Origin: an uncultured Solirubrobacterales bacterium
GTDB taxonomy: Bacteria; Actinomycetota; Thermoleophilia; Solirubrobacterales; 70-9
DNA length: 64,000 bases
Direction of reading: 5' to 3'
NCBI GenBank assembly: GCA_963740055.1
Contig: CAVUCL010000002.1
Span: 24,849-88,848 of the forward strand
Position numbers and translations under genes: made by a program. Shown one piece after another: positions 1 to 64,000 of the stretch; the stretch's first letter is position 1, and each line of letters opens with the position of its first letter. The notes under the pieces were generated by a model. The model was not told the origin of the DNA and searched no databases. It saw only the letters and a list, made by a program, of their open reading frames with translations.

Positions 1-394
1 GCCATCCCATGATCTCGCCCGGCGCCGCCGCGAAGCCGGCGTTGATCGCCGCCGCCTGACCGCCGTCGGGCCCGGACTCGAGCCCGGCAAGTCGCGGCCG
101 GAAGGGCTCGAGCCGGCGCATCGTGTCGTCGCGCGAGCCGCCGTCGCGGATCGCGTAGGAGAGCGCCGGGTAGCCCTGGCCGAGGACGCTCTCGGCGGCG
201 CGGGCGACGTAGGCGCCCTGGTCGAGCGACGGGGTCACGATCGCGATCGTCGGCGCCGGATCGGGAACCCGATCGCGCAGGTACCAGGCGGGGACCTCGA
301 GCTGGCGGGCGTCGTACTGGCGGCGCATGTCGCCGAGCGTCGGTCGCACGGCCCCGGCGACCCAGTCGCGGGCATGCGTGAGCCGAGCCTGCAC
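1..394 (-). CDS. glycosyltransferase family 2, N-terminal part (gene continues beyond window start)
   Basis: Own minus-strand translation from GTG at 394, with GGAGGAGG just upstream: VQARLTHARDW...PTIAIVTPSLDQGAYVARAAESVLGQGYPALSYAIRDGGSRDDT...AAINAGFAAAPGEIMGW. This is the typical GT2 N-terminal pattern. It is absent from the ORF track because no stop lies inside the window. Confidence 0.6.
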   Translation of the reverse strand, partial: MQARLTHARDWVAGAVRPTLGDMRRQYDARQLEVPAWYLRDRVPDPAPTIAIVTPSLDQGAYVARAAESVLGQGYPALSYAIRDGGSRDDTMRRLEPFRPRLAGLESGPDGGQAAAINAGFAAAPGEIMGW

Positions 395-408
395 GCCGCC
401 TCCTCCTC

Positions 409-648
409 TCAGCGACGAAGCTCGGTGCCGTCGTAGAGCTTGTGGATCACGACGCCGCCGGGCGGGGCCGCCTCGAGGCAGAGCTCGCAGAGGACGCACT
501 CGTCGAGCTGCGCTGGGACGGTCTCGATCCTGCCGCCGCCGTCGCGGAAGATGTCGACCGGGCAGACCTCCTCCAGCTTCTTCGCCAGCTCGGGATCGCC
601 GGCGACCGACCCGTCGACCTCGATCTCGATGAAGACGCCATCAGCCAT
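409..648 (-). CDS. small 4Fe-4S ferredoxin-like protein
   Basis: Internal ATG of ORF 409..774: MADGVFIEIEVDG...EEVCPVDIF...DECVLCELCLEA. It has a CxxCxxC plus CP cluster motif. The start overlaps the sucD-like stop by 8 nt. Confidence 0.7.
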   Translation of the reverse strand: MADGVFIEIEVDGSVAGDPELAKKLEEVCPVDIFRDGGGRIETVPAQLDECVLCELCLEAAPPGGVVIHKLYDGTELRR

Positions 649-1552
649 TGAGCTTCTCCTTGACCGCGCCGGGGATCTCGTCGATGCGCTCGACCACGGG
701 AATCCCGGCGGCCTCGAGGCGGGCGATCTTCTCGGTCGCCGAGTCCTCCGTGCCCTCGACGATCGTGCCCGCATGGCCGAAGCTCATTCCCTGCATCTCC
801 TCGTCGTCCATGAACCGGCCCGCCATGAAGGCGACGATCGGCAGCCGCGAGTCGGCCCGCTCGCGCCAGTCGACCAGCTCGGCCTCCATCCGCCCGCCCG
901 GCTCGGTGTAGATCACGATCGCCTCGGTCTGCTCGTCGGCCTCGAACAGCGGCATCAGCTCGGCGTAGGTCGAGCCGATGATCGCGTCGCCGCCGATCGA
1001 GATCGCGGTCGAGACGCCGAGGCCGGCGGCGGTCAGGGTCGAGGAGATCTCGGTCGTCATCCCGCCAGAGCGCGACATCACGCCGACCGGCCCGGGCGAG
1101 TACGCCTTCGCGGCGTCCTTTGCGGGGCCGCCGATGCCGCCCATCTTCGCCACCCCGGGGACGATCAGCCCGAGGCAGTTGGGGCCGATGATCCGGGCGC
1201 CTCGCTCGCCCGCGAGCTCGACCATCTGGGCGACGTCGCGGCGCGGGATGCGCTCGGTCACGATCACGATCAGCTTGATGCCGTTCTCGATCGCCTCGAG
1301 CACCGCGTCCTTGGTGAACGCGGGAGGGACGGTGACGACCGCGCCGTCGGGCACCGAGCCGTGATCGGCGACGGCCTGCTCGACGGTGTCGAACACTGGG
1401 ACGCCGTGGACCTCGCGGCCCTTGCGCCCCGGGGTCACGCCGCCGACGATCCTGGAGCCGAAGTCGAGGCACTCGCGGGTCAGGTTGACGGCCTCGCGGC
1501 CGGTGATCCCCTGGACGATGAAGGTGAAGTCCCTGTCGAGCAGGATCGACAT
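641..1552 (-). CDS. succinate--CoA ligase family, alpha (CoA-binding) subunit
   Basis: MSILLDRDFTFIVQGITGREA...VGGVTPGRKG...PNCLGLIVPG...MSRSGGMTTE...SIGGD. ATG at 1552 forms an ATGA overlap with the upstream beta subunit. Confidence 0.85.
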   Translation of the reverse strand: MSILLDRDFTFIVQGITGREAVNLTRECLDFGSRIVGGVTPGRKGREVHGVPVFDTVEQAVADHGSVPDGAVVTVPPAFTKDAVLEAIENGIKLIVIVTERIPRRDVAQMVELAGERGARIIGPNCLGLIVPGVAKMGGIGGPAKDAAKAYSPGPVGVMSRSGGMTTEISSTLTAAGLGVSTAISIGGDAIIGSTYAELMPLFEADEQTEAIVIYTEPGGRMEAELVDWRERADSRLPIVAFMAGRFMDDEEMQGMSFGHAGTIVEGTEDSATEKIARLEAAGIPVVERIDEIPGAVKEKLNG

Positions 1553-2763
1553 CAGGAATCCCCCTGGACGCGCGCGACCGCCTGGCCGGCCGCCTCCCAC
1601 ATGCTCACATTGCGGTCGTTGAACTCGATCCCGTAACGGGAGAGGATCTTCGCCCCCTCCTCCTCCCAGGCACCGGGGATGCGGAAGACCGCGATCGTCT
1701 CGGCCGGGTCCTTGCCGAGCTCGAGACAGGCCTTGATCACCCCGCGGGCGACGATGTCGACTCGGGTGTTGGAGACGATCGACATCATCACCGCGATCTT
1801 CTCGACCCCGTCCTTGCGCAGGACCTCCATCGCCAGGCCCTGCGCCTTCGCGACCGAGGGGTTGCCGCCGATCTCGGCGTAGTTCGCGGGCCGGCCTCCC
1901 TGGCTGCGGACGGCGTCGGTGAGCGTCAGCGAGCCGCCGCCGGCGCCGATCACGAGCCCGAGGTCGCCGTCGAAGCCGTGGTCCTTGCCCTGGATCACGC
2001 CGCGATGGTCGGCGGCATCGATCGCCTTCACCCTGCGCTCGAACTCCGACGGCTCGTAGAGCTCGCGCGGCTCGGAGAGGTCGACGCCGATCTCGCCGAG
2101 CAGGTCACGGTGGCGGCCGACGGCCTCGTCCTCCATCTCCATGTGCGCGTCGAGGGCGACGAAGGACCCGTCCGCCAAGCGCGCGAGCGGGTTTATCTCG
2201 GCCAGGGTCATGTCGTAGTCGCGCTGCAGGCGGGCGAGCTTCGCCAGCACCGCGGTGGCGCGGTTGAGCTCCGAGCCGGTCATCCCGCAGCGCGCCACCG
2301 TCTGCTTCGCCTCGAAGTCGGCGATCGGATGGAGGTTCGAGAGGTGGCCGCGACCGACGTGGTCGGGGTGCTCGGCGGCGACCTGCTCGATGTCGATCCC
2401 GCCCATGTCGCTGAACAGCATCATCGGCCGCTTCGCTCGCCCGTCCCAGAGCACCGCGGCGTAGTACTCCTGCTCGATTGCGGCCTTCGGGTCGACGAGG
2501 ACGCCAACCGGGAGGTGTCCGCCGATCTCGAGCTCGAGGATCTCGGTGGCGTGCGCCTCGGCCTCCTCGGGCGTGTCGGCGAACTTGACCCCGCCGGCCT
2601 TCATCCGGCCGCCGGTCAGGACCTGCGACTTGACCACGGTCGGGCCGGCGATCCGCGCGGCCGCCGCGCGAGCCTCGGCCGGCGTGGTACAGAAGCCGTA
2701 GTCGGTGACCGGGATCCCGGCCCGCTCGACGATCCGGCGTGACTCGAACTCGTAGAACCGCAT
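1552..2763 (-). CDS. succinate--CoA ligase family, beta (ATP-grasp) subunit, divergent type
   Basis: 403 aa: MRFYEFESRRIVERAGIPV...VVKSQVLTGGRMKAGGVKF. It has an ATP-grasp N-terminus and a ligase-CoA C-terminal half. It is translationally coupled to the alpha subunit. Confidence 0.8.
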   Translation of the reverse strand: MRFYEFESRRIVERAGIPVTDYGFCTTPAEARAAAARIAGPTVVKSQVLTGGRMKAGGVKFADTPEEAEAHATEILELEIGGHLPVGVLVDPKAAIEQEYYAAVLWDGRAKRPMMLFSDMGGIDIEQVAAEHPDHVGRGHLSNLHPIADFEAKQTVARCGMTGSELNRATAVLAKLARLQRDYDMTLAEINPLARLADGSFVALDAHMEMEDEAVGRHRDLLGEIGVDLSEPRELYEPSEFERRVKAIDAADHRGVIQGKDHGFDGDLGLVIGAGGGSLTLTDAVRSQGGRPANYAEIGGNPSVAKAQGLAMEVLRKDGVEKIAVMMSIVSNTRVDIVARGVIKACLELGKDPAETIAVFRIPGAWEEEGAKILSRYGIEFNDRNVSMWEAAGQAVARVQGDS

Positions 2764-2805
2764 GGCGCGGCGCGGAACCCTAGTGCTTCCGCATCGAGAT
2801 GAGGC

Positions 2806-3087
2806 TCAGCGCTTGGCCACCGCGCGCTCGCGTCCCCCGGTCGCCCGCCAGATCAGCAGCGCGATGATCGAGCCGATGATCGAGCCGATCACGCCCGAGG
2901 CCTGGAACGCGCCTTCCCCGGAGTCATGTCCGATCAGGTAGCCCAGAAAGCCTCCGATAAAGCTGCCGGCGACCCCGATCGCCACGGTCCCCCAGAAGCC
3001 GAGCGGGTCCGGCCCCGGAACCAGCAACCGTGCCAGGTAGCCGCCGATGATTCCGATCACGAAGAGGTAGATGATGAACCCGACCAC
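2806..3087 (-). CDS. GlsB/YeaQ/YmgE family small membrane protein
   Basis: GTG at 3087 preceded by GAAGGAG. The 93 aa product (VGFIIYLFVIGIIGGYLARLL...GSIIGSIIALLIW) has glycine-zipper TM helices typical of the family. Confidence 0.8.
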   Translation of the reverse strand: MVGFIIYLFVIGIIGGYLARLLVPGPDPLGFWGTVAIGVAGSFIGGFLGYLIGHDSGEGAFQASGVIGSIIGSIIALLIWRATGGRERAVAKR

Positions 3088-3266
3088 GTGTTCTCCTTCT
3101 CTAGGTTGACCGCTTGGTCCCCGCTCGGCGGCGCTGCTAAACGGATTTCGTGCCCTCCGGCACAAGCCCGGGCCGACCGTTGGTCCGTCACAATGGTGCC
3201 CCCGGATACCGGCTGCCCGGCCGGGTAGATGCCAGTACCACCCACGACGAGGAGTTGAACCACCAC

Positions 3267-5078
3267 TTGAGCGACACGACGACCGCCGCCGAGGCCCCGA
3301 CGAAGAACGCGAAGCTCTCCGCCTGGGTGGAGAAGGTCGCCGAGCTGACCCAGCCCGACTCGATCCACTGGTGCGACGGGTCGGCCGAGGAGTACGACCG
3401 ACTGTGTCAGGAGCTGGTCGACGCGGGGACGTTCGAGAAGCTCTCCGACGCGAAGCGGCCGAACTCATATCTCGCCCGCTCCGACCCCGGCGACGTCGCC
3501 CGGGTCGAGGATCGCACGTTCATCTGCTCCGAGCGCGAGCAGGACGCCGGTCCGACCAACAACTGGCGCGACCCGGGCGAGATGCGCGAGATGCTCGACG
3601 ACCTCTTCCGCGGGGCGATGAAGGGCCGGACGATGTACGTGGTCCCGTTCTCGATGGGCCCGCTCGGTTCGCCGATCGCCCACGTCGGCGTCCAGCTCAC
3701 CGACTCTCCCTACGTCGCGGTCTCGATGCGGATCATGACCCGGATGGGCGACGGCGCGCTCGAGGCGATGGGCGCCGACGGCGAGTTCGTCCCCTGCCTG
3801 CACACGGTCGGGATGCCGCTCGCCGAAGGGGAGGAGGACGTGCCGTGGCCGTGCGACGCGACCAACAAGTACATCGTCCACTACCCCGAGACCCGCGAGA
3901 TCTGGTCATACGGCTCCGGCTACGGCGGCAACGCGCTGCTCGGAAAGAAGTGCTTCGCGCTGCGGATCGCCTCGGCGATGGCGCGCGACGAGGGCTGGAT
4001 GGCCGAGCACATGCTGATCCTCAAGCTCACCTCGCCCGAGGGACAGGTCAAGTACGTGACCGGCGCCTTCCCCTCTGCATGCGGCAAGACCAACCTCGCG
4101 ATGCTGGTCCCGACGCTCGAGGGCTGGACGGTCGAGACGGTCGGCGACGACATCGCCTGGATGAAGTTCGGCTCCGACGGCCGCCTGTACGCGGTCAACC
4201 CGGAGGCCGGCTTCTTCGGCGTCGCCCCCAACACGTCTCACAAGACGAACCCGAACGCGATGGACACGATCGAGCGCAACTCGATCTTCACCAATTGCGC
4301 GCTCACCGACGACGGCGACATCTGGTGGGAGGGGATGACCGGCGAGCCGCCCGCGCACGCGATCGACTGGAAGGGCAACGACTGGACGCCCGACTCCGAG
4401 GAGCCGGCCGCGCACCCGAACGCGCGCTTCACCACCCCGGCGGCCCAGTGTCCGTCGATCGCCTCCGAGTGGGAGGACCCGGCCGGCGTCCCGATCGACG
4501 CGTTTCTGTTCGGCGGTCGGCGGGCGACCGTCGTGCCGCTCGTCAGCGAGGCATTCGACTGGGACCACGGCGTCTTCCTCGGCGCGACGATGTCCTCGGA
4601 GACGACCGCCGCGGCGGCGGGGGAGGTCGGCAAGCTGCGCTTCGACCCGATGGCGATGCTGCCGTTCTGTGGCTACGACATGGCCGCCTACTTCGGACAC
4701 TGGCTCGAGCTCGGCCGCGCGCATGCGAACGAGATGCCGCGGGTGTTCGTCGTCAACTGGTTTCGAAAGGACGATGAGGGCAGGTTCCTGTGGCCGGGCT
4801 TCGGCGAGAACAGCCGCGTGCTCGAGTGGGTCTTCCGCCGCTGCGAGGGCGAGGGAGAGGCGGTCGAGACGCCGATCGGACTGGTCCCCGCCGCGGGGGA
4901 GATCGACCTCGACGGGCTCGAGATCTCCGAGCAGGCGATGGGCGAGCTGCTCACCGTCGACGCGGAGCAGGTCCGCGACCAGCTGCCGCAGGTCGAGGAG
5001 TTCCTGGCGCAGTTCGGCGATCGGCTCCCGGACGAGATCGGGCGCCAGCTCGAGGCGCTGAAGCGGCGCCTGGACTGA
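3267..5078 (+). CDS. pckG: phosphoenolpyruvate carboxykinase (GTP)
   Basis: Unambiguous PEPCK-GTP sequence (WCDGS..., [24 protein letters not shown]). I prefer TTG at 3267, which lies downstream of a GAGGAG at 3249-3254. The ORF-track start at 3150 is possible. Confidence 0.9.
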
Positions 5079-5163
5079 CGCGCGGGACTCTCATCGTCCT
5101 CTAATTGCGGCTCCGTAGAACCCCGGTTCGTGATCAACTACGAACAAGTACGGAGGTAACGAG

Positions 5164-5490
5164 ATGACGAAGCGACGCAAGGTCCTGATCGTGGGCGCCT
5201 CGGCGCTCGCCCTGGCCGCGGGTGGCGCGGGCGTGGCGATGGCGACCGGCGGCGACGACGACGCGACCGAGAAGCCGATCGAGGGCTCGGCGCTCGAGCA
5301 GGCAAGCGATGCCGCGCTCGCCCATACCGGCGAGGGCTCGGTGACCGAGACCGAGGTCGGCGACGAGGAGAGCTATTACGAGGTCGAGGTGACCCTCGAC
5401 GACGGCAGCCAGGTCGACGTGCAGCTCGACCGCGACTTCGCCGTGGTCGGCGACGAGGCCGACTCGGAGGACGAGGCCGGCGACGAGTAG
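5164..5490 (+). CDS. secreted PepSY-like domain protein
   Basis: Signal peptide (KVLIVGASALALAAGGAGVAMA), then ALEQASDAALAHTGEGSVTETEVGDEESYYEVEVTLDDGSQVDVQLDRDF. RBS GGAGG upstream. Confidence 0.55.
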   Translation: MTKRRKVLIVGASALALAAGGAGVAMATGGDDDATEKPIEGSALEQASDAALAHTGEGSVTETEVGDEESYYEVEVTLDDGSQVDVQLDRDFAVVGDEADSEDEAGDE

Positions 5491-5504
5491 CTCGTCTGTG
5501 CGCC

Positions 5505-5539
5505 TATAGCGGATCCGCGATGATCGCGGATCCGCTATA
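5505..5539. promoter_or_regulatory. perfect 16-bp-arm palindrome (operator and/or terminator) immediately upstream of the XRE gene
   Basis: TATAGCGGATCCGCGA-tga-TCGCGGATCCGCTATA followed by TTT. It lies 15 nt after the PepSY stop and ends 8 nt before the ATG at 5548. Confidence 0.6.
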
Positions 5540-5547
5540 TTTGGCGC

Positions 5548-5871
5548 ATGGCGACCACACCGGGCGAGCTGCTGCGTGACGCGCGACGCCGGCGCGGACT
5601 GAGCCAGTCACGGCTTGCGATTCGCGCCGGGACGACCCAGTCGGCGAACTCGCGGATCGAGGGCGACCACGTCTCGCCGACGATCGAGACCCTGAGCGGG
5701 CTCCTGCGGCTGCTCGGCGAGGACCTCGTGATCGATGCGGTCGACCGCGACTCGGGGGTCGACCGCGAACTCAATCGCCGCAACCTCGGCTACGCCCCGG
5801 GCGAACGGGTCAGCCGCGGCCTCGCGTTCGCCGAGCTGGTCCGCCGCAACCGCGGCAAGGCCGCGGCTTGA
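5548..5871 (+). CDS. XRE-family helix-turn-helix transcriptional regulator
   Basis: LLRDARRRRGLSQSRLAIRAGTTQSANSRIEGDHVSPTIETLSGLL is a classic HTH_3 pattern. The stop overlaps the next gene start (ATGA-type, 4 nt). Confidence 0.8.
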   Translation: MATTPGELLRDARRRRGLSQSRLAIRAGTTQSANSRIEGDHVSPTIETLSGLLRLLGEDLVIDAVDRDSGVDRELNRRNLGYAPGERVSRGLAFAELVRRNRGKAAA

Positions 5872-6401
5872 CCGCGCTCGGCGGTGCGCCTCCCGACCTT
5901 CCCATCCGTCCGGGTCCGATCTTCGCGGTCCTCAAGCGCCACCAGGTCGACTTCGTCGTCGTCGGCGGTCTCGCGGGCAGCGCCCACGGCTCGTCGTATC
6001 CGACCTACGACCTCGACGTCGCCTATTCGCGGGACGCGGGAAACCTCGAGCGAATGGCGGCGGCGCTGCGCGAGCTCGAGGTGAAGCTGACGAACGCGCC
6101 GGCGGACCTCCCGTTCCAGATCGACGCGACGAGCCTCGCGAACGGCGCCAACTTCACCTTCGACACCCCGCTCGGGCGGTTCGACATCCTCGGCCACCTG
6201 CCCGGGATCGGCTCCTACGAGGCGCTCGCCGATGCGGCCGTGGCGACGGAGCTCGAGGGGGAGCTGGTCCCGGTCGCATCGATCGACCACCTGATCTCGA
6301 TGAAACGGGCCGCGGGCCGGCCCAAGGATGAGCTCATGCTCGACGAATACATCGTGATCGCCGATGAGCAGGGGCGCGTGGACGCCGATCAGAGCTCGTA
6401 G
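5868..6401 (+). CDS. nucleotidyltransferase-fold protein (putative toxin-like partner of the XRE gene)
   Basis: [25 protein letters not shown]...[16 protein letters not shown]. This is the GS-x(n)-DxD minimal nucleotidyltransferase signature. Confidence 0.6.
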
Positions 6402-7438
6402 GCGGCGGCGAGCTCCGGGTCGCGGCTGGCGAGCATCTCGGCGAGCTCGACCATCACCTTGCACTGCTTCCAGGTCGCGTCGTCCTGCATCTTGCCGTCG
6501 ATCATGTGCACTCCGCGCCCGTCGGGGATCGCCTCGATCACCTTCTTCGCGAACCGGACCTCCTCCGGGTCGGGGCTGAAGACCTTCTTCGCGATCTCGA
6601 TCTGGACCGGGTGCAGCGACCAGGCGCCGACGCAGCCGAGCAGGAAGGCGGCGCGGAACTGCGCCTCGCAGCCCTGCACGTCCTTGATGTCCCCGTAGGG
6701 GCCGTAGAAGGGCAGGATCCCCGCCGATGCGCAGGCGTCGACCATGCGCGCGATCGAGTAGTGCCACGGGTCCTGCTGGGCGGTCGCCCGCGGCGCCTCC
6801 GGATCGTCGGGATCGGGGTCGTTGATCACCAGGTAGCCGGGATGCCCGCCGCCGACCCGGGTCGTCTTCATCCGCCGCGAGGCGGCGAGGTCGGCGGGCC
6901 CGAAGCTCATCCCCTGCATGCGCGGGCTCGCGGTCGCGATCTGCTCGAGGTTGACCACGCCCTGGGCGGTCTCGAGGATCGCGTGGACGCCGATCGGGCG
7001 CTCGAGCTTCGCCCGCGCCTCGAGCTGGGCGAGGAGGCGGTCGACGTAGTGGATGTCCCAGGCGCCCTCGACCTTGGGCACCATGATCACCTCGAGCACG
7101 TCGCCGATCTCGGTCACCAGGGTGGTCAGGTCGTCGAGCACCCACGGGCTCGAGAGGTCGTTGACCCTGGTCCAGAGCGCGGCGTCGCCGAAGTCGGTCT
7201 GCTTCGCGACCTTTACCAGGCCCGCGCGCGCCGCCTCCTTGTTGTCGACCGAGACCGCGTCCTCGAGGTTGCCGAGCAGGATGTCGGCCTGCTTCGCCAT
7301 CTCCGGGACCTTGGCCGCCATCTTTTCGTTCGAGGCGTCGAAGAAGTGGATCATCCGCGAGGGCTTGATCGGCAGCTCGAGCACCGGATCGGGCGCTCCG
7401 ATGGCGAGCGGCTTGAAGAAGTCACGGGGGTTGCGCAA
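6389..7438 (-). CDS. mcl: L-malyl-CoA/beta-methylmalyl-CoA lyase (HpcH/CitE-like aldolase family)
   Basis: 349 aa. From memory it is near-colinear with Chloroflexus Mcl: [10 protein letters not shown]..., [47 protein letters not shown]. Confidence 0.8.
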
Positions 7439-7485
7439 GTCTCGTCTCCTGGGTTCGGGGGTCGGCGGAACGCTAGCGTGAGCCC

Positions 7486-7935
7486 ATGGAGTTCGAGGTC
7501 AGAGCGGCGCGCCCCGGCGAGGAGACGACGGTCGCGAAGCTCTACGAGTGGCTGTTCGCGCCCCCCGGCTCGAAGCCCGACGCCTGGGACGAGCGCCGCG
7601 CCACCGTCGCCCTCAGCGAGGCGATCGAATCGCACGACGCAGTCGTGTTGGTCGCCGAAGCGGGTGGAAGCTTGATCGGCTTTTGCAGCGCCTATCAGGA
7701 CCTGCACTCGGTTCGGTTCGGCTATCGCGCCTGGGTCGAGGACCTCGCGGTCGACCCGCAGCGGCGCTCGCTCGGGGTCGGCAAGGCGCTGCTCGACGCG
7801 GCCAAGGCGTGGGCGCGCGAGCGTGGCGCGACCCACCTCGAGCTCGACTCCGCCGAGGCGCGAACCGATGCGCATCGCTTCTACGCCCGCGAGGGCGCCG
7901 CCTATCGTTCGATCTGCTTCGGCTGGCCGCTGTAG
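7486..7935 (+). CDS. GNAT family N-acetyltransferase
   Basis: [38 protein letters not shown] is the acetyl-CoA binding motif A. Confidence 0.85.
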
Positions 7936-8018
7936 CCCCCATGTCCGTATCGACCTCTACGCTGCGACGCCTGCCGGGGCCCCGATCGCCTCGCCGCCGA
8001 CAACGACGAAGGGAAACG

Positions 8019-8528
8019 ATGAGACTGATCAAGCGAAGCGCGCTCACCGCGATTGCGGCCGCGGCCCTGCTCGCCGCCGGCTGTGGCGGCGACGACGAGG
8101 ACTCCGGCGGCGAGCCGCTCAGCCCGGAGGCCTACGGGAGCGAGCTGACCGCGATCCTGACCCCGGTCGGGCCCGAGCTGCAGCAGATCGGCAGCGAGAT
8201 CTCGCAGCTCGAGGACTCGCAGACCGACGAGATCGCCGCCGGGCTCGAGGAGACCGAGGGGGTGCTCGAGGACGCCGCGTCCGAGATCGAGGCGCTTGAG
8301 CCGCCGGAGGACCTGGCGGAGACCCAGGACGAGCTCGTCGGCGCGATCGACACCTTCATCGGCGCCACCGCCGACTTCCGCGAAGCGGCCGGCGACGGGG
8401 TCGAGCAGGAGGAGGCGACCACCTTCCAGGAGGCCGGCGCCCAGTTCCAGACCGACCTCCAGGGCGTCGTCACCGATCTCCAGGGCGCCGGGGTCGAGCT
8501 CGGCGAGGCTCCGCCCGAGGCGCAGTAA
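8019..8528 (+). CDS. lipoprotein, acidic, unknown function
   Basis: Internal ATG of ORF 7548..8528: MRLIKRSALTAIAAAALLAAGCGG contains a lipobox. Confidence 0.6.
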   Translation: MRLIKRSALTAIAAAALLAAGCGGDDEDSGGEPLSPEAYGSELTAILTPVGPELQQIGSEISQLEDSQTDEIAAGLEETEGVLEDAASEIEALEPPEDLAETQDELVGAIDTFIGATADFREAAGDGVEQEEATTFQEAGAQFQTDLQGVVTDLQGAGVELGEAPPEAQ

Positions 8529-8551
8529 CCGCGGGCGATTAGGCTGGGGCG

Positions 8552-9652
8552 ATGGCCGGCCGCATCGTCCTCTTCGGCGCCACCGGGTACACCGGGCGAC
8601 TCACCGCGCAGGCCCTGGTGGCGCGCGGCGAGCGTCCCCTGCTCGCCGGGCGCAGCGCCGAGCGCCTCGTCGCGATGGCGGCTGAGCTGGGCGAGCTAGA
8701 GACGGCGGTCGCGGACGTCGGCGATCCGGCTTCGGTGCGCGCCCTGCTCGAGCCGGGCGACGTGATCGTGGCCACGGTGGGGCCGTTCGCGCGCTGGGGC
8801 GACCCCGCGGTCGAGGCGGCGATCGACGCCGGCGCCTCGTACATCGACTCGACCGGCGAGCCGGCGTTCATCCGCCGCGTGTTCGAGCGCTTCGGGCCTG
8901 CCGCCGAGCGGGCCGGCGCCGGGCTGGTGACCGCGTTCGGCTACGACTGGGTCCCCGGCAACCTGGCCGCCGCGCTCGCGCTTCGCGAGGCGGGCCAGGC
9001 GGCGACCCGGGTCGACGTCGGCTACTTCGCCACCGGCGGGAGCGGCGGGATGAGCGGCGGCACCCGCGCCTCGCTGGCGGGCGCGATCGTCGAGCCCGCG
9101 TTCGCGTGGCGCGACGGCGAGCTGCGGACCGAGCGCGGCGCCGCACGGGTGCGCGAGTTCGAGGCCGCCGGGCGCGAGCGGCCCGCGGTCTCGGTCGGCT
9201 CCTCCGAGCATCTGACCCTCCCCCGGCTGCACCCCGGGCTGCGTGAGGTCAACGCCTATCTGGGCTGGTTCGGCTCCGCCTCGCGGGGGATGCAGGCGTT
9301 CTCGGCGGTCAACTCAGCGATCACCCGGGTGCCAGGCGCCAAGCGGGCGATCGGGGCGCTCTCCGCGCGCTTCGTCCCCGGGTCGACCGGCGGGCCGGAC
9401 GCCGAGGCGCGCGCCCAGACCGGCTCGGCGGTGGTCGCGATCGCCTACGACGCCGGTGGCCGTGAGCTCGCCACGGTCGAGGTCCGCGGCGTCAACGGCT
9501 ACGACTTCACCGGCCGGATCCTCGCCTGGGGAGCGTCGCATGCGGCGGCCGAGGGGCTCGCCGGAGCCGGCGCGCTCGGGCCGGCGGAGGCGTTCGGAGT
9601 CGACCGGCTCGAGGCCGGCTGCGCGGAGGCCGGGATCGAGCGCGCTTCCTAG
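8552..9652 (+). CDS. saccharopine dehydrogenase-like NAD(P)-binding protein
   Basis: MAGRIVLFGATGYTGRLTAQALVARG is a Rossmann start. Length and layout match the trans-acting enoyl reductase / Sacchrp_dh family. Confidence 0.7.
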   Translation: MAGRIVLFGATGYTGRLTAQALVARGERPLLAGRSAERLVAMAAELGELETAVADVGDPASVRALLEPGDVIVATVGPFARWGDPAVEAAIDAGASYIDSTGEPAFIRRVFERFGPAAERAGAGLVTAFGYDWVPGNLAAALALREAGQAATRVDVGYFATGGSGGMSGGTRASLAGAIVEPAFAWRDGELRTERGAARVREFEAAGRERPAVSVGSSEHLTLPRLHPGLREVNAYLGWFGSASRGMQAFSAVNSAITRVPGAKRAIGALSARFVPGSTGGPDAEARAQTGSAVVAIAYDAGGRELATVEVRGVNGYDFTGRILAWGASHAAAEGLAGAGALGPAEAFGVDRLEAGCAEAGIERAS

Positions 9653-9657
9653 CGGCG

Positions 9658-10140
9658 TCAGGCGCGAGCGGACGCGAACGCGATCTCGCGGTCGAGGTGA
9701 AACTCGACCCGGGTCAGCCGCTCCGCGGTGAACTTCCACACGGCGGCGCTCGGCTGGACGATCTCGAGCTCGGAGTGGCGGGAGGTGCCCGACTGCACCC
9801 CGAGGACGACCACGTTCTCGCCCACCTCCTCGACCGACTCGACCTGAAACCGGATCCGTGCGAACGCGTCGAGCCAGTCGTGCCATGCCTGGCGCAGCCC
9901 CTCGAGGCCTTCGTAGGTCGCCTCGAAATGGACGCCGCCGTTCATCACCCCGACCACGTCGTCGTCGGCGAAGGTCGCGACCGCGGCCACCATGCGGTCG
10001 ACGAGCGCCGCGTCGACCTCGACCTGATCGGCCGAGAACACCGCCGCCAGAGCCGCCATCAGGCGCTCGGCGTTCGAGGGACGAGCGGTATCCTCCGGCA
10101 CCCGAAACAGTTCAGCAGACCGCGACAGAGCAGGAGCCAT
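9658..10140 (-). CDS. NTF2/SnoaL-like protein
   Basis: ATFADDDVVGVMNGGVHFEATYEGLEGLRQAWHDWLDAF...VVVLGVQSG is an NTF2-like fold pattern. The start is uncertain; the internal ATG at 10059 is equally plausible. Confidence 0.5.
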   Translation of the reverse strand: MAPALSRSAELFRVPEDTARPSNAERLMAALAAVFSADQVEVDAALVDRMVAAVATFADDDVVGVMNGGVHFEATYEGLEGLRQAWHDWLDAFARIRFQVESVEEVGENVVVLGVQSGTSRHSELEIVQPSAAVWKFTAERLTRVEFHLDREIAFASARA

Positions 10141-11350
10141 GGCCGTAGCTACCGCGACCCATCAGGATCTGACCGACGACCAGCAGGCGATCGTCGAGAT
10201 GGTCCGCAACTTCGTCGACAAGGAGATCCTCCCGGTCGCCGAGAAGTACGACCACGCAGACGAGTTCCCGGAGCCGATCGTCGAGCAGATGAAGGAGCTC
10301 GGCCTGTTCGGGGTCACGATTCCCGAGGAGCACGGCGGCATGGGCCTCGACCTGTCGACCTACACGCTGATCGTCGAGGAGCTCTCGCGCGGCTGGATCT
10401 CGATCTCGGGCGTCGTCAACACCCACTTCATCGGCTCCTACCTGCTGATGAAGTTCGGCACCGACGAGCAGCGCGACCACTTCCTGCCGAAGATGGCGAC
10501 GGGGGAGATCCGCGCCGCGTTCTCCCTCTCCGAGCCCGAGGTCGGCTCCGATGTCCAGGGGATCAAGTCGACCGCGAAGCGCGGCGACGACGGGGTCTGG
10601 GAGCTCAACGGGCAGAAGATGTGGGTCACCAACGGGCTCGGTTCCGGGGTCGTCTTCGTGCTCATGAAGACCGATCCCAAGGCCGACCCCCCGTACAAGG
10701 GGATGACCTGCTTCATCACCGAGAAGGAGCCCTGGAAGGAGAACAACGAGGGCGACTTCGCCGGGCTCGATGTGCCGCCGAAGATCCAGAAGATGGGCTA
10801 CAAGGGAGTCGAGTCGACCGAGCTCGTCTACAACGGCTACCGCTGCCCGGAGGGGCGCATCCTCGGTGGCGCCGACGGGGTCGGCGAGGGCTTTCGCCAG
10901 ATGATGGACGCGCTCGAGGTCGGGCGGGTGAACGTCGCCGCGCGTGGGGTCGGGATCGCGCAGCGCGCGCTCGAGCTCGCGCTGCGCTACTCGCAGGAGC
11001 GAAAGACGTTCGGCAAGCCGATCGCCGAGCACCAGGCGATCCAGTTCAAGCTCGCCGAGATGGCGACCAAGGTCGAGGCCGCGCGGCTGCTGACCCGCAA
11101 GGCGGCGGCGATGAAGGACGCGGGCGAGCGCTCCGACCTCGAGGCCGGGATGGCGAAGCTGTTCGCCTCGGAGGCGGGCAAGGAGTGCGTCGAGGAGGCG
11201 TTTCGCATCCACGGCGGCTACGGCTACTCGAAGGAGTACGAGATCGAGCGGCTCTACCGCGACGCGCCCCTGCTGTTGATCGGCGAGGGCACCTCCGAGA
11301 TCCAGAAGATGGTGATCGGAAAGAAGCTGCTCGCGCGCAACAAGGCCTGA
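10139..11350 (+). CDS. acyl-CoA dehydrogenase
   Basis: 403 aa with canonical ACAD motifs (FSLSEPEVGSDV, KMWVTNG, RIHGGYGYSKEYEIERLYRDAPLLLIGEGTSEIQ). Confidence 0.9.
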   Translation: MAVATATHQDLTDDQQAIVEMVRNFVDKEILPVAEKYDHADEFPEPIVEQMKELGLFGVTIPEEHGGMGLDLSTYTLIVEELSRGWISISGVVNTHFIGSYLLMKFGTDEQRDHFLPKMATGEIRAAFSLSEPEVGSDVQGIKSTAKRGDDGVWELNGQKMWVTNGLGSGVVFVLMKTDPKADPPYKGMTCFITEKEPWKENNEGDFAGLDVPPKIQKMGYKGVESTELVYNGYRCPEGRILGGADGVGEGFRQMMDALEVGRVNVAARGVGIAQRALELALRYSQERKTFGKPIAEHQAIQFKLAEMATKVEAARLLTRKAAAMKDAGERSDLEAGMAKLFASEAGKECVEEAFRIHGGYGYSKEYEIERLYRDAPLLLIGEGTSEIQKMVIGKKLLARNKA

Positions 11351-11715
11351 TGGCGACCTCGACCCCGGAGCTGATCAAGGAGGCGGTCGAGGGCCTGCAG
11401 CGTGAGGTCCCGGCACTGGCGAAGCTGAAGCTCGTCTTCGGGCTCGAGCTGCGCGGGCGCGGCGACGTGCAGCTGTACCGCGTCGAGCTGCCCGGGCCGC
11501 GGATCTCGAAGGGGTTCGGCGACGACGAGCGCGTCCACGTCGCGATCCCGCGCTCGCATTTCAACGAGCTCGCGGCCGACGGCAGCGCCACGCACTGGCA
11601 TCAGGCCTACGACCTCGGCCAGGTCAAGGTCGAGGGCGACCCCAACATCCAGAAGCTGGTCGGCCAGGTGATCGCCCGCAGCGAGGCCCGCGGGCGGCTG
11701 CGCAAGGCGCACTGA
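11350..11715 (+). CDS. SCP2 sterol-carrier-like domain protein
   Basis: ATG overlaps the ACAD stop (TGATG). MATSTPELIKEAVEGLQREVPALAKLKLVFGLEL...QAYDLGQVKVEGDPNIQKLVGQV has the layout of SCP2-type lipid carrier proteins. Confidence 0.6.
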   Translation: MATSTPELIKEAVEGLQREVPALAKLKLVFGLELRGRGDVQLYRVELPGPRISKGFGDDERVHVAIPRSHFNELAADGSATHWHQAYDLGQVKVEGDPNIQKLVGQVIARSEARGRLRKAH

Positions 11716-11723
11716 GCTGCTCG

Positions 11724-12074
11724 TTGGCGACCTCCAACGACCTGATCATCGTCGCCGTGCAGCGCTTCCAGGCCCAGGTACCGGCGCTGGCGAAGCTGAA
11801 GCTCGTCGTCGACCTCGAGCTCACCTCGGGCGGCCTCACCGGCCCCGGGGAGTCGGAGGCGTTCCGGATCGAGGTCCCGGGCCCGAAGGTGGGCGCCGGG
11901 CCGAGCGAGGACGCCCGCCTCCGGCTCTCGATCCCCGCGACGATGTTCAAGCTGCTCGCCGAGGAGGGCCAGCTCGTCGACTGGCGCGAGGCCTACTTCT
12001 ACGGCCACCTCCGAGTCGAAGGCGATCAACGGGTCAGGCGCCTGCTCGGCAAGGCGGTCGAGCGCTCCGCGTGA
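11724..12074 (+). CDS. SCP2-like domain protein, tandem paralog
   Basis: TTG start. VQRFQAQVPALAKLKLVVDLEL...EAYFYGHLRVEGDQRVRRLLGK aligns with the preceding gene. Confidence 0.55.
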   Translation: MATSNDLIIVAVQRFQAQVPALAKLKLVVDLELTSGGLTGPGESEAFRIEVPGPKVGAGPSEDARLRLSIPATMFKLLAEEGQLVDWREAYFYGHLRVEGDQRVRRLLGKAVERSA

Positions 12075-12156
12075 GCGCCGCCCGCGGCGGGCCGCGACGC
12101 TACGATCCCGCGCCGGAGGAGGGGCCGATCCGACCCCAAGGAGACAGACGAACGCG

Positions 12157-12702
12157 ATGAGCGAACCAGAGCACGAGTTGATCACCGACCAGGCCGGGCG
12201 CGAGGCCTCCGGAGCCCATCCCTACGGGCGCTATCTGGAGGAGTTCGAGGTCGGAGCCGTCTACCGCCACTGGCCGGCGAAGACGGTGACCGAGGCCGAC
12301 GACCACATGTTCTGCCTGATCACGATGAATCACCACCCGCTGCACATCAACGACGTCTACGCCTCGCAGTCGCAGCAGGGTCGCAACGTCGTCGTCGGGC
12401 CGCTCGTCTACTCCCTGGCCCTGGGGATGTCGGTCTCCGACGTCTCCGGCAAGGCGATCGCGAACCTCGCGACCGAGGACCTCTCGCACCCGAACCCGGT
12501 CTTCCACGGCGACACCCTGTTCTGCGAGTCGGAGGTGCTCGAGGTGCGGCCGTCGAAGTCGAAGCCCGACCGCGGCATCGTCAAGGTCCACACCCGCGTC
12601 TACAAGCAGGACAACACGCTCGTCGCCGAGTTCAAGCGCGCGGTCCTGATCCCGAAGCGCCCGAACGGCGAGGCGCCGACGCCCGAGGGTGACGTCGAGT
12701 GA
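12157..12702 (+). CDS. MaoC-like (R)-specific acyl/enoyl-CoA hydratase (single hot-dog)
   Basis: TVTEADDHMFCLITMNHHPLHINDVYA...HPNPVFHGDTLFCESEVLEV is the MaoC dehydratase signature. Confidence 0.85.
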   Translation: MSEPEHELITDQAGREASGAHPYGRYLEEFEVGAVYRHWPAKTVTEADDHMFCLITMNHHPLHINDVYASQSQQGRNVVVGPLVYSLALGMSVSDVSGKAIANLATEDLSHPNPVFHGDTLFCESEVLEVRPSKSKPDRGIVKVHTRVYKQDNTLVAEFKRAVLIPKRPNGEAPTPEGDVE

Positions 12703-13232
12703 GCCCGGACGTCGCGACCTCCGAGGGCGAGCCGATCGCGAGCGCCGAATGGCTACGCGAGTTCGCCGACGGCTACATGGCGGCCTGGAACGGGGCCGAC
12801 GTCGAGGGCATCGCCGCGAGGATCGCCGATGACGTCGTCTGGTCGGACCCGGCGCTGGCGGAGCCGGCCCGCGGGCGGTCGGCGGTCGCGGACTTCGCCC
12901 GCTCCTCGTTCGTCGCCTTCCCCGATCTGCGCTTCGCCGAGCCGGGACCGCCGGCGATCAGCGCCGACGGCCTCGTCGCCTATGCGCCCTGGCGGATGAC
13001 CGCCACCAACACGGGGCCGATCGACCCGCCCGGGTTCGCCGCCACGGGCAAGCCCGTCGCGATCGACGGGATCGACGTGTGGCGGTTTCGCGACGGCCTG
13101 ATCTGGCGCTACCAGGCGCTCTACGACTTCTCCGAGGTCGCCCGTCAGCTCGGCCTGCTGCCGCCGCGCGACGGCTTCGCTCAGGTGGCGATCGTGCGCG
13201 GTCAGCGCCTGCTCGCGAAGCTCCGCGGCTGA
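12699..13232 (+). CDS. SnoaL-like / ester-cyclase-like protein
   Basis: EFADGYMAAWNGADVEGIAARIADDVVWSDP...GIDVWRFRDGLIWRYQALYD. The start overlaps the MaoC stop by 4 nt. Confidence 0.6.
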   Translation: MSPDVATSEGEPIASAEWLREFADGYMAAWNGADVEGIAARIADDVVWSDPALAEPARGRSAVADFARSSFVAFPDLRFAEPGPPAISADGLVAYAPWRMTATNTGPIDPPGFAATGKPVAIDGIDVWRFRDGLIWRYQALYDFSEVARQLGLLPPRDGFAQVAIVRGQRLLAKLRG

Positions 13233-13251
13233 GCTCGCGCCGCCGGCGCGC

Positions 13252-14229
13252 TCAGATCAGCTTCGCGACCGACTCGAGGCCGGCATCGAAGTCGGTCCTC
13301 GGGATCCCGCCGACGCAGGGCGAGTTCACCCCGGCGTCGCGGTAGCGGGCGACCGCACCGTGGACCTCCTCCTCGGTGCCGATCCCGGCGAGCTCGGCAA
13401 GCATCCGATCGGAGAGGCCGCTCGCGGCGCGCTCCGGGTCGGCGGCCGTGATCCCCGCGTCGAAGGCCGCGATTTCGTCGCCGAAGCCGGACGCTTCGAG
13501 CATCGCGCGGTAGAACGGCAGCGAGGCGTAGGGGATCAGGTCCTGGCGAAAGGTCGCCCGGGCGGCATCGGCATCGTCGGTGAGCGCGATCGGCACCGCC
13601 GCGACGACGTCGAAGTCCGCCGGCTTGCGCCCGGCCCGCGCGAGCCCCTCGGCCACGGCCGGGACCACCGTCTCGCGGATGTAGGACGGACAGCACAGCC
13701 ACAGCATCACGCCGTCGGCGATCTCACCGGCGAGGCGGAGCATGTTCGGCGACAGGGCGGCGACGTAGATCGGCAGCTCCGCCCGCGCCGCGTAGCCCAT
13801 GAACGCGAACCTGGTCGGGAACCGCTCCGACTCCGGCGGCTGCTCGCCGCGGACGATCGCGCGCACAGCGCCGACGTACTCGCGCATCTGCGCGACCGGC
13901 TTCGAGATCGTCGCTCCGTGCCAGTTCTCGACCGTGACCCGGTGCGAGATCCCGAGCCCGAGCACCGCCCGCCCGCCCGAGTACTCATCCAGGGTGGCGA
14001 CGGTTTGCGCCATCGTCGCCGGCGTGCGGGAGAAGATCGGGACCACCCCGGTGCCGAGGCGGATGCGCTCGCTCGACGCCGCGTAGGCCATCAGCGTCGT
14101 CAGCGAGTCGCGCCCCGCGATATGCGTGGTGTAGGCGGCGTCGAAGCCGAGCCGATCGGCGAGCGAAACGCGCTCGAGGGTCCGGGTCAGCTCGCGCCCG
14201 GGGGAGATGAAGGCGCCGATGCCGGCCAC
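13252..14229 (-). CDS. LLM-class (luciferase-like) flavin/F420-dependent oxidoreductase
   Basis: VSLADRLGFDAAYTTH..., LGTGVVPIF.RTPA, GRAVLGLGISH, ...YRDAGVN. I chose the in-frame GTG at 14229; the upstream part of ORF 13252..14439 looks non-coding. Confidence 0.8.
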   Translation of the reverse strand: MAGIGAFISPGRELTRTLERVSLADRLGFDAAYTTHIAGRDSLTTLMAYAASSERIRLGTGVVPIFSRTPATMAQTVATLDEYSGGRAVLGLGISHRVTVENWHGATISKPVAQMREYVGAVRAIVRGEQPPESERFPTRFAFMGYAARAELPIYVAALSPNMLRLAGEIADGVMLWLCCPSYIRETVVPAVAEGLARAGRKPADFDVVAAVPIALTDDADAARATFRQDLIPYASLPFYRAMLEASGFGDEIAAFDAGITAADPERAASGLSDRMLAELAGIGTEEEVHGAVARYRDAGVNSPCVGGIPRTDFDAGLESVAKLI

Positions 14230-14258
14230 GCCTGATTCATATCTGAATCCGGCCCCGT

Positions 14259-15284
14259 TCAGCCCGAGCAGCCGACCGGCGGCTCGGCCGTCTGATCGTC
14301 GAGCGGACCGGGCGCCGGCAGCGGGCCGGATCCGCCCCTCGGCTTGCCGGGCCCGGAGTTGGGCGCCAGGGCCGCGATCGTGCGGTACAGGCGCGTCGGC
14401 GAGCCGTCGGCTCGCAGCGCCGAGAGTCCCGCGTCCCACCCCTGGGTCGAGGTCGCCGCGTGCGGTGACCAGAGACGATGGAAGATGATCGCCCGGGCGC
14501 GGCCGCGCGCGTAACGGTAGGCCTGGCGGACGAAGCGTCGCTGCGCCGTGCCGGAGACGAGCGAGCGGGAGACGCCCGTCTCGGTGATCCAGAGCTGGCG
14601 CCGGCCCGCGATCCCCTGCAGCCGCTTGATCGTACGACGAAACTCGACCATCAGCCGGCTGCCGAACGGGTAGATGTGGGCCCCGAGCTCGACTCGCGGA
14701 TCAACCAGGCGGTACATGTCGCGCATGTAGCCGAGCCAGCCCTCCTCACCCGGCGACGCGCCGGGCCCGATCACCCGACGGCCGGGGTCGACCGACCAGA
14801 CTGCCCGCGCCGCGAGATTGGTCAACTCCGCCGCGCGCTCCGCCTCGAGGTTGCCGTAGGGGTCGATGTTGGGCTCGTTCAAGACCGCGAGCAGCGCCTG
14901 CGGGTAGCGCTGCGCAAGCTCGCGCCAGATACGGCGGTAGTCGTCGTCGTGCGATGGGCTCAGGGCGCATGGGAGCAGCGGGACCTGTGGCCCGGCGGCC
15001 CAGTCCGGTGTGCCGAACACCGAGATCAGCGGCCGGACACCGATCCGCTCGAGGCTCCGCACCGCGTTGTCGACGTAGTCGAACTCGAGGCGGCCCTGCT
15101 GGGGCTCGAGTCGCTCCCAGGACACCGGGAAGCGGGCCAGCGGGACTTTCGCGCGCTTGAGCGCCTTCGAGCCCGCCACGAGCCGATCGCCGTCCTCGTT
15201 GAATCCGACCGCGATCGCCTGCGCTCCCGCCGGTGACGCGAGCGCCCCGAGCACGACCAGGCTGACGATCGTCCGTCTCATCAC
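14259..15284 (-). CDS. secreted glycoside-hydrolase-like TIM-barrel protein (clan GH-A type)
   Basis: Signal peptide MMRRTIVSLVVLGALASPAGAQA. NEP and ITETG motifs are spaced as the acid/base and nucleophile of clan A hydrolases. Confidence 0.55.
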   Translation of the reverse strand: MMRRTIVSLVVLGALASPAGAQAIAVGFNEDGDRLVAGSKALKRAKVPLARFPVSWERLEPQQGRLEFDYVDNAVRSLERIGVRPLISVFGTPDWAAGPQVPLLPCALSPSHDDDYRRIWRELAQRYPQALLAVLNEPNIDPYGNLEAERAAELTNLAARAVWSVDPGRRVIGPGASPGEEGWLGYMRDMYRLVDPRVELGAHIYPFGSRLMVEFRRTIKRLQGIAGRRQLWITETGVSRSLVSGTAQRRFVRQAYRYARGRARAIIFHRLWSPHAATSTQGWDAGLSALRADGSPTRLYRTIAALAPNSGPGKPRGGSGPLPAPGPLDDQTAEPPVGCSG

Positions 15285-15371
15285 CCTCCGTCAGCGGCCG
15301 GTCGGATCACGCGTGAACGACTACCCCCTCGCGGACCGGACCATGCCTGGAGGCCTGCAGCGAGTGGGAGC

Positions 15372-15938
15372 TCAGTGCGCTTCGTCGGCGGCGTGCGCGG
15401 GCGGCCGAGACTCCTCGGCCAGCGAGGTGAGCTCGAGCGTCCCGCGCGACGCCTCCTCGAGCACCTCGGTCGCCTCCTCGGCGGAGCGGGCGTAGAGCTC
15501 GACCAGCAGGTGGACGATGATCCGCTCCTCGTCGTGCTTGTGGAAGCGCACGTGGGTGAAGAACTCACGCGTCCCCGGATCCCCGAACGAGGCATAGGTG
15601 AGGCTGTCGGCCGCCTCGGGCCCGGAGCAGGTCTCGACCTGGTCCTGGTCGATCGTGACCGTGCACGAGGCGACCCACGGGGTGCCCGCGACCATCCGCT
15701 CCCAGCGGTCCTCGATCGGGACCACCCGCCCGTCCTCGATCCACAGGTGGGGCTGGTCGTGCATGCAGTCGAGGCACTGCACGACCGCCTCCTGCACCTC
15801 CTCGACGCGCTCCGCGGTCTCGCCCGACTCCGGGTCGACCCGGATGATCGCGTCGTAGTGGACCTGCGCCTCGAGGCGCGTCGACCAGCAGCGATAACAG
15901 CGCAGCCAGGCGCTGCGGTCGCCGTTCAGCTCGCTCAT
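15372..15938 (-). CDS. hypothetical protein with two CxxC pairs (zinc-ribbon-like)
   Basis: 188 aa, acidic, with coding-like codon bias. CYRC at the N-terminus and CLDC about 40 aa later. No family recognised. Confidence 0.45.
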   Translation of the reverse strand: MSELNGDRSAWLRCYRCWSTRLEAQVHYDAIIRVDPESGETAERVEEVQEAVVQCLDCMHDQPHLWIEDGRVVPIEDRWERMVAGTPWVASCTVTIDQDQVETCSGPEAADSLTYASFGDPGTREFFTHVRFHKHDEERIIVHLLVELYARSAEEATEVLEEASRGTLELTSLAEESRPPAHAADEAH

Positions 15939-15975
15939 CGCCTCTGAGGGTAGCGCCGCTCGGCGCGGGTGGCGA

Positions 15976-16533
15976 TCAGCGCGCTTCGCCGGGCAAGAGC
16001 GAGTACATGAGCATGTCGCGCCGGACGTCGCCGATCGGCATGAACGAACGCAGCAGGCCCTCGCGGCGAAAGCCGGCCGCCTCGGCGACCCGCAGCGAGG
16101 CGATGTTGCCGGGCTCGATCCAGACCTCGATCCGCTCGACCCCGAGCTCGGCGAGCGCGAACCGGCAGAGCAGCCCGAGGGCGTGGCGCCCGACGCATCG
16201 GCCGCGCTCCGGCGCCGCGACCCAGTAGCCCGCCGAGCAGCGCCTGGTGGCGGGGTCGAGGTTGTGCAGGCCGACGGCGCCGAGCAGCCGGCCGTCGCCC
16301 GGGTCGACGGCCACCGTCGCGAGGTCGGTGCCGGCGGCGAGTCCGGCGGCGGCGCTCCGCTGCCACTGCTGCGCGTCCGCGCTGCCGTAACCGTCGGGGA
16401 GCGTGGTGAAGCGCGGGATCGCGGGATCCTGGAGCGCGTCGACGATCGCGGGCAGGTCGGCGTCGGCGATCAGGCGCAGGCGGACGACCTCGTCGGCGAG
16501 GCCGGCGGCCGGGAAGGAGATCGACGGCGGCAA
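15976..16533 (-). CDS. GNAT family N-acetyltransferase (RimJ/RimL-like)
   Basis: SAGYWVAAPERGRCVGRHALGLLCRFALAELGVERIEVWIEPGNIASLRVAEAAGFRREG. Confidence 0.85.
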   Translation of the reverse strand: MPPSISFPAAGLADEVVRLRLIADADLPAIVDALQDPAIPRFTTLPDGYGSADAQQWQRSAAAGLAAGTDLATVAVDPGDGRLLGAVGLHNLDPATRRCSAGYWVAAPERGRCVGRHALGLLCRFALAELGVERIEVWIEPGNIASLRVAEAAGFRREGLLRSFMPIGDVRRDMLMYSLLPGEAR

Positions 16534-16548
16534 CGACGCGCCGCGCGA

Positions 16549-18543
16549 TCAGGCCGGTGCGCCGGCCTCGGCGCGCTCGCCGACCAGATCGACGATCTCG
16601 CCCATGATCCGGTTGACGTCGAAGTCCTTCGGCGTGTAGACGCGGGCGACACCCGCCTCGCGCAGCTTGGCGGCGTCGGCGAGCGGGATGATCCCGCCGA
16701 TCACGACCGGCGCCTCGACTCCCTGCTCGCGCAGCAGCCGCACCGTCTCCGGGATCAGCTCGAGGTGCGAGCCGGAGAGGATCGAGAGGCCGACGACGTC
16801 GACGTCCTCCTCGACCGCGGAGGCCGCGATCTGCTCCGGCGTCAGCCGGATGCCCTGGTAGATGACCTCCATGCCGACGTCGCGGGCGCGGACGGCGATC
16901 TGCTCGGCTCCGTTCGAGTGCCCGTCCAGCCCCGGCTTGCCGACCAGGATCCGCGGCCGGTGGCCGATCCGCGCCGCGAGCTCCTCGACCCGGCCCCGGA
17001 TCGATGCGAGCAGCTCCTCGTCGCCACCGGAAGCGGCACCGCCGACGCCGGTCGGCGCGCGGTAGTCGCCGAACACCTCGCGCAGCGTCGCCGCCCACTC
17101 GCCGGTCGTCACGCCCGCCTTCGCCGCCGCGATCGTCGCCGGCATGATGTTCGCCGACTCGTCGCCCGCGGCCTCGGCGAGCGCCTCGAGCGCGGCCTCG
17201 ACCGCGTCGCCGTCGCGCTCGTCCTTCCACTCCTCGAGCGCCTCGCGGCGCTCGCGCTCGACCTCGGGGTCGGGGGTGAGGATGCCGCCGTCGGCGCCGG
17301 CGGTGAGCGGCGAGTCCTCGGTCTCGGTGAAGCAGTTCTGGCCGACGACCTTGATCTCCTCGCGCTCGATCTTCGCGATCCGCTCGCGATGCGACTCGAC
17401 CAGGCGGGCCTTCATGTAGGCGACCGCCTCGACCGCGCCGCCCTGCTCGTCGACGACTGCGATCTCGGCCTCGGCGCCCTCGACCAGCTCGGCGACCAGC
17501 CCGTCGATCACCTTCGAGCCCTCGAAGATGTCGGGGTACGCGAGCAGGTCGGTCTCGAGCGCGAGGATCTGCTGGATTCGCAGGCTCCACTGCTGGTCCC
17601 AGGGGCGTGGCAGTCCGAGCGCCTCGTTCCAGGCCGGGAGCTGGATCGCGCGGGCGCGCGCGTTGCGGCCCAGCGTCACCGCGAGCGCCTCGAGCACGAT
17701 CCGCGGCACGTTGTTCTCCGGCTGTGCCTCGGTGAGTCCGAGCGAGTTGACCTGGACGCCGTAGCGCATCCGCAGGAACTTCGGCTCGGTGACCCCGTAG
17801 CGCTCGCGCCCGATCCGCTCCCAGAGCTCCGACATCGCGCGCAGCTTCGCGTGCTCCTCGATGAACCGGACCCCGGCGTTGACGAAGAACGAGATCCGGC
17901 CGAAGATCCGGGGGAAGTCGTCGGCGTCGACCTGTCCGCGGGCCCTGACCTCGTCGAGGACGGCGATCGCCGTGCACATCGAGTAGGCGATCTCCTGGAC
18001 CGGGGTCGCGCCCGCCTCCTGCAGGTGATAGCTGCAGACGTTGGTCGGGTTCCAGCTCGGGATTTCGTCGACCGCGAACGCGACCGTGTCGGCGATCAGG
18101 CGCATCGAGGGCCCCGGGGGGAAGGCGTAGGTCCCGCGCGAGAGGTACTCCTTGATGATGTCGTTCTGGGTCGTGCCCTTGAGCGCCGAGCGCTCGACCC
18201 CGTTCTCGTCGGCGACGGTGACGTAGAGAGCCATCAGCCAGGCGGCGGTCGCGTTGATCGTCATCGAGGTGTTCATCTCGTCGAGCGGGATCCCGTCGAG
18301 GAGCGCATGCATGTCGCCCTTGTGGGCGATCGAGACGCCGACCTTGCCGACCTCGCCGCGGGAGAGCACGTGGTCGGGGTCGTAGCCGGTCTGCGTCGGC
18401 AGGTCGAAGGCGACCGAGAGCCCGGTCTGGCCCTTGGCGAGGTTGCGCCGGTAGAGCTCGTTCGAGCGCCGCGCGTCCGAGTGCCCGGCGTAGGTGCGCA
18501 TCACCCAGGGGCGGTCCGGCTGCTCGAGGCGGTGCGAGCTCAT
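16549..18543 (-). CDS. ecm: ethylmalonyl-CoA mutase (MeaA-type B12-dependent acyl-CoA mutase)
   Basis: 664 aa. RPWVMRTYAGHSDARRSNELYRRNLAKGQTGLSVAFDLPTQTGYD, and a C-terminal B12 domain GKPGLDGHSNGAEQIA...LSILSGSH. From memory it is colinear with Rhodobacter Ecm. Confidence 0.85.
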   Translation of the reverse strand: MSSHRLEQPDRPWVMRTYAGHSDARRSNELYRRNLAKGQTGLSVAFDLPTQTGYDPDHVLSRGEVGKVGVSIAHKGDMHALLDGIPLDEMNTSMTINATAAWLMALYVTVADENGVERSALKGTTQNDIIKEYLSRGTYAFPPGPSMRLIADTVAFAVDEIPSWNPTNVCSYHLQEAGATPVQEIAYSMCTAIAVLDEVRARGQVDADDFPRIFGRISFFVNAGVRFIEEHAKLRAMSELWERIGRERYGVTEPKFLRMRYGVQVNSLGLTEAQPENNVPRIVLEALAVTLGRNARARAIQLPAWNEALGLPRPWDQQWSLRIQQILALETDLLAYPDIFEGSKVIDGLVAELVEGAEAEIAVVDEQGGAVEAVAYMKARLVESHRERIAKIEREEIKVVGQNCFTETEDSPLTAGADGGILTPDPEVERERREALEEWKDERDGDAVEAALEALAEAAGDESANIMPATIAAAKAGVTTGEWAATLREVFGDYRAPTGVGGAASGGDEELLASIRGRVEELAARIGHRPRILVGKPGLDGHSNGAEQIAVRARDVGMEVIYQGIRLTPEQIAASAVEEDVDVVGLSILSGSHLELIPETVRLLREQGVEAPVVIGGIIPLADAAKLREAGVARVYTPKDFDVNRIMGEIVDLVGERAEAGAPA

Positions 18544-18606
18544 GGGGAGATTCTAGTTTCGAACTCGCGCTCGTACTCCATGCTCCATGCTCACTGCCCT
18601 CCAGCG

Positions 18607-19461
18607 ATGTCAGACGTCCGCACGATCGACACCCTGCACCTCGGCAACGACCGGGTGATCGCCGCGCATCTGGTCGACGGGCTGATCGTCGACCCCGGTC
18701 CGGCCTCGGCGCTCGAGCACTGGATCGACGACCTCGACCAGGAGCCGCGCGGGTTGCTGCTCACCCACATCCACCTCGATCATGCGGGAGCGACCGGGGT
18801 GCTCGTGCGACGCTGGCCGCAGCTGCGCGTCTACGTCAGCGCCGCCGGCGCGCCCCACCTCGCCGACCCCTCGCGGTTGCTCTCGAGCGCCGGGCGCCTC
18901 TACGGAGAGCAGAACATGCAGCGCCTCTGGGGCGAGGTGGCGGCGGTTCCGGAGCCCAACCTGGTCGCGCTCGACGGCGGCGAGGAGGTCGAGGGCTTCC
19001 GGGTGGAGCACACGCCCGGCCACGCGGGCCACCACGTCTGCTACCTCGACCTCGACCGCGGCGACGCCTACGTCGGCGACATGGCGGGGGTGCGGATCCC
19101 GCCCGGCGAGCACACGCTCTCACCGACCCCGCCGCCGGAGATCGACGTCGACGCCTGGCTCGACTCGATCGACCGGATCGAGGCGCTGGGGCCGGCGCGC
19201 CTGCGCCTGACCCACTTCGGCCTCGCCGAGGACGTCGGCGCCCAGTTCGAGCGCCTGCGGGCGAGCCTGCGCGCGAACGCGGAGCGAGCCCGAGCCGGCC
19301 GCGAGCCGTTCCTGGCCGCCTACGAGCGCGAGATCTCCGACCATGCCGACCCGGAGACCGCGCGCCGCGTGCGCCAGGCGACGCCGCCGGAGCAGCAGTG
19401 GCTGGGGCTCGAGCGCTACTGGCGCAAGCGCGAGGCGGCCGAGGCCGGCACGGGGGGATGA
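18607..19461 (+). CDS. MBL-fold metallo-hydrolase
   Basis: LLLTHIHLDHAGATG is the HxHxDH motif; HTPGHAGHH occurs later. An alternative ATG lies at 18579. The gene is divergent from ecm. Confidence 0.8.
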   Translation: MSDVRTIDTLHLGNDRVIAAHLVDGLIVDPGPASALEHWIDDLDQEPRGLLLTHIHLDHAGATGVLVRRWPQLRVYVSAAGAPHLADPSRLLSSAGRLYGEQNMQRLWGEVAAVPEPNLVALDGGEEVEGFRVEHTPGHAGHHVCYLDLDRGDAYVGDMAGVRIPPGEHTLSPTPPPEIDVDAWLDSIDRIEALGPARLRLTHFGLAEDVGAQFERLRASLRANAERARAGREPFLAAYEREISDHADPETARRVRQATPPEQQWLGLERYWRKREAAEAGTGG

Positions 19462-19540
19462 AATTCCGCGACCGCACCGTTGTCACCGCCGCGGTGTTGA
19501 GGGTTGGTCAGCGGCTACGCTCTCGCCGAGCCGGGAATCG

Positions 19541-20224
19541 ATGAGGAAGATCAAGCTCACACGCAATGCCCTCGCGCTCACCGCCGCGCTGCTGGCGGTG
19601 GCGATGGCGAGCTCCGCGATCGCGGCGGTGACGGTCTACACGAACGACTTCTCGAGTCGCACCGAGGCGCGCGAGATCATCAACTCGGGCGGCGGCAAGC
19701 GCTGCGACCGCAACTACCGCGAGAAGGCGAAGACCTTCCGCGCCGCGGTCAAGCGCAGCCCGACCACGTGCTCGTACCGGCCCCCGATCCAGGGCGACAA
19801 CGAGCTGCCCAACCACGACGTCAAGCTCGAGGGCAAGATCCTGAAGAAGACGACCAAGGAGCTGCGCGGCGGCGCCTTCCTCGAGCTCAGCATCCGCTCC
19901 GGCGGCGGCGGGGTCGGCTACTCGCTGCGGGTGTTCCCGAAGAAGAAGCGGTTCGAGCTCAGGCGCGGCCCGGGCGGCAGCGGGTTCCCGGTCGACGGAC
20001 GCAACTCGGCGGTGAACGGGATCAACGACCGCAACACGCTCGAGCTGATCGCGCGCGGCGCGGAGGTGCGGGCGCTCGTCAACGGCCGCGAGGTGGCGAA
20101 GGTGACCGACGAAAACCCGGGCCAGGTCTCCGGGGAGAAGATCCGCTTCGCGGTCGGCAGCCAGAAGGAAAAGAAGGGCAACGTGGTCGCGACCTTCAAG
20201 CGCATCGCGGTCGCGGTCCCGTAG
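19541..20224 (+). CDS. secreted protein, unknown function (jelly-roll/lectin-like guess)
   Basis: Internal ATG of ORF 19343..20224: MRKIKLTRNALALTAALLAVAMASSAIAA is a signal peptide. The protein is Lys-rich and beta-rich. Confidence 0.5.
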   Translation: MRKIKLTRNALALTAALLAVAMASSAIAAVTVYTNDFSSRTEAREIINSGGGKRCDRNYREKAKTFRAAVKRSPTTCSYRPPIQGDNELPNHDVKLEGKILKKTTKELRGGAFLELSIRSGGGGVGYSLRVFPKKKRFELRRGPGGSGFPVDGRNSAVNGINDRNTLELIARGAEVRALVNGREVAKVTDENPGQVSGEKIRFAVGSQKEKKGNVVATFKRIAVAVP

Positions 20225-20289
20225 GCCGGGAGCGGTCGATCGCAACCGAGACGCTCGATCGCCCGAAGGCCGGAGGGCCCGGCTCAGGG

Positions 20290-20529
20290 CTGGGCGGCAA
20301 CTGGGCGGTGATCGTCCTCAACGACGATCACAACACCTTCGACCACGTCGCCCGCACTCTCGCCCGGGTGGTACCCGGCGTCTCGCTCGAGCAGGGCCAC
20401 CGCTTCGCCGACGCGATCCACGGCTCCGGGCGCGCGATCGTCTGGAGCGGCCCGAAGGAGCCGGCGGAGCTGTACTGGGAGCAGCTCGACGGCGCCGGGC
20501 TGACGATGGCGCCGCTCGAGCAGCATTGA
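20290..20529 (+). CDS. clpS: ATP-dependent Clp protease adaptor ClpS
   Basis: WAVIVLNDDHNTFDHVARTLARVVPGVSLEQGHRFADAIHGSGRAIVWSG is the ClpS core. The start is unresolved: CTG at 20290 or GTG at 20308, with no in-frame ATG nearby. Confidence 0.7.
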   Translation: MGGNWAVIVLNDDHNTFDHVARTLARVVPGVSLEQGHRFADAIHGSGRAIVWSGPKEPAELYWEQLDGAGLTMAPLEQH

Positions 20530-20558
20530 GCTGCCCGAGCGGAGTCGTCCGCCGGCTG

Positions 20559-20897
20559 CTAGCCGGAGTGCGAGGCGCGGGCGACGCCGACGCCGTGGGC
20601 ACCGCGGCGGCGCGCGATCCGGCGCAGGCCGCCGAAGCGCTCGCGCCCGCGGAGCTGACGCGCGCGCAGCTCGAGCATCGCCCGGAGCTCGGTCGTGCGC
20701 TCGAACGGATCGGCGATCAGCGCGCCGCCGTCGATCGCGACCGCGGCGAGCAGCCGGTCGTCGATCTCGGCGCCGAGGATGCGGCCCTCGGGCGTCGGGC
20801 GGGTGTCGAGGTCGGCGAGCCTGGCGACCGCCTCGCGGTCGGCCGGATCGAGGTCCATGCGGCGGAACGTGATCTCTGTGGTTCGGGTGTCGGTCAT
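20559..20897 (-). CDS. hypothetical protein
   Basis: ATG at 20897 preceded by GAGAGGTG. 112 aa (MTDTRTTEITFRRMDLDPADREAVARLADLD...). Divergent from the LysR gene. Confidence 0.45.
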   Translation of the reverse strand: MTDTRTTEITFRRMDLDPADREAVARLADLDTRPTPEGRILGAEIDDRLLAAVAIDGGALIADPFERTTELRAMLELRARQLRGRERFGGLRRIARRRGAHGVGVARASHSG

Positions 20898-21028
20898 CTG
20901 CTTCACCTCTCTCGGTTCGCCTCGTTCGCTTTCGGTAACGGACGGGGTGGTGGATTCGTGAGGCCATGTTCGCTCGCAGGTGCTATTAGCGCAACACAGA
21001 TTGCTGCTGGACTTGATAAGGTGACCTT

Positions 21029-21967
21029 ATGCTTGATGTGAAGCGGCTGCGGATCCTGCGCGAGGTCGCTCGCCAGGGCTCGTTCTCGGCCGCTGCCGAC
21101 GAGCTCTACCTCTCGCAATCCGCGGTCAGCCAGCAGATCGCGACGCTCGAGCGCGAGGTCGCGATGCGGCTGCTCGACCGCACCCGCGAGGGCCCGAAGC
21201 TGACCGAGGCCGGGCGGGTGCTCGTCTGTCACGCCGAGGCAGCGATCGCCCGCCTCGACGAGGCCGAGCGTGAGCTCGCCGCGATCGCCGGGCTCGAGGG
21301 CGGCGAGCTGCGGATGGCCAGCTTCCCGTCGGCGAGCGCGACCCTGGTCACCGAGGCGGTGGCGAGCTTCAACGGCCGCCACCCGAACGTCCGCCTCGCG
21401 ATCACCGACGCCGAGCCGGAGGACTCGCTGCCGCGCCTGCGCGCCGGCGAGCTCGACCTCGCGCTCGCCGTCGACTACCCGTCAGTGCCGATGGCCGAGG
21501 AGCGCGATCTGGAGCTCACGCTCGTGCTCGAGGAGTCGATGTACGTCGCCCTGCCGAAGGATCACGAGCTCGCCGAGCGCGAGGTCGTGCCGCTGGCTCA
21601 GCTCGCCGAGGCGGCGTGGCTCTGCGGCTCGCGCCCGAGCACGTGCGGCGAGGCCGTGTTCAGGCTCTGTCGCGAGTCGGGGTTCGAGCCGCGGATCGGG
21701 TTCGAGACCGACGACTACCACGTCATGCAGGGCTTCATCTCGGCCGGGCTCGGGGTGACGCTGCTGCCCGACCTCGCGCTCCCGACCCTGCATCCGGGGG
21801 TCCTCGTCCGGGCGACCGATCCGCCGACCCCGACGCGGCGCGTCTGGGCGGCTACCCGCGCCGAGGGAGCCCGCTCGCCGGCGACCGAGGCGATGGTCTC
21901 GACCCTGGTCGAGGTCGGCGCCGCATTCGCCGCGCGCAGCCGAGAGCGCCTGCGACTGGTCGCCTAG
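21029..21967 (+). CDS. LysR family transcriptional regulator
   Basis: MLDVKRLRILREVARQGSFSAAADELYLSQSAVSQQIATLE is the N-terminal HTH. The C-terminal part is a LysR substrate-binding domain. Confidence 0.9.
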   Translation: MLDVKRLRILREVARQGSFSAAADELYLSQSAVSQQIATLEREVAMRLLDRTREGPKLTEAGRVLVCHAEAAIARLDEAERELAAIAGLEGGELRMASFPSASATLVTEAVASFNGRHPNVRLAITDAEPEDSLPRLRAGELDLALAVDYPSVPMAEERDLELTLVLEESMYVALPKDHELAEREVVPLAQLAEAAWLCGSRPSTCGEAVFRLCRESGFEPRIGFETDDYHVMQGFISAGLGVTLLPDLALPTLHPGVLVRATDPPTPTRRVWAATRAEGARSPATEAMVSTLVEVGAAFAARSRERLRLVA

Positions 21968-21977
21968 CGCGGCCGCG

Positions 21978-22295
21978 CTAGGAGCGGCCGTTGGAGGCCT
22001 GGACCGCGGCGTCGGCGACCTGCGCGTGCCAGTGTGCCTCGATCGGCTTGTGGTAGTAGGGGAGCGCGGCCTGGCGCAGCGCCGAGAGCTCGTCCGAGAA
22101 CCACCAGCGCTCGTGGTCGGCGCGGTCCTCCCACATCGTCACCTGGCGCAGGTGCAGGGTGTCGTCCTCGTTTCGGCTCAAAAACGCGCCCTTGGCGCCG
22201 AACGCGAGTGCGCGGTCGAGCGCCGGGCTCCAGACCTCGATGAAGCGGTCGCGCCGAAACGGGGTCACGTGCCACTCGATGTAGTGGACCTCCAT
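21978..22295 (-). CDS. small ABM/Dabb-like alpha+beta barrel protein (tentative)
   Basis: Internal ATG of ORF 21978..22520: MEVHYIEWHVTPFRRDRFIEVWSPALDRALAFGAKGAFLSRNEDDTLHLRQVTMWEDRADHERWW. It starts 14 nt downstream of the ccr stop. Confidence 0.5.
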   Translation of the reverse strand: MEVHYIEWHVTPFRRDRFIEVWSPALDRALAFGAKGAFLSRNEDDTLHLRQVTMWEDRADHERWWFSDELSALRQAALPYYHKPIEAHWHAQVADAAVQASNGRS

Positions 22296-22309
22296 CGCAG
22301 CGAAGCCTA

Positions 22310-23578
22310 TTACGCGCCGACCTCGGCCCAGATCGCGCCCTCGCCCTCCTCGTGGCGACCGTCGGTGTCGGACTCGGCACCGACCCGGATCGCGATCTTG
22401 CCGGCGTGCTTGTTCTCGTGCATGAGCTGATGGGCGCCGGGGACGCCGTCGAAGTCCATCGACTGCCAGAGCACCGGCCGGACCTTGCCCTCGGCCATGA
22501 GCTGGTTCGCGCGCATGCACTCATAGGCGTTGGCGAAGTGCGAGCCGAGGATCTCCTTCTGCTTCATCCACAGGTAGCGGACGTCGAAGTCGAGCGTGTA
22601 CCCCGAGGTCGCGCCGCAGATCACGACCTTGCCGAACGGCTTCACCGTGAACACCGAGGTCGGGAAGGTCGCCTGGCCGACGTGCTCGAAGACGATGTCG
22701 GGCGCGTCGCCGAGGATCGACTTGACCCGCTTCGCGAACTCTCGCGAGGCCTTGAAGCGCTCCTTGTCGGCGGCCGGGTCGACCGCCGGATGGTTGGCGT
22801 CGGAGCGCATCATCGCGCCGAACTCGTTGCGATTGACGTAGTCGACCGCGCCCAGCTTGCGCACCAGCTCCCCCTTCTCGTCGGAGGAGACGACGCCGAC
22901 CGCGTTCGCGCCGGCGGCGGCGCAGATCTGGGTCGCGAACACGCCGAGCCCGCCGGCGGCGCCCCAGATCAGCACGTTGTGGCCCGCCTGCAGCCTGCAG
23001 CGATCGATCAGCATCCGGTAGGCGGTGAAGTAGGTGAGTCCGTACGAGGACGACTCGACCCAGGAGAGGTTGCGCGGCTTCGGCAGCAGCTGCTGGGCCT
23101 GGACCTTGGTGAACTGGGCGAACGAGCCCCAGGTCGTCTCGTAGCCCCAGATCTCCTGGCTCGGAGCGGCCATCGGGTCCAGCCCGTGGACCTCGACGTC
23201 CTCGTAGGAGGCCTGGTTGCAGTGGACGACGACCTCGTCGCCGGGCTTCCACTTGGTCACGCCCTCGCCGACCTTCCAGACGATCCCGGAGGCGTCGGAG
23301 CCGCCGATGTGGTGCCCGAACTCGGGGTGGTCGCCGTAGCCGAACACGGACACCGGCTTGCCGAGCGAGGCCCAGACGTTGTTGAAGTTGACCCCCGCGG
23401 CCATCACCCGGACGATGACCTCGAAAGCGCCCGGCTCGGGCACCTCGATCTGCTCGAGCTGGAACGCGTCCTTGGGCTCGCCCTCGCGCTCCTGGCGGAT
23501 CACCCACGCCGCCATCGTCTCGGGCAGGGTGCCCGGCTCCACGTCGAGCTTCGACACCTCGGTCACGTCAACTGCCAC
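22310..23578 (-). CDS. ccr: crotonyl-CoA carboxylase/reductase
   Basis: GTG at 23578 with GAGGAG upstream. VMAAGVNFNNVWASLGKPVSVFGY, IWGYETTWGSFAQF, LIWGAAGGLG, CGATSGYTLDFDVRYLWMKQKEILGSHFAN are CCR hallmarks. Confidence 0.85.
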   Translation of the reverse strand: MAVDVTEVSKLDVEPGTLPETMAAWVIRQEREGEPKDAFQLEQIEVPEPGAFEVIVRVMAAGVNFNNVWASLGKPVSVFGYGDHPEFGHHIGGSDASGIVWKVGEGVTKWKPGDEVVVHCNQASYEDVEVHGLDPMAAPSQEIWGYETTWGSFAQFTKVQAQQLLPKPRNLSWVESSSYGLTYFTAYRMLIDRCRLQAGHNVLIWGAAGGLGVFATQICAAAGANAVGVVSSDEKGELVRKLGAVDYVNRNEFGAMMRSDANHPAVDPAADKERFKASREFAKRVKSILGDAPDIVFEHVGQATFPTSVFTVKPFGKVVICGATSGYTLDFDVRYLWMKQKEILGSHFANAYECMRANQLMAEGKVRPVLWQSMDFDGVPGAHQLMHENKHAGKIAIRVGAESDTDGRHEEGEGAIWAEVGA

Positions 23579-23667
23579 GGTTCTCCTCTGGTCGCGGTCG
23601 GCGGAAAAGCGGCCGAATCGTAGCGTCAGCTTCGCGTCCGGGCCCCCGACTACCTTCGTGAGTCCAG

Positions 23668-24969
23668 ATGGAAGCCTCCGAGCGCCCACAACTCCCCCTC
23701 GACGAGATCGCCGACGGCACCGTCCGCGCGCTCGCCGACCGGCTCGTGATCGAGTCGTTGACGGTCGACGACGAGCGCGCCGCGAGGCTGGTGCGCGAGC
23801 GCGCGGAGGCCGGCCACGTTCCGGCGCAGACGGTTCGCGACGCGATCGAGATCGGTGCCCGGGTGCTCGAGCGCGAGGGCACCGCGGCCGAGGTCGACTA
23901 CGTGCGGGCCGAGTTCGAGCGCCACGCGTCCGAGCTTCGCGAACGACTCGGCAAGGCGCTCGAGGCCGGCGACGAGATGCTCGCCGAGCGGATCACGCTG
24001 ACCTTCGACGGCAGCCGTGACGGCTCGGTGCAGAAGGAGATCGACACGCTGGTCAAGCAGGCGCTGATCGACCAGCGGGACGCGCTGTTGAAGCTGTTCT
24101 CCGCGCAGGAGGGGTCGAACCCGCTGTTCGACTTCAAGGACGCGATGGTCAAGGTCTACCGCGAGCTCGGCAACCGCCAGCAGGCCGAGGGCGAGGAGAA
24201 CCGCAAGGTGATCGGCGAGCTGCGCCGCGAGCTGCTCGAGCTCAAGGAGCGCAGCGACGCCGACGACCGGGTCGCGGAGGAGGCCGAGCGCGGGACGGCG
24301 AAGGGCCGCAGCTTCGAGGAGCTCGTGCACGCTGCGCTCGAGGAGATCGCCGCCGGGCACGGCGACGCCGCCCATCACGTCGGCGACGAGTCCTCGGAGT
24401 CGGGGGGCAAGAAGGGCGACACGGTGGTCGAGATCGGCGGCGCCACCGGCACCGCGGTCGCCACCGTCGTGTTCGAGGCCAAGAACAAGAAGCTGAGCCG
24501 CAACGACGCCTGGACCGAGCTCAACGGCTGTATGGGTGAGCGCGACGCCGTCTACGCGGTGCTCGTCGTCGCCGGCGACGACAAGGTCCCGTCAGGTCTC
24601 GAGGAGCTGACCGAGTACCAGGGCAACAAGATCATCGCCGTGCTCGACCGCGAGGACCCCGACCCGCTCGCGCTGCGGCTCGTCTATCGCTACGTGCGCG
24701 CCCGCGTGCTGGCGACGACCGAGTCCGGGCTCGACGTCGACGCGGCGGGCGTCCGCGACGCCGCCGAGGAGGCGGCGGCGCGCCTGAAGCGCGCCAACCG
24801 GGTGCGCAAGTCGCTGACCAACGTCACCAACAGCGCCGACGCCGCGCGCGCGGAGTTCGACGAGATGGTCGGCGACGTCGAGCGGTGCCTGGCGCGGATC
24901 GAGTCGCTGGTCGCCGCCGCGGCGCTGGCGGAGTCGGCGCCCGAGAGCCCCGAGCAGCTCGGGATCTAG
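23668..24969 (+). CDS. coiled-coil protein with C-terminal PD-(D/E)xK-like nuclease motif (DUF2130/RmuC-like)
   Basis: 433 aa. Long Glu/Arg/Leu-rich helical N-terminal half, then KGRSFEELVHAALEEIA...KKGDTVVEI...VVFEAKNKKLSRNDAW...AVLVVAG. This gives a D...ExK arrangement. Confidence 0.5.
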   Translation: MEASERPQLPLDEIADGTVRALADRLVIESLTVDDERAARLVRERAEAGHVPAQTVRDAIEIGARVLEREGTAAEVDYVRAEFERHASELRERLGKALEAGDEMLAERITLTFDGSRDGSVQKEIDTLVKQALIDQRDALLKLFSAQEGSNPLFDFKDAMVKVYRELGNRQQAEGEENRKVIGELRRELLELKERSDADDRVAEEAERGTAKGRSFEELVHAALEEIAAGHGDAAHHVGDESSESGGKKGDTVVEIGGATGTAVATVVFEAKNKKLSRNDAWTELNGCMGERDAVYAVLVVAGDDKVPSGLEELTEYQGNKIIAVLDREDPDPLALRLVYRYVRARVLATTESGLDVDAAGVRDAAEEAAARLKRANRVRKSLTNVTNSADAARAEFDEMVGDVERCLARIESLVAAAALAESAPESPEQLGI

Positions 24970-24973
24970 AGAT

Positions 24974-25405
24974 CTAGGGCAGCAGGAGCTCGTTCTGAGC
25001 GCTCTCGCGCTCGGGGCCGACCTCGAGCTTGCCGTCGCGCGGGCCCGCGTCCTCGCCGGCCGAGACCACGTACTTACCCTCCTCGAGGGTCGTCTTCAGG
25101 CTCCCGGTCGCCCCGGGCGCGATCTCGGCGCTCTCGGCGTCGGTCGGCCCTTCGAGCACGAGCGCGGCCGGTTCGGAGGACTGGTTCGAGATCGTCATCG
25201 CGGCGAGTCCCGCGCCGACGTCGCTCGCCTTGCTCGGACTGACCTTGACCGCCTCGTCGTTGATCAGCGCGGTGAGCTCGATTGTCGACGGCGGGCGGGG
25301 CTGGTTCTCGAAGTCGTCCTCGCCGCAGGCCGCGATCGCGACCGCGACCGCGATCGCCGCGACCGCCCCGATCAGCCTGCTCCTCGCGCCCATGCTGGAA
25401 GCCAC
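24974..25405 (-). CDS. lipoprotein, unknown function
   Basis: LIGAVAAIAVAVAIAACGEDD contains a lipobox. The small beta-rich domain is cupredoxin-like in size only. Confidence 0.55.
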   Translation of the reverse strand: MASSMGARSRLIGAVAAIAVAVAIAACGEDDFENQPRPPSTIELTALINDEAVKVSPSKASDVGAGLAAMTISNQSSEPAALVLEGPTDAESAEIAPGATGSLKTTLEEGKYVVSAGEDAGPRDGKLEVGPERESAQNELLLP

Positions 25406-25445
25406 CCTAATACAGCCGAGCGCGCCCCGGCGCCGGTCGCCGCTC

Positions 25446-26391
25446 CTAGAACGGCAGCTCGACGACGGTCGCCTCGGTCGCCTCGCCGACGGCGACCGTG
25501 GCCCCCGGCTCGCCCTCGCGGCGCACGATCGCGAGCGCGATCGGGCCGAGGGCGGGGGAGACGACCGCGGTCCCGACCGAGCCGAGCTCGCGCTCGCCGA
25601 GCCGGATCGGATCGCCGTCGCGAACCGGCTCGCCCAGCCGCAGCCCCCGCAGGCGGCGGTTCGGCTTGCCCCTGTAGTGCAGGCGGGCGACGGTCTCCTG
25701 ACCGATGTAACAGCCCTTGCTGAAGCTGACCGCGCGCTCGTTGATGCCCGCCTCCTGGGGGATCGTCGCGCCCGTCATCTCGCGCCCGAAGCGTGGGCGC
25801 CCGCTCTCGACCCGCACGATCTCGGCCGCCTCCTCGCTCACCGGCTCCGCCCCCGCAGCGGCGAGCGCGGCGAGCAGGTCGTCGACGGCCGCGGGGCGCG
25901 ACCAGCAGGTCGACGCCGAGGTCGGTGGCGACCGCGCGGACGGTGTGGGGCCCGACCTCGGCCTCGCGATGGGCGTGCTCGGGGCCGAGCGGGCCGCCGA
26001 GCGCGAGCTCGATCGCCGCCGGGCCGACCACCGAGACGATCGCGCGCTCGTCGCTGATCTCCTCCAGCGTCACCTCGCGCCCGATCTTGTACATGCCGAG
26101 GTGGCGCAGGATCGCGTCGCCGGCGATCTCCTCGGTATCGATCTCGAAGCCGTCGGCGGTGCGCAGGACGCGCATGTCGCCCTGCATGTGGCCCTTGCGG
26201 TCGAGCAGCGCCGAGTAGCAGCCGCCCCCGGGCTCGAGCGCCTCGACGTCGTTGGTGAGCTGGCCCTGCAGGTACTCGGCCGCCTCGTCGCCGCCGACGA
26301 CGAGCGAGCGGCGGCCGCCGCGCGCGAGCGCTCCGGCCGCTTCGCGCAGGGCGCGGTACTGACCGTCGAGCTCGATCGCGACGCCGCTCAT
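25446..26391 (-). pseudogene. ygfZ: YgfZ/CAF17-type folate-binding protein (GcvT-like), interrupted by one frameshift
   Basis: The N-terminal half (MSGVAIELDGQYRALRE...YLQGQLTNDV...) is in ORF 25372..26589. The C-terminal half (...RPRFGREM...FSKGCYIGQETVARLHYRG) is in ORF 25446..25841. The total of 946 nt is not a multiple of 3, and the frames join across the G4 run at 25893-25896. Confidence 0.75.
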
Positions 26392-26449
26392 CGAGTCGAT
26401 TCTGACAGCGGTTGTCGCGGCGTTCTTTTGATCTGTCAAAATATTCGTT

Positions 26450-27574
26450 GTGGCGCAACGAAATTCCAACGACGAGCTGCCGGCACCGGCCTCGCGCGGG
26501 GCGATCAGCCGGCGCAAGCTGCTCGCCGGGGGACTGCTCGCGGCCCCGACCCTCGCGCTCCTGCACGAGACCGTCCCCCACCAGGGCATTCACGACGCGC
26601 TCGGGGGTCAACAGGGCGCCTCGGCCCTCGCCAGCTCCGAGCACTCCGGCGCTCACGCCGGGGTGCCCGGCCACACCGGCGGCGGGGTCACCGGCCCGAC
26701 GTTTCGCGAGGGTGAGACCGTCGACCACGGCGCCAACGGCTTCAACCCGACCGAGATCCTGCGCGACTTCGACTACGGCAAGACCCGCCGGCTGGCGAGC
26801 GGGCGCGTGCTTCGCGAGTGGGTGGTGGTCGCCGCCGACAAGGAGATCGAGGTCGCGCCCGGAGTCAGCTTCCCGGCCTGGACCTACAACGGCCGCGTCC
26901 CCGGCCCGACGCTTCGCTGTCAGGAGGGCGAGCGGCTGCGGATTCGGTTCGCCAACGGCTCCGAGCACCCGCACACGATCCACTTCCACGGCATCCATCC
27001 GGCGGCGATGGACGGGATCCCCGGCAGCGGCGACGGGATCATCGAGCCGGGGAAGTCGACCGTCTACGAGTTCGACGCGGAGCCGTTCGGCCTCCACCTC
27101 TACCACTGCCACGTCGCGCCGCTCGCCGAGCACATCGCGCGCGGGATGTACGGCACCTTCATCGTCGACCCGAAGCAGGGCCGGCCCGAGGCCGACGAGA
27201 TGGTGATGGTGCAGCACGGCTACAACACGACCTTCGACGCCGAGGGCAACCAGCTCTACGCCGTCAACGGGATCCCGTTCCACTACATGCACGAGCCGAT
27301 CCGGGTGCGCCGCGACGAGCTCGTCCGCATCTACCTGGTCAACGCGCTCGAGTACGACCCGATCAACTCGTTCCACATCCACGCCAACTTCTTCGAGTAC
27401 TACCCGACCGGCACCCGGCTCGAGCCGACCGAGTTCACCGACACCGTGATCCAGGGACAGGCCCAGCGCGGGATCTGCGAGCTGCGGTTCCCGCACCAGG
27501 GGGAGTTCATGTTCCACGCCCACAAGACCGAGTTCGCCGAGCTCGGCTGGATGGGCTTCTTCGAGGTCGAGTGA
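26450..27574 (+). CDS. Tat-exported two-domain multicopper oxidase (nitrite-reductase-like cupredoxin pair)
   Basis: The twin-arginine motif is SRRKLLAGG. Copper ligand motifs are HTIHFHG, LYHCHVAPLAEHIARGM and HIHANFF...FHAH. Confidence 0.8.
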   Translation: MAQRNSNDELPAPASRGAISRRKLLAGGLLAAPTLALLHETVPHQGIHDALGGQQGASALASSEHSGAHAGVPGHTGGGVTGPTFREGETVDHGANGFNPTEILRDFDYGKTRRLASGRVLREWVVVAADKEIEVAPGVSFPAWTYNGRVPGPTLRCQEGERLRIRFANGSEHPHTIHFHGIHPAAMDGIPGSGDGIIEPGKSTVYEFDAEPFGLHLYHCHVAPLAEHIARGMYGTFIVDPKQGRPEADEMVMVQHGYNTTFDAEGNQLYAVNGIPFHYMHEPIRVRRDELVRIYLVNALEYDPINSFHIHANFFEYYPTGTRLEPTEFTDTVIQGQAQRGICELRFPHQGEFMFHAHKTEFAELGWMGFFEVE

Positions 27575-28779
27575 TGGAGGCGCGCGCCGACAGCGTCGAG
27601 CGCGGAGGGCGGCTCGACTCCGTGCCGGGCTGGGCGCTCGCCGCCGGCGCGGCGGTCGTGATCGCCGTCGTCCTGGTCGTGCTCGCGCTCGCCGGCGGCG
27701 ACACGCTGCCCGATCGCGTCGGCCCGCCGGTCGAGGAGCTCGCGGTCGAGCGCACCGAGCTGGCGCCCGATCGGATCGAGCTCACCCTGCGCAACACCGG
27801 GCCGGACGCGGTCACCGTGGCCCAGGCGTTCGTCAACGACGCCTTCGTCGACTTCGAGGGCGCGACCGAGCCGCTCGGCCGGCTCGGCTCCGAGCGCGTG
27901 ACGCTGAGCTATCCGTGGCAGGAGGGTCAGCCCTATCTGATCTCGCTCGTGACCTCCACCGGGGTCGTGATCGAGCACGAGATCGCCGCCGCGGTCGAGA
28001 CCCCGAGCGCCGACGGCGACCTGTTCGCACTCATGGCCCTGCTCGGGATCTACGTCGGGATCATCCCGGTGATCCTCGGGATGACGCTGCTGCCGGCGAT
28101 GCGCCGCTTCGGCCCGAGCTGGGTCCGGGTCGTGCTCGCGCTCACCGTCGGCCTGCTCGCCTTCCTCGCGGTCGACGCGACCCTGGAGGCGCTCGAGCTC
28201 GCCGGCGAGTCGGGTGGCGCCTTCGGCGGCGCCGAGCTCGTCGTCCTCGGCGGCCTGCTCGCCTTCCTCGCCCTGACCGGGCTCGACGGCTACCTGCGCG
28301 AGCGCCGCAGCGCCGAGCGCGAGGGCCGTAGCGGCACGCGGCTGGCGCTCCTGATCGCGATCGGGATCGGCCTCCACAACCTCGGCGAGGGGCTCGCGAT
28401 CGGCACCGCCTACGCGATCGGCGAGCTCGCCCTCGGCGCCTTCCTCGTCGTCGGCTTCGCGATCCACAACACCACCGAGGGGTTCGCGATCGTCGCTCCG
28501 ATGACCCGCGAGCGGCCCGGGATCGGGCGCCTCGTCGGCCTCGGCGCGATCGCGGGCGCGCCGGCGATCGCCGGCGCGTTGATCGGGGCGACGGTCACCA
28601 GCCCCGAGCTCTCCGCCCTGCTGCTCGGCGTCGGCGTCGGCGCCGTCGTCCAGGTGATCGTCCAGCTCTGGCCCGCGATGCGCGACCGCAGCGGCCGGGT
28701 GCTCGACGCCGCCACCTCGATCGCGATCGGCGCCGGGCTGCTGGGCTTCTATCTGACCGGCCTCCTGGTCACGGTGTAG
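27574..28779 (+). CDS. ZIP-family divalent metal transporter with extra N-terminal domain
   Basis: ATG overlaps the oxidase stop (TGATG). The C-terminal part (GIGLHNLGEGLAIG...FAIHNTTEGFAIVAP) is the ZupT/ZIP signature. The first ~140 aa are one TM helix plus a soluble domain. Confidence 0.8.
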   Translation: MEARADSVERGGRLDSVPGWALAAGAAVVIAVVLVVLALAGGDTLPDRVGPPVEELAVERTELAPDRIELTLRNTGPDAVTVAQAFVNDAFVDFEGATEPLGRLGSERVTLSYPWQEGQPYLISLVTSTGVVIEHEIAAAVETPSADGDLFALMALLGIYVGIIPVILGMTLLPAMRRFGPSWVRVVLALTVGLLAFLAVDATLEALELAGESGGAFGGAELVVLGGLLAFLALTGLDGYLRERRSAEREGRSGTRLALLIAIGIGLHNLGEGLAIGTAYAIGELALGAFLVVGFAIHNTTEGFAIVAPMTRERPGIGRLVGLGAIAGAPAIAGALIGATVTSPELSALLLGVGVGAVVQVIVQLWPAMRDRSGRVLDAATSIAIGAGLLGFYLTGLLVTV

Positions 28780-28788
28780 TCGATCGCG

Positions 28789-29484
28789 ATGGCCGCGAGC
28801 TCGCACACGCGCCCCGAACGCCCCGCCGCGAACACCGAGGCGGTCGAGGACTACGCGAAGGCGATCTACGCGCTCGCGCGCCGCGGTGAGGGGCCGGTCG
28901 GCAACTCGGCGCTCGCCGAGCGGCTCGGCGTCTCGCCGGGGACCGTGACCGCGATGTTGAAGCGGATGGCGGAGCTCGGGCTCGTCGTCCACGAGCCATA
29001 TCACGGCGTCGCGTTGACCGAGAGCGGCGAGCGGGTGGCGCTCGAGGTGATCCGCCACCACCGCCTGATCGAGGCCTATCTCGCCGACGCGCTCGGGATG
29101 CCCTGGGACAAGGTCCACGACGAGGCCGAGGTGCTCGAGCACTACATCTCCGAGGACCTCGAGGAGCGGATCGCGGCAGCGCTCGGCGACCCGAGCCACG
29201 ACCCGCACGGCGACCCGATCCCGGATCGCAAGCTCGCACTCGCCGGCGACGAGGGTGGGGTCTCGCTCGAGACGATGGCGCCGGGGCAGCGGGGAACCTT
29301 CAGCCGCGTCTCGGACGCCGATCCCGAGATGCTGCGCTATCTCGACCGGCGCGGGATCCGCCCCGGCGCGGAGGTCGCCGTCCGCGACCGCGAGCCGTTC
29401 GGCGGCGCGATGATGGTCGTCGTCGACGGCGAGGCACATGCGATCGGCGTCGAGCTCGCCCGGCGGATGATCGTTTCGACCTAG
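28789..29484 (+). CDS. DtxR/IdeR/MntR-family metal-dependent transcriptional regulator
   Basis: VEDYAKAIYAL...LAERLGVSPGTVTAMLKRMAELGLV...IRHHRLIEAYL...DPHGDPIP, plus a C-terminal SH3/FeoA-like domain. Confidence 0.9.
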   Translation: MAASSHTRPERPAANTEAVEDYAKAIYALARRGEGPVGNSALAERLGVSPGTVTAMLKRMAELGLVVHEPYHGVALTESGERVALEVIRHHRLIEAYLADALGMPWDKVHDEAEVLEHYISEDLEERIAAALGDPSHDPHGDPIPDRKLALAGDEGGVSLETMAPGQRGTFSRVSDADPEMLRYLDRRGIRPGAEVAVRDREPFGGAMMVVVDGEAHAIGVELARRMIVST

Positions 29485-29506
29485 CGCCGCGAGGTACGCT
29501 GCCCAG

Positions 29507-29869
29507 GTGGCGCTCGCCGACGACTTCCAGCAGGTGCTCGACTCGCTGCCCGGCGACTGGACCGACATCGTCTGCGACCTGCGGCTCGCCGACGAGGATC
29601 GCTACGTCGACGCCGCGGTGCTGATGACCCAGGTCAACGCCCAGCCGTACTCGAAGGCCGAGTGGCACTTCCGGATCAACGTCGCCCACAGCTTCGGCAA
29701 CGCGGCCGCCGCGGAGACCGTCAAGGGCACGCTGGCGCTGCTCGACGAGCAGGGGATCGCCGGCGAGCTGATCGTCCGCGACGTGCACCAGGGCCGGGCC
29801 GAGGTGGTGCAGATGTGGGGCCGCCCCGACTCCGTGCGGCGCGAGTTTCGCGCCCGCCGCTCGCTGTAG
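29507..29869 (+). CDS. hypothetical protein
   Basis: 120 aa ORF with coding-like composition and a GTG start. No family recognised. Confidence 0.4.
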   Translation: MALADDFQQVLDSLPGDWTDIVCDLRLADEDRYVDAAVLMTQVNAQPYSKAEWHFRINVAHSFGNAAAAETVKGTLALLDEQGIAGELIVRDVHQGRAEVVQMWGRPDSVRREFRARRSL

Positions 29870-29876
29870 CGGGCGC

Positions 29877-31904
29877 TCAGGCGACCGCGTGGACGGCGGG
29901 CTCGAGTCCGGGGATCACCGCTGAGAACTGGTTCGCGACGACGCGGGCACGATTGATCTCCGAGCGGGTCCAGGCGCGCTCCTCGGAGCGATAGGCCTCG
30001 ATCATGCCGAGGCTCTCGCCGCGGCAGACGACCGGGACCATGAGCAGCGAGCGCTCGCCGAGCTCGAGCAGCAGCTCGACCTCGCGCGGGTCGCTGTCGG
30101 GGTCGCCGACCACCACCTGGACCGCCTTCTGCTCGCTCAGCACCCGCTCCGAGAGCGGGTAGTCGCTGATCGCGAACCGGGTCTCGTCCTCGAGGGTCTC
30201 ACCGGTCTCGGCCAGGGTCTCGAGGATCTTCACGTCGCCGCGCCACGCCGAGAGGCAGACCTTCGAGGCGTCGAGCTCGGCCGCGATCAGGGCAAGGGCG
30301 GTCTCCAGGTCGCGGGTCGAGCGCGCGCCGGCAAGCCGGGCGCTGACGTGGACCAGGCGCCGGTCGCTCGAGCCGTGCGGGTGGCGCTCGGTCGGCATCG
30401 AGCGGAAGGTCTCGGCGAGCGCCGAGCGGCAGAGCTCGGCGGCGTCGGTCGGCACCCTGGCCCACGGTTCGGCGGGGCGCCCGAGCGCGTATCCCTGGCC
30501 CCACTGCACGTCGAGGTCGGCGATCACCGCGAGCTCGTCGAGGGTCTCGATGCCCTCGGCGCAGACGGTCGCGCCGACGTCGCGGGCGAAGCGCACGAAC
30601 GACTCGACCAGGGCCATCCGCGCCGGGTCGGTGTGGATGTCGCGGATCAGCGCCCGGTCGAGCTTGACGATGTCCGGGCGCACCCTCATCAGCTGCTTCA
30701 GCCCCGCGTGCCCTGCCCCGGCGTCGTCGATCGCGATCTGCGCGCCGCGCGCGCGCAGGTCGGCGAGCGTCGGTGCCAGCGACTCGTCGTCGGGGACGAA
30801 CTCGTGCTCGGTGATCTCGATCACCAGCCCGGTGAGGTCGCCGCGCAGGCTGCGCTGGACGGCAGGCGAGGAGAGCGCCGAGGGGCTGACGTTGATCGCG
30901 AGGTGGATCTCGTACGGGCGCGAGGGCGGCTCGAGCGCGGCGGTGATCGCCGCCGCCTCGAGCTCGGGCCCGAGGCCGCAGCCGTGGGCCTGGGCGAACC
31001 AGACGTCGGGCGAGCGCTGGCTCGAGCTCTCAAAGCGGGCCAGGGCCTCGTAGCCGACGAGGCGACCGTTGGCGAGGCTGACGATCGGCTGGAACACGGA
31101 GACGACCGGGCGGTCGGAGGCGAGCAGCTCCTCGACCTCGGCCCGCTGGCGCGAGGTCCAGGTGGCGGGCGAGTGCCCGGGGTCGAAGCGGCGGGTGCGA
31201 TGCTTGCCGCCGCGCTTGGCCCAGTAAAGCGCGCTGTCGGCGAGCTGGGTCAGGCCCGCCGCATCCTCGGCGTCGGCCGGGAACGCCGCGATCCCCGCCG
31301 AGCAGGCGATCTCGACCCGCTCGTCCGAGAGCGCCGCGATCGCGCCCCGAGCTCGCTCGGCGACGGCGAACGCGTCGGCGGCGTCGGCCGCGGGCAGGAT
31401 CAGGCCAAACTCCTCGCCGCCGATCCGCGCTGCGGTGTCGTCGAGGCGCACGGAGCCGGTGAGGACGCTGCCGACCGAGCGCAGGATCTTGTCGCCGAAC
31501 GGGTGCCCGAGCTCGTCGTTGACGGCCTTGAAGTCGTCGAGGTCGAGGATCACGAGCGCCAGCGGGCGACCCACCGCCCGGGCGCGTTCGACCTCGGCCT
31601 CGAGCGTCTCGTGGAAGGAGCGGTAGTTGACCAGCCCGGTGAGCGCGTCGGTGGATGCGAGCCGCCGCAGGCCCGTGTGCTCGCGCCGCAGGAGGAAGAG
31701 GAGGACGATCGTGACCGCGAACCCGACGATGCGGATCGCGTTCAGCGATGCGTCGCCGAGGCCGGAGGCGCCCGCGACCACCGCGGCGAGCCAGAGCCCG
31801 GCGCAGATCGTCGCGGCCGGCATCAGCACGCGTGAACGCGAGGGAACCGCCTCGAAGGTGTTTCGAAATCTGTCTCTGGGCATGGGCCCGATGCCGACCT
31901 CCAC
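29877..31904 (-). CDS. membrane-anchored GGDEF-EAL-GAF signalling protein (c-di-GMP turnover)
   Basis: N-terminal TM helices, GGDEF domain with RIGGEEFG, EAL domain (GYEALARF...DDAGAGHAGL...KLD), and a C-terminal GAF-like ~150 aa. Confidence 0.9.
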   Translation of the reverse strand: MEVGIGPMPRDRFRNTFEAVPSRSRVLMPAATICAGLWLAAVVAGASGLGDASLNAIRIVGFAVTIVLLFLLRREHTGLRRLASTDALTGLVNYRSFHETLEAEVERARAVGRPLALVILDLDDFKAVNDELGHPFGDKILRSVGSVLTGSVRLDDTAARIGGEEFGLILPAADAADAFAVAERARGAIAALSDERVEIACSAGIAAFPADAEDAAGLTQLADSALYWAKRGGKHRTRRFDPGHSPATWTSRQRAEVEELLASDRPVVSVFQPIVSLANGRLVGYEALARFESSSQRSPDVWFAQAHGCGLGPELEAAAITAALEPPSRPYEIHLAINVSPSALSSPAVQRSLRGDLTGLVIEITEHEFVPDDESLAPTLADLRARGAQIAIDDAGAGHAGLKQLMRVRPDIVKLDRALIRDIHTDPARMALVESFVRFARDVGATVCAEGIETLDELAVIADLDVQWGQGYALGRPAEPWARVPTDAAELCRSALAETFRSMPTERHPHGSSDRRLVHVSARLAGARSTRDLETALALIAAELDASKVCLSAWRGDVKILETLAETGETLEDETRFAISDYPLSERVLSEQKAVQVVVGDPDSDPREVELLLELGERSLLMVPVVCRGESLGMIEAYRSEERAWTRSEINRARVVANQFSAVIPGLEPAVHAVA

Positions 31905-31954
31905 CCGGTCTCATCGGCGCTGCAGGCCGCGATCTTGAGCGCTGCAGCGCGCGG

Positions 31955-32933
31955 TCAGCGAGGTTCGAGCTCGAGCTCGAACGCCTCCGCGACCCGGGGC
32001 GCAGCGGCGACGATCCCGTGCTCGGCGTCCCACCGCGCCCAGGCGGCGAGCGTCCGGCGGTCGAGCTCGACCCCGCGGCCGAGCGCGCGGGCCTCGAGCA
32101 GGGCGTCGAGCTGCGCCCGCTGCTCGCGCTCGGACAGAGCCGGGACGGCGGCGAGCAGCTCGTCGAGAGCGCCCTCGGGGTCGGTCGCCAGGCGGGCGTA
32201 GCCGTCCCGGGTCGCCGCCACCATCCCGGCGACCAGGGCCGGGTCCTCGGCGAGCGTCCGCTCGCCGGTGGTCAGCACGAGCTCCGGGTAGCGCGGGGGC
32301 GCCGAAGTCGTCGACGCGGAACTCACGCGTCGGCACCCCCAGGCGTCGCAGGGCGACCCCCTCGGCGTTCCAGAACGCGGTCGCCGCGTCGACCCGCCCG
32401 GCCGAGAGGGCCGCGATCGAGTCGAACCCGATCGTCACCCGCTCGAGCGCCGCCGGATCGCCGCCGCCGGCCTCGAGCACCGAGTCGAGCACCGCGTCGT
32501 CGGAGGGCAGGCCGGTGACGCCGGCGGTGCCGCCGGCGAGGTCCGCCGGTTCGCGGACCCGATCGCGGTCGGCGGCGATCACCGCGGCGAGCGGGCGCTG
32601 GACCAGGGCCGCGACGCCGACCACGTCGAGCCCGCGCTCGCGGGCGATCGCGAGGTCGTGGATGTCGAGGACCGCGAACTGCGCCCGGCCCGTGGCGAGC
32701 AGCTTCGGGGCGTCGGTCGCCGCCGACGGCTCGCGGATCTCGAGCTCGATCCCGCGCTCCGAGTAGGCACCCTCGGCGAGTCCCGCGTAGAGCCCGGCGT
32801 GGACCGCGTTCGGGGTGAAGTCGAGGATCAGGGTCGCCTCCTTCGAGGCGCCCGGTTCAGCACCGTCGCCGGCGCACGAGCCGACGGCCAGGGCGCAGAC
32901 GACGGTCGCCAGCGGCGCGACGACCCGTCTCAT
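31955..32933 (-). pseudogene. NMT1/THI5-like ABC substrate-binding lipoprotein, interrupted by one frameshift
   Basis: Lipobox LAVGSCAG. The N-terminal 210 aa are in ORF 31911..32933 and continue (RYPELVLTTGERTL...) in ORF 31955..32326. The frames join at the G5 run at 32295-32299. Confidence 0.7.
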
Positions 32934-32975
32934 CGCGGGGCGAGGTTAGCGTCGCGACAGCGATAGCCTTGCCCG

Positions 32976-33512
32976 ATGCTCGAGCCCGGGATGACCGATG
33001 AGCACCCGATCACCCACGAGCTGCTCGCGTTCGTCGAGATCCCGAAGGGCTCGCGCAACAAGTACGAGTTCGACGAGGGGATCGGCAGGCTGGTGCTCGA
33101 CCGCTTCCTCTCCTCGTCGATGGTCTATCCGACCGACTACGGGTTCCTGATGGGCCACCGCGGGCGCGACGGCGATCCGCTCGACGCGATGGTCTGCGTC
33201 TCCGAGCCCACCTTCCCCGGCTGCGTGATCCCGGTGAAGCCGATCGCGCTGTTCGTGATGCAGGACGAGAAGGGGGAGGACGACAAGGTCGTCTGCGTCC
33301 CGACCCAGGACCCGGGCTGGAACACGGCGAAGACGCTCAGCGACATCCCCGAGGCGATGCAGCGCGAGATCACCCACTTCTTCTCGGTCTACAAGCAGCT
33401 CGAGGGCAAGCAGGTGCAGGTCGACGGCTGGCGCTCGCGCGAGGAGGCGCTCGAGGTGATCGCCGACGGTCGGCGGCTGCAGATGGAGCACACCGCGCCC
33501 CGGCGCAGCTGA
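32976..33512 (+). CDS. ppa: inorganic pyrophosphatase (family I)
   Basis: VEIPKGSRNKYEFD...YPTDYGF...DGDPLDAMV...DEKGEDDKVV. Confidence 0.9.
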   Translation: MLEPGMTDEHPITHELLAFVEIPKGSRNKYEFDEGIGRLVLDRFLSSSMVYPTDYGFLMGHRGRDGDPLDAMVCVSEPTFPGCVIPVKPIALFVMQDEKGEDDKVVCVPTQDPGWNTAKTLSDIPEAMQREITHFFSVYKQLEGKQVQVDGWRSREEALEVIADGRRLQMEHTAPRRS

Positions 33513-33595
33513 ACGCCCGCGACCGCCGAGCGAGCGCGTTCGGCTCGCGCCCCGTATACACTGCCGCCCGCACCCGACCGAGGAGGATTTTCGAA

Positions 33596-34381
33596 GTGCA
33601 GGATCGCGGGCTCGCTGCCTACATCGCGGAGCTGATCGGGACACTGTTCCTGGTCCTGATCGTGGGGACCGTCGTCTCCCTGTACGTCTCGACGAGCCCG
33701 ACCTCGCAGATCGGATCCGACTTCGCGGTCGTCGGCCTCGCGCACGCATTCGGCCTCTTCCTGCTGATCATCGCCTTCGGCCAGGTCAGCGGCGGTCATT
33801 TCAACCCCGCGGTCACGACCGCGGCCTGGGCGATGCGCCGCATCGACCCGGTCGACGCGATCGTCTACATCCTCGCCCAGCTCTCCGGCGCCGTGCTCGG
33901 CGCGCTGCTGGTCAAGGGCCTGCTGCTCGACGAGGGCCGCGCCAGCGGCTACGGCAACGCCGAGGTCTCGAGCCTGCTCGGGGGCAACTTCGCCGGCGGC
34001 GTGGTCGAGGCGCTCGGCACCTTCCTGCTCGTGCTCGCCGTGCTCGCGGTGGCGATGAACCCGCGCGCGCGCCAGGAGTGGGCGCCGCTCGCGATCGGGA
34101 CCACGCTCGGATTCGGCGTGATGATCTTCGGTCCGCTGACCGGGGGCTCGTTCAACCCGGCGCGCTGGTTCGGCCCGGCGCTGATCTCCGACAACCTCGA
34201 TGGCAGCGACCTGCTCGTCTACGTGCTCGCGCCGGTGGTCGGCGCGATCGTCGCCTTCGCGGTCTACAGGTTCGTGATCGCGGGGCCGCAGTACGCGGAG
34301 GGCGCCGAGCCGCCGACCTCCGACGCCCGCGGCGTCGGCCAGGCGATCAAGGACGCGGAGGTCCGCTCCCGCAACAAGTAG
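33596..34381 (+). CDS. MIP/aquaporin family channel
   Basis: Two NPA boxes (GGHFNPAVT and GGSFNPARW) and six TM helices. GTG start with GAGGAGGA upstream. Confidence 0.9.
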   Translation: MQDRGLAAYIAELIGTLFLVLIVGTVVSLYVSTSPTSQIGSDFAVVGLAHAFGLFLLIIAFGQVSGGHFNPAVTTAAWAMRRIDPVDAIVYILAQLSGAVLGALLVKGLLLDEGRASGYGNAEVSSLLGGNFAGGVVEALGTFLLVLAVLAVAMNPRARQEWAPLAIGTTLGFGVMIFGPLTGGSFNPARWFGPALISDNLDGSDLLVYVLAPVVGAIVAFAVYRFVIAGPQYAEGAEPPTSDARGVGQAIKDAEVRSRNK

Positions 34382-34406
34382 GCGGGCGCGTCGCGCCCGC
34401 TAGCGT

Positions 34407-36615
<2,209 letters not shown>

Positions 36616-36623
36616 GGACACCG

Positions 36624-37601
36624 ATGCGCGCGATCGTGCTCGAGGCTCCCGGGAAGCTGGCCGAGCGCGACCTGCCCGAGCCCGAGCCGGGCCCCGGGGA
36701 GGTGGTGGTCGCGGTTCGCACCTGCGGCGTCTGTCGCACCGATCTGCACATCCACGACGGCGAGCTCGCCGAGCCGAGCCTGCCGCTGGTGCTCGGCCAC
36801 CAGATCGTCGGCGAGGTGATCGAGACAGGCGCGGGGTCGGAGCGGTTCGCGGCCGGCGACCCGGTCGGGATCGGCTGGCTGGCCTGGGCCTGCGGCGAAT
36901 GCCGCTACTGCCGCAGCGCGCGCGAGAACCTCTGTGAGCGCGCACTGTTCACCGGCTACACGCGTCCCGGCGGCTACGCCGAGCTCGTCCTCGCCGACGA
37001 GCGCTTCTGCCTCGCGTTGCCCGTCGGCTCGGACCCGGTCGTGACCGCGCCGCTGCTGTGCGCGGGCTCGATCGGCCACCGAGCCCTGCGCATGTGCGGC
37101 GACGCCCCGCGGCTCGGGCTCTACGGGTTCGGCTCCTCGGCTCACATCGTCTGCCAGCTCGCCGCGCGCGAGGGCCGGCGGGTGTTCGCGATCACCCGGC
37201 CCGGCGACACCGCGAAGCAGGAGTTCGCTCGCGAGCTCGGCGCCGAATGGGCCGGCGACGCCGAGGAGCTGCCCGAGCCGCTCGACGCGGCGATCATCTT
37301 CGCCCCGGTGGGCGAGCTGGTCCCGGTCGCGCTCGGCGCCCTGGCACCCGGCGGCACGGTCGTCTGCGCCGGAATCCACATGAGCGAGATCCCCGCCTTC
37401 GCCTACGACCTCCTCTGGGGCGAGCGTCAGATCCGCTCGGTGGCGAACCTGACCCGCCACGATGGCGAGCAGCTGATCGGCCTCGTCGGCGACGAGCCGG
37501 TCCGTGTGGAGACGGTCGGCTACCCCCTCGGAGCCGCCGAGGACGCGCTCGCCGACCTGCGCGGCGGTAGGGTTCGCGGTGGGGCTGTGCTCGAGATCTA
37601 G
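36624..37601 (+). CDS. zinc-dependent alcohol dehydrogenase family oxidoreductase
   Basis: Internal ATG of ORF 35046..37601: MRAIVLEAPGK...CGVCRTDLHIHDGE...GHQIVGEV...CGECRYCRSARENLC. Confidence 0.85.
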   Translation: MRAIVLEAPGKLAERDLPEPEPGPGEVVVAVRTCGVCRTDLHIHDGELAEPSLPLVLGHQIVGEVIETGAGSERFAAGDPVGIGWLAWACGECRYCRSARENLCERALFTGYTRPGGYAELVLADERFCLALPVGSDPVVTAPLLCAGSIGHRALRMCGDAPRLGLYGFGSSAHIVCQLAAREGRRVFAITRPGDTAKQEFARELGAEWAGDAEELPEPLDAAIIFAPVGELVPVALGALAPGGTVVCAGIHMSEIPAFAYDLLWGERQIRSVANLTRHDGEQLIGLVGDEPVRVETVGYPLGAAEDALADLRGGRVRGGAVLEI

Positions 37602-37616
37602 ATTGCCCGGGAGCTG

Positions 37617-38024
37617 ATGGCTGACGTCACGGTGAAGCGAATCGAGGACTTCGAGGCGATCTTCGGAGGGGGGTTTCGCCGCGTGCGCGCCGGGCTCGGC
37701 GTCTCGTCGTTCGGGCTTGCGGTCATGGACCTGCCGCCGGGGTTCTCGGACTACCCGGAGCACGATCAGGTCCACGACCACCAGGAGGAGGTCTACACGC
37801 TGCTCTCCGGACGGGCGACCCTGCGCGTCGGCGACGAGGAGCACGAGCTCGAGCCCGGCGTCTGGGTCCGAGTCGGCCCGGAGGAGCGGCGGAAGATCCT
37901 CACGGGCGACGAGCCCGCCCGGGTGATCGCGGTCGGCGGCTCGCCCGGTCGGGTCTACTCGCCGCCCGAGTTCACCGAGGAGGGCGGCTCGGTCCCCGCC
38001 GAGATCAAGCCCGGCAGCTTCTAG
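37617..38024 (+). CDS. cupin domain protein
   Basis: PEHDQVHDHQEEVYTLLSGRATLRVGDEEHELEPGVWVRV is a cupin motif pair. Confidence 0.7.
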   Translation: MADVTVKRIEDFEAIFGGGFRRVRAGLGVSSFGLAVMDLPPGFSDYPEHDQVHDHQEEVYTLLSGRATLRVGDEEHELEPGVWVRVGPEERRKILTGDEPARVIAVGGSPGRVYSPPEFTEEGGSVPAEIKPGSF

Positions 38025-38028
38025 ACGA

Positions 38029-38793
38029 TTAGCGGAACAGGTCCGAGCCGGGATCGCGCTGCAGCGCCCGCGCACCGGGACCGTCGTCGGCGGTCCGCCA
38101 CCGCGACGCCCCGCGCACGAGCACTGCCGGCTCGCGCGAGGCCTTGTCGCGAGCGAGGTCGGCGGCGGCGGCGAGCTGATCGGCGAGGGCGGTCACGGTC
38201 GCGGTCAGCTCGCGACCGTCGGTGTCGGCGCGCCCGCGCCAGTCGTCGACGACGCTGACCCCGGCGCAGCCGATCGCGACGTCCGCCTGGCCGAGACGCC
38301 ACGGGCGCCCGAAGCTGTCGCTGACGAGCACTCCGGGTCGCGCCCCGCAGGCGCGTTCGAGCTCGGTGCGGATCCGGCGGGCCGACGCGTCGGCGTCGGC
38401 CGGAAGCAGGAGCACGGCACCGTCGCGCCCGACATTCGAGGCGTCGATGCCGGCGTTCGCGCAGATCCAGCCGTCGTTGCGCTCGACGATCAACGCCGCC
38501 GCGGTGGCGCGGACGATCCGGCGCGACTCGGCGAGCACCAGCTCGACCAGGCGCGGATCGCGGTCGAGCTCGGCCGCGATCCCCTGCGCACGCGCTCCGG
38601 GCTCGACCTCGGCCAGGACCCGGAACCGGTCCTCGGCCTTCGAGACAGCCTTCTGCGAGACGCAGACGATGTCGCCGTCGCCGAGCTCGAGCGCCGCCGC
38701 GTGCGCCGCGGCGACGATCAGCGCGCCGAGATCGGCGCCCGGCTCGATCTCGGGCATCCCGGCGATCGCGACGATCTCGATCGAGGCGCTCAT
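38029..38793 (-). CDS. cofE: coenzyme F420-0:L-glutamate ligase, single-domain CofE type
   Basis: VCVSQKAVSKAE...ANAGIDASN...LLLPADADASARRIR...VSDSFGRPWRLGQ.DVAIG. There are 254 aa only, with no C-terminal nitroreductase-like domain. Confidence 0.85.
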   Translation of the reverse strand: MSASIEIVAIAGMPEIEPGADLGALIVAAAHAAALELGDGDIVCVSQKAVSKAEDRFRVLAEVEPGARAQGIAAELDRDPRLVELVLAESRRIVRATAAALIVERNDGWICANAGIDASNVGRDGAVLLLPADADASARRIRTELERACGARPGVLVSDSFGRPWRLGQADVAIGCAGVSVVDDWRGRADTDGRELTATVTALADQLAAAADLARDKASREPAVLVRGASRWRTADDGPGARALQRDPGSDLFR

Positions 38794-39473
38794 CGTGCGG
38801 CGCGGGTCGGCCCGAGAGCCTCGAGCGCGGCGGCGGTCTTCGGGGCGCGCTGCGGCGCCTCGGCGAGCACCTGCGCCAGCGCCTCGAGGTCGGCGGGGGT
38901 GTCGAGGTCGAGCGCCAGCGATGGCAGCTGCTCGATCGCGAGCTCGTGCCCGGCGCGCTCGGCGCGCTCGCCGTGGCGCGTCCGGCTGCCGGCGCCGAAG
39001 GCGGGCCCGATCGCGTCGGCGGGCGCGAGCAGGAGCGCGTTCGTGCCGCTGCCGTGGCGGTCGGGGACGACCGCGACGCGACCGGCGTGCATGCGCTCGA
39101 GCGCCGCGTCGAGCTCCGACGGGTCAAGCAGGGGACAGTCGCCAGGCAGCAGCGCCGTGCAGCGCGCGCCGTGCGCGAGCGCGCGGATGATCCCGAGCGT
39201 CGCCGCCTCCGAGTGGCCGCGATCGTCGGGATCGCGCATCACCTCGATCGGGGTCCGCGAGCGCCGGGCGCGCTCGAGCGCGAGCCGCTCCGCCCGCCCC
39301 TCTCCGGTGACCACGATCACCCGCTCGATCCGCTCGCTTTCGACGATCGCGGCGAGCACGTCGGCGAGCATCGCCTTCACCAGCGCCGCCCGCTGAGGTC
39401 GATCGAGAGCCTCGAGCAGGCGCTGCTTCGCGCCGCCGAAGCGCTTCACCGGGATGATCGCGGTCGCGCGCAC
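38790..39473 (-). CDS. cofC: 2-phospho-L-lactate (or PEP) guanylyltransferase CofC/FbiD
   Basis: AIIPVKRFGGAKQRL...DVLAAI...LPGDCPLL...VVPDRHGSGTNALL. 4-nt overlap with cofE. Confidence 0.85.
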   Translation of the reverse strand: MRATAIIPVKRFGGAKQRLLEALDRPQRAALVKAMLADVLAAIVESERIERVIVVTGEGRAERLALERARRSRTPIEVMRDPDDRGHSEAATLGIIRALAHGARCTALLPGDCPLLDPSELDAALERMHAGRVAVVPDRHGSGTNALLLAPADAIGPAFGAGSRTRHGERAERAGHELAIEQLPSLALDLDTPADLEALAQVLAEAPQRAPKTAAALEALGPTRAAR

Positions 39474-39476
39474 GGA

Positions 39477-40394
39477 CTACCGGGCCCGGGCGAGCTCGAG
39501 CGTGCGCTCGGCGAGCGCCCGGCGGCCCTCGGAGCCCTCCATCAGGGTCGGGCACTCGAGCACCTCGATGCCCTCGGGCGGCGGGTCCGGATCGCCCGCG
39601 TCGACGACCATCGCGTCGATCAGTCCGGCGTAGAGCGAGGCGACGCCGGCGGCGCTCACCGGGCGCCCGAGCGCGCTCAGGAAGGCGTCGGTGGGCCCCT
39701 TGACCGCCCGGCCGCCGACCAGCGGACTGACCGCGACGACCCTGCCCGGCGACGCCGCGATCGCCTCGCGCATTCCCGGGACGGCGAGGATCGGCCCGAT
39801 CGAGATCACCGGGTTCGACGGCCCCACGATCACCGCCTCGGCGACCGCGAGCGCCGCGAGCACCTCCTCAGTCGGCGTCGCGGCCGCGATCCCGTCGAGC
39901 TCGATCCCCTCGATCGGCGCCTCGCCGTGATCGAGGATCAGGAACTCCTGCAGCCCTCGCCAGCCGGCCGGGGTGCGCACCCGGGTGCGGACCGGCTGCT
40001 CGCACATCGGCAGCACCCGGGCGCGGGCGCCGAGAGCCCGCGCGATCTGCTCCTGGGCGGCGGTCAGGCTGCCGCCCTCGGCGCGGAAGTGGGTCCGGTA
40101 CAGGCAGCTCGCGAGGTCGCGGTCCGAGAGCCCGAACCAGTCCGGGGCGCCGAGCCGGACCAGCCGCTCGTGGACGACGAAGGCGTCGTCGCGGATTCCC
40201 CAGCCGCGCTGCTCGTCGATCTCGCCGGCGAGCCAGTAGGTGACCAGGTCGGGGTCGGGGGAGACGTGCAGCCCGTGGACCTCGACGTCGTCGGCGGTGT
40301 TGGCGATCACGGCCAGCTCCCCGCCGACTACGTCCTGGAGCCCCGCGGCGAGCTTGGCGCCGCCGGTGCCGCCGGCGAGGCAGACGACGCTCAT
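39477..40394 (-). CDS. cofD: 2-phospho-L-lactate transferase CofD/FbiA
   Basis: VVCLAGGTGGAKLAAGL...IANTADD.EVHGLHVSPDPD...WFGLSDRDLA...GPSNPVISIGPIL. Confidence 0.9.
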   Translation of the reverse strand: MSVVCLAGGTGGAKLAAGLQDVVGGELAVIANTADDVEVHGLHVSPDPDLVTYWLAGEIDEQRGWGIRDDAFVVHERLVRLGAPDWFGLSDRDLASCLYRTHFRAEGGSLTAAQEQIARALGARARVLPMCEQPVRTRVRTPAGWRGLQEFLILDHGEAPIEGIELDGIAAATPTEEVLAALAVAEAVIVGPSNPVISIGPILAVPGMREAIAASPGRVVAVSPLVGGRAVKGPTDAFLSALGRPVSAAGVASLYAGLIDAMVVDAGDPDPPPEGIEVLECPTLMEGSEGRRALAERTLELARAR

Positions 40395-40422
40395 CGTCCG
40401 CCCGTGGCGCCGAGCGCGGTCG

Positions 40423-41112
40423 TCATTCCCAGTGGTCGCCCTCGGGCAGGCCGGCGATCCTGATCCCGGCGTGTGTCTTGTAGCGGGCGTTGATCGAGAT
40501 CATCATCGGCGTCAGCTGCTCGACGATCCGCGCCATCTCGAGCGCGCCCGCGTTGACCGCGCGCAGACCCGGGATCGCCTCGATCAGCCGCGCGACCTGG
40601 GCCTTGTCGGCCTTGCGATCGCCGCAGAGCAGCACATCCTCGGCGAGCTCGGCGGCAGGGTCGGCGAGCGTCGGGGCGCTGACCGTGTGCAGCGCGGCGA
40701 CCACGGTGACGCCCTCGGGGACCATCTCCTGCGCCTGCTGGGCCGCCGAGCCCTGCCAGACGCCGAGCGAGCGGGTCGCCTTGCCGCTGACCGCGGCGGC
40801 GAGCGGGACCGTGCAGTCGACCAGGAGCTGGCCCGGCTCGAGCGCGTCGCGGAGGTTGGTCAGGTTCTCCGACTGGGCCCGGAACGGGACCGTGAGGAAG
40901 ACCACCGGCCCCTGCTTCGCCGCGTCCTCGTTGGCGAGGCCCTCGATCTCGGCGTCCGGGGCGAGCGCGGCGAGCTTGCTGGCGCTCTCCGCGGCGCGCT
41001 CGGGGCTGCGCGAGCCGATCGCCACCGCGCGGCCGGCGCGAGCCCAGCGCAGGGCGAGCCCGTAGCCGAGCGCGCCGGTGCCGCCGATGATCGGGATCGC
41101 TTCGCCGCTCAC
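40423..41112 (-). CDS. npdG: NADPH-dependent F420 reductase
   Basis: IPIIGGTGALGYGLALRWARAGRAVAIGSR...VFLTVPF...NAGALEMARIVEQLTPMMISIN. Confidence 0.85.
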   Translation of the reverse strand: MSGEAIPIIGGTGALGYGLALRWARAGRAVAIGSRSPERAAESASKLAALAPDAEIEGLANEDAAKQGPVVFLTVPFRAQSENLTNLRDALEPGQLLVDCTVPLAAAVSGKATRSLGVWQGSAAQQAQEMVPEGVTVVAALHTVSAPTLADPAAELAEDVLLCGDRKADKAQVARLIEAIPGLRAVNAGALEMARIVEQLTPMMISINARYKTHAGIRIAGLPEGDHWE

Positions 41113-41170
41113 GCGGGCGGCAGTCTAGATGCAGATGCCGTGGCGTCGGGGGCCATATGCTGCGCCGCGC

Positions 41171-41905
41171 ATGAGGCTCGAGGGACGCAAGGCGCTGGTC
41201 ACCGGCGGCGCGAGCGGGATCGGCGCCGCGATCGCGGCACGGCTCGCCGCCGAGGGCGCCGACGTGGTGATCGGCGACGTCAACACCGAGGGCGCCGCGC
41301 GGGTCGCGGCGGAGATCGGGGCGGCGACGAGCCAGCTCGACGTGACCAAGCCGCAGTCGGCGCGCGACGTCGTCGCCCAGCACGGCCCGTTCGCGATCCT
41401 GGTCAACAACGCGGGCACCGACGAGTTCGGGTTCTTCGCCGACACCGATCCCGGGATGTGGGAGCGGATCGTGGCGATCAACCTGACCGGCGTCTTCGCC
41501 TGCACCCACGCGGTGCTCCCGGGGATGCAGGAGGCCCGCTACGGGCGGATCGTCAACATCGCCTCGGAGGCGGGCCGCGTCGGCTCCAAGGGCTCCGCCG
41601 TGTACTCGGCCGCCAAGGGCGGCGTGATCGCGTTCACCAAGGTGCTCGCCCGCGAGGGGGCTCGGTTTCAGATCAACGCCAACGCGATCGCCCCGGGACC
41701 GATCGAGACCCCGTTGCTGATGGGCGCGCTCGAGTTCGGCGAGATCGGCGAGAAGATCATCGAGACGATGAAGCAGACGACCCAGCTCGGCCGCCTCGGC
41801 CAGCCGGAGGAGGTCGCGGCCGCGGCCGCCTTCCTCGCCTCCGACGACGCGTCCTACGTGACCGGCGAGACGCTCGGCGTCTCCGGCGGCCTCGGGATGG
41901 TCTGA
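41171..41905 (+). CDS. short-chain dehydrogenase/reductase (FabG-like)
   Basis: ATG at 41171: MRLEGRKALVTGGASGIGAAIA...NNAG...YSAAKGG...PGPIETP. Confidence 0.85.
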   Translation: MRLEGRKALVTGGASGIGAAIAARLAAEGADVVIGDVNTEGAARVAAEIGAATSQLDVTKPQSARDVVAQHGPFAILVNNAGTDEFGFFADTDPGMWERIVAINLTGVFACTHAVLPGMQEARYGRIVNIASEAGRVGSKGSAVYSAAKGGVIAFTKVLAREGARFQINANAIAPGPIETPLLMGALEFGEIGEKIIETMKQTTQLGRLGQPEEVAAAAAFLASDDASYVTGETLGVSGGLGMV

Positions 41906-41946
41906 GGGGCGAATCGCGCACGGTTGAGGGCCCTAACCTCCGTCAG

Positions 41947-42861
41947 ATGAGCGAGTTGCCGCGAGCCGTCCAGATTCGCGAGGTCGGGCCCCGAGACGGG
42001 TTTCAGAACGAGCCCGAGGTGATCCCGACGGCGGAGAAGCTGCGCCTGATCGGGATGCTCGCCGACGCCGGCCTGCGCCGGGTCGAGGTCGCCTCATTCG
42101 TCCGGGCCGACGTGATCCCGCAGCTCGCCGACGCCGAGCAGGTGCTCGCTGCGCTTGAGCCTCGCGACGAGGTCGCCTACTCGGTCCTGATCCCGAACGA
42201 GCGCGGGCTCGAGCGCGCGCTCGAGCATCGCGAGCGCTTCCAGGAGGTCAACCTCTTCCTCTCCGCGTCGGAGACCCACAACCGCCGCAACGTCAACCGC
42301 TCGATCGCCGAGTCGCTCGCCGGCCTCGAGCGCGTGATCGAAGGTGCGGGCGAGGCCGGCCTGCGCTGCGAGGGCGTGATCTCAACCAGCTTCGGCTGTC
42401 CCTACGAAGGCGCCGTGCCGCTCGAGCGCGTGCTCGAGATCGCCGGCCGGCTCGCGGCGGCGGGCTGTGAGGAGATCGCCTTCGGCGACACGACCGGGAT
42501 GGCCAACCCGCGCCAGGTGGGCGAGTTCTTCGCCGCCGCGAGCGACAAGCTCGGCTCGGTCGAGCTGACCGCGCACTTCCACAACACCCGCGGCCAGGGG
42601 CTCGCGAACGTGCTCGCCGCACTGCAGGCGGGGGTGACCTCGTTCGAGTCCGCATTCGGCGAGCTCGGCGGTTGCCCGGTCCCGCCCGGTTCGACCGGCA
42701 ACATCTCGACCGAGGACCTGGTTTCGATGCTCGAGGAGATGGGAATCGCGACCGGCGTCGACCTACCGGCGCTGATCGCCGCCTCGGCCGCGGTTCAGGA
42801 GCAGCTCGGTCGACCGCTCGGAGCCCACGTGCTCACCGCGGGGCCGGTCGACTGGAGGTAG
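41947..42861 (+). CDS. hydroxymethylglutaryl-CoA lyase
   Basis: Internal ATG of ORF 40240..42861: VQIREVGPRDGFQNE...FVRADVIPQ...HFHNTRGQGLANVLAALQAG...GELGGCP...GNISTEDLV. Confidence 0.85.
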   Translation: MSELPRAVQIREVGPRDGFQNEPEVIPTAEKLRLIGMLADAGLRRVEVASFVRADVIPQLADAEQVLAALEPRDEVAYSVLIPNERGLERALEHRERFQEVNLFLSASETHNRRNVNRSIAESLAGLERVIEGAGEAGLRCEGVISTSFGCPYEGAVPLERVLEIAGRLAAAGCEEIAFGDTTGMANPRQVGEFFAAASDKLGSVELTAHFHNTRGQGLANVLAALQAGVTSFESAFGELGGCPVPPGSTGNISTEDLVSMLEEMGIATGVDLPALIAASAAVQEQLGRPLGAHVLTAGPVDWR

Positions 42862-42862
42862 C

Positions 42863-43261
42863 GTGTCCGGTATGCGCAGCGACAGATTCCGCGCCGCCGC
42901 GGAGGCGAAGGACTTCTCCGCCGTCGACGAGCTCTTCGCCCCCGACGCCGTCTTTCGCAGCCCGGTCGTCTTCAAGCCCTACGAGGGCCGCGACGCGTTG
43001 CGGCTGATCCTCGGCGCGGTGGTCCAGGTGTTCGAGGACTTCCGTTACATCGAGCAGGTCGAGACCGACGACACCGCGGTGCTCGTGTTCGAGGCGCGGG
43101 TGGGCGAGCGCGAGCTCCAGGGCGTCGATGTGCTGCGCTTCGGCGACGGGGACCAGATCGCCGAGCTGATCGTGATGGTGCGACCGATGAGCGGGATGCA
43201 CGCGCTCGCCGAGCGGATGCGCGAGCTGCTCGAGGCGGCGGGCCCCGCTACCCGGGCTTGA
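42863..43261 (+). CDS. NTF2/SnoaL-like protein
   Basis: FAPDAVFRSPVVFKPYEGRDALRLILGAVVQVFEDFRY...VDVLRFGDGDQIAELIVMVRP. Confidence 0.5.
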   Translation: MSGMRSDRFRAAAEAKDFSAVDELFAPDAVFRSPVVFKPYEGRDALRLILGAVVQVFEDFRYIEQVETDDTAVLVFEARVGERELQGVDVLRFGDGDQIAELIVMVRPMSGMHALAERMRELLEAAGPATRA

Positions 43262-43809
43262 CGGGGTCGCGGCTCGAGGTCGCCGTTCGCCGGGCCCGTA
43301 TCGGCGACGCCGACGAGCTCGCCGAGACCGCTATCGAGGCCTGGCGCGAGGGCTTTCGCGGGATCGTCCCGGAGCGGGTCGACCCGCGCGACGCCTGGCG
43401 CCCGGCGCGGATCGCCGACCGGATCGCGGCCGGCGACCGGCGTGACGACGCGATCCTCGCCGCGGTCGTCGACGGATCCGTTCGCGGTCTCGTGCTCCAG
43501 GGGCCGAGCCGGGACGCCGACGCTCTGATCGCCGAGGGCGAGATCGTCGCCCTCTACGTGCACCCGGACAACTGGCGCCAGGGGATCGGCCGAGCGCTGG
43601 TCGAGGCGGCGCTGGGCGACCTCGAGCGGACCGGTCACGAGCGGGCGATCGTCTGGACGCTCGCCGATAGCCCGCGGAACCTGGCCTTCTACGAGGCGGT
43701 CGGGTTCCGGCGCGATGGCGCCACCCAGCGCCGACCCAGCTTCGGGAGCCCGCTCGAGGTCCGCTTCCGGATCGACCTGAGTGCTCGTGACGAGTCCGGC
43801 TACCGGTAG
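43258..43809 (+). CDS. GNAT family N-acetyltransferase
   Basis: IVALYVHPDNWRQGIGRALVEAALGDLERTGHERAIVWTLADSPRNLAFYEAVGFRRDG. Confidence 0.8.
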   Translation: MTGSRLEVAVRRARIGDADELAETAIEAWREGFRGIVPERVDPRDAWRPARIADRIAAGDRRDDAILAAVVDGSVRGLVLQGPSRDADALIAEGEIVALYVHPDNWRQGIGRALVEAALGDLERTGHERAIVWTLADSPRNLAFYEAVGFRRDGATQRRPSFGSPLEVRFRIDLSARDESGYR

Positions 43810-43852
43810 GGTCCGCGGCCCTTTTCCCCCAACTCAAGGACGCGACACAGAG

Positions 43853-44737
43853 ATGGAGATCGGCAAGGTAGGAGTCGTCGGCTGCGGCCTCATGGGCCAC
43901 GGGATCGCGCAGATCTGCGCCCAGGCCGGCTGGGAGGTCGTCGTCCGCGAGGCCGACCAGGAGGCCCTCGACAAGGGGATGGCGAAGATCAGCAAGCAGC
44001 TCGACCGCGCGGTCGAGCGCGGCAAGCTCGAGCGTGCGGACGCGGACGCGACCGGCGATCGGATCACGGCGACGGTGGACTATGCCGAGCTCGCCGAGTG
44101 CGACCTCGTGATCGAGGCGATCGTCGAGGATCTCGAGGCGAAGCTCGAGATGTGGCGTCAGGTCGACGAGATCGTCAAGCCGGAGGCCTTCTTCGCCACC
44201 AACACCTCATCGCTCGCGGTCGCCGACCAGGCCGCCGCGACCTCGCGCCCGGAGCGCTTCCTCGGCCTGCACTTCTTCAACCCGGCGCAGGTGATGCCGC
44301 TGCTCGAGGTGGTTCGCGCCGAGTCGACCTCGGATGAGGCCGCCGAGCTCGGCTTCGCGCTCGGCGAGAAGCTCGGCAAGACGACCGTCGCCGCGGGCGA
44401 CAACCGCGGCTTCATCGTCAACCGGCTCCTGGTCCCGTACATGCTCGACGCGATCCGCGCCCACGAGCAGGGGGTGGGTTCGGTCGAGGACATCGACCGC
44501 GGGATGATCGCCGGCGCCAGCCACCCGATGGGCCCGTTGACGCTCGCCGACTTCGTCGGCCTCGACACGCTCGCCTCGATCGCCGACGTGATGGTCGACG
44601 CATACGGCGAGGACCGCTTCGCGCAGCCGCAGACGCTGCGCGACCTCGTCGCCGCCGGTCATTACGGCCGCAAGAGCGGCCGCGGCTTCTACGACTACTC
44701 CGGCGAGAAGCCGGTTGCGGTCGACCCGAGCGCGTAG
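43853..44737 (+). CDS. hbd: 3-hydroxybutyryl-CoA dehydrogenase
   Basis: ATG at 43853: KVGVVGCGLMGHGIAQ...TNTSSL...GLHFFNPAQVMPLLEV...GFIVNRLLVPY...HPMGPLTLADFVGLD. Confidence 0.9.
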   Translation: MEIGKVGVVGCGLMGHGIAQICAQAGWEVVVREADQEALDKGMAKISKQLDRAVERGKLERADADATGDRITATVDYAELAECDLVIEAIVEDLEAKLEMWRQVDEIVKPEAFFATNTSSLAVADQAAATSRPERFLGLHFFNPAQVMPLLEVVRAESTSDEAAELGFALGEKLGKTTVAAGDNRGFIVNRLLVPYMLDAIRAHEQGVGSVEDIDRGMIAGASHPMGPLTLADFVGLDTLASIADVMVDAYGEDRFAQPQTLRDLVAAGHYGRKSGRGFYDYSGEKPVAVDPSA

Positions 44738-44810
44738 GCGCGGGCAAACGATCTCGGTACCCTCGGCGGGGTCGGGGGCCATCCGGAGCAGGTTTCGAGG
44801 AGGAACGGCA

Positions 44811-45578
44811 ATGGATCAAGACTCGGTCGAGCGGATCAGGAGCGCGAGCTTCTCGCACGCCCGCCGCGGCTACGACGCGCGCGAGGTGGACGGCTTCCTC
44901 GGCGAGCTCGCCGACTGGCTCGAGACCGGTGGTGGCGACGAGGCCCGTTCGGACCTCCTGCGGGGCGAGCTCGCGCGGATCGGCGAGCAGACGGGCGCGA
45001 TCCTCACCGATGCTCACGACGTCGCCGCGAGCATGCGTGAGGAGGCCGAGCTCGAGGTCCGCCGCCAGCTCGCCGAGGTCAACCTGAAGGCGGAGGCGAT
45101 CCGCGGCGCCGCCGAGGAATACGCCGACGAGACCCGCGGGCAGGCCGAGGCGCACTCGCGCCGTGTGCGCGCCGAGGCCGACGAGTATGAGGCGGCGACC
45201 CGGGCGGAGACCGACGAGCAGGCCGAGGCGACCCGTGCCGCCGCGAGCGAGTACGCCGCCGGCGTTCGCACGGCGGCCGACGCCGAGGCGACCGAGGCTC
45301 GTGAGCAGGCGGAGCGCGAGGCGGAGCGGATCGTCGCCGACGCGACGAAGCGAAAGCGCGACATCGAGTCGGTGATCTCCGACCTCGAGGAGCGCCATGA
45401 CGCCGTCGTTGCCGAGCTCGAGCGGCTCGCGAGCGGGATCACGGGCGCCGCCCAGCACCGGGCCGGCGAGCCCAAGGAGGCGGGCGCCGGCGAGGGCGAG
45501 GCCGGCGAGCAGGAGACCGAGGAGAGCGAGCCCGAGCCCGAGACCGCGCGGGCGAAGGCGCGCCAGAGCGCCGACTGA
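44811..45578 (+). CDS. DivIVA-domain protein with long acidic Ala/Glu repeat region
   Basis: ATG at 44811 after GAGGAGG. IRSASFSHARRGYDAREVDGFLGELADWLE is the DivIVA N-terminal motif, followed by AE-rich coiled coil. Confidence 0.7.
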   Translation: MDQDSVERIRSASFSHARRGYDAREVDGFLGELADWLETGGGDEARSDLLRGELARIGEQTGAILTDAHDVAASMREEAELEVRRQLAEVNLKAEAIRGAAEEYADETRGQAEAHSRRVRAEADEYEAATRAETDEQAEATRAAASEYAAGVRTAADAEATEAREQAEREAERIVADATKRKRDIESVISDLEERHDAVVAELERLASGITGAAQHRAGEPKEAGAGEGEAGEQETEESEPEPETARAKARQSAD

Positions 45579-45583
45579 GGCGA

Positions 45584-47119
45584 ATGGCGACCGACTCCCG
45601 AAGCGGGTTCTCGGAGGCGGTCGAGGCCGCGCTCGGCGGCGGTCCCGAGCGCCATCACGCAAAGACCGCCGAGCAGGGCAAGCTCGGGGTGCGCGAGCGG
45701 GTTGAGCGCTTCGTCGACGCGGATTCGTTCGCCGAGGAGGGCCTGCTGGCGAACTGGGAGCGCGAGGGCCTCGGTGCCGACGGCGTCGTCACCGGGTTGG
45801 CGCGAGTCGCCGGGCGGCGGATCGCCCTGATGGCCAACGACCCGACCGTGAAGGCGGGTTCGTGGGGCCCGAAGACGGTCGAGAAGATCCTCCGGATCCA
45901 GGAGCGGGCGCTGGCGCTCGAGCTGCCGATGATCTACATGGTCGACTCCGCCGGCGCGCGAATCACCGATCAGGTGCAGATGTTCCCGGGGCGCCGCGGC
46001 GCGGGGCGGATCTTCCACAACGAGGTCAAGCTCTCGGGGCGCGTGCCGCAGGTCTGCCTGCTGTTCGGGCCCTCGGCCGCCGGGGGCGCCTACATCCCCG
46101 CCTTCTGCGACGTCGTGATCATGCGCGAGGGCAACGCCTCGATGTACCTCGGATCGCCGCGGATGGCCGAGATGGTGATCGGGGAGAAGGTCACGCTCGA
46201 GGAGATGGGCGGGGCGAAGATGCACACCGGCGTCTCCGGCTGCGGGCACTTCCTCGTCGAATCCGACGCCGAGGCGATCGACGTCGCGAAGCGCTACCTC
46301 GGCTACATGCCCTCCAACTGGCGCGAGTCGCCGCCCGCGGCGCCGCCGGGCGACGCGGGGGGCCAGCGCGTGGTCTCCGAGATCGTGCCCGCCGACGAGA
46401 AGACCCCGTTCGACGTCAAGGAGCTGATCGAGGCGGTCTGCGACGACGGCTCGTTCTGTGAGGTGCACGCGCGCTGGGCGCGCGAGCTGGTCGTCGGCTA
46501 CGCGCGGTTGGACGGGCGCGCGATCGGGATCGTCGCGAACCAGCCGAAGTACAAGGGCGGGGTCCTGTTCGTCGACTCCGCCGACAAGGCGGCGCGGTTC
46601 ATCATGACCTGCAACGCCTTCAATCTGCCGCTGCTGTTCCTCGCCGACGTGCCCGGGTTCATGATCGGAACCGAGGTCGAGCGCCAGGGGATCATCCGTC
46701 ACGGCGCGAAGATGGTCAGCGCCGTCTCCGAGGCGACGGTGCCGAAGCTCTCCGTGATCGTGCGCAAGGCCTACGGCGCCGGCCTCTACGCGATGGCGGG
46801 CCCGGCGTTCGAGCCCGACGGCTGCATCGCCCTGCCGGGTGCCACGATCGCGGTCATGGGCCCGGAGGCGGCGATCAACGCCGTCTTCTTCAACCAGATC
46901 CAGGCGATCGAGGACGAGGCCGAGCGCGAGCGGTTCGTGAGCGAGAAGCGCGACGAGTACTCGGCCGACATCGACATCCTCCACCTCGCCTCGGAGATGG
47001 TCGTCGACGCGATCGTCGAGCCCGACGACCTGCGCGCCGACCTGATCCGCCGCTTCGGGCACGCCGAGTCCAAGCGCCGCGACTTCTCCGAGCGCCGCAA
47101 CCCGATCACGCCCGCCTGA
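45584..47119 (+). CDS. acyl-CoA carboxylase carboxyltransferase (beta) subunit
   Basis: 511 aa: MANDPTVKAGSWGPKTVEKI...DSAGARI...GPSAAGGAYIPAFCD...ANQPKYKGGVLFVDSADKAARFI. Substrate (propionyl- or methylcrotonyl-CoA) not assignable. Confidence 0.9.
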   Translation: MATDSRSGFSEAVEAALGGGPERHHAKTAEQGKLGVRERVERFVDADSFAEEGLLANWEREGLGADGVVTGLARVAGRRIALMANDPTVKAGSWGPKTVEKILRIQERALALELPMIYMVDSAGARITDQVQMFPGRRGAGRIFHNEVKLSGRVPQVCLLFGPSAAGGAYIPAFCDVVIMREGNASMYLGSPRMAEMVIGEKVTLEEMGGAKMHTGVSGCGHFLVESDAEAIDVAKRYLGYMPSNWRESPPAAPPGDAGGQRVVSEIVPADEKTPFDVKELIEAVCDDGSFCEVHARWARELVVGYARLDGRAIGIVANQPKYKGGVLFVDSADKAARFIMTCNAFNLPLLFLADVPGFMIGTEVERQGIIRHGAKMVSAVSEATVPKLSVIVRKAYGAGLYAMAGPAFEPDGCIALPGATIAVMGPEAAINAVFFNQIQAIEDEAERERFVSEKRDEYSADIDILHLASEMVVDAIVEPDDLRADLIRRFGHAESKRRDFSERRNPITPA

Positions 47120-47132
47120 GCGGCCCGGCGCG

Positions 47133-47888
47133 CTAGTCCGCGAGCGTCAGCCGCGCGATCGCGACCAGCCCGACGGCGACGATCAACGCGCGGAGGACGT
47201 TCGGCTCCAGCCGGCGCCCGTAGCGCGCTCCGAGGGCTCCGCCGGCGGTCGATCCGGCGGCGATCAGGCCCGCCACCGCCCAGTCGACCTCGGCGGCGAC
47301 GACGAAGACGAGCCCGGCGGTCAGGTTGACGAGCCCGGCGAGCACGTTCTTGAGCGCGTTCACGCGCTGCAGGGCGTCGCCGAGCGCGATCCCGAGGATG
47401 CCGATCAAGAGGATCCCCTGGCCGGCGCCGAAGTAGCCGCCGTAGACACCGGAGGCGGTGACCGCGAGTCGCAGCCCCGGGCCGCGCTCGTGCTCGGGGC
47501 GCCGGCGCTCGGCGAGCACGCGCTCGAGCCGCGGCTGGGCGACCACGAGCGCGAGCGCGAGCGCGATCAGCGCCGGGACGATCGCGTCGAACGCCGACGC
47601 GGGCAGGCTCAGCAGCAGCACGGCCCCCGCGAGGCCGCCGGCGACCGAGGCGATCCCGAGCCCGACCGCGCGCCGGCGCTGGCCGGCGAGCTCGCGCCGG
47701 TAGCCGATCGCCCCGGTGAGCGCACCGGGCACGAGCCCGATGTTGTTGGAGACGTTGGCGATCAGCGGCTGATAGCCGAGCGCGACGAGGACCGGGAAGG
47801 TGATCAGGGTGCCGCTGCCGACGACCGCGTTGATCGCCCCGGCCGCGAGGCCGGCGAGCGCGATGGCGAGCGCCTCGAGCGGATCCAT
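47133..47888 (-). CDS. TauE/SafE family sulfite/anion exporter
   Basis: ATG at 47888: MDPLEALAIALAGLAAGAINAVVGSGTLITFPVLVALGY... About 8 TM helices with a duplicated motif. Confidence 0.85.
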   Translation of the reverse strand: MDPLEALAIALAGLAAGAINAVVGSGTLITFPVLVALGYQPLIANVSNNIGLVPGALTGAIGYRRELAGQRRRAVGLGIASVAGGLAGAVLLLSLPASAFDAIVPALIALALALVVAQPRLERVLAERRRPEHERGPGLRLAVTASGVYGGYFGAGQGILLIGILGIALGDALQRVNALKNVLAGLVNLTAGLVFVVAAEVDWAVAGLIAAGSTAGGALGARYGRRLEPNVLRALIVAVGLVAIARLTLAD

Positions 47889-47959
47889 GGAGGCGCGCCA
47901 GGGTATCCGGACCGAGGACCGCGAGCCGAGCGGAGCGGGACGTCGCATACGCTTTCCGC

Positions 47960-49213
47960 GTGGGCCTGGCGATCACCGACGCGACTCTGGACGGGGTCGC
48001 GGTGGGCCTGCGATGCGAGCGCGGCGTGATCGCCGAGCTCGGCCCGGATGTCGTCGCGGAGCCCGGCGATGAGCGGCTCGATGGCGCCGGGATGGCGCTG
48101 GTTCCCGGGCTCGTGAACGCGCATACGCACGCGGCGATGACGCTGTTTCGCGGCTTTGCCGACGACCTGCCGCTGATGGAGTGGCTCGAGGGCCACATCT
48201 GGCCGGTCGAGAAGCGGATGGACGACGACGACGTCTATTGGGGGACGAGGCTCGCCTGCGTCGAGATGATCCGCTCGGGCACGACCTGCTTCTGGGACAT
48301 GTACTGGCACGCGCACGCGACCGCGCGCGCGGTCGAGGACGCCGGCCTGCGCGCGGTCACCGCCGCGCCGCTGATCGACGACGCCGACCCCGAGAAGTCC
48401 GAGCGCGCCTGCTCCGACGCCGAGCGCAGCCTGACGCTGATCGACGAGGCCGGTGGCGAGATGGCGAGGCCCGGCTTCGCCCCGCACGCGATCTACTCGG
48501 TCAGCGAGCGCTCGCTGCGCTGGGTCGCCGAGCGCGCGGCGGCGCTCGAGATCTCGGTCCAGATCCACCTCTCGGAGACCGAGGAGGAGGTCGAGGCGTG
48601 CGTCGCCGAGCGCGGCGAGCGCCCCGCCCACTACCTCGATCGCGTCGGCCTGCTCGGCCCGAGCACCGTGCTCGCCCACGGTTGCTGGCTCGATCGCTCG
48701 GAGCTCGAGCTGATCGCCGAGCGTGGGGCGACGATCGCCACCAACCCGGTCGCGAACCTGAAGCTGGCGGTCGGCCGGGTGTTCCCCTACGGCGACGCGC
48801 GGGCGGCCGGGGCGGCGGTCGGGCTCGGGACCGACGGACCGGGCTCGAACAACTCGCTCAACCTGCTCGCGGACGCGAAGACGTTCGCGCTGCTGCAGAA
48901 GAACGAGGCCCGCGACCCGGCCGCGGTGACCGCGGGCGAGGTGCTCGAGATCGCCGCCGGGCGCAGGTCGCCGCTGCTCGGTGGGCGAGCGCTGGAGCGC
49001 GGCGCGCCGGCAGACTTCCTGCTCGTGCGCACCGACTCGCCCGAGCTCGCGATGGGCACGCTCGAGGCCGGTCTCGTCTACGCCTCCGAGGGGGCGGGGA
49101 TCGACACAACCGTGGTCGCCGGCAGGGTGCTGATGCGCGCGGGCGCGGTCGAGGGAGCCGGCGAGGTCGTCGCCCGCGCGCGCGAGCGGGCCGCTCGGCT
49201 CGGCCTTCGCTGA
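47960..49213 (+). CDS. amidohydrolase, MtaD-like nucleoside/aminopurine deaminase family
   Basis: LVPGLVNAHTHAAMTLFRG..DDLPLMEWL...HLSET.EE...HG.WL...NPVANLKL...GLGTDG.GSNNSL. Confidence 0.8.
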   Translation: MGLAITDATLDGVAVGLRCERGVIAELGPDVVAEPGDERLDGAGMALVPGLVNAHTHAAMTLFRGFADDLPLMEWLEGHIWPVEKRMDDDDVYWGTRLACVEMIRSGTTCFWDMYWHAHATARAVEDAGLRAVTAAPLIDDADPEKSERACSDAERSLTLIDEAGGEMARPGFAPHAIYSVSERSLRWVAERAAALEISVQIHLSETEEEVEACVAERGERPAHYLDRVGLLGPSTVLAHGCWLDRSELELIAERGATIATNPVANLKLAVGRVFPYGDARAAGAAVGLGTDGPGSNNSLNLLADAKTFALLQKNEARDPAAVTAGEVLEIAAGRRSPLLGGRALERGAPADFLLVRTDSPELAMGTLEAGLVYASEGAGIDTTVVAGRVLMRAGAVEGAGEVVARARERAARLGLR

Positions 49214-49229
49214 GCCCGCGGCGCCTCCG

Positions 49230-51224
49230 TCAGTCGCGCTCGAGGCGAGCGGCGAGCTCGACGAAGTAGTCGAGCGAGTCCGGGTTCGCGAGCGAGTCCC
49301 GCGAGGCGGCGCGCTCGGGTGCGGTGCCGGTCAGGATCCGCTTCACCGGCACCTCGAGGACCTTGCCGCTGAGCGTGCGCGGGACCTCGTCGATCGCGAA
49401 CACCTCGTCGGGCACGTGGCGCGGCGAGCACTGCTCGCGGATCCGGCGGCGCGATCTCGCCGCGGAGCTCGTCGTCGAGCTCGGCGCCCTCGCGCAGGAC
49501 GACGAACAGCGGCATCCAGCCCTCGGTCCCCGGGCGCGGGACGTCGACGACGAGCGCGTCGATGATCTCGTCGACGGCGGCGACCGCGCGGTAGATCTCC
49601 GAGGTGCCCATGCGGATCCCGGAGCGGTTGATGGTCGAGTCCGAGCGCCCGTAGATGATCGCCGTCCCGCGCGAGGTGATCTCGATCCAGTCGCCGTGGC
49701 GCCAGATGCCCGGGATACATCTCGAAGTAGCTGGCGCGGTAGCGCGAGCCGTCGTCGTCGCCCCAGAAGCACGATCGGCATCGACGGCATCGGCTCGGTG
49801 ATCACCAGCTCGCCGACCTCGTCGACGACCGCCTCGCCGTCCTCGTTCCAGGCCTCGACCGCGCAGCCGAGCGAGCGGCCCTGGAGCTCGCCGCGGTAGA
49901 CGGGCAGCGTCGGCACCCCGCCGACGAACGCGGTGCAGACGTCGGTGCCGCCGGAGGTCGAGAACAGCCAGGTGTCGGCGCCGAGCGTGGTCGTAGATCC
50001 ACTGAAAGCCCTCCGGCGCCAGCGGCGAGCCGGTCGAGCCGACCGCACGCAGGGCGCCGAGGTCGCGGCCCGGCGGCCGGTTCGACCCCTGCCTTCATGC
50101 AGGCGGCGACGTAGCTGGCCGAGGTGCCGAAGCAGGTGACCCCGGCGGCGTCGGCGAGGTCCCAGAGCACGCCCATGTCCGGATGGCCCGGGCTGCCGTC
50201 GTAGAGCACGATCGAGGCCTCGGTGAGCAGGACGCCGACGAGGAAGTTCCACATCATCCAGCCGGTGGTGGTGAACCAGAAGACGCGGTCGCCCGTGCTG
50301 CGCGTCGAGGTGGAGGCTGAGCTTCTTCAGCTGCTCGAGCAGGATCCCGCCGTGGCCCTGGACGATCGCCTTCGGCAGCCCGGTGGTCCCCGACGAGTAG
50401 AGGACCCAGAGCGGGTGGTCGAAGGCGACCTGCTCGAAGGCGATCTCGCCCGGGTCGCCGCCGGCGAGCAGGTCGTCCCAGGTGAGCGCGCCGCGCAGGG
50501 CCGAGGTGTCGGGCGTCGGGATCGAGGTAGGGGAGGACGATCGTGTGCTGAGACCGTGGGCATCTCGGCGAGCAGCCCGGCGACGACGTCGCGGCGGTCG
50601 AAGTCGCGGCCGTTGTAGCGGTAGCCGTCGACGCAGAAGAGCACCTTGGGCTCGATCTGGGCGAAGCGGTCGACGACGCTAGCCGGCGCCGAAGTCGGGC
50701 GAGCAGCTCGACCAGATCGGCGCCGATCGAGGCGCTGGCGAGGAAGGCGATCAGGGCCTCGGGAACGTTCGGCATGTAGGCGACGACGCGGTCGCCCGGC
50801 TCGACCCCGAGCGCGCGCAGTCCCGCCGCGACGCGAGCGACCGCGCTCGCGCAGCTCGCCCCAGGTGAGCGAGTCGAGCTCGCGCAGCTCGGAGGCGTGC
50901 TGGATCGCGAGCCGGTCGGCGGGCTTGGCGCCGAGCAGGTTCTCGGCGTAGTTGAGCCGCGCGCCGGTGAACCACCGCGCGCCCGGCATCTCGCGGCTCG
51001 CGAGCACCTGCTCGTAGGGCTGCCGACGCGCGGACGTCGAAGTGCTCCCAGATCGTCGCCCAGAACTCCTCGAGCGAGTCGATCGACCAGCGCCAGAGCG
51101 CGTCGTAGTCGCCCTCGAACGCGAGCCCGCGCTCGTCGGCGAGCCAGCGCATGTACGCGGTCAGGTTCGAGCGCTCGATCGCCTCGGCCGAGGGTTCCCA
51201 GAGCTTTACCGGCGATTCGTTCAC
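49230..51224 (-). pseudogene. acetoacetyl-CoA synthetase (acyl/acetyl-CoA synthetase family) with about 12 frame disruptions
   Basis: Colinear AACS sequence runs from GTG at 51224 (VNESPVKLWEPSAEAIERSNLTAYMRWL...) to ...SGKVLEVPVKRILTG...ERD, with the stop at 49230. It is spread over ORFs 50751..52217, 50327..51007, 50254..50775, 49802..50257, 49230..50252, 49343..49720 and 49078..49611. Confidence 0.75.
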
Positions 51225-52451
51225 GCGGCGGTCGCCCCGGCGAGCTCCGCCTCGCCGGAGCGGGCCGACGTCGCGGTCGAGGGCGCGGATCAGCTCGAGC
51301 GCGAAGCCGTGGGCGCGCTCGAGCGCCTCGGGTCTGATCGCGCCCGGCTGTCGGTCGGCAGGTGGTGGTCGGGGATCAGGCCGTCGGAGTCGCGACAGGT
51401 GATCGCGATCGACTGCGAAGCCGGCGAGCCGCGGGGGCACCGCGTCGCCCGCCGAGCCGCGGCGCAGCGGCTTCGCGCGAAAGCGCCGGTCGCCCTCGGC
51501 GTCGGCCTCGGCGATCGCCTCGCAGAGCTCGATCAGGCGCCGGTCGGCCGGGTAGCTCGACCACCCAGCCGGCGCCGGTCTCGAAGCGGAGCGTCGCCGC
51601 CGACCGACGCTGTCGAGGTCGATGAACACGGTCGAATCGCGCTCGAGCCGCTTGCGGTGGCGGCGCACGAACGCGCGCATGCCCTCCTGGCCGGCACTCC
51701 TCGGCGCCGTCGAGCACGAACCAGACGTCGAGGTTCGCCGGTGCCTCGGCTTCGAGCTCGCGCGCGAGCGAGATCGCCGTCGCGACCCCGGACGCGTTGT
51801 CGTTGGCGCCGGGGACGACCGCCGAGAGCTCGATCTCGACCAGGGCGAAGAACGCCGACCAGGAGGGCGAGCGTGGGGAGGAGCTGCAGCGACGGAGATC
51901 GCGCCGGAATCGACTCCCGCCATCCGCAGCGCCGAGCAGCGGCAGCAGCGCGGCCAGCGACCAGAACAGGATCCGAAACGGGCCGAGCGGCACGGGACGC
52001 GACGCGCGATCCGGGCCGCGCGCGCGGCGCGGGCGGGGGCGTGGATCGCCCCGGTGCGCCCGGCGTCGAGGTGGGCGCTGACGATCACTCGCAGCGGGGC
52101 GGCCGGGCGCCGGCCGAGCGAGACGACGTTCTGCGAGGCGCGGCGAAAGAACAGCGACCGGACCAGGTAGAGCCGGTAGTTGAGATCGAGGTACATCGAG
52201 GTCGCGGCGACGAGCACGAGCGCGAAGCCCGAGCGCGGGGGTCGAGATCGCGATCAGGCTGCCGGCGAAGCCGAGCGCGCAGTGGGCCGCGTGCACGAGC
52301 GCCGAACTGCGGGTGGACGTAGGTCGGCTCGACCTCGGCTCGGCGGCCGAGCTCGCGCAGGCGCTCGGCGAGCCGGTTCGCGGCCCGCCGCTCGGCGTCG
52401 GTGCCGGCGAGGCGGCCGCTCGAACGAGCAGAGCTCGCGAATGATCTCCAT
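51221..52451 (-). pseudogene. membrane M28-family metallopeptidase with many frame disruptions
   Basis: ATG at 52451 (MEIIRELCSFER...). Pieces LAGTDAERRAANRLAERL, VHAAHCALGFAGSLIAIS, VIVSAHLDAGRTGAI, VVPGANDNASGVATAISLAREL, VWFVLDGAEE and FIDLDSVG occur in alternating frames. The probable stop overlaps the AACS start (GTGA). Confidence 0.55.
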
Positions 52452-52471
52452 GCGCCCCTGGACGTCCACTA

Positions 52472-52555
52472 TGCGGCGGGTGGGACTCGAACCCACAAGC
52501 GCTTTCGCGCAGCGGCTTTTGAGACCGCCACCTTTGCCAATTTGGTCACCGCCGC
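52472..52555 (-). tRNA. tRNA-Leu (anticodon CAA)
   Basis: Hand fold: acceptor GCGGCGG/CCGCCGC, anticodon stem GCGGT/GCCGC with loop CTCAAAA, long variable arm, T arm GTGGG-TTCGAGT-CCCAC, discriminator A. CCA is not encoded. Confidence 0.85.
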
Positions 52556-52571
52556 CGGCCGGACCATTCTG

Positions 52572-52611
52572 CAACAAAAGCGAGAGCCGCCCCTCGAAAG
52601 GGGCGGCTCTC
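52572..52611 (-). terminator. rho-independent terminator of the M28 aminopeptidase gene
   Basis: On the minus strand: GAGAGCCGCCCC-TTTCGA-GGGGCGGCTCTC followed by GCTTTTGTTG. It begins 24 nt after the stop at 52636. Confidence 0.75.
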
Positions 52612-52635
52612 GCGCTCAACCGATGTGAGCGGGCG

Positions 52636-54209
52636 CTACTTGCGCAGCTCCTCGCCCAGGTACTTGCCGCGCATCTTCTTCGCCTTCTTCGTCTTCCTCG
52701 CGGCGTCCGGCCGGGGGATGAACTTGAGGTTGTAGGCGTAGTGGTTGACCGTGTGCGCGACCGCGTCCGACATCTGTCTCAGCCCACGGCGGCTGATGTT
52801 GTCGATGTCGTCGCAGGCTTGGTGGTAGCAGGGATCGAAGGCCTCGCCCTCGGTGCCGCCGTATGCCTGCTGCTGGGCCTCGGTCTTGATCTCCTCCGCC
52901 CCGGTGAACAGGCCACCGGCGGGGATTCCGACGTCGATGAACGGGCCGTAGTCCGAACGCCGTCGAACGCCGTCTGGCCGCTGGCCAGGTCCTTGCGATC
53001 GAAGTAACGCTCGAACGTGCGCTCGATCGCGTCCGAGCCGTCCGGGCCCGGGCTACCGAACTTCGACCCGTTGCCGTCGTAGATGAATCGCGCGAAGTTC
53101 GGCGACCCGATCATGTCGAAGTTGAGGTAGAGCGCGATGTCCGTGCCCTCCTCCTCGGTGAGCTGGGAGACGTAGTAGGTCGAGCCGACGAGGCCCTCCT
53201 CCTCCGCGCCCCAGAACGCGAACCGGAGCTTGTTCTCGGGCGTCAGGCTTCCCTTGCCCTGAGCGATCTGCTCCGCGAGCTCGAGCAGCGTCGCCGAGCC
53301 CGTGCCGTTGTCGTTGATTCCCGGCCCTTCGGTGACGCTGTCGAGGTGCGCACCGGCCATGACCACGTTGTCGGGATCGCCCTTCTTCGTCTCGGCGATC
53401 ACGTTCTCGGTCGTGCGCTCCTCGGAGTGGGTGACCGTCTTGATGTGGACCGTGGTTCCGGTGGCGCCGTTGGCGACCCCGTTCGAGAGATCCTCGCCGG
53501 TGGCGAAGCTCGTGTCGACGGCGGGGATCGCGGCGTTCGGGCCGCCCAGGGTGCCGAAGATGACGTCCGTTCGACCCGGCTGACCCTCGTTGAAGATCAC
53601 CGCGCCGACGGCTCCGGCCGCTGCCGCGTTGTCGACCTTGACCCGGAAGTCACAGGTGCCGCGCTGCATCAGCGCGATCTGGCCCGAGACCCCGGTGCCG
53701 GTGAAGTCCTCCGGCTCGCAGCCCGAGTTCGACGTGCTCGGCTCCGCGCCGGGCGGCAGCACGAGGTCGATCGCCACCAGCTCCTCGGTGACGTCGCCGC
53801 TGCCCGAGAACTCCATCGTCGAGTACTCCTCGTTCTCGACGTAGGTCTGGGGGTCCGGTGCGGTCTGCTCGAACACCGAGTCCTCGTCCTGGAAGAAGAC
53901 GTCGAAGTCGAACGCCTGCAGGCTGACCTTCCAGCCGGCCTTGTCGAGCTTGTCGGCGACGTAGTCGACCGATGCATCGTGCCCGCCGAAGCCGGAGGCG
54001 CGGTTGCCGCCGTTGGCGTCGGCGATCGCCTGGAACTGCTCGAGCTCGTCGATGATCGCATCGACCTCGAGCGCCTGGCGGAGCTTCTGCGAGCCCTCGA
54101 AGCTGCCCGATCCGGAAGCGCTCTTTCCTGCCGTGGCGCTGCCGACGAGCGCGGTGAGCGCGACGAGCGCGGCGATGGCGCCGAGCACGTGCGCGTGTCT
54201 TCTGATCAC
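52636..54209 (-). pseudogene. secreted M28 aminopeptidase with PA domain, one frameshift near the 3' end
   Basis: Signal peptide, then PA domain, then HLDSVTEGPGINDNGTGSATLLELA, FAFWGAEEEGLVGS and NFDMIGSPN. After ...QTAFDG the expected RSDYGPFIDVGIPAGGLFTGAEE...CYHQACDD...LRK continues in another frame to the TAG at 52636. 1574 nt is not a multiple of 3. Confidence 0.8.
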
Positions 54210-54324
54210 GAGTGATCCTCCCTCGAAGAACGTTTCTGCGGGGCCCCCCTTCCCTGCACCGATGACAGGTCGCTACCCGGTTGCGGTCGATCCCATTCCT
54301 GCGCCGAGCGCTACCGTCGAGGGC

Positions 54325-55023
54325 ATCTGCGGGCGCTACACGCTGACCAATCCCGACCCTGCTCGGCTGCGGGCCCGCTTCGACCTGCTCGAGAGCGCAA
54401 AGCCCGCCGACGAGCCTCGGTTCAACATCGCGCCCACCGACCCGGTGCTGGCGATCCGCCGCGACGAGGACGGGACGCGCGACCTCGGCCGGCTGCGCTG
54501 GGGCCTGGTCCCCGGACGCTGGGCGCAGAAGCGCTCCGCCCGGCCGCTGATCAACGCGCGCGCCGAGACCCTCGGCGAGCAGCCGGCGTTCGCCGAGTCG
54601 TTTCGCGAGCGCCGCTGCCTGATTCCGGCGGACGGGTTCTACGAGTGGCTCAGCGACGAGCGCGGCAAGCGCCCGATCTGGCTCAGTCGCCCGGACGCGG
54701 AGCTGTTCGCGTTCGCCGGCGTCTGGGCGCGCCTCGACCCGGCCGAGCCCGGTACCGAGCCGCTGCACAGCTGCGCGATCGTGACCTGCCGCCCGAACGC
54801 GCTCATGCGACCGATCCACGACCGGATGCCGGTCGTGCTCGAGCCGGGCGCCGAGGCCGCCTGGCTCGATCCGGAGCTCGACCCGACCGAACTGCTCGGG
54901 CTGCTGGTTCCGGCGGCCGACGAGGCGCTCGTCGCGCGCGAGGTCGGCGACCACGTCAACGACGTGCGCAAGGACGGGCCCGAGCTGATCGCCCCGCGCG
55001 ACGAGCAGCGGGCGCTGTTCTAG
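54325..55023 (+). CDS. SOS-response-associated peptidase (SRAP/YedK family, abasic-site sensor)
   Basis: CGRYTLTN...PRFNIAPT...RWGLVP.W...INARAET...RRCLIPADGFYEW...FAGVW...SCAIVT..PN..M.PIHDRMPVVL. The codon before the catalytic Cys is ATC (54325), not ATG. The nearest in-frame ATG is at 54262. Confidence 0.8.
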   Translation: MCGRYTLTNPDPARLRARFDLLESAKPADEPRFNIAPTDPVLAIRRDEDGTRDLGRLRWGLVPGRWAQKRSARPLINARAETLGEQPAFAESFRERRCLIPADGFYEWLSDERGKRPIWLSRPDAELFAFAGVWARLDPAEPGTEPLHSCAIVTCRPNALMRPIHDRMPVVLEPGAEAAWLDPELDPTELLGLLVPAADEALVAREVGDHVNDVRKDGPELIAPRDEQRALF

Positions 55024-55033
55024 GGACCGCGGC

Positions 55034-55570
55034 TCAGGCGGGCGCCGGAGCGGCGCGGGAGTCGTCGTCCTCGCCGTGCAGCGGGCGGCCGCCGATCGGC
55101 CGCTCCTCCTCGACGTGCCACTCCTGCGCGAAGCCGATCATCGCGACGACGATCAGCAGCAGCTGAACCGGGACGACGATCAGCGTCAGCAGGCCGAGCA
55201 GGTCCTCGGGCAGGGCGGGCGAGTCGAGCCCGTCCTTGGAGCGCGCGAACCACTCGGGGGCGGCGATCGCGGCGAAGATCGCGAGGATGATCGCGAGCGC
55301 CGCGGCGACCGGGAGCAGGCCGCGGTTCCAGCGCATGATCAGGAACGCGAAGATGATGTAGAGGCCGGCCCAGGCGAGGGTCATGAAGCCGACGCTGGCG
55401 CCGAGCAGGCGCTCCCAGCCGCCGAGCGTGACCACGATCAGCAACCCGGCGCTGATCAGCAGGACGAAGGCGATCACCGCCTTCATCGTCTTGCACTCGG
55501 CCTTCTCGCGGTTGGGCCGCCAGAGCTCATAGCCCTCGCGCGCTTCTGCGACCTGCATCCGGGCAAGCAT
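55034..55570 (-). CDS. membrane protein, unknown function
   Basis: Four predicted TM helices (VIAFVLLISAGLLIVV, FMTLAWAGLYIIFAFLI, LPVAAALAIILAIFAAIAA, LLTLIVVPVQLLLIVVAMIGF). Start uncertain. Confidence 0.5.
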   Translation of the reverse strand: MLARMQVAEAREGYELWRPNREKAECKTMKAVIAFVLLISAGLLIVVTLGGWERLLGASVGFMTLAWAGLYIIFAFLIMRWNRGLLPVAAALAIILAIFAAIAAPEWFARSKDGLDSPALPEDLLGLLTLIVVPVQLLLIVVAMIGFAQEWHVEEERPIGGRPLHGEDDDSRAAPAPA

Positions 55571-55623
55571 ATGCGCTCGCGCGACGGCGCGCGGCGGTTC
55601 CGGTGCGCGCGCCGTGCACGGGC

Positions 55624-55651
55624 TTGCGACCGGGCTTCGCGGGCCTAGAAT
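55624..55651 (+). promoter_or_regulatory. sigma-70-like promoter for the tRNA-Leu/tRNA-Trp pair
   Basis: TTGCGA (55624-55629), a 16-nt spacer, then TAGAAT (55646-55651), 9 nt before the tRNA 5' end. A second TAGAAT lies at 57236-57241, 10 nt before tRNA-Gly. Confidence 0.45.
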
Positions 55652-55660
55652 CGATCATCC

Positions 55661-55743
55661 GCGGGCGTGGTGGAATTGGCATACACGCCGTCTTTAGGTG
55701 GCGGTGCTCTCTGAGCTTGGGGGTTCGAATCCCTCCGCCCGCA
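55661..55743 (+). tRNA. tRNA-Leu (anticodon TAG)
   Basis: Acceptor GCGGGCG/CGCCCGC, anticodon stem CCGTC/GGCGG with loop TTTAGGT, long variable arm, T arm GGGGG-TTCGAAT-CCCTC. Confidence 0.9.
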
Positions 55744-55761
55744 TCTAGACTTGCCCCGCTC

Positions 55762-55832
55762 GGGGGACTGGTGTAACGGCAACATAGCGGTCTCCAAAAC
55801 CGCTGCTCGAGGTTCGATTCCTCGGTCCCCCG
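55762..55832 (+). tRNA. tRNA-Trp (anticodon CCA)
   Basis: Acceptor GGGGGAC/GTCCCCC, anticodon stem GCGGT/ACCGC with loop CTCCAAA, T arm CGAGG-TTCGATT-CCTCG, discriminator G. Confidence 0.85.
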
Positions 55833-55886
55833 CTGACCGCCGACCGCTGGCCGCAACTCGGCCGCGGATCGGGGGTTTGAGCTGTA

Positions 55887-55910
55887 CAGCGCGCCGGCAG
55901 GGGCGCGCTG
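55887..55910 (+). terminator. GC-rich hairpin after tRNA-Trp / in the 5' leader of the first CAP gene
   Basis: CAGCGCGCC-ggcagg-GGCGCGCTG is a perfect 9-bp stem. It is followed by AAACTTCCTTT, with no clean T tract, so its function is uncertain. Confidence 0.35.
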
Positions 55911-55927
55911 AAACTTCCTTTCCGACC

Positions 55928-56530
55928 ATGACCCAGACCCAGACGGCATCGAGACGACGGCTGCTCGCGGTGACCGCGCTCGCCGCGGTCGGCGCGGCGC
56001 TGCTCGCGGCGGTCGCGATCGGCGCGAGCGAGGGCGCGGCGCCGACCAGCGCCGCCGCCGGGGTCTCGTGCCACGGCGCCGACGAGCCCGCCGGCGAGCT
56101 CGGCCGCAAGCAGCTGCGCAAGGCCGTTCGCTGCCTGGTCAACGAGCGGCGGGCGATTCGCGGACTCGGCGCGCTCGCCCGCAACCGGAGCCTGGAGAAG
56201 ACGGCGCAGCGCCACAGCAAGGTCATGGTCGAGACCGATTGCCTCGCCCATCGCTGCGAGGGCGAGCGCCGGCTCGAGTCGAGGCTGCGGCGGGCGGGCT
56301 ACTTCGCCGGCGCGAGCTCGTGGCGCTATGCCGAGAACACCGGCTGCGGCGCGAGCGCCGAGGCGATGGTCTCGAGCTGGATGGAGCGCAGCTACCACCG
56401 CACGAACATCCTCGATAAGGGGTTTCGCGAAGTCGGCATCGGCGTCACCGGCCGACCGGTCGAAGGGCGCTGCGAGCCCGGCTACGCGACCTTCGCGATG
56501 ATCGCCGGCCGGCGCACGCTCGCCGACTGA
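55928..56530 (+). CDS. secreted CAP/SCP/PR-1-like (YkwD-type) domain protein
   Basis: ATG at 55928 with a Tat-like/signal N-terminus (ASRRRLLAVTALAAVGAALLA). VNERRAIRGLGAL.RN..L..TAQRHSKVM...H...YAENTG...MVSSWMERSYHRTNIL...REVGIGV. Confidence 0.75.
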   Translation: MTQTQTASRRRLLAVTALAAVGAALLAAVAIGASEGAAPTSAAAGVSCHGADEPAGELGRKQLRKAVRCLVNERRAIRGLGALARNRSLEKTAQRHSKVMVETDCLAHRCEGERRLESRLRRAGYFAGASSWRYAENTGCGASAEAMVSSWMERSYHRTNILDKGFREVGIGVTGRPVEGRCEPGYATFAMIAGRRTLAD

Positions 56531-56609
56531 ACGCGGTTTCGCGTCGCTCCGCCTCCGAAGCGGGGGGCGGTGGACGCATGTTCGGCGCCGCTGAAGCGGA
56601 GGCCGCAGA

Positions 56610-57215
56610 GTGCCGACGAGGCGGGAGATGGTGCTGCGCATCGGAAACGTCTCCCTGCCGCTGGTCGGCGCGCTCGCGCTGCTGATCGCGCTCGCGCTCG
56701 TGCTGCTCGCCGGTCCCGGCGCTTCCTCGGCGCAGGCGAGCGCCTGCAAGCGCTACGGCGACCTCGAGGCGCGCAAGCTTTCCAACGGCGAGGCGCGCGA
56801 CGCGATCCGCTGCCTGATCAACAACGAGCGCCAGCGCCGCGGCCTACCCGGGCTCGATCGGTCGAAGAAGCTGCAGAAGGCCGCGCAGCGCCACAACAAG
56901 CGCATGGACGGGACCGGATGCTTCTCGCACCAGTGCTCGGGCGAGGCGGGACTCGAGTCGCGGCTGCGCAGCGTCGGCTACCTCAACGGCGGGCTCTCGC
57001 GCTGGGCCTACGGCGAGAACATCGCCTGGGGCGCGGTCGGCCACGGCACTCCGGAGGCGATCGTCGAGATGTGGATGAACTCGAGCGGCCACCGCGCCAA
57101 CATCCTCAGTCCCCTCTTCCGCGAGGTCGGGGTCGGCTTCTCGACCGGCACGCCCACCGACAAGCACGCTCCCGCGGGCATCTACACGACCACGTTCGGC
57201 CTCGCGCAGGGCTGA
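56610..57215 (+). CDS. secreted CAP/SCP/PR-1-like domain protein, paralog
   Basis: INNERQRRGLPGL.RSKKLQKAAQRHNKRM...YGENIAWG...IVEMWMNSSGHRANILSPLFREVGVGF. Same cysteine pattern as the upstream paralog. Confidence 0.75.
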   Translation: MPTRREMVLRIGNVSLPLVGALALLIALALVLLAGPGASSAQASACKRYGDLEARKLSNGEARDAIRCLINNERQRRGLPGLDRSKKLQKAAQRHNKRMDGTGCFSHQCSGEAGLESRLRSVGYLNGGLSRWAYGENIAWGAVGHGTPEAIVEMWMNSSGHRANILSPLFREVGVGFSTGTPTDKHAPAGIYTTTFGLAQG

Positions 57216-57251
57216 GCGCGGGCGCCCCGCAGGGCTAGAATCGCCCTCCGC

Positions 57252-57323
57252 GCGGGCGAAGTGTTACTGGTTGCACGTGAGCCTTCCAAGCTCGAAGAAC
57301 GGGTTCGAGCCCCGTCGCCCGCT
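57252..57323 (+). tRNA. tRNA-Gly (anticodon TCC)
   Basis: Acceptor GCGGGCG/CGCCCGC, anticodon loop CTTCCAA, T arm ACGGG-TTCGAGC-CCCGT, discriminator T. Confidence 0.9.
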
Positions 57324-57367
57324 TGCCGTCCGGCCGCTCGTGGCTTGACGTAGACTCGGATCGACCA

Positions 57368-57441
57368 CGGGGCGTGGCGCAGTCTGGTAGCGCACTCGGC
57401 TGGGGGCCGAGCGGTCGCTGGTTCAAATCCAGTCGCCCCGA
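57368..57441 (+). tRNA. tRNA-Pro (anticodon GGG)
   Basis: Acceptor CGGGGCG/CGCCCCG, anticodon stem CTCGG/CCGAG with loop CTGGGGG, T arm GCTGG-TTCAAAT-CCAGT, discriminator A. Confidence 0.9.
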
Positions 57442-57451
57442 CTGAGACGAC

Positions 57452-57475
57452 GCGTCCCCGCGTCCCCACGTCCCC
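57452..57475 (+). repeat. three tandem 8-nt iterons (G/A)CGTCCCC right after tRNA-Pro
   Basis: GCGTCCCC GCGTCCCC ACGTCCCC. The reverse complement GGGGACG occurs three times in each long arm repeat (59408-59433 and 63181-63207). Confidence 0.6.
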
Positions 57476-57540
57476 ACTCGGGGGAGGCCCTGCTTTGCGG
57501 CGCGTGAGCGCGGCACGCGGCGGATCCTGAGCCTGCTCGG

Positions 57541-57946
57541 CTAGTCCACGCGCTCGAGCACGATGACCGGGATCTCTCTCTCGGTCCGCCGCTGATACTC
57601 GTCGTAGGCCGGGTAGTAGCCGGCCATCGTCCGCTCACTTCGGTCTCTCCTGGGGAGTCGCCTCCCGCGCCCGGGACTTGAACCTCGCCCTTGATCTGCA
57701 CCTCGACCTCGGGTCTGCCTTCAGGTCGAGATACCAGGGCGGGTGCGTCGGAGCGCCGCAGTCGGACGCGATCAGCACCACGTCGTCGCCGCGGCGCCCG
57801 TAGAGCAGCGGCGTGGTCCGCTTCTCACCCGATTTGCGGCCGGTGGTGGTCAGCAACAGCACGAGGGCCTCGCGCCAGTAGTGGCCCTCCTCGCCGTCGG
57901 TGGTGCGATAGCGCTCGACGTGCTCCTGGCCGTAGAGCTCAGGCAT
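57541..57946 (-). pseudogene. deazaflavin (F420)-dependent nitroreductase/DDN family protein, 3' part disrupted
   Basis: MPELYGQEHVERYRTTDGEEGHYWREALVLLLTTTGRKSGEKRTTPLLYGRRGDDVVLIAS..GAPTHPPWYLDLKADP is intact. Then EVEVQIKGE, FKSRAREATPQERPK and MAGYYPAYDEYQRRTEREIPVIVLERVD lie in three different frames, with an in-frame TGA. Confidence 0.65.
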
Positions 57947-58140
57947 GACGCGATCATCGCAGGTGGCCGATCGCGGTTTGGCGGCTCGTCTCGCGGCGTG
58001 GCGACGACGTGTGAACACCCGCGCCGAGGCTGAACTGGCGGCGGCGCCGCGACGAGTAGGAGTCCGTGCTGGGAGATCATGGCCTGCGCCCTTCGCGTGG
58101 ATGCGGGGACCTCGGCCGCTGGGATGAGACTCCGCCATAC

Positions 58141-58257
58141 CCGCTTTGGATGAAAGCCGGCAGCCGCGATCAGGCCGGTAGCGTGCTCGCTCCACGATCC
58201 GTGGGTGCTAACGAGAAGCGAATCGGGCCGGGTATTCGATTTACCTGCGACGCACGG
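58141..58257 (+). repeat. R2 repeat, copy A
   Basis: CCGCTTTGGA...GATCAGGCCGGTAGCG.GCTCGCTC.ACGATCCGTG.GT...CGAGAA.CGAATCGGGCC...ACCTGCGA. By eye about 80% identical to copy C over ~115 nt. Confidence 0.6.
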
Positions 58258-58285
58258 ACCTAGGCGGAGGAAGTTGGGCTGGCGG

Positions 58286-58534
58286 TCAGCGCTTCTTAGC
58301 CTTGGCCTTCGTCTTGCGCTTGCCCTTGCCACTCGACGCGCCGGCTCGCTTGGTGACCGACCCCGCGGCGCCCTTGGCGGTGCTGCCGACCGCCTTGGCG
58401 GCCTTTGTGACGCTCTTTCCGGCGCTTCGCGCCGAGCTTTTGACGTCCTTTGCGCTGGACTTTGCCGCGTTGCGCTTGCGCGTTGCGGCTCCCTTCTTCG
58501 CTGCGGCGCTGCGTTGAGCCTTGGTCCGTGACAT
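58286..58534 (-). CDS. Lys/Ala-rich histone-H1-like basic protein
   Basis: ATG at 58534 with AGGAGG 6 nt upstream. 82 aa: MSRTKAQRSAAAKKGAATRKRNAAKSSAKD...GKGKRKTKAKAKKR. Confidence 0.6.
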   Translation of the reverse strand: MSRTKAQRSAAAKKGAATRKRNAAKSSAKDVKSSARSAGKSVTKAAKAVGSTAKGAAGSVTKRAGASSGKGKRKTKAKAKKR

Positions 58535-58637
58535 GGCTGTCCTCCTGTTCGCGAAAGCGAGAAGTCTAAGCGCACACCTGGTCGATTGAGGCATGGCCCC
58601 AACGTCAGCTGATGCGGCCGGGCGGAAGCCGGTCGAG

Positions 58638-58736
58638 TCATCAGCTGTCACGCCGGGAAGCGCATTCGCTCGACTATTCGTGCGTCGTAGCGAGAAACGA
58701 ATCGGGCCACGTATCGGATCTCGCTACGACGCACGG
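58638..58736 (+). repeat. R2 repeat, copy B (contains an intact long hairpin)
   Basis: Shares CATTCGCTCGAC.ATTCGTGCGTCGTAGCGAGAAACGAATCGGGCC with copy C. 58680-58694 (GTGCGTCGTAGCGAG) pairs perfectly with 58720-58734 (CTCGCTACGACGCAC) across a 25-nt loop. Confidence 0.6.
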
Positions 58737-58805
58737 CCAGGCACGGAGAAGTACCGATTTGCATGGAAAGCGCAACATCCATAAGCGCGTGATTAGCTGT
58801 CGGGG

Positions 58806-59219
58806 ATGCCTAAGCGCCTGCTGATAGCTGCCGGCGAGGCCGCTGACAGAGCGGACGCGCTGCCATTCGGAGTCCCCGAACTCATCGAGGCGGCAGATGA
58901 GGTCCTCGTTATCACCCCGGCCCTACCGACTCGCTTCGAGTGGCTCGCGTCGGCTACCGACAAGGCACGCGAGCAGGCGGATGTGCGGCTTCGAGAGGTT
59001 CTCACCCAAATCGAAGAGCTAGGCGCTGAGGCCGATGGTGAGGTTGGAGCGGATGACCCGATGCTGGCCTTCGAGGACGCGCTGCGGGACTTTCCGGCCG
59101 ATCACATCCTGGTGGGCCTTCGTTCAGCGGATCATGCCGGCTGGCAGGAGCGCGGTCTGTTGGATCAGTTACTGGAGCGCTTCGCGCGCCCGGTCACGGT
59201 CTTCTCGCTCGGCGACTAG
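58806..59219 (+). CDS. hypothetical protein
   Basis: 137 aa acidic protein (MPKRLLIAAGEAADRADALPFGVPELIEAADEVLVITPALP...ADHILVGLRSADHAGWQERGL...). Lower-GC codons than the core genome. Confidence 0.5.
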   Translation: MPKRLLIAAGEAADRADALPFGVPELIEAADEVLVITPALPTRFEWLASATDKAREQADVRLREVLTQIEELGAEADGEVGADDPMLAFEDALRDFPADHILVGLRSADHAGWQERGLLDQLLERFARPVTVFSLGD

Positions 59220-59228
59220 CGGTCTAGG

Positions 59229-59340
59229 CCGCTTTGGACTAAAAGCGATAGCCGGCGATCAGGCCGCTAGGCGTACTCGCTCGACGATCCGTGCGTCGTA
59301 GCGAGAAACGAATCGGGCCCCCGATCCGAACCTGCGAAGG
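59229..59340 (+). repeat. R2 repeat, copy C (directly abuts the arm repeat)
   Basis: See copies A and B. It begins 10 nt after the stop of the 58806..59219 gene and ends 2 nt before the arm repeat. Confidence 0.6.
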
Positions 59341-59342
59341 TC

Positions 59343-59495
59343 GTGGTACCGCTTTGGTACCCACTGCTGCGTCCAATGCGTCCAGAACGTCCACGGCGGT
59401 GGACGATGGGGACGCGGGGGACGCTCCGGGACGCATCTACGCCGACCGCGTCGCTGGGGGCCGAGCGGTCGCTGGTTCAAATCCAGTCGCCCGGA
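59343..59495 (+). repeat. arm repeat plus tRNA-Pro 3' core copy (attR-like junction 1)
   Basis: GTGGTACCGCTTTGGTACC...CGTCCAGAACGTCCACGGCGGTGGACGATGGGGACGCGGGGGACGCTCCGGGACGCATCTAC..., then the core. It matches 63116-63271 nearly base for base. Confidence 0.7.
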
Positions 59496-59496
59496 T

Positions 59497-59790
59497 CAGA
59501 GCGAAAGCGGGCTCGCCAAACGGGTTTTCGACCGCGCCGCACAGCTCTCGGGTATCCCGCCGTATTCGCACGGTACCGCCGCTGGTGCCAACTGGGCCAT
59601 CGACTATTTCGAGGCCCTGCACCCGTACTCGGCCGGTGGCGCGTACGTAAACAAGATGATGGACGAGGGTCAGGAGCGGGTCCGCGCCAGCTACCGCGAC
59701 ACCTACGGCCGCCTCGCGCAAACCAAGGCGACCTACGATGAGGACAAACCCTTTCTCCGCGTCAATCAGAACCTTGAGCCGAAGGCGTAG
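59497..59790 (+). pseudogene. 3' fragment of an FAD-linked oxidase (berberine-bridge-enzyme-like C-terminus)
   Basis: Own translation with no start codon: ...ANWAIDYFEALHPYSAGGAYVNKMMDEGQERVRASYRDTYGRLAQTKATYDEDKPFLRVNQNLEPKA*. This is the BBE-domain tail pattern (YVN...Y..NY.RL...K..YDP.N.F..NQNI.P). The open frame begins at the core copy. Confidence 0.5.
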
Positions 59791-60101
59791 AGCTCTGCGG
59801 CGGTCGGTCCAGCAGTACGAGCAGACAAGACCGGCAGCGACACTTCTTTGGCGCCGACGACCCTCGAAAGGCGAACAGCCTGAGCGTGCACGGGGGATAG
59901 ATACGAATCCGTAGCCGACCGAACATTTGTTTGGGCAGCGGCTGAGTCCGGGTACAGCGAGGGTTGCAGGCAGCTTTGCGTCGGCAAGGGCGATGACAAC
60001 CTGCTAACACCGGCTGGGAGCAAATGGGCGGGAGTGGCTTACAGTCACCCTGGCACGGCCCACGGCGGGAGAGAGAGCAAAGGAACGGAGAACGGAAACC
60101 T

Positions 60102-60434
60102 ATGGAAGCAGGAACCAAGACCGGGGGGTACCGTGCGGGGCAGGGCGACTCAGTTCGTCACACCGGCATCGTCCGGCGCCTGACGACGGAGACCAAGCAG
60201 GCCTTCAAGACCACCGAGTTTTGGGCCATGGTCGGGGTCGTCGGTGGCGATCCTCGGTCAGCGCGGCCGCGGATCAACGGCGGCGACACCAGCGGAACCG
60301 ATGAGCTCATCGCCCGCCAGGCGTGGCTCTACGTCGCGATCGTCGCCAGCGCCTATCTGATCAGTCGCGGTCTGGCCAAGGCCGGTTCGAGCGATCCTAG
60401 ACGGATCGCACGACGACAACAACGGAAGTCGTAA
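60102..60434 (+). CDS. small hypothetical (membrane?) protein, possibly internally frame-disturbed
   Basis: ATG at 60102 after AAAGGAACGGAG. KTTEFWAMVGVV... and ...ARQAWLYVAIVASAYLISRGLAKAGSSDP look like two TM segments. The stretch between them is Arg/Gly-rich and atypical. Confidence 0.35.
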   Translation: MEAGTKTGGYRAGQGDSVRHTGIVRRLTTETKQAFKTTEFWAMVGVVGGDPRSARPRINGGDTSGTDELIARQAWLYVAIVASAYLISRGLAKAGSSDPRRIARRQQRKS

Positions 60435-60559
60435 CTAGGACCGCAAAGCGGGGTGCAGGCGGAAGCCGGCGCACCTTGTACCCAGACCGGCCGGGCCCCC
60501 CTTTGGGGGCTGCGGCCGGTCGTTGATAACCGAGTCAGCAATCGAAGGGATCTAGCCCC

Positions 60560-61007
60560 ATGGCCGCACAGAGAAGACCCAGCGCCAGCCAGCCGCCAAG
60601 AAGGCCGCTGCGACGCGCAAGCGAAACTCCGCCGTCAGAGCGGTGGAACCGCCAAGGCCTCCGCTCGCCGGACGAGGAGTTCCGCGCAGCGCACCGGGCG
60701 GGCCGCGAGCACGACCGCCAAGCAGGCCGCCCGCGCAGCCTCCCGTCGCGCCAACGCGGAGACGACCCGCCTTGGCGGCGTCGCCCACCAAGCCGAGCGT
60801 GCTGTTCTGATTCCGGTCGGCGCCGCGTTGGAAGCGCGCGACCGAGTCACGGACACGGTTCGCACCTACAGCGACACCCGGCTCACTCGTCAGGAACTGA
60901 ATCGATTGAGCGACGGGGTGCCGAGGCGCTCGGGCGTGGGCGACGCGCACGCAGCGGAGCGTCGGGCTAGGCACGCTTCGCGGGTTGCCACGTGGACCGG
61001 CTCGTAG
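60560..61007 (+). pseudogene. Lys/Ala-rich N-terminus fused to a conserved helical domain, apparently frameshifted
   Basis: Three frames carry successive pieces: MAAQR, then KTQRQPAAKKAAATRKRNSA (resembles the 58286..58534 protein), then SGGTAKASARR...LGGVAHQAERAVLIPVGAALEARDRVTDTVRTYSD. Confidence 0.35.
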
Positions 61008-61026
61008 GCTCTTCGAGTGCGGATCG

Positions 61027-61821
61027 TGAGCTGGAATGTCGCGCGACTCAGGGAGCGCTTAGCCGAACAGGCTGCCGCGCTCGCGGGCGCGAACCGGACG
61101 TGGTCGCGCTTCAGGAGGTCACTCGACGCACGCTCCCGTTGTGGAACGCCGCGCTCGCGACGCTCGGACTAACCCACATTCGCGCCTCACTCGATCACGC
61201 CGACCCCGCCCGGCAGCCGGCAGCTCGGCGACGCACCGGGTCCTCCTCAGCTCCCGTGCTCCGCTGACAGACGCCTCGACGACCCTGTCCGTCCCGTGGC
61301 CGGAGACTGCCCTCGCGGCAACCACGTCATCGGTGGCCACCGGTGTCGTGGAGCTCCATTGCGTTCACGTCCCGAATGCGGCAAATGGGTGGGTAAAGAT
61401 CCGGACTTTGGAGGCCATCCGGAGCGGGCTCGCCGGCGGCCCGCCAACGCCGCGGGTGCTGTGCGGGGATCTCAATACCCCGCGCCGCGAGCTGCCCAGC
61501 GGAGAGGTGATCTCGTTTGCCCGGGACTCCCGGGGCCGCCTTCGTCCAGAACGCGGAACCGAATGGGATAGCGCTGAGCTGGGCGTCGTTCCGGGGCTTC
61601 GGGACGTGGGCTACGAGGATGCCTTTCGAACCCTCCACGGCTACGCGAGCCAGGAGCCGAGTTGGACCTGGCGGCGCATAGCGGGCCACGACGGCGGTTG
61701 GCGCCTGGATCACCTCTTCGCGTCAAAGGAGCTTCGCCCCGTCGCGGCTATGTATCACCACGGATGGCGCGAGCTCGGCCTCAGCGACCATTCGCCGCTC
61801 GAGGTCGATCTCCGGACGTAA
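61027..61821 (+). pseudogene. endonuclease/exonuclease/phosphatase (EEP) family protein with two frameshifts
   Basis: VRIVSWNVARLRERLAEQAAALAG (frame a), EPDVVALQEVTRRTLPLWNAALATLGL...(frame b), and ...VELHCVHVPNAANGW...VLCGDLNTPR...WRLDHLFAS...GLSDHSPLEVDL (ORF 61141..61821). Confidence 0.65.
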
Positions 61822-62112
61822 GGTTGACGCGGCCCCGCCGTGCCTGCAGTTACTCGTCGACGAAAGCGAGCCCTCAACGTTTCCGCTCGACGCCGGCCCC
61901 GGCAGCTCGGGGATGCCGAGCAGGGCAGCCTCGCGCCAGCGGCACTCTCTTCGCACTTTGTCGGCCTGATGATCGCGCGGTGAACTGGCGAGCATCGCCA
62001 ATCGTTTCGCTTGCGGCCATCCTTCTGGGTCCTGCCGCTGGCGATAACGACTGGTGCGGGGTTCCACGGGGTCTCGGGGTCGAAGTCCCTGTCGCGAAAC
62101 CGCTGTTCTCCG

Positions 62113-62451
62113 CTAGGTATCGCTGCGTGGATCGAGCCGCTCGAGCTTCTCGTCGAGCTCCGGCGGCTTCTCAACGATCGCCCAGACCTCGTGTCGCTCG
62201 ATCACGATTTCGACGTCCGGAATCTCGTGGCCCGGCACGATGACGAAGTGGCGCGAGTCGGCGCGCACCTTCTCGTAGTCGGCTTTGCGAAGGAGCACCT
62301 TCTCGCGGCAATGTGGATCTGCGCACTCACAGAAGTACTGCTCAGTCTGGGACTGAACATGCTGCTCTTCCCAGTCCGCCATCCGCTCGTTGGCGGTGCG
62401 GAATAGGGCCTCGTTTTCGGCAAGTCGTTTTTCGCGGGGAGTTGCAGTCAT
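62113..62451 (-). CDS. hypothetical protein
   Basis: 112 aa: MTATPREKRLAENEALFRTANERMADWEEQH...YFCECADPHCREKVLL...HFVIVPGHEIPDVEIVIERHEVWAIVEK. Intact, coding-like, no family recognised. Confidence 0.5.
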   Translation of the reverse strand: MTATPREKRLAENEALFRTANERMADWEEQHVQSQTEQYFCECADPHCREKVLLRKADYEKVRADSRHFVIVPGHEIPDVEIVIERHEVWAIVEKPPELDEKLERLDPRSDT

Positions 62452-62483
62452 GGGTTTCGCGAGGAGCCTACCGAGCCGGCTCC

Positions 62484-62894
62484 TCAGGACATGGGTGCGA
62501 GCTCGAACCAGATGTCGCTCGAAGGCGCGTTGACGCCCCAGCGGGAAGCGAGCACGTCAACGATCCGCAGTCCAAGGCCGCTGTCGCGGACATTCCGCGG
62601 CGCCGCGAACCCCACCGGGCCCTGGCCTCCGTCACTGACGGTCCCACGTATGACTCCACCGGGTGTGACTCCGATCACGACCGCGATCGGACCTCCGGTC
62701 CCGTGGCGGACCGAGTTGTCGACCAACTCGGTGACGACCATCCGCAGGTCGTGGAGCGTCGAAGCCGGAAGAAGGTCGGTAAGTCCACCGAGGCGCCGTC
62801 GGGCCGTCCTGTCGGCGCTCGGCACGCTGTCGAGGAGGATGTCGAGGCCTGACGAGCCGTCGCTTCGCGTCCACGGCGTCGCCCTGACATCCAT
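62484..62894 (-). CDS. HATPase_c-type ATP-binding protein (RsbW/SpoIIAB-like anti-sigma kinase fold)
   Basis: ATG at 62894 after AGGAGGGAG. LRMVVTELVDNSVRHG...VSDGGQG...DSGLGLRIVDVLASRWGV gives the N, G1 and G2 boxes. Confidence 0.65.
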   Translation of the reverse strand: MDVRATPWTRSDGSSGLDILLDSVPSADRTARRRLGGLTDLLPASTLHDLRMVVTELVDNSVRHGTGGPIAVVIGVTPGGVIRGTVSDGGQGPVGFAAPRNVRDSGLGLRIVDVLASRWGVNAPSSDIWFELAPMS

Positions 62895-63115
62895 TTGTCT
62901 CCCTCCTGGGCGACCCCACCGCCCGTGGTCCGAGCCGTGTGGCCCGGCATGGTCTATGCCTTGGCGGGAAGCCGATCCGCGGGCCGCGGGAACGGTCCGG
63001 CCAAGTTCACGTGTACCCGAAAGCGGTCGCCGGCAACAGGCTTCGCCGTCGACTGCTAGGCCGGCGCCTTCGGAGAAACGCGCTTCCCATACAAGGGCGG
63101 TACTTCCCGGCGGGG

Positions 63116-63271
63116 GTGGTACCGCCCTGGTACCGACTGCTACGTCCCATCCGTCCAGAACGTCCACGGCGGTGGACGATGGGGACGCGGGGGACGCTCC
63201 GGGACGCATCTACACCGACCGTCTGCCGGCTGGGGGCCGAGCGGTCGCTGGTTCAAATCCAGTCGCCCCGA
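63116..63271 (+). repeat. arm repeat plus exact tRNA-Pro 3' core copy (attR-like junction 2)
   Basis: See 59343..59495. The core 63227-63271 is identical to 57397-57441. A weak R2-like stretch precedes it (about 63013-63115). Confidence 0.7.
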
Positions 63272-63368
63272 TTCCGAAAGCTCGCTTCCGGTGCGGGCTT
63301 TCAGCTCGTCTGGGGTCGTTGACAGGTTGGGTCGCGGCAACTGTGGTACCAAGCGCAAACCAACGGAT

Positions 63369-63410
63369 CTGGGGCCGAGCGGTAGCTGGTTCTAATTCAG
63401 TCGCCCCAAC
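63369..63410 (+). repeat. degenerate fourth copy of the tRNA-Pro 3' core
   Basis: CTGGGGCCGAGCGGTAGCTGGTTCTAATTCAGTCGCCCCAA against CTGGGGGCCGAGCGGTCGCTGGTTCAAATCCAGTCGCCCCGA: about 85% identity with one missing G. Confidence 0.55.
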
Positions 63411-63571
63411 TAGGCGTGAACGATGCGAGGAAGGCGAAACCCGATTCTGTGTCCCACCACGCGCTCCGGCGCCAAGGAGCCGAGTCGCTCACCGGCTCCG
63501 GCGAACCGCTCGCCGAACGTTCGCTATTCCCACCGCAGCCCTGCCACGACGTCTGATCATAAGATCGGCGG

Positions 63572-64000
63572 ATGAATACGCCGCGCGAGCGCCTGCTCAA
63601 GCAGTTTCTCGTCGCGCCGGGCGAGGCGCCAACCTCGCCGGCAGGGACCCGGGATCAACCGGAGGCTCGGCGTTCGCAGAACTCGCTCAGGAGGGGCTGG
63701 AGGTGCGGGCTAGGGACGCAATCGCACGCGCATCACGGAGCTCCGCGAGGCACAGGAGCTGCTCTGGACGACCGACAGGTACCGGTGGTCTCGTAGCGCT
63801 ATGAGGACATCAACGCCTTCGAGCGCCACCTCGGCGTGGGCGCCGTGGCATGTGATCCCAGCCGACCATTGGTGGGTGGCGCAGGCGATCGTGGCTTCGG
63901 TGCTCGTGGAAAAGCTGCACTCGATCCTCAGCGGCCCGAGGTCTCCGCCGCGGACCACGCCGCCAACCTGGAGGCCCGCGAGGCCCTCGAGGCCGAGCAG
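63572..64000 (+). pseudogene. polyphosphate kinase 2 (PPK2) family remnant with internal deletions and frame changes (runs to window end)
   Basis: MNTPRERLLKQFLVAPGE..., then RYEDINAFERHL, then in another frame APWHVIPADHWWVAQAIVASVLVEKLHSIL. The P-loop region normally between these blocks is missing. Confidence 0.5.

Follow-up and report, generated by a model that had tools for sequence, protein, structure and literature searches.

The DNA analysed in this study (the window) is a stretch of 64,000 nt from an uncultured Solirubrobacterales bacterium (GCA_963740055.1, contig CAVUCL010000002.1, positions 24,849-88,848 of the forward strand), a source organism described as an uncultured soil actinobacterium. 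An intact tRNA-Pro(GGG) gene at 57368-57442 on the + strand (ARAGORN; Rfam tRNA, 62.2 bits) forms the left end of an array. Repeat search recovered one repeat family at this locus, with four direct 45-nt copies including the 3' part of the tRNA itself. Core copy 1 (57397-57441, tRNA positions 30-74), which would be the attL core and was taken as reference, is followed on the same strand by core copy 2 (59451-59495, 93% identical to the tRNA), core copy 3 (63227-63271, 100%) and the degenerate, arm-less core copy 4 (63365-63410, 80-87%). Copies 2 and 3 were also found by core-pattern search, in which a 39-nt pattern allowing up to 3 mismatches gave 3 matches in the window against 0 expected from 100 shuffles; core copy 4 was recovered by the repeat search and by an nhmmer profile (E=2.4e-7). 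The block of identity starts in the anticodon stem and ends with the discriminator base, and all the copies have the same orientation and stop precisely at the 3' end of the tRNA. As read from the sequence, this block matches the classic tRNA attB/attP layout. The initial annotation had reported three further copies of the 45-nt tRNA 3' part in the same orientation, and these are confirmed (93, 100 and 80% identity) with coordinates correct to within 3-4 nt; the missing G and single change that it described in copy 2 correspond to 3 mismatches when aligned ungapped.

Upstream of both core copy 2 and core copy 3 lies an arm, a common sequence of 106 nt with 93% identity between the two junctions. 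These putative P arms lie at 59343-59450 (junction 2, nhmmer E=1e-32) and 63116-63226 (junction 3) on the + strand, and both were identified by repeat and motif searches, nhmmer and an alignment of 8 copies. The arm at 63116 is identical to the arm at 59343 over 61 nt across the hexamer repeats. The arm is rich in GGGGACG/CGTCC repeats; at junction 2 it shows GGTACC-N5-GGTACC, three CGTCC and then TGGACG with three GGGACG hexamers at a spacing of 9-12 nt, and each arm holds 7 CGTCC/GGACG hexamers spaced by about one helical turn. Among the 8 copies, drawn from 6 assemblies, the right half is invariant, the spacers are variable and the left boundary is equally sharp in every context. Junctions 2 and 3 are flanked by unrelated sequences, both on the left side of the arm and on the right side of the core. 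RNA-type covariation was not found in the arm, which fits sites for protein binding on DNA. At the tRNA-proximal flank (57443-57545, +), a putative P' arm whose function as an arm is presumed, three tandem CGTCCCC heptamers at 57453-57475 are the reverse complement of the arm GGGGACG repeats, and the pattern CGTCCCCNCGTCCCC has its sole occurrence in the 64 kb in this flank (0.24 expected). The flank is 96% conserved in contig L127, where it is placed after a truncated core. The arm plus core at copies 2 and 3 and the inverted heptamers after the tRNA match the attL/attR anatomy of a tyrosine-recombinase element, and copies 2 and 3 are full attR-type junctions. A tyrosine recombinase was presumably the maker of these junctions, and the arm hexamers may be the binding sites of such a recombinase.

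Island A (57443-59450) retains both of its ends, the tRNA core with the CGTCCCC flank on the left and the arm with core 2 on the right. Its first gene (57547-57948, - strand) belongs to the F420H2-dependent quinone reductase / deazaflavin-dependent nitroreductase family (Pfam PF04075, E=9e-27; NCBIfam TIGR00026); it is frameshifted in the assembly and spread over three frames, with the C-terminal piece in another frame. An 82-aa lysine/alanine-rich protein is encoded by an ORF at 58286-58534 (-), has no Pfam or NCBIfam match and is called histone-like on its composition only; its gene has 91% nucleotide identity to a copy in L127. The third gene (58806-59219, +) codes for a 137-aa protein whose family is very widespread and unannotated; a search gave 1229 homologs at E<=1e-5, of which the best 120 listed are 75-99% identical. 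In L135 this gene is found in a chromosomal context having neither arm nor core. Repeat search has also shown a hairpin-containing intergenic repeat of about 120 nt, named 'rep', in three copies on the + strand (58141-58257; 58648-58736, containing a 22-bp inverted repeat; and 59229-59342, abutting the arm), the first and third of which were also detected by blastn. Relatives of 'rep' are present in L127, L130, L133 and L135.

Island B (59496-63226) retains only its right end (arm and core 3); the left end is cut exactly at core 2 and no recognisable left arm was found in the island. Directly at the core begins what is left of a BBE-type FAD oxidase gene, its C-terminal part (59496-59790, +), with the last ~45 residues matching Pfam PF08031 BBE (E=1.4e-5). 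The N-terminal part is absent in every frame, and the fragment is a real truncation. It is followed by genes for a small membrane protein and a 137-aa alanine/arginine-rich protein (60103-61007, +; ORFs and L130 gene calls), which are frameshifted in the window and intact in L130 (108 and 137 aa). The exonuclease III-like gene of the EEP family (61017-61821, +; Pfam PF03372, and NCBIfam xth with E=2e-16 on the L130 copy) is frameshifted in the window through the loss of two single bases (window gaps 61084 and 61237) and is intact, with 268 aa, in L130, L133 and L128. On the - strand, an ORF for a 112-aa protein (62113-62451) is accompanied by a gene for an RsbW-like anti-sigma kinase of 136 aa (HATPase_c, 62484-62894; Pfam PF02518/PF13581 and homologs), and the two genes are paired in every relative in the gene tables of L127-L132. 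The RsbW-like protein also has an NCBIfam RsbA-family match, which lies under the curated cut-off. In L132, its homolog adjoins a sigma factor and a STAS protein.

The right end of the array is formed by a 93-nt spacer (63272-63364, +) devoid of an arm and of significant similarity to the arms or other flanks, and by core copy 4. The spacer is either the vestige of a third island or native DNA, and core copy 4 is probably the displaced original tRNA 3' end or the oldest scar. The right flank of this copy, CTAG, resembles the native flank in L003, a weak point. Since only two of the junctions have an arm and core 4 is degenerate and arm-less, the evidence points to two islands and a 93-nt vestige; the tandem accumulation described in the initial annotation is supported, and three comparable islands are not. 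Beyond the array, the 'PPK2 gene' of that annotation is reduced to an eroded PPK2-like remnant (63572-63990, +), a weak match that lies in pieces in three frames and lacks the greater part of the domain (a hand-joined three-frame composite matched Pfam PPK2 only at E=0.24), and this is a real truncation.

The GC content of the islands is 66.5%, compared with 71.7% for window positions 1-57000, and the GC3 of island genes is 0.63-0.81 against 0.87-0.96 in the neighbours; the island DNA is compositionally foreign to the host genome. The frameshifts in the cargo are mostly 1-nt indels that do not occur in a 97%-identical contig, where these genes are whole, and a conserved acetoacetyl-CoA synthetase gene outside the islands has at least 8 frame changes. 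Therefore the frameshifts are not evidence of island decay. Most of the genes earlier described as 'wrecked' probably carry sequencing errors or consensus indels, the real truncations being the BBE-oxidase fragment and the PPK2-like remnant.

The DNA between the copies had been described as free of integrase and transposase genes, which was borne out by a six-frame Pfam scan of 57400-64000 in which no recombinase, transposase, integrase or relaxase domain was found. No tyrosine-recombinase signature was detected in the whole window by phmmer and a box-II regular expression. Neither a cognate integrase nor a complete two-armed int element was found in the window, the arm-bearing contigs, the phage and plasmid records or IMG/VR, and the phage and plasmid collections matched the tRNA-like core only, with no similarity beyond it. 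An integrase, even as a fragment, adjoins arm-core units in 0 of about 8 islands or flanks, a more complete absence than random decay would predict.

Arm plus core units are present in at least 5 other Solirubrobacterales metagenome assemblies (L011, L016, L127, L130 with two, and L132), where they adjoin unrelated genes and never an integrase. L130 matches island B with 96.9% identity along 3.47 kb, and its core 3 is followed by a different 2.8-kb island ending in another, partial arm and core. L127 has 97.4% identity over the 112-aa gene, the RsbW-like gene, the arm and the core, and the DNA on both sides of this shared block differs and includes an island A-like block. As these two contigs, 97% identical to island B, differ beyond the same arm-core junction, the array has been reshuffled recently. 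Partial arms were seen in L130b and L134 and truncated cores in L132 and L127. The comparison contigs are short metagenome contigs with possible errors or chimeras, and form a small sample, biased in that its members were located by the arm or by homologs of the cargo. The syntenic contigs L001 and L003 have the same tRNA cluster, quite different genes 3' of tRNA-Pro and no core repeats, which marks this tRNA-Pro as a hotspot. The empty site proposed earlier, with tRNA-Pro leading directly to PPK2, was not found, and these syntenic relatives have other genes there. The RsbW-like/112-aa/EEP block and the 137-aa gene are chromosomal in L128, L129, L131, L133 and L135, with no arm or core nearby; the cargo is therefore not typical element-borne DNA.

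The best explanation, to which we give a probability of roughly 0.6, is the tandem accretion of recombinase-less, CIME-like islands of one element family at a hotspot formed by the 3' end of tRNA-Pro(GGG). In this mechanism, successive site-specific recombination at the tRNA 3' end would have stacked small foreign islands, and the attachment site of the family would span 45 nt, from the anticodon stem to the tRNA 3' end, with the GGGGACG arms as its flanks. The GGGGACG repeats may be bound by an excisionase or by an integrase through its arm-binding domain, and the 93-nt vestige with core 4 may stand for the earliest event or for the original tRNA end, since displaced. As none of the islands encodes a recombinase, they can be classed as CIME-type units (cis-mobilizable or decayed), for which excision, reinsertion or reshuffling would require a cognate integrase in trans from a complete relative in the genome or outside; present-day movement in trans is, on this basis, conceivable. 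The tandem integration scars at the tRNA 3' end that were proposed in the initial annotation are supported and are strengthened by the arms, the inverted heptamers and the strain differences; that the recombinase was a tyrosine recombinase is inferred.

As an integration scar the array is of a known kind; all that sets it apart is that no block, here or in related strains, has a recombinase of its own. The ICE/IME families follow a three-step route of integration, decay to a CIME and accretion of another element (PMC5704250). The streptococcal CIMEs of ICESt1/ICESt3 (Guedon et al. 2017, PMC5704250) are likewise segments bounded by attL and attR, devoid of integration and transfer genes and stacked one behind another where a target gene has its 3' end, and their movement needs the recombinase of a related element. 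In our case, the target is tRNA-Pro in an uncultured Solirubrobacterales host, no parent ICE/IME is known, only island A is two-ended, the islands of 2-3.7 kb hold host-type genes and mobilisation is putative. Tycheposons are tandem elements separated by partial tRNAs, and their arrays in Prochlorococcus (Hackl et al., bioRxiv 10.1101/2020.12.28.424599) share tRNA-anchored hotspots, partial-tRNA remnants, older scars deeper in the island, variable cargo and populations that differ in the elements present. Tycheposons, however, encode a tyrosine recombinase or retain fragments of one; neither was seen in any island here, and a conserved 106-nt arm accompanies the partial tRNA.

Elements of the pSAM2 type resemble the array in their actinobacterial host and in an att identity segment in the 3' part of tRNA-Pro. 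These elements integrate in tRNA-Pro with an att segment from the anticodon loop to the 3' end, using an integrase of the tyrosine type with arm-type sites. They differ from the array in being ~11 kb in size and in having int, xis, rep and transfer genes.

Counted against the accretion reading were the missing integrase, the uniform sharp arm boundary, the host-type cargo and the lack of a left arm in island B. Moreover, the reshuffling between strains could have come from homologous recombination between the ~150-nt repeats. In an unlikely alternative, the arm plus core is a dispersed ~150-nt relic of one old integration, spread by homologous recombination, segmental duplication and deletion with no recent site-specific recombination, and what lies between the copies is native DNA, rearranged within a hypervariable stress-gene neighbourhood. 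In its favour, repeats of 150 nt at 87-93% identity can sustain RecA-dependent exchange. In L131 and L129, tRNA-Pro is closely preceded by the RsbW-like and 112-aa genes; in L133, genes like those of islands B and A are direct neighbours, without an intervening core; and the 137-aa gene of L135 has PAP2 and DUF1206 genes in its vicinity, both of them families found on the flanks of tRNA-Pro in L131. In L016, moreover, the 5' part of the tRNA is duplicated along with the flank upstream of it, a duplication that is not a product of site-specific integration. However, the island DNA is foreign to the genome by GC and GC3, the att layout becomes two-armed with the inverted heptamers of the tRNA flank, and the copies are all direct and end exactly at the tRNA 3' end. 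Further, the arm hexamers are far better conserved than the spacers across assemblies with nothing common in the flanks, which implies selection for a binding function.

A dedicated cassette system with an integron-like logic is likewise considered unlikely. Here, recombinase-less cassettes would recombine at the ~150-nt composite of arm and tRNA-Pro 3' half; they would never have had their own integrase, and would be inserted, excised and shuffled behind tRNA-Pro by a single integrase encoded elsewhere. Integron arrays are similarly built of recombinase-less tandem units whose order varies between strains, each with a conserved terminal recombination site that spans ~60-150 nt and contains inverted repeats, and their integrase acts in trans on all units. 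The absence of an integrase or its fragment in all of the ~8 islands or flanks beside arm-core units, the single sharp left boundary of the arm across unrelated contexts, the differing cargo with no conserved second arm to the right of each core, the ordinary host-type genes that are chromosomal in relatives, and the variation in order and content among contigs 97% identical to island B all favour such a system. On the other hand, the second arm-like flank of island A with its inverted heptamer fits a classical two-armed attP, and the islands, at 2-3.7 kb with several genes in both orientations, are unlike integron cassettes. The array has no adjoining intI or attI, with no integrase at the tRNA-proximal end or in the 57 kb upstream, and its site includes the tRNA 3' half. 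The arm palindrome showed no structural covariation and is not supported as a folded hairpin, the partial arms and truncated cores look like decay, and the variation was seen in a small contig sample biased toward arm or cargo homologs.

An assembly artefact, in which the repeated tRNA 3' halves are mis-joined or expanded repeats of a noisy long-read metagenome assembly, is very improbable in spite of the frame changes in the acetoacetyl-CoA synthetase gene and the many 1-nt indels against the 97%-identical contig, as the copies differ from each other in both cores and arms, every copy has unique flanks, the junction of RsbW-like gene, arm and core recurs in two independent assemblies of other samples (L127 and L130), and related junctions are present in JGI metagenomes (L011 and L016).

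The 3' part of tRNA-Pro(GGG) was found to be repeated in direct orientation downstream of the gene, as claimed in the initial annotation, and this is borne out by the repeat search, by a pattern search with shuffled controls and by a profile search. ARAGORN called tRNA-Gly(tcc) at 57252-57323 and tRNA-Pro(ggg) at 57368-57442, the latter being complete according to Rfam (62 bits). The repeated block, or core, comprises 45 nt which start in the 5' strand of the anticodon stem and end at the discriminator base. The repeat search placed copy 1 within the tRNA at 57397-57441, copy 2 at 59451-59495 (93% identity to the tRNA copy), copy 3 at 63227-63271 (100%) and copy 4 at 63365-63409 (80%), all on the plus strand; the degenerate fourth copy was also found by the profile search. 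The coordinates first assigned to the copies were correct to 3-4 nt. A 39-nt core pattern with up to three mismatches matched three times in the window and never in 100 shuffles, and the four-copy repeat is real and far beyond chance. As in an integration scar, the direct repeats consist of the tRNA 3' part and the intact tRNA stands at one end. The right flanks of the cores have no significant mutual similarity; a short GCGGAAGCCCGCT-like hairpin motif recurs by eye.

A 106-nt segment, the arm, stands immediately before core 2 (59343-59448) and core 3 (63116-63221), and the two arms are 93% identical, with 61 nt exact; no significant similarity was detected between these two junctions beyond the arms on the left or beyond the cores on the right. 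The left end of the arm carries GGTACC-N5-GGTACC, and its interior has, in this order, three CGTCC hexamers, a central inverted pair (CGTCCAC-GGCG-GTGGACG) and three GGGACG hexamers at a spacing of 9-12 nt. The reverse-complement heptamer CGTCCCC is present three times in tandem at 57453-57475, directly after the tRNA, and this pattern is unique in the 64 kb. In an alignment of eight arm copies the right half (GGACGAT-GGGGACGC-GGGGACGC...GGACG) is invariant and the spacers are variable. Element-side arms with repeated short motifs, whose role in binding is putative, are therefore found on both sides of the core, and because the same motif flanks the core in opposite orientation on the two element sides, the anatomy corresponds to an attP with arm-type sites. 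This attP is probably split here into an attL, formed by the tRNA and the heptamer flank, and an attR, formed by the arm and the core, and the hexamers may be the binding sites of an integrase or excisionase. Single-stranded, the arm can be folded into a long interrupted hairpin, the energy of which is unremarkable (z = -1.5); the eight copies contain no compensatory changes and 140 of 500 shuffles reach the observed value, which also distinguishes the arm from the attC hairpin of integrons. Hence, the symmetry of the arm was read as DNA binding sites and a function as RNA or hairpin was rejected. An Rfam scan gave no RNA family for the arm or for the 'rep' repeat of island A. By profile search the arm-core unit is present at only two places in the 64 kb and always terminates at the tRNA 3' end; a MITE or REP-type dispersed repeat was rejected due to this restricted and fixed position and the lack of matching terminal inverted repeats.

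A tandem array built by repeated site-specific integration of one element family into the tRNA-Pro att core is the reading we prefer, with a probability of roughly 0.6. Successive members of the family would have integrated at the core to form the array. Island A (57443-59450) would then be a complete unit that has both att sites but no recombinase, island B (59496-63226) would have lost its tRNA-proximal end through a deletion anchored at the core, and core 4, together with the 93-nt spacer that separates it from core 3, is most likely the oldest scar or the displaced native tRNA end. In comparison to the definition of CIMEs (PMC5704250), the units are CIME-like: island A keeps attL (tRNA core and heptamer flank) as well as attR (arm and core 2), island B has the arm-bearing right junction only, and integration and transfer genes are absent from 57400-64000 in the six-frame Pfam scan. 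The layout also parallels the islands of Prochlorococcus, in which tandem tycheposons and scattered partial tRNAs have been described (bioRxiv 10.1101/2020.12.28.424599). The finding is real and its outline has been correctly understood as the tandem accretion of recombinase-less islands at a tRNA gene, which is a known phenomenon; what appears to be new is an example from an uncultured Solirubrobacterales lineage with a defined two-armed att site.

The cargo consists of host-type genes, and no defence genes were detected in it by PADLOC. The genes of island A code for a member of the deazaflavin-dependent nitroreductase family, a protein of 137 aa and a Lys/Ala-rich one of 82 aa, and the island also has three hairpin repeats of about 120 nt. 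Island B has a BBE-oxidase C-terminal fragment which starts exactly at core 2; its remaining genes code for an exonuclease III-like EEP enzyme, an RsbW-like anti-sigma kinase, a small membrane protein and two further proteins, one Ala/Arg-rich and 137 aa long, the other of 112 aa. The 137-aa protein of island A (58806-59219) has 1229 metagenome homologs, the best 120 of which are 75-99% identical to it, and its family has no Pfam, NCBIfam or PADLOC annotation; it is a strongly conserved protein of soil Thermoleophilia-type bacteria. In L135, a stretch of a 505-kb contig, its gene has a chromosomal setting with no arm or core. The RsbW-like/112-aa pair is likewise found with no adjoining arm or core, namely with the EEP gene in contig L128, just upstream of tRNA-Pro in contigs L129 and L131, and beside a sigma factor and a STAS protein in contig L132. 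The GC content of the island DNA is 0.665 as against 0.717 for positions 1-57000 of the window, and the GC3 of island genes is 0.63-0.81 as against 0.87-0.96 in their neighbours. Most of the contigs carrying these cargo genes have a GC content of about 0.66-0.68, matching the islands, and the simplest reading is that the islands may have been imported from a lower-GC relative. The 'rep' repeat (about 120 nt) is intergenic in island A (58141-58257, 58648-58736 and 59229-59347) and is present elsewhere in L127 (1918-2033), L130 (1442-1594), L133 (7252-7314 and 7829-7919) and L135 (9678-9726, 13869-13946 and 18206-18272). It has a 22-bp hairpin stem with a CGCTTTGGA-like motif at its start, often flanks the 137-aa gene on both sides, and has the motif CGCTTTGG in common with the left end of the arm (GGTACCGCTTTGGTACC).

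Part of the cargo had been described in the initial annotation as wrecked, and this is true of the BBE fragment and of the PPK2-like remnant after core 4 but probably not of most frameshifted genes. Over 3.47 kb the window and L130, a metagenome contig carrying a close relative of island B, differ by 62 substitutions and 33 indel events, 24 of which are single bases; the EEP and Ala/Arg-rich genes lack single bases in the window and both are called intact in L130. A gene outside the islands is broken too: the acetoacetyl-CoA synthetase gene (49.25-51.2 kb) has 70-87% amino acid identity to its orthologs in the related loci L001 and L003, and is divided into at least nine pieces alternating among three frames. 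The gene following it (51.26-52.42 kb) is split too, and the genes on either side of 49250-52420 are intact. Since the dense frameshifts go together with normal protein conservation, they were attributed to long-read consensus errors and not to pseudogenes, and 49250-52420 looks like a locally error-rich long-read consensus. Frameshifted cargo in noisy long-read metagenome assemblies is no evidence of decay, and no genuine structural damage is seen apart from the BBE fragment and the PPK2-like remnant. The latter is weakly recognisable, and its supposed identity as a PPK2 gene beyond the array was not confirmed by domain search.

The CAP-domain gene upstream of the tRNAs retrieves four Solirubrobacterales MAGs. 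L001 and L003 have the same gene order as the window (tRNA-Leu, tRNA-Leu, tRNA-Trp, CAP, CAP, tRNA-Gly, tRNA-Pro) with a single core each, and the genes after tRNA-Pro are quite different. L001 has a small hypothetical gene followed by genes whose products resemble, by sequence, an aquaporin-type channel, an arsenate reductase and an ArsR-type regulator, and L003 has a Gp49-like toxin gene and an HTH gene. The tRNA-Pro site is considered a hypervariable hotspot because these loci share the upstream synteny and differ after tRNA-Pro. An empty site, with tRNA-Pro followed directly by the PPK2 gene, was not found, as L001 and L003 carry other genes and in no relative examined is tRNA-Pro followed by the distal flank of the window. 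In L131 a tRNA-Pro-like gene is directly followed by a DUF1206 gene; its 5' half is degenerate, and a 20-nt stretch to its right is similar to the flank of core 2. The RsbW-like and 112-aa genes of L131 (1712-3722) and L129 (10001-12021), which represent a related lineage, are located about 1.2 kb upstream of tRNA-Pro(GGG) in the same direction, whereas in the window they are downstream of tRNA-Pro and inverted, within island B. Another difference from L001 and L003 was observed near 52472-54300, where tRNA-Leu(caa) is on the minus strand in the window and on the plus strand in both relatives. A lower-GC (0.65-0.68) M28-peptidase gene (52779-54209) with a frameshifted C-terminus lies there between tRNA-Leu(caa) and an SRAP-family gene, and it is missing from the corresponding parts of L001 and L003; 52472-54300 may represent another small insertion, or an inversion, next to a tRNA gene.

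JGI metagenomes were searched with a 24-nt degenerate arm pattern, and among the matches listed, which were mostly due to chance, only L011 and L016 were real. In L011 an HD-domain (HD-GYP-like) gene is followed by arm and core at the contig end. In L016 (Ga0190271_10108366, 2447-100, minus strand) a T-arm-truncated tRNA-Pro is followed by a gene for a GspE/PilB ATPase; the 5' part of the tRNA then occurs again, together with the flank upstream of it, and arm and core come some 290 nt later. The duplicated part comprises the upstream 20 nt and the first 25 nt of the tRNA; site-specific integration does not yield such a duplication, which may have arisen by rearrangement or as an assembly chimera. 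Closer contigs were located through a search with the RsbW-like cargo protein. Over window 59835-63290, which corresponds to island B with its arm and core 3, L130 shows 96.9% identity, and beyond the core it continues into a different 2.8-kb block which ends in half an arm and another core; four genes were called in this block, and Polyketide_cyc2-like and NosD/beta-helix matches were obtained for two of these. The identity of L127 is 97.4% and extends from the 112-aa gene through the RsbW-like gene and the arm to the core, and L127 differs on both sides. To its left are other genes, with DUF7144 and faint ydhR matches in their products, and to its right are an APH-like gene, a 'rep' repeat, a counterpart of the histone-like gene of island A (91% identity) and further genes, ending in a 13-nt core remnant and a heptamer flank 96% identical to window 57430-57526. 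Contigs which are 97% identical to island B and differ in their neighbours show that exchange at the cores has been recent. This exchange may be catalysed by an integrase acting in trans, or it may result from homologous recombination of the 150-nt repeats. In L132 the arm and a core truncated in the T-loop directly adjoin an EEP gene, and L134 has the left half of the arm only. The truncated unit of L132 has, 1.1 kb to its right, a gene (3927-5123) whose 398-aa product combines a DnaG primase N-terminal-type domain with membrane segments at the C-terminus; this gene is followed by a paralog of the 112-aa protein and by a STAS protein/sigma factor/RsbW-like module.

These contexts also bear on a different explanation, in which the arm-core unit is a relic repeat shuffled by homologous recombination in a variable neighbourhood of stress genes. 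It would suit the chromosomal settings which the cargo genes have in related genomes, as well as the unusual duplication of L016, but the composition of the islands is foreign and the hexamers are selectively conserved, which makes it unlikely.

The absence of a recombinase between the copies, reported earlier from reading the sequence, was upheld by the six-frame Pfam scan of 57400-64000, which gave five families only (F420H2_quin_red, BBE, Exo_endo_phos, HATPase_c and HATPase_c_2) and no integrase, resolvase, transposase or relaxase. Positions 1-57000 were assessed by reading translations, which look like ordinary metabolic genes, and by phmmer and a regular expression, the Pfam scan being limited to 57400-64000. 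Among stop-free frames of at least 50 aa in the whole window and the arm-bearing loci, phmmer gave no match to the tyrosine recombinase of L134 and the regular expression gave no box-II type signature. A tyrosine recombinase gene, which elements of this kind usually have near one att site, was thus not found in these units, and the arm-bearing contigs have no integrase near an arm-core unit. The sole integrase met is that of L134 (Pfam E=6e-25). Its gene is separated by 3 kb from a gene for a homolog of the 137-aa protein and by 11 kb from the half arm, neither a core nor GGGGACG repeats stand close to it, and IMG/VR gave no protein related to it; it was rejected as the cognate enzyme. An ORF of L003 (12371-12973) considered as an integrase N-terminus was dropped as it had no Pfam support, and the locus L126 was a chance match. 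The phage and plasmid collections gave matches to the tRNA-Pro-like core only and none to the arm, IMG/VR gave no arm match, and a parent ICE or IME was not found in any collection searched.

The same absence can be read in terms of an integron-like cassette platform. Soil Solirubrobacterales would have a tRNA-Pro-anchored system in which recombinase-less cassettes of host genes each end in a composite site of about 150 nt; this site may consist of the GGGGACG-repeat arm and the tRNA-Pro 3' half, and one integrase encoded elsewhere may capture, stack and shuffle the cassettes. Its working would be integron-like, but with a tRNA att site and multi-gene cassettes instead. About eight islands contain zero integrase remnants, the left edge of the arm is sharp and common to the copies, and the cargo is host-type, all of which favours such a platform; on the other hand, island A has a second arm and some units are visibly decayed. 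Moreover, the array of an integron is headed by intI with attI and a promoter, whereas no integrase is present here by the tRNA or within 57 kb upstream. An integron cassette holds one ORF, usually promoterless, in one orientation and with an attC hairpin, whereas the islands hold three to six genes on both strands. This platform is an unlikely alternative; if no island ever bears an integrase, the system would be closer to it than to decayed elements, and more interesting. An assembly artefact is highly improbable and was rejected, since there are differences among the copies and the junctions were also present in assemblies made independently.

If repeated integration of one element family is the true explanation, our study would provide a defined att site, the 45-nt tRNA-Pro core with GGGGACG arms, for an integrative-element family in a poorly known soil actinobacterial order, and turnover of the gene content behind tRNA-Pro would be demonstrated among strains with 97% identity. 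The arm profile could serve as a practical probe for the missing integrase and for the frequency of recombinase-less island carriage. A further 15-nt motif (GCTTCCCATACAAGG / GCTTTCCATGCAAAT), for which no occurrence is expected by chance in the window, was observed at 63082-63096 (+), 20 nt to the left of the arm of core 3, and at 58757-58771 (-), on the other strand and upstream of the 137-aa gene. The arms of L016 and L132 also have strings resembling it on their left side, at a distance of 15-20 nt.
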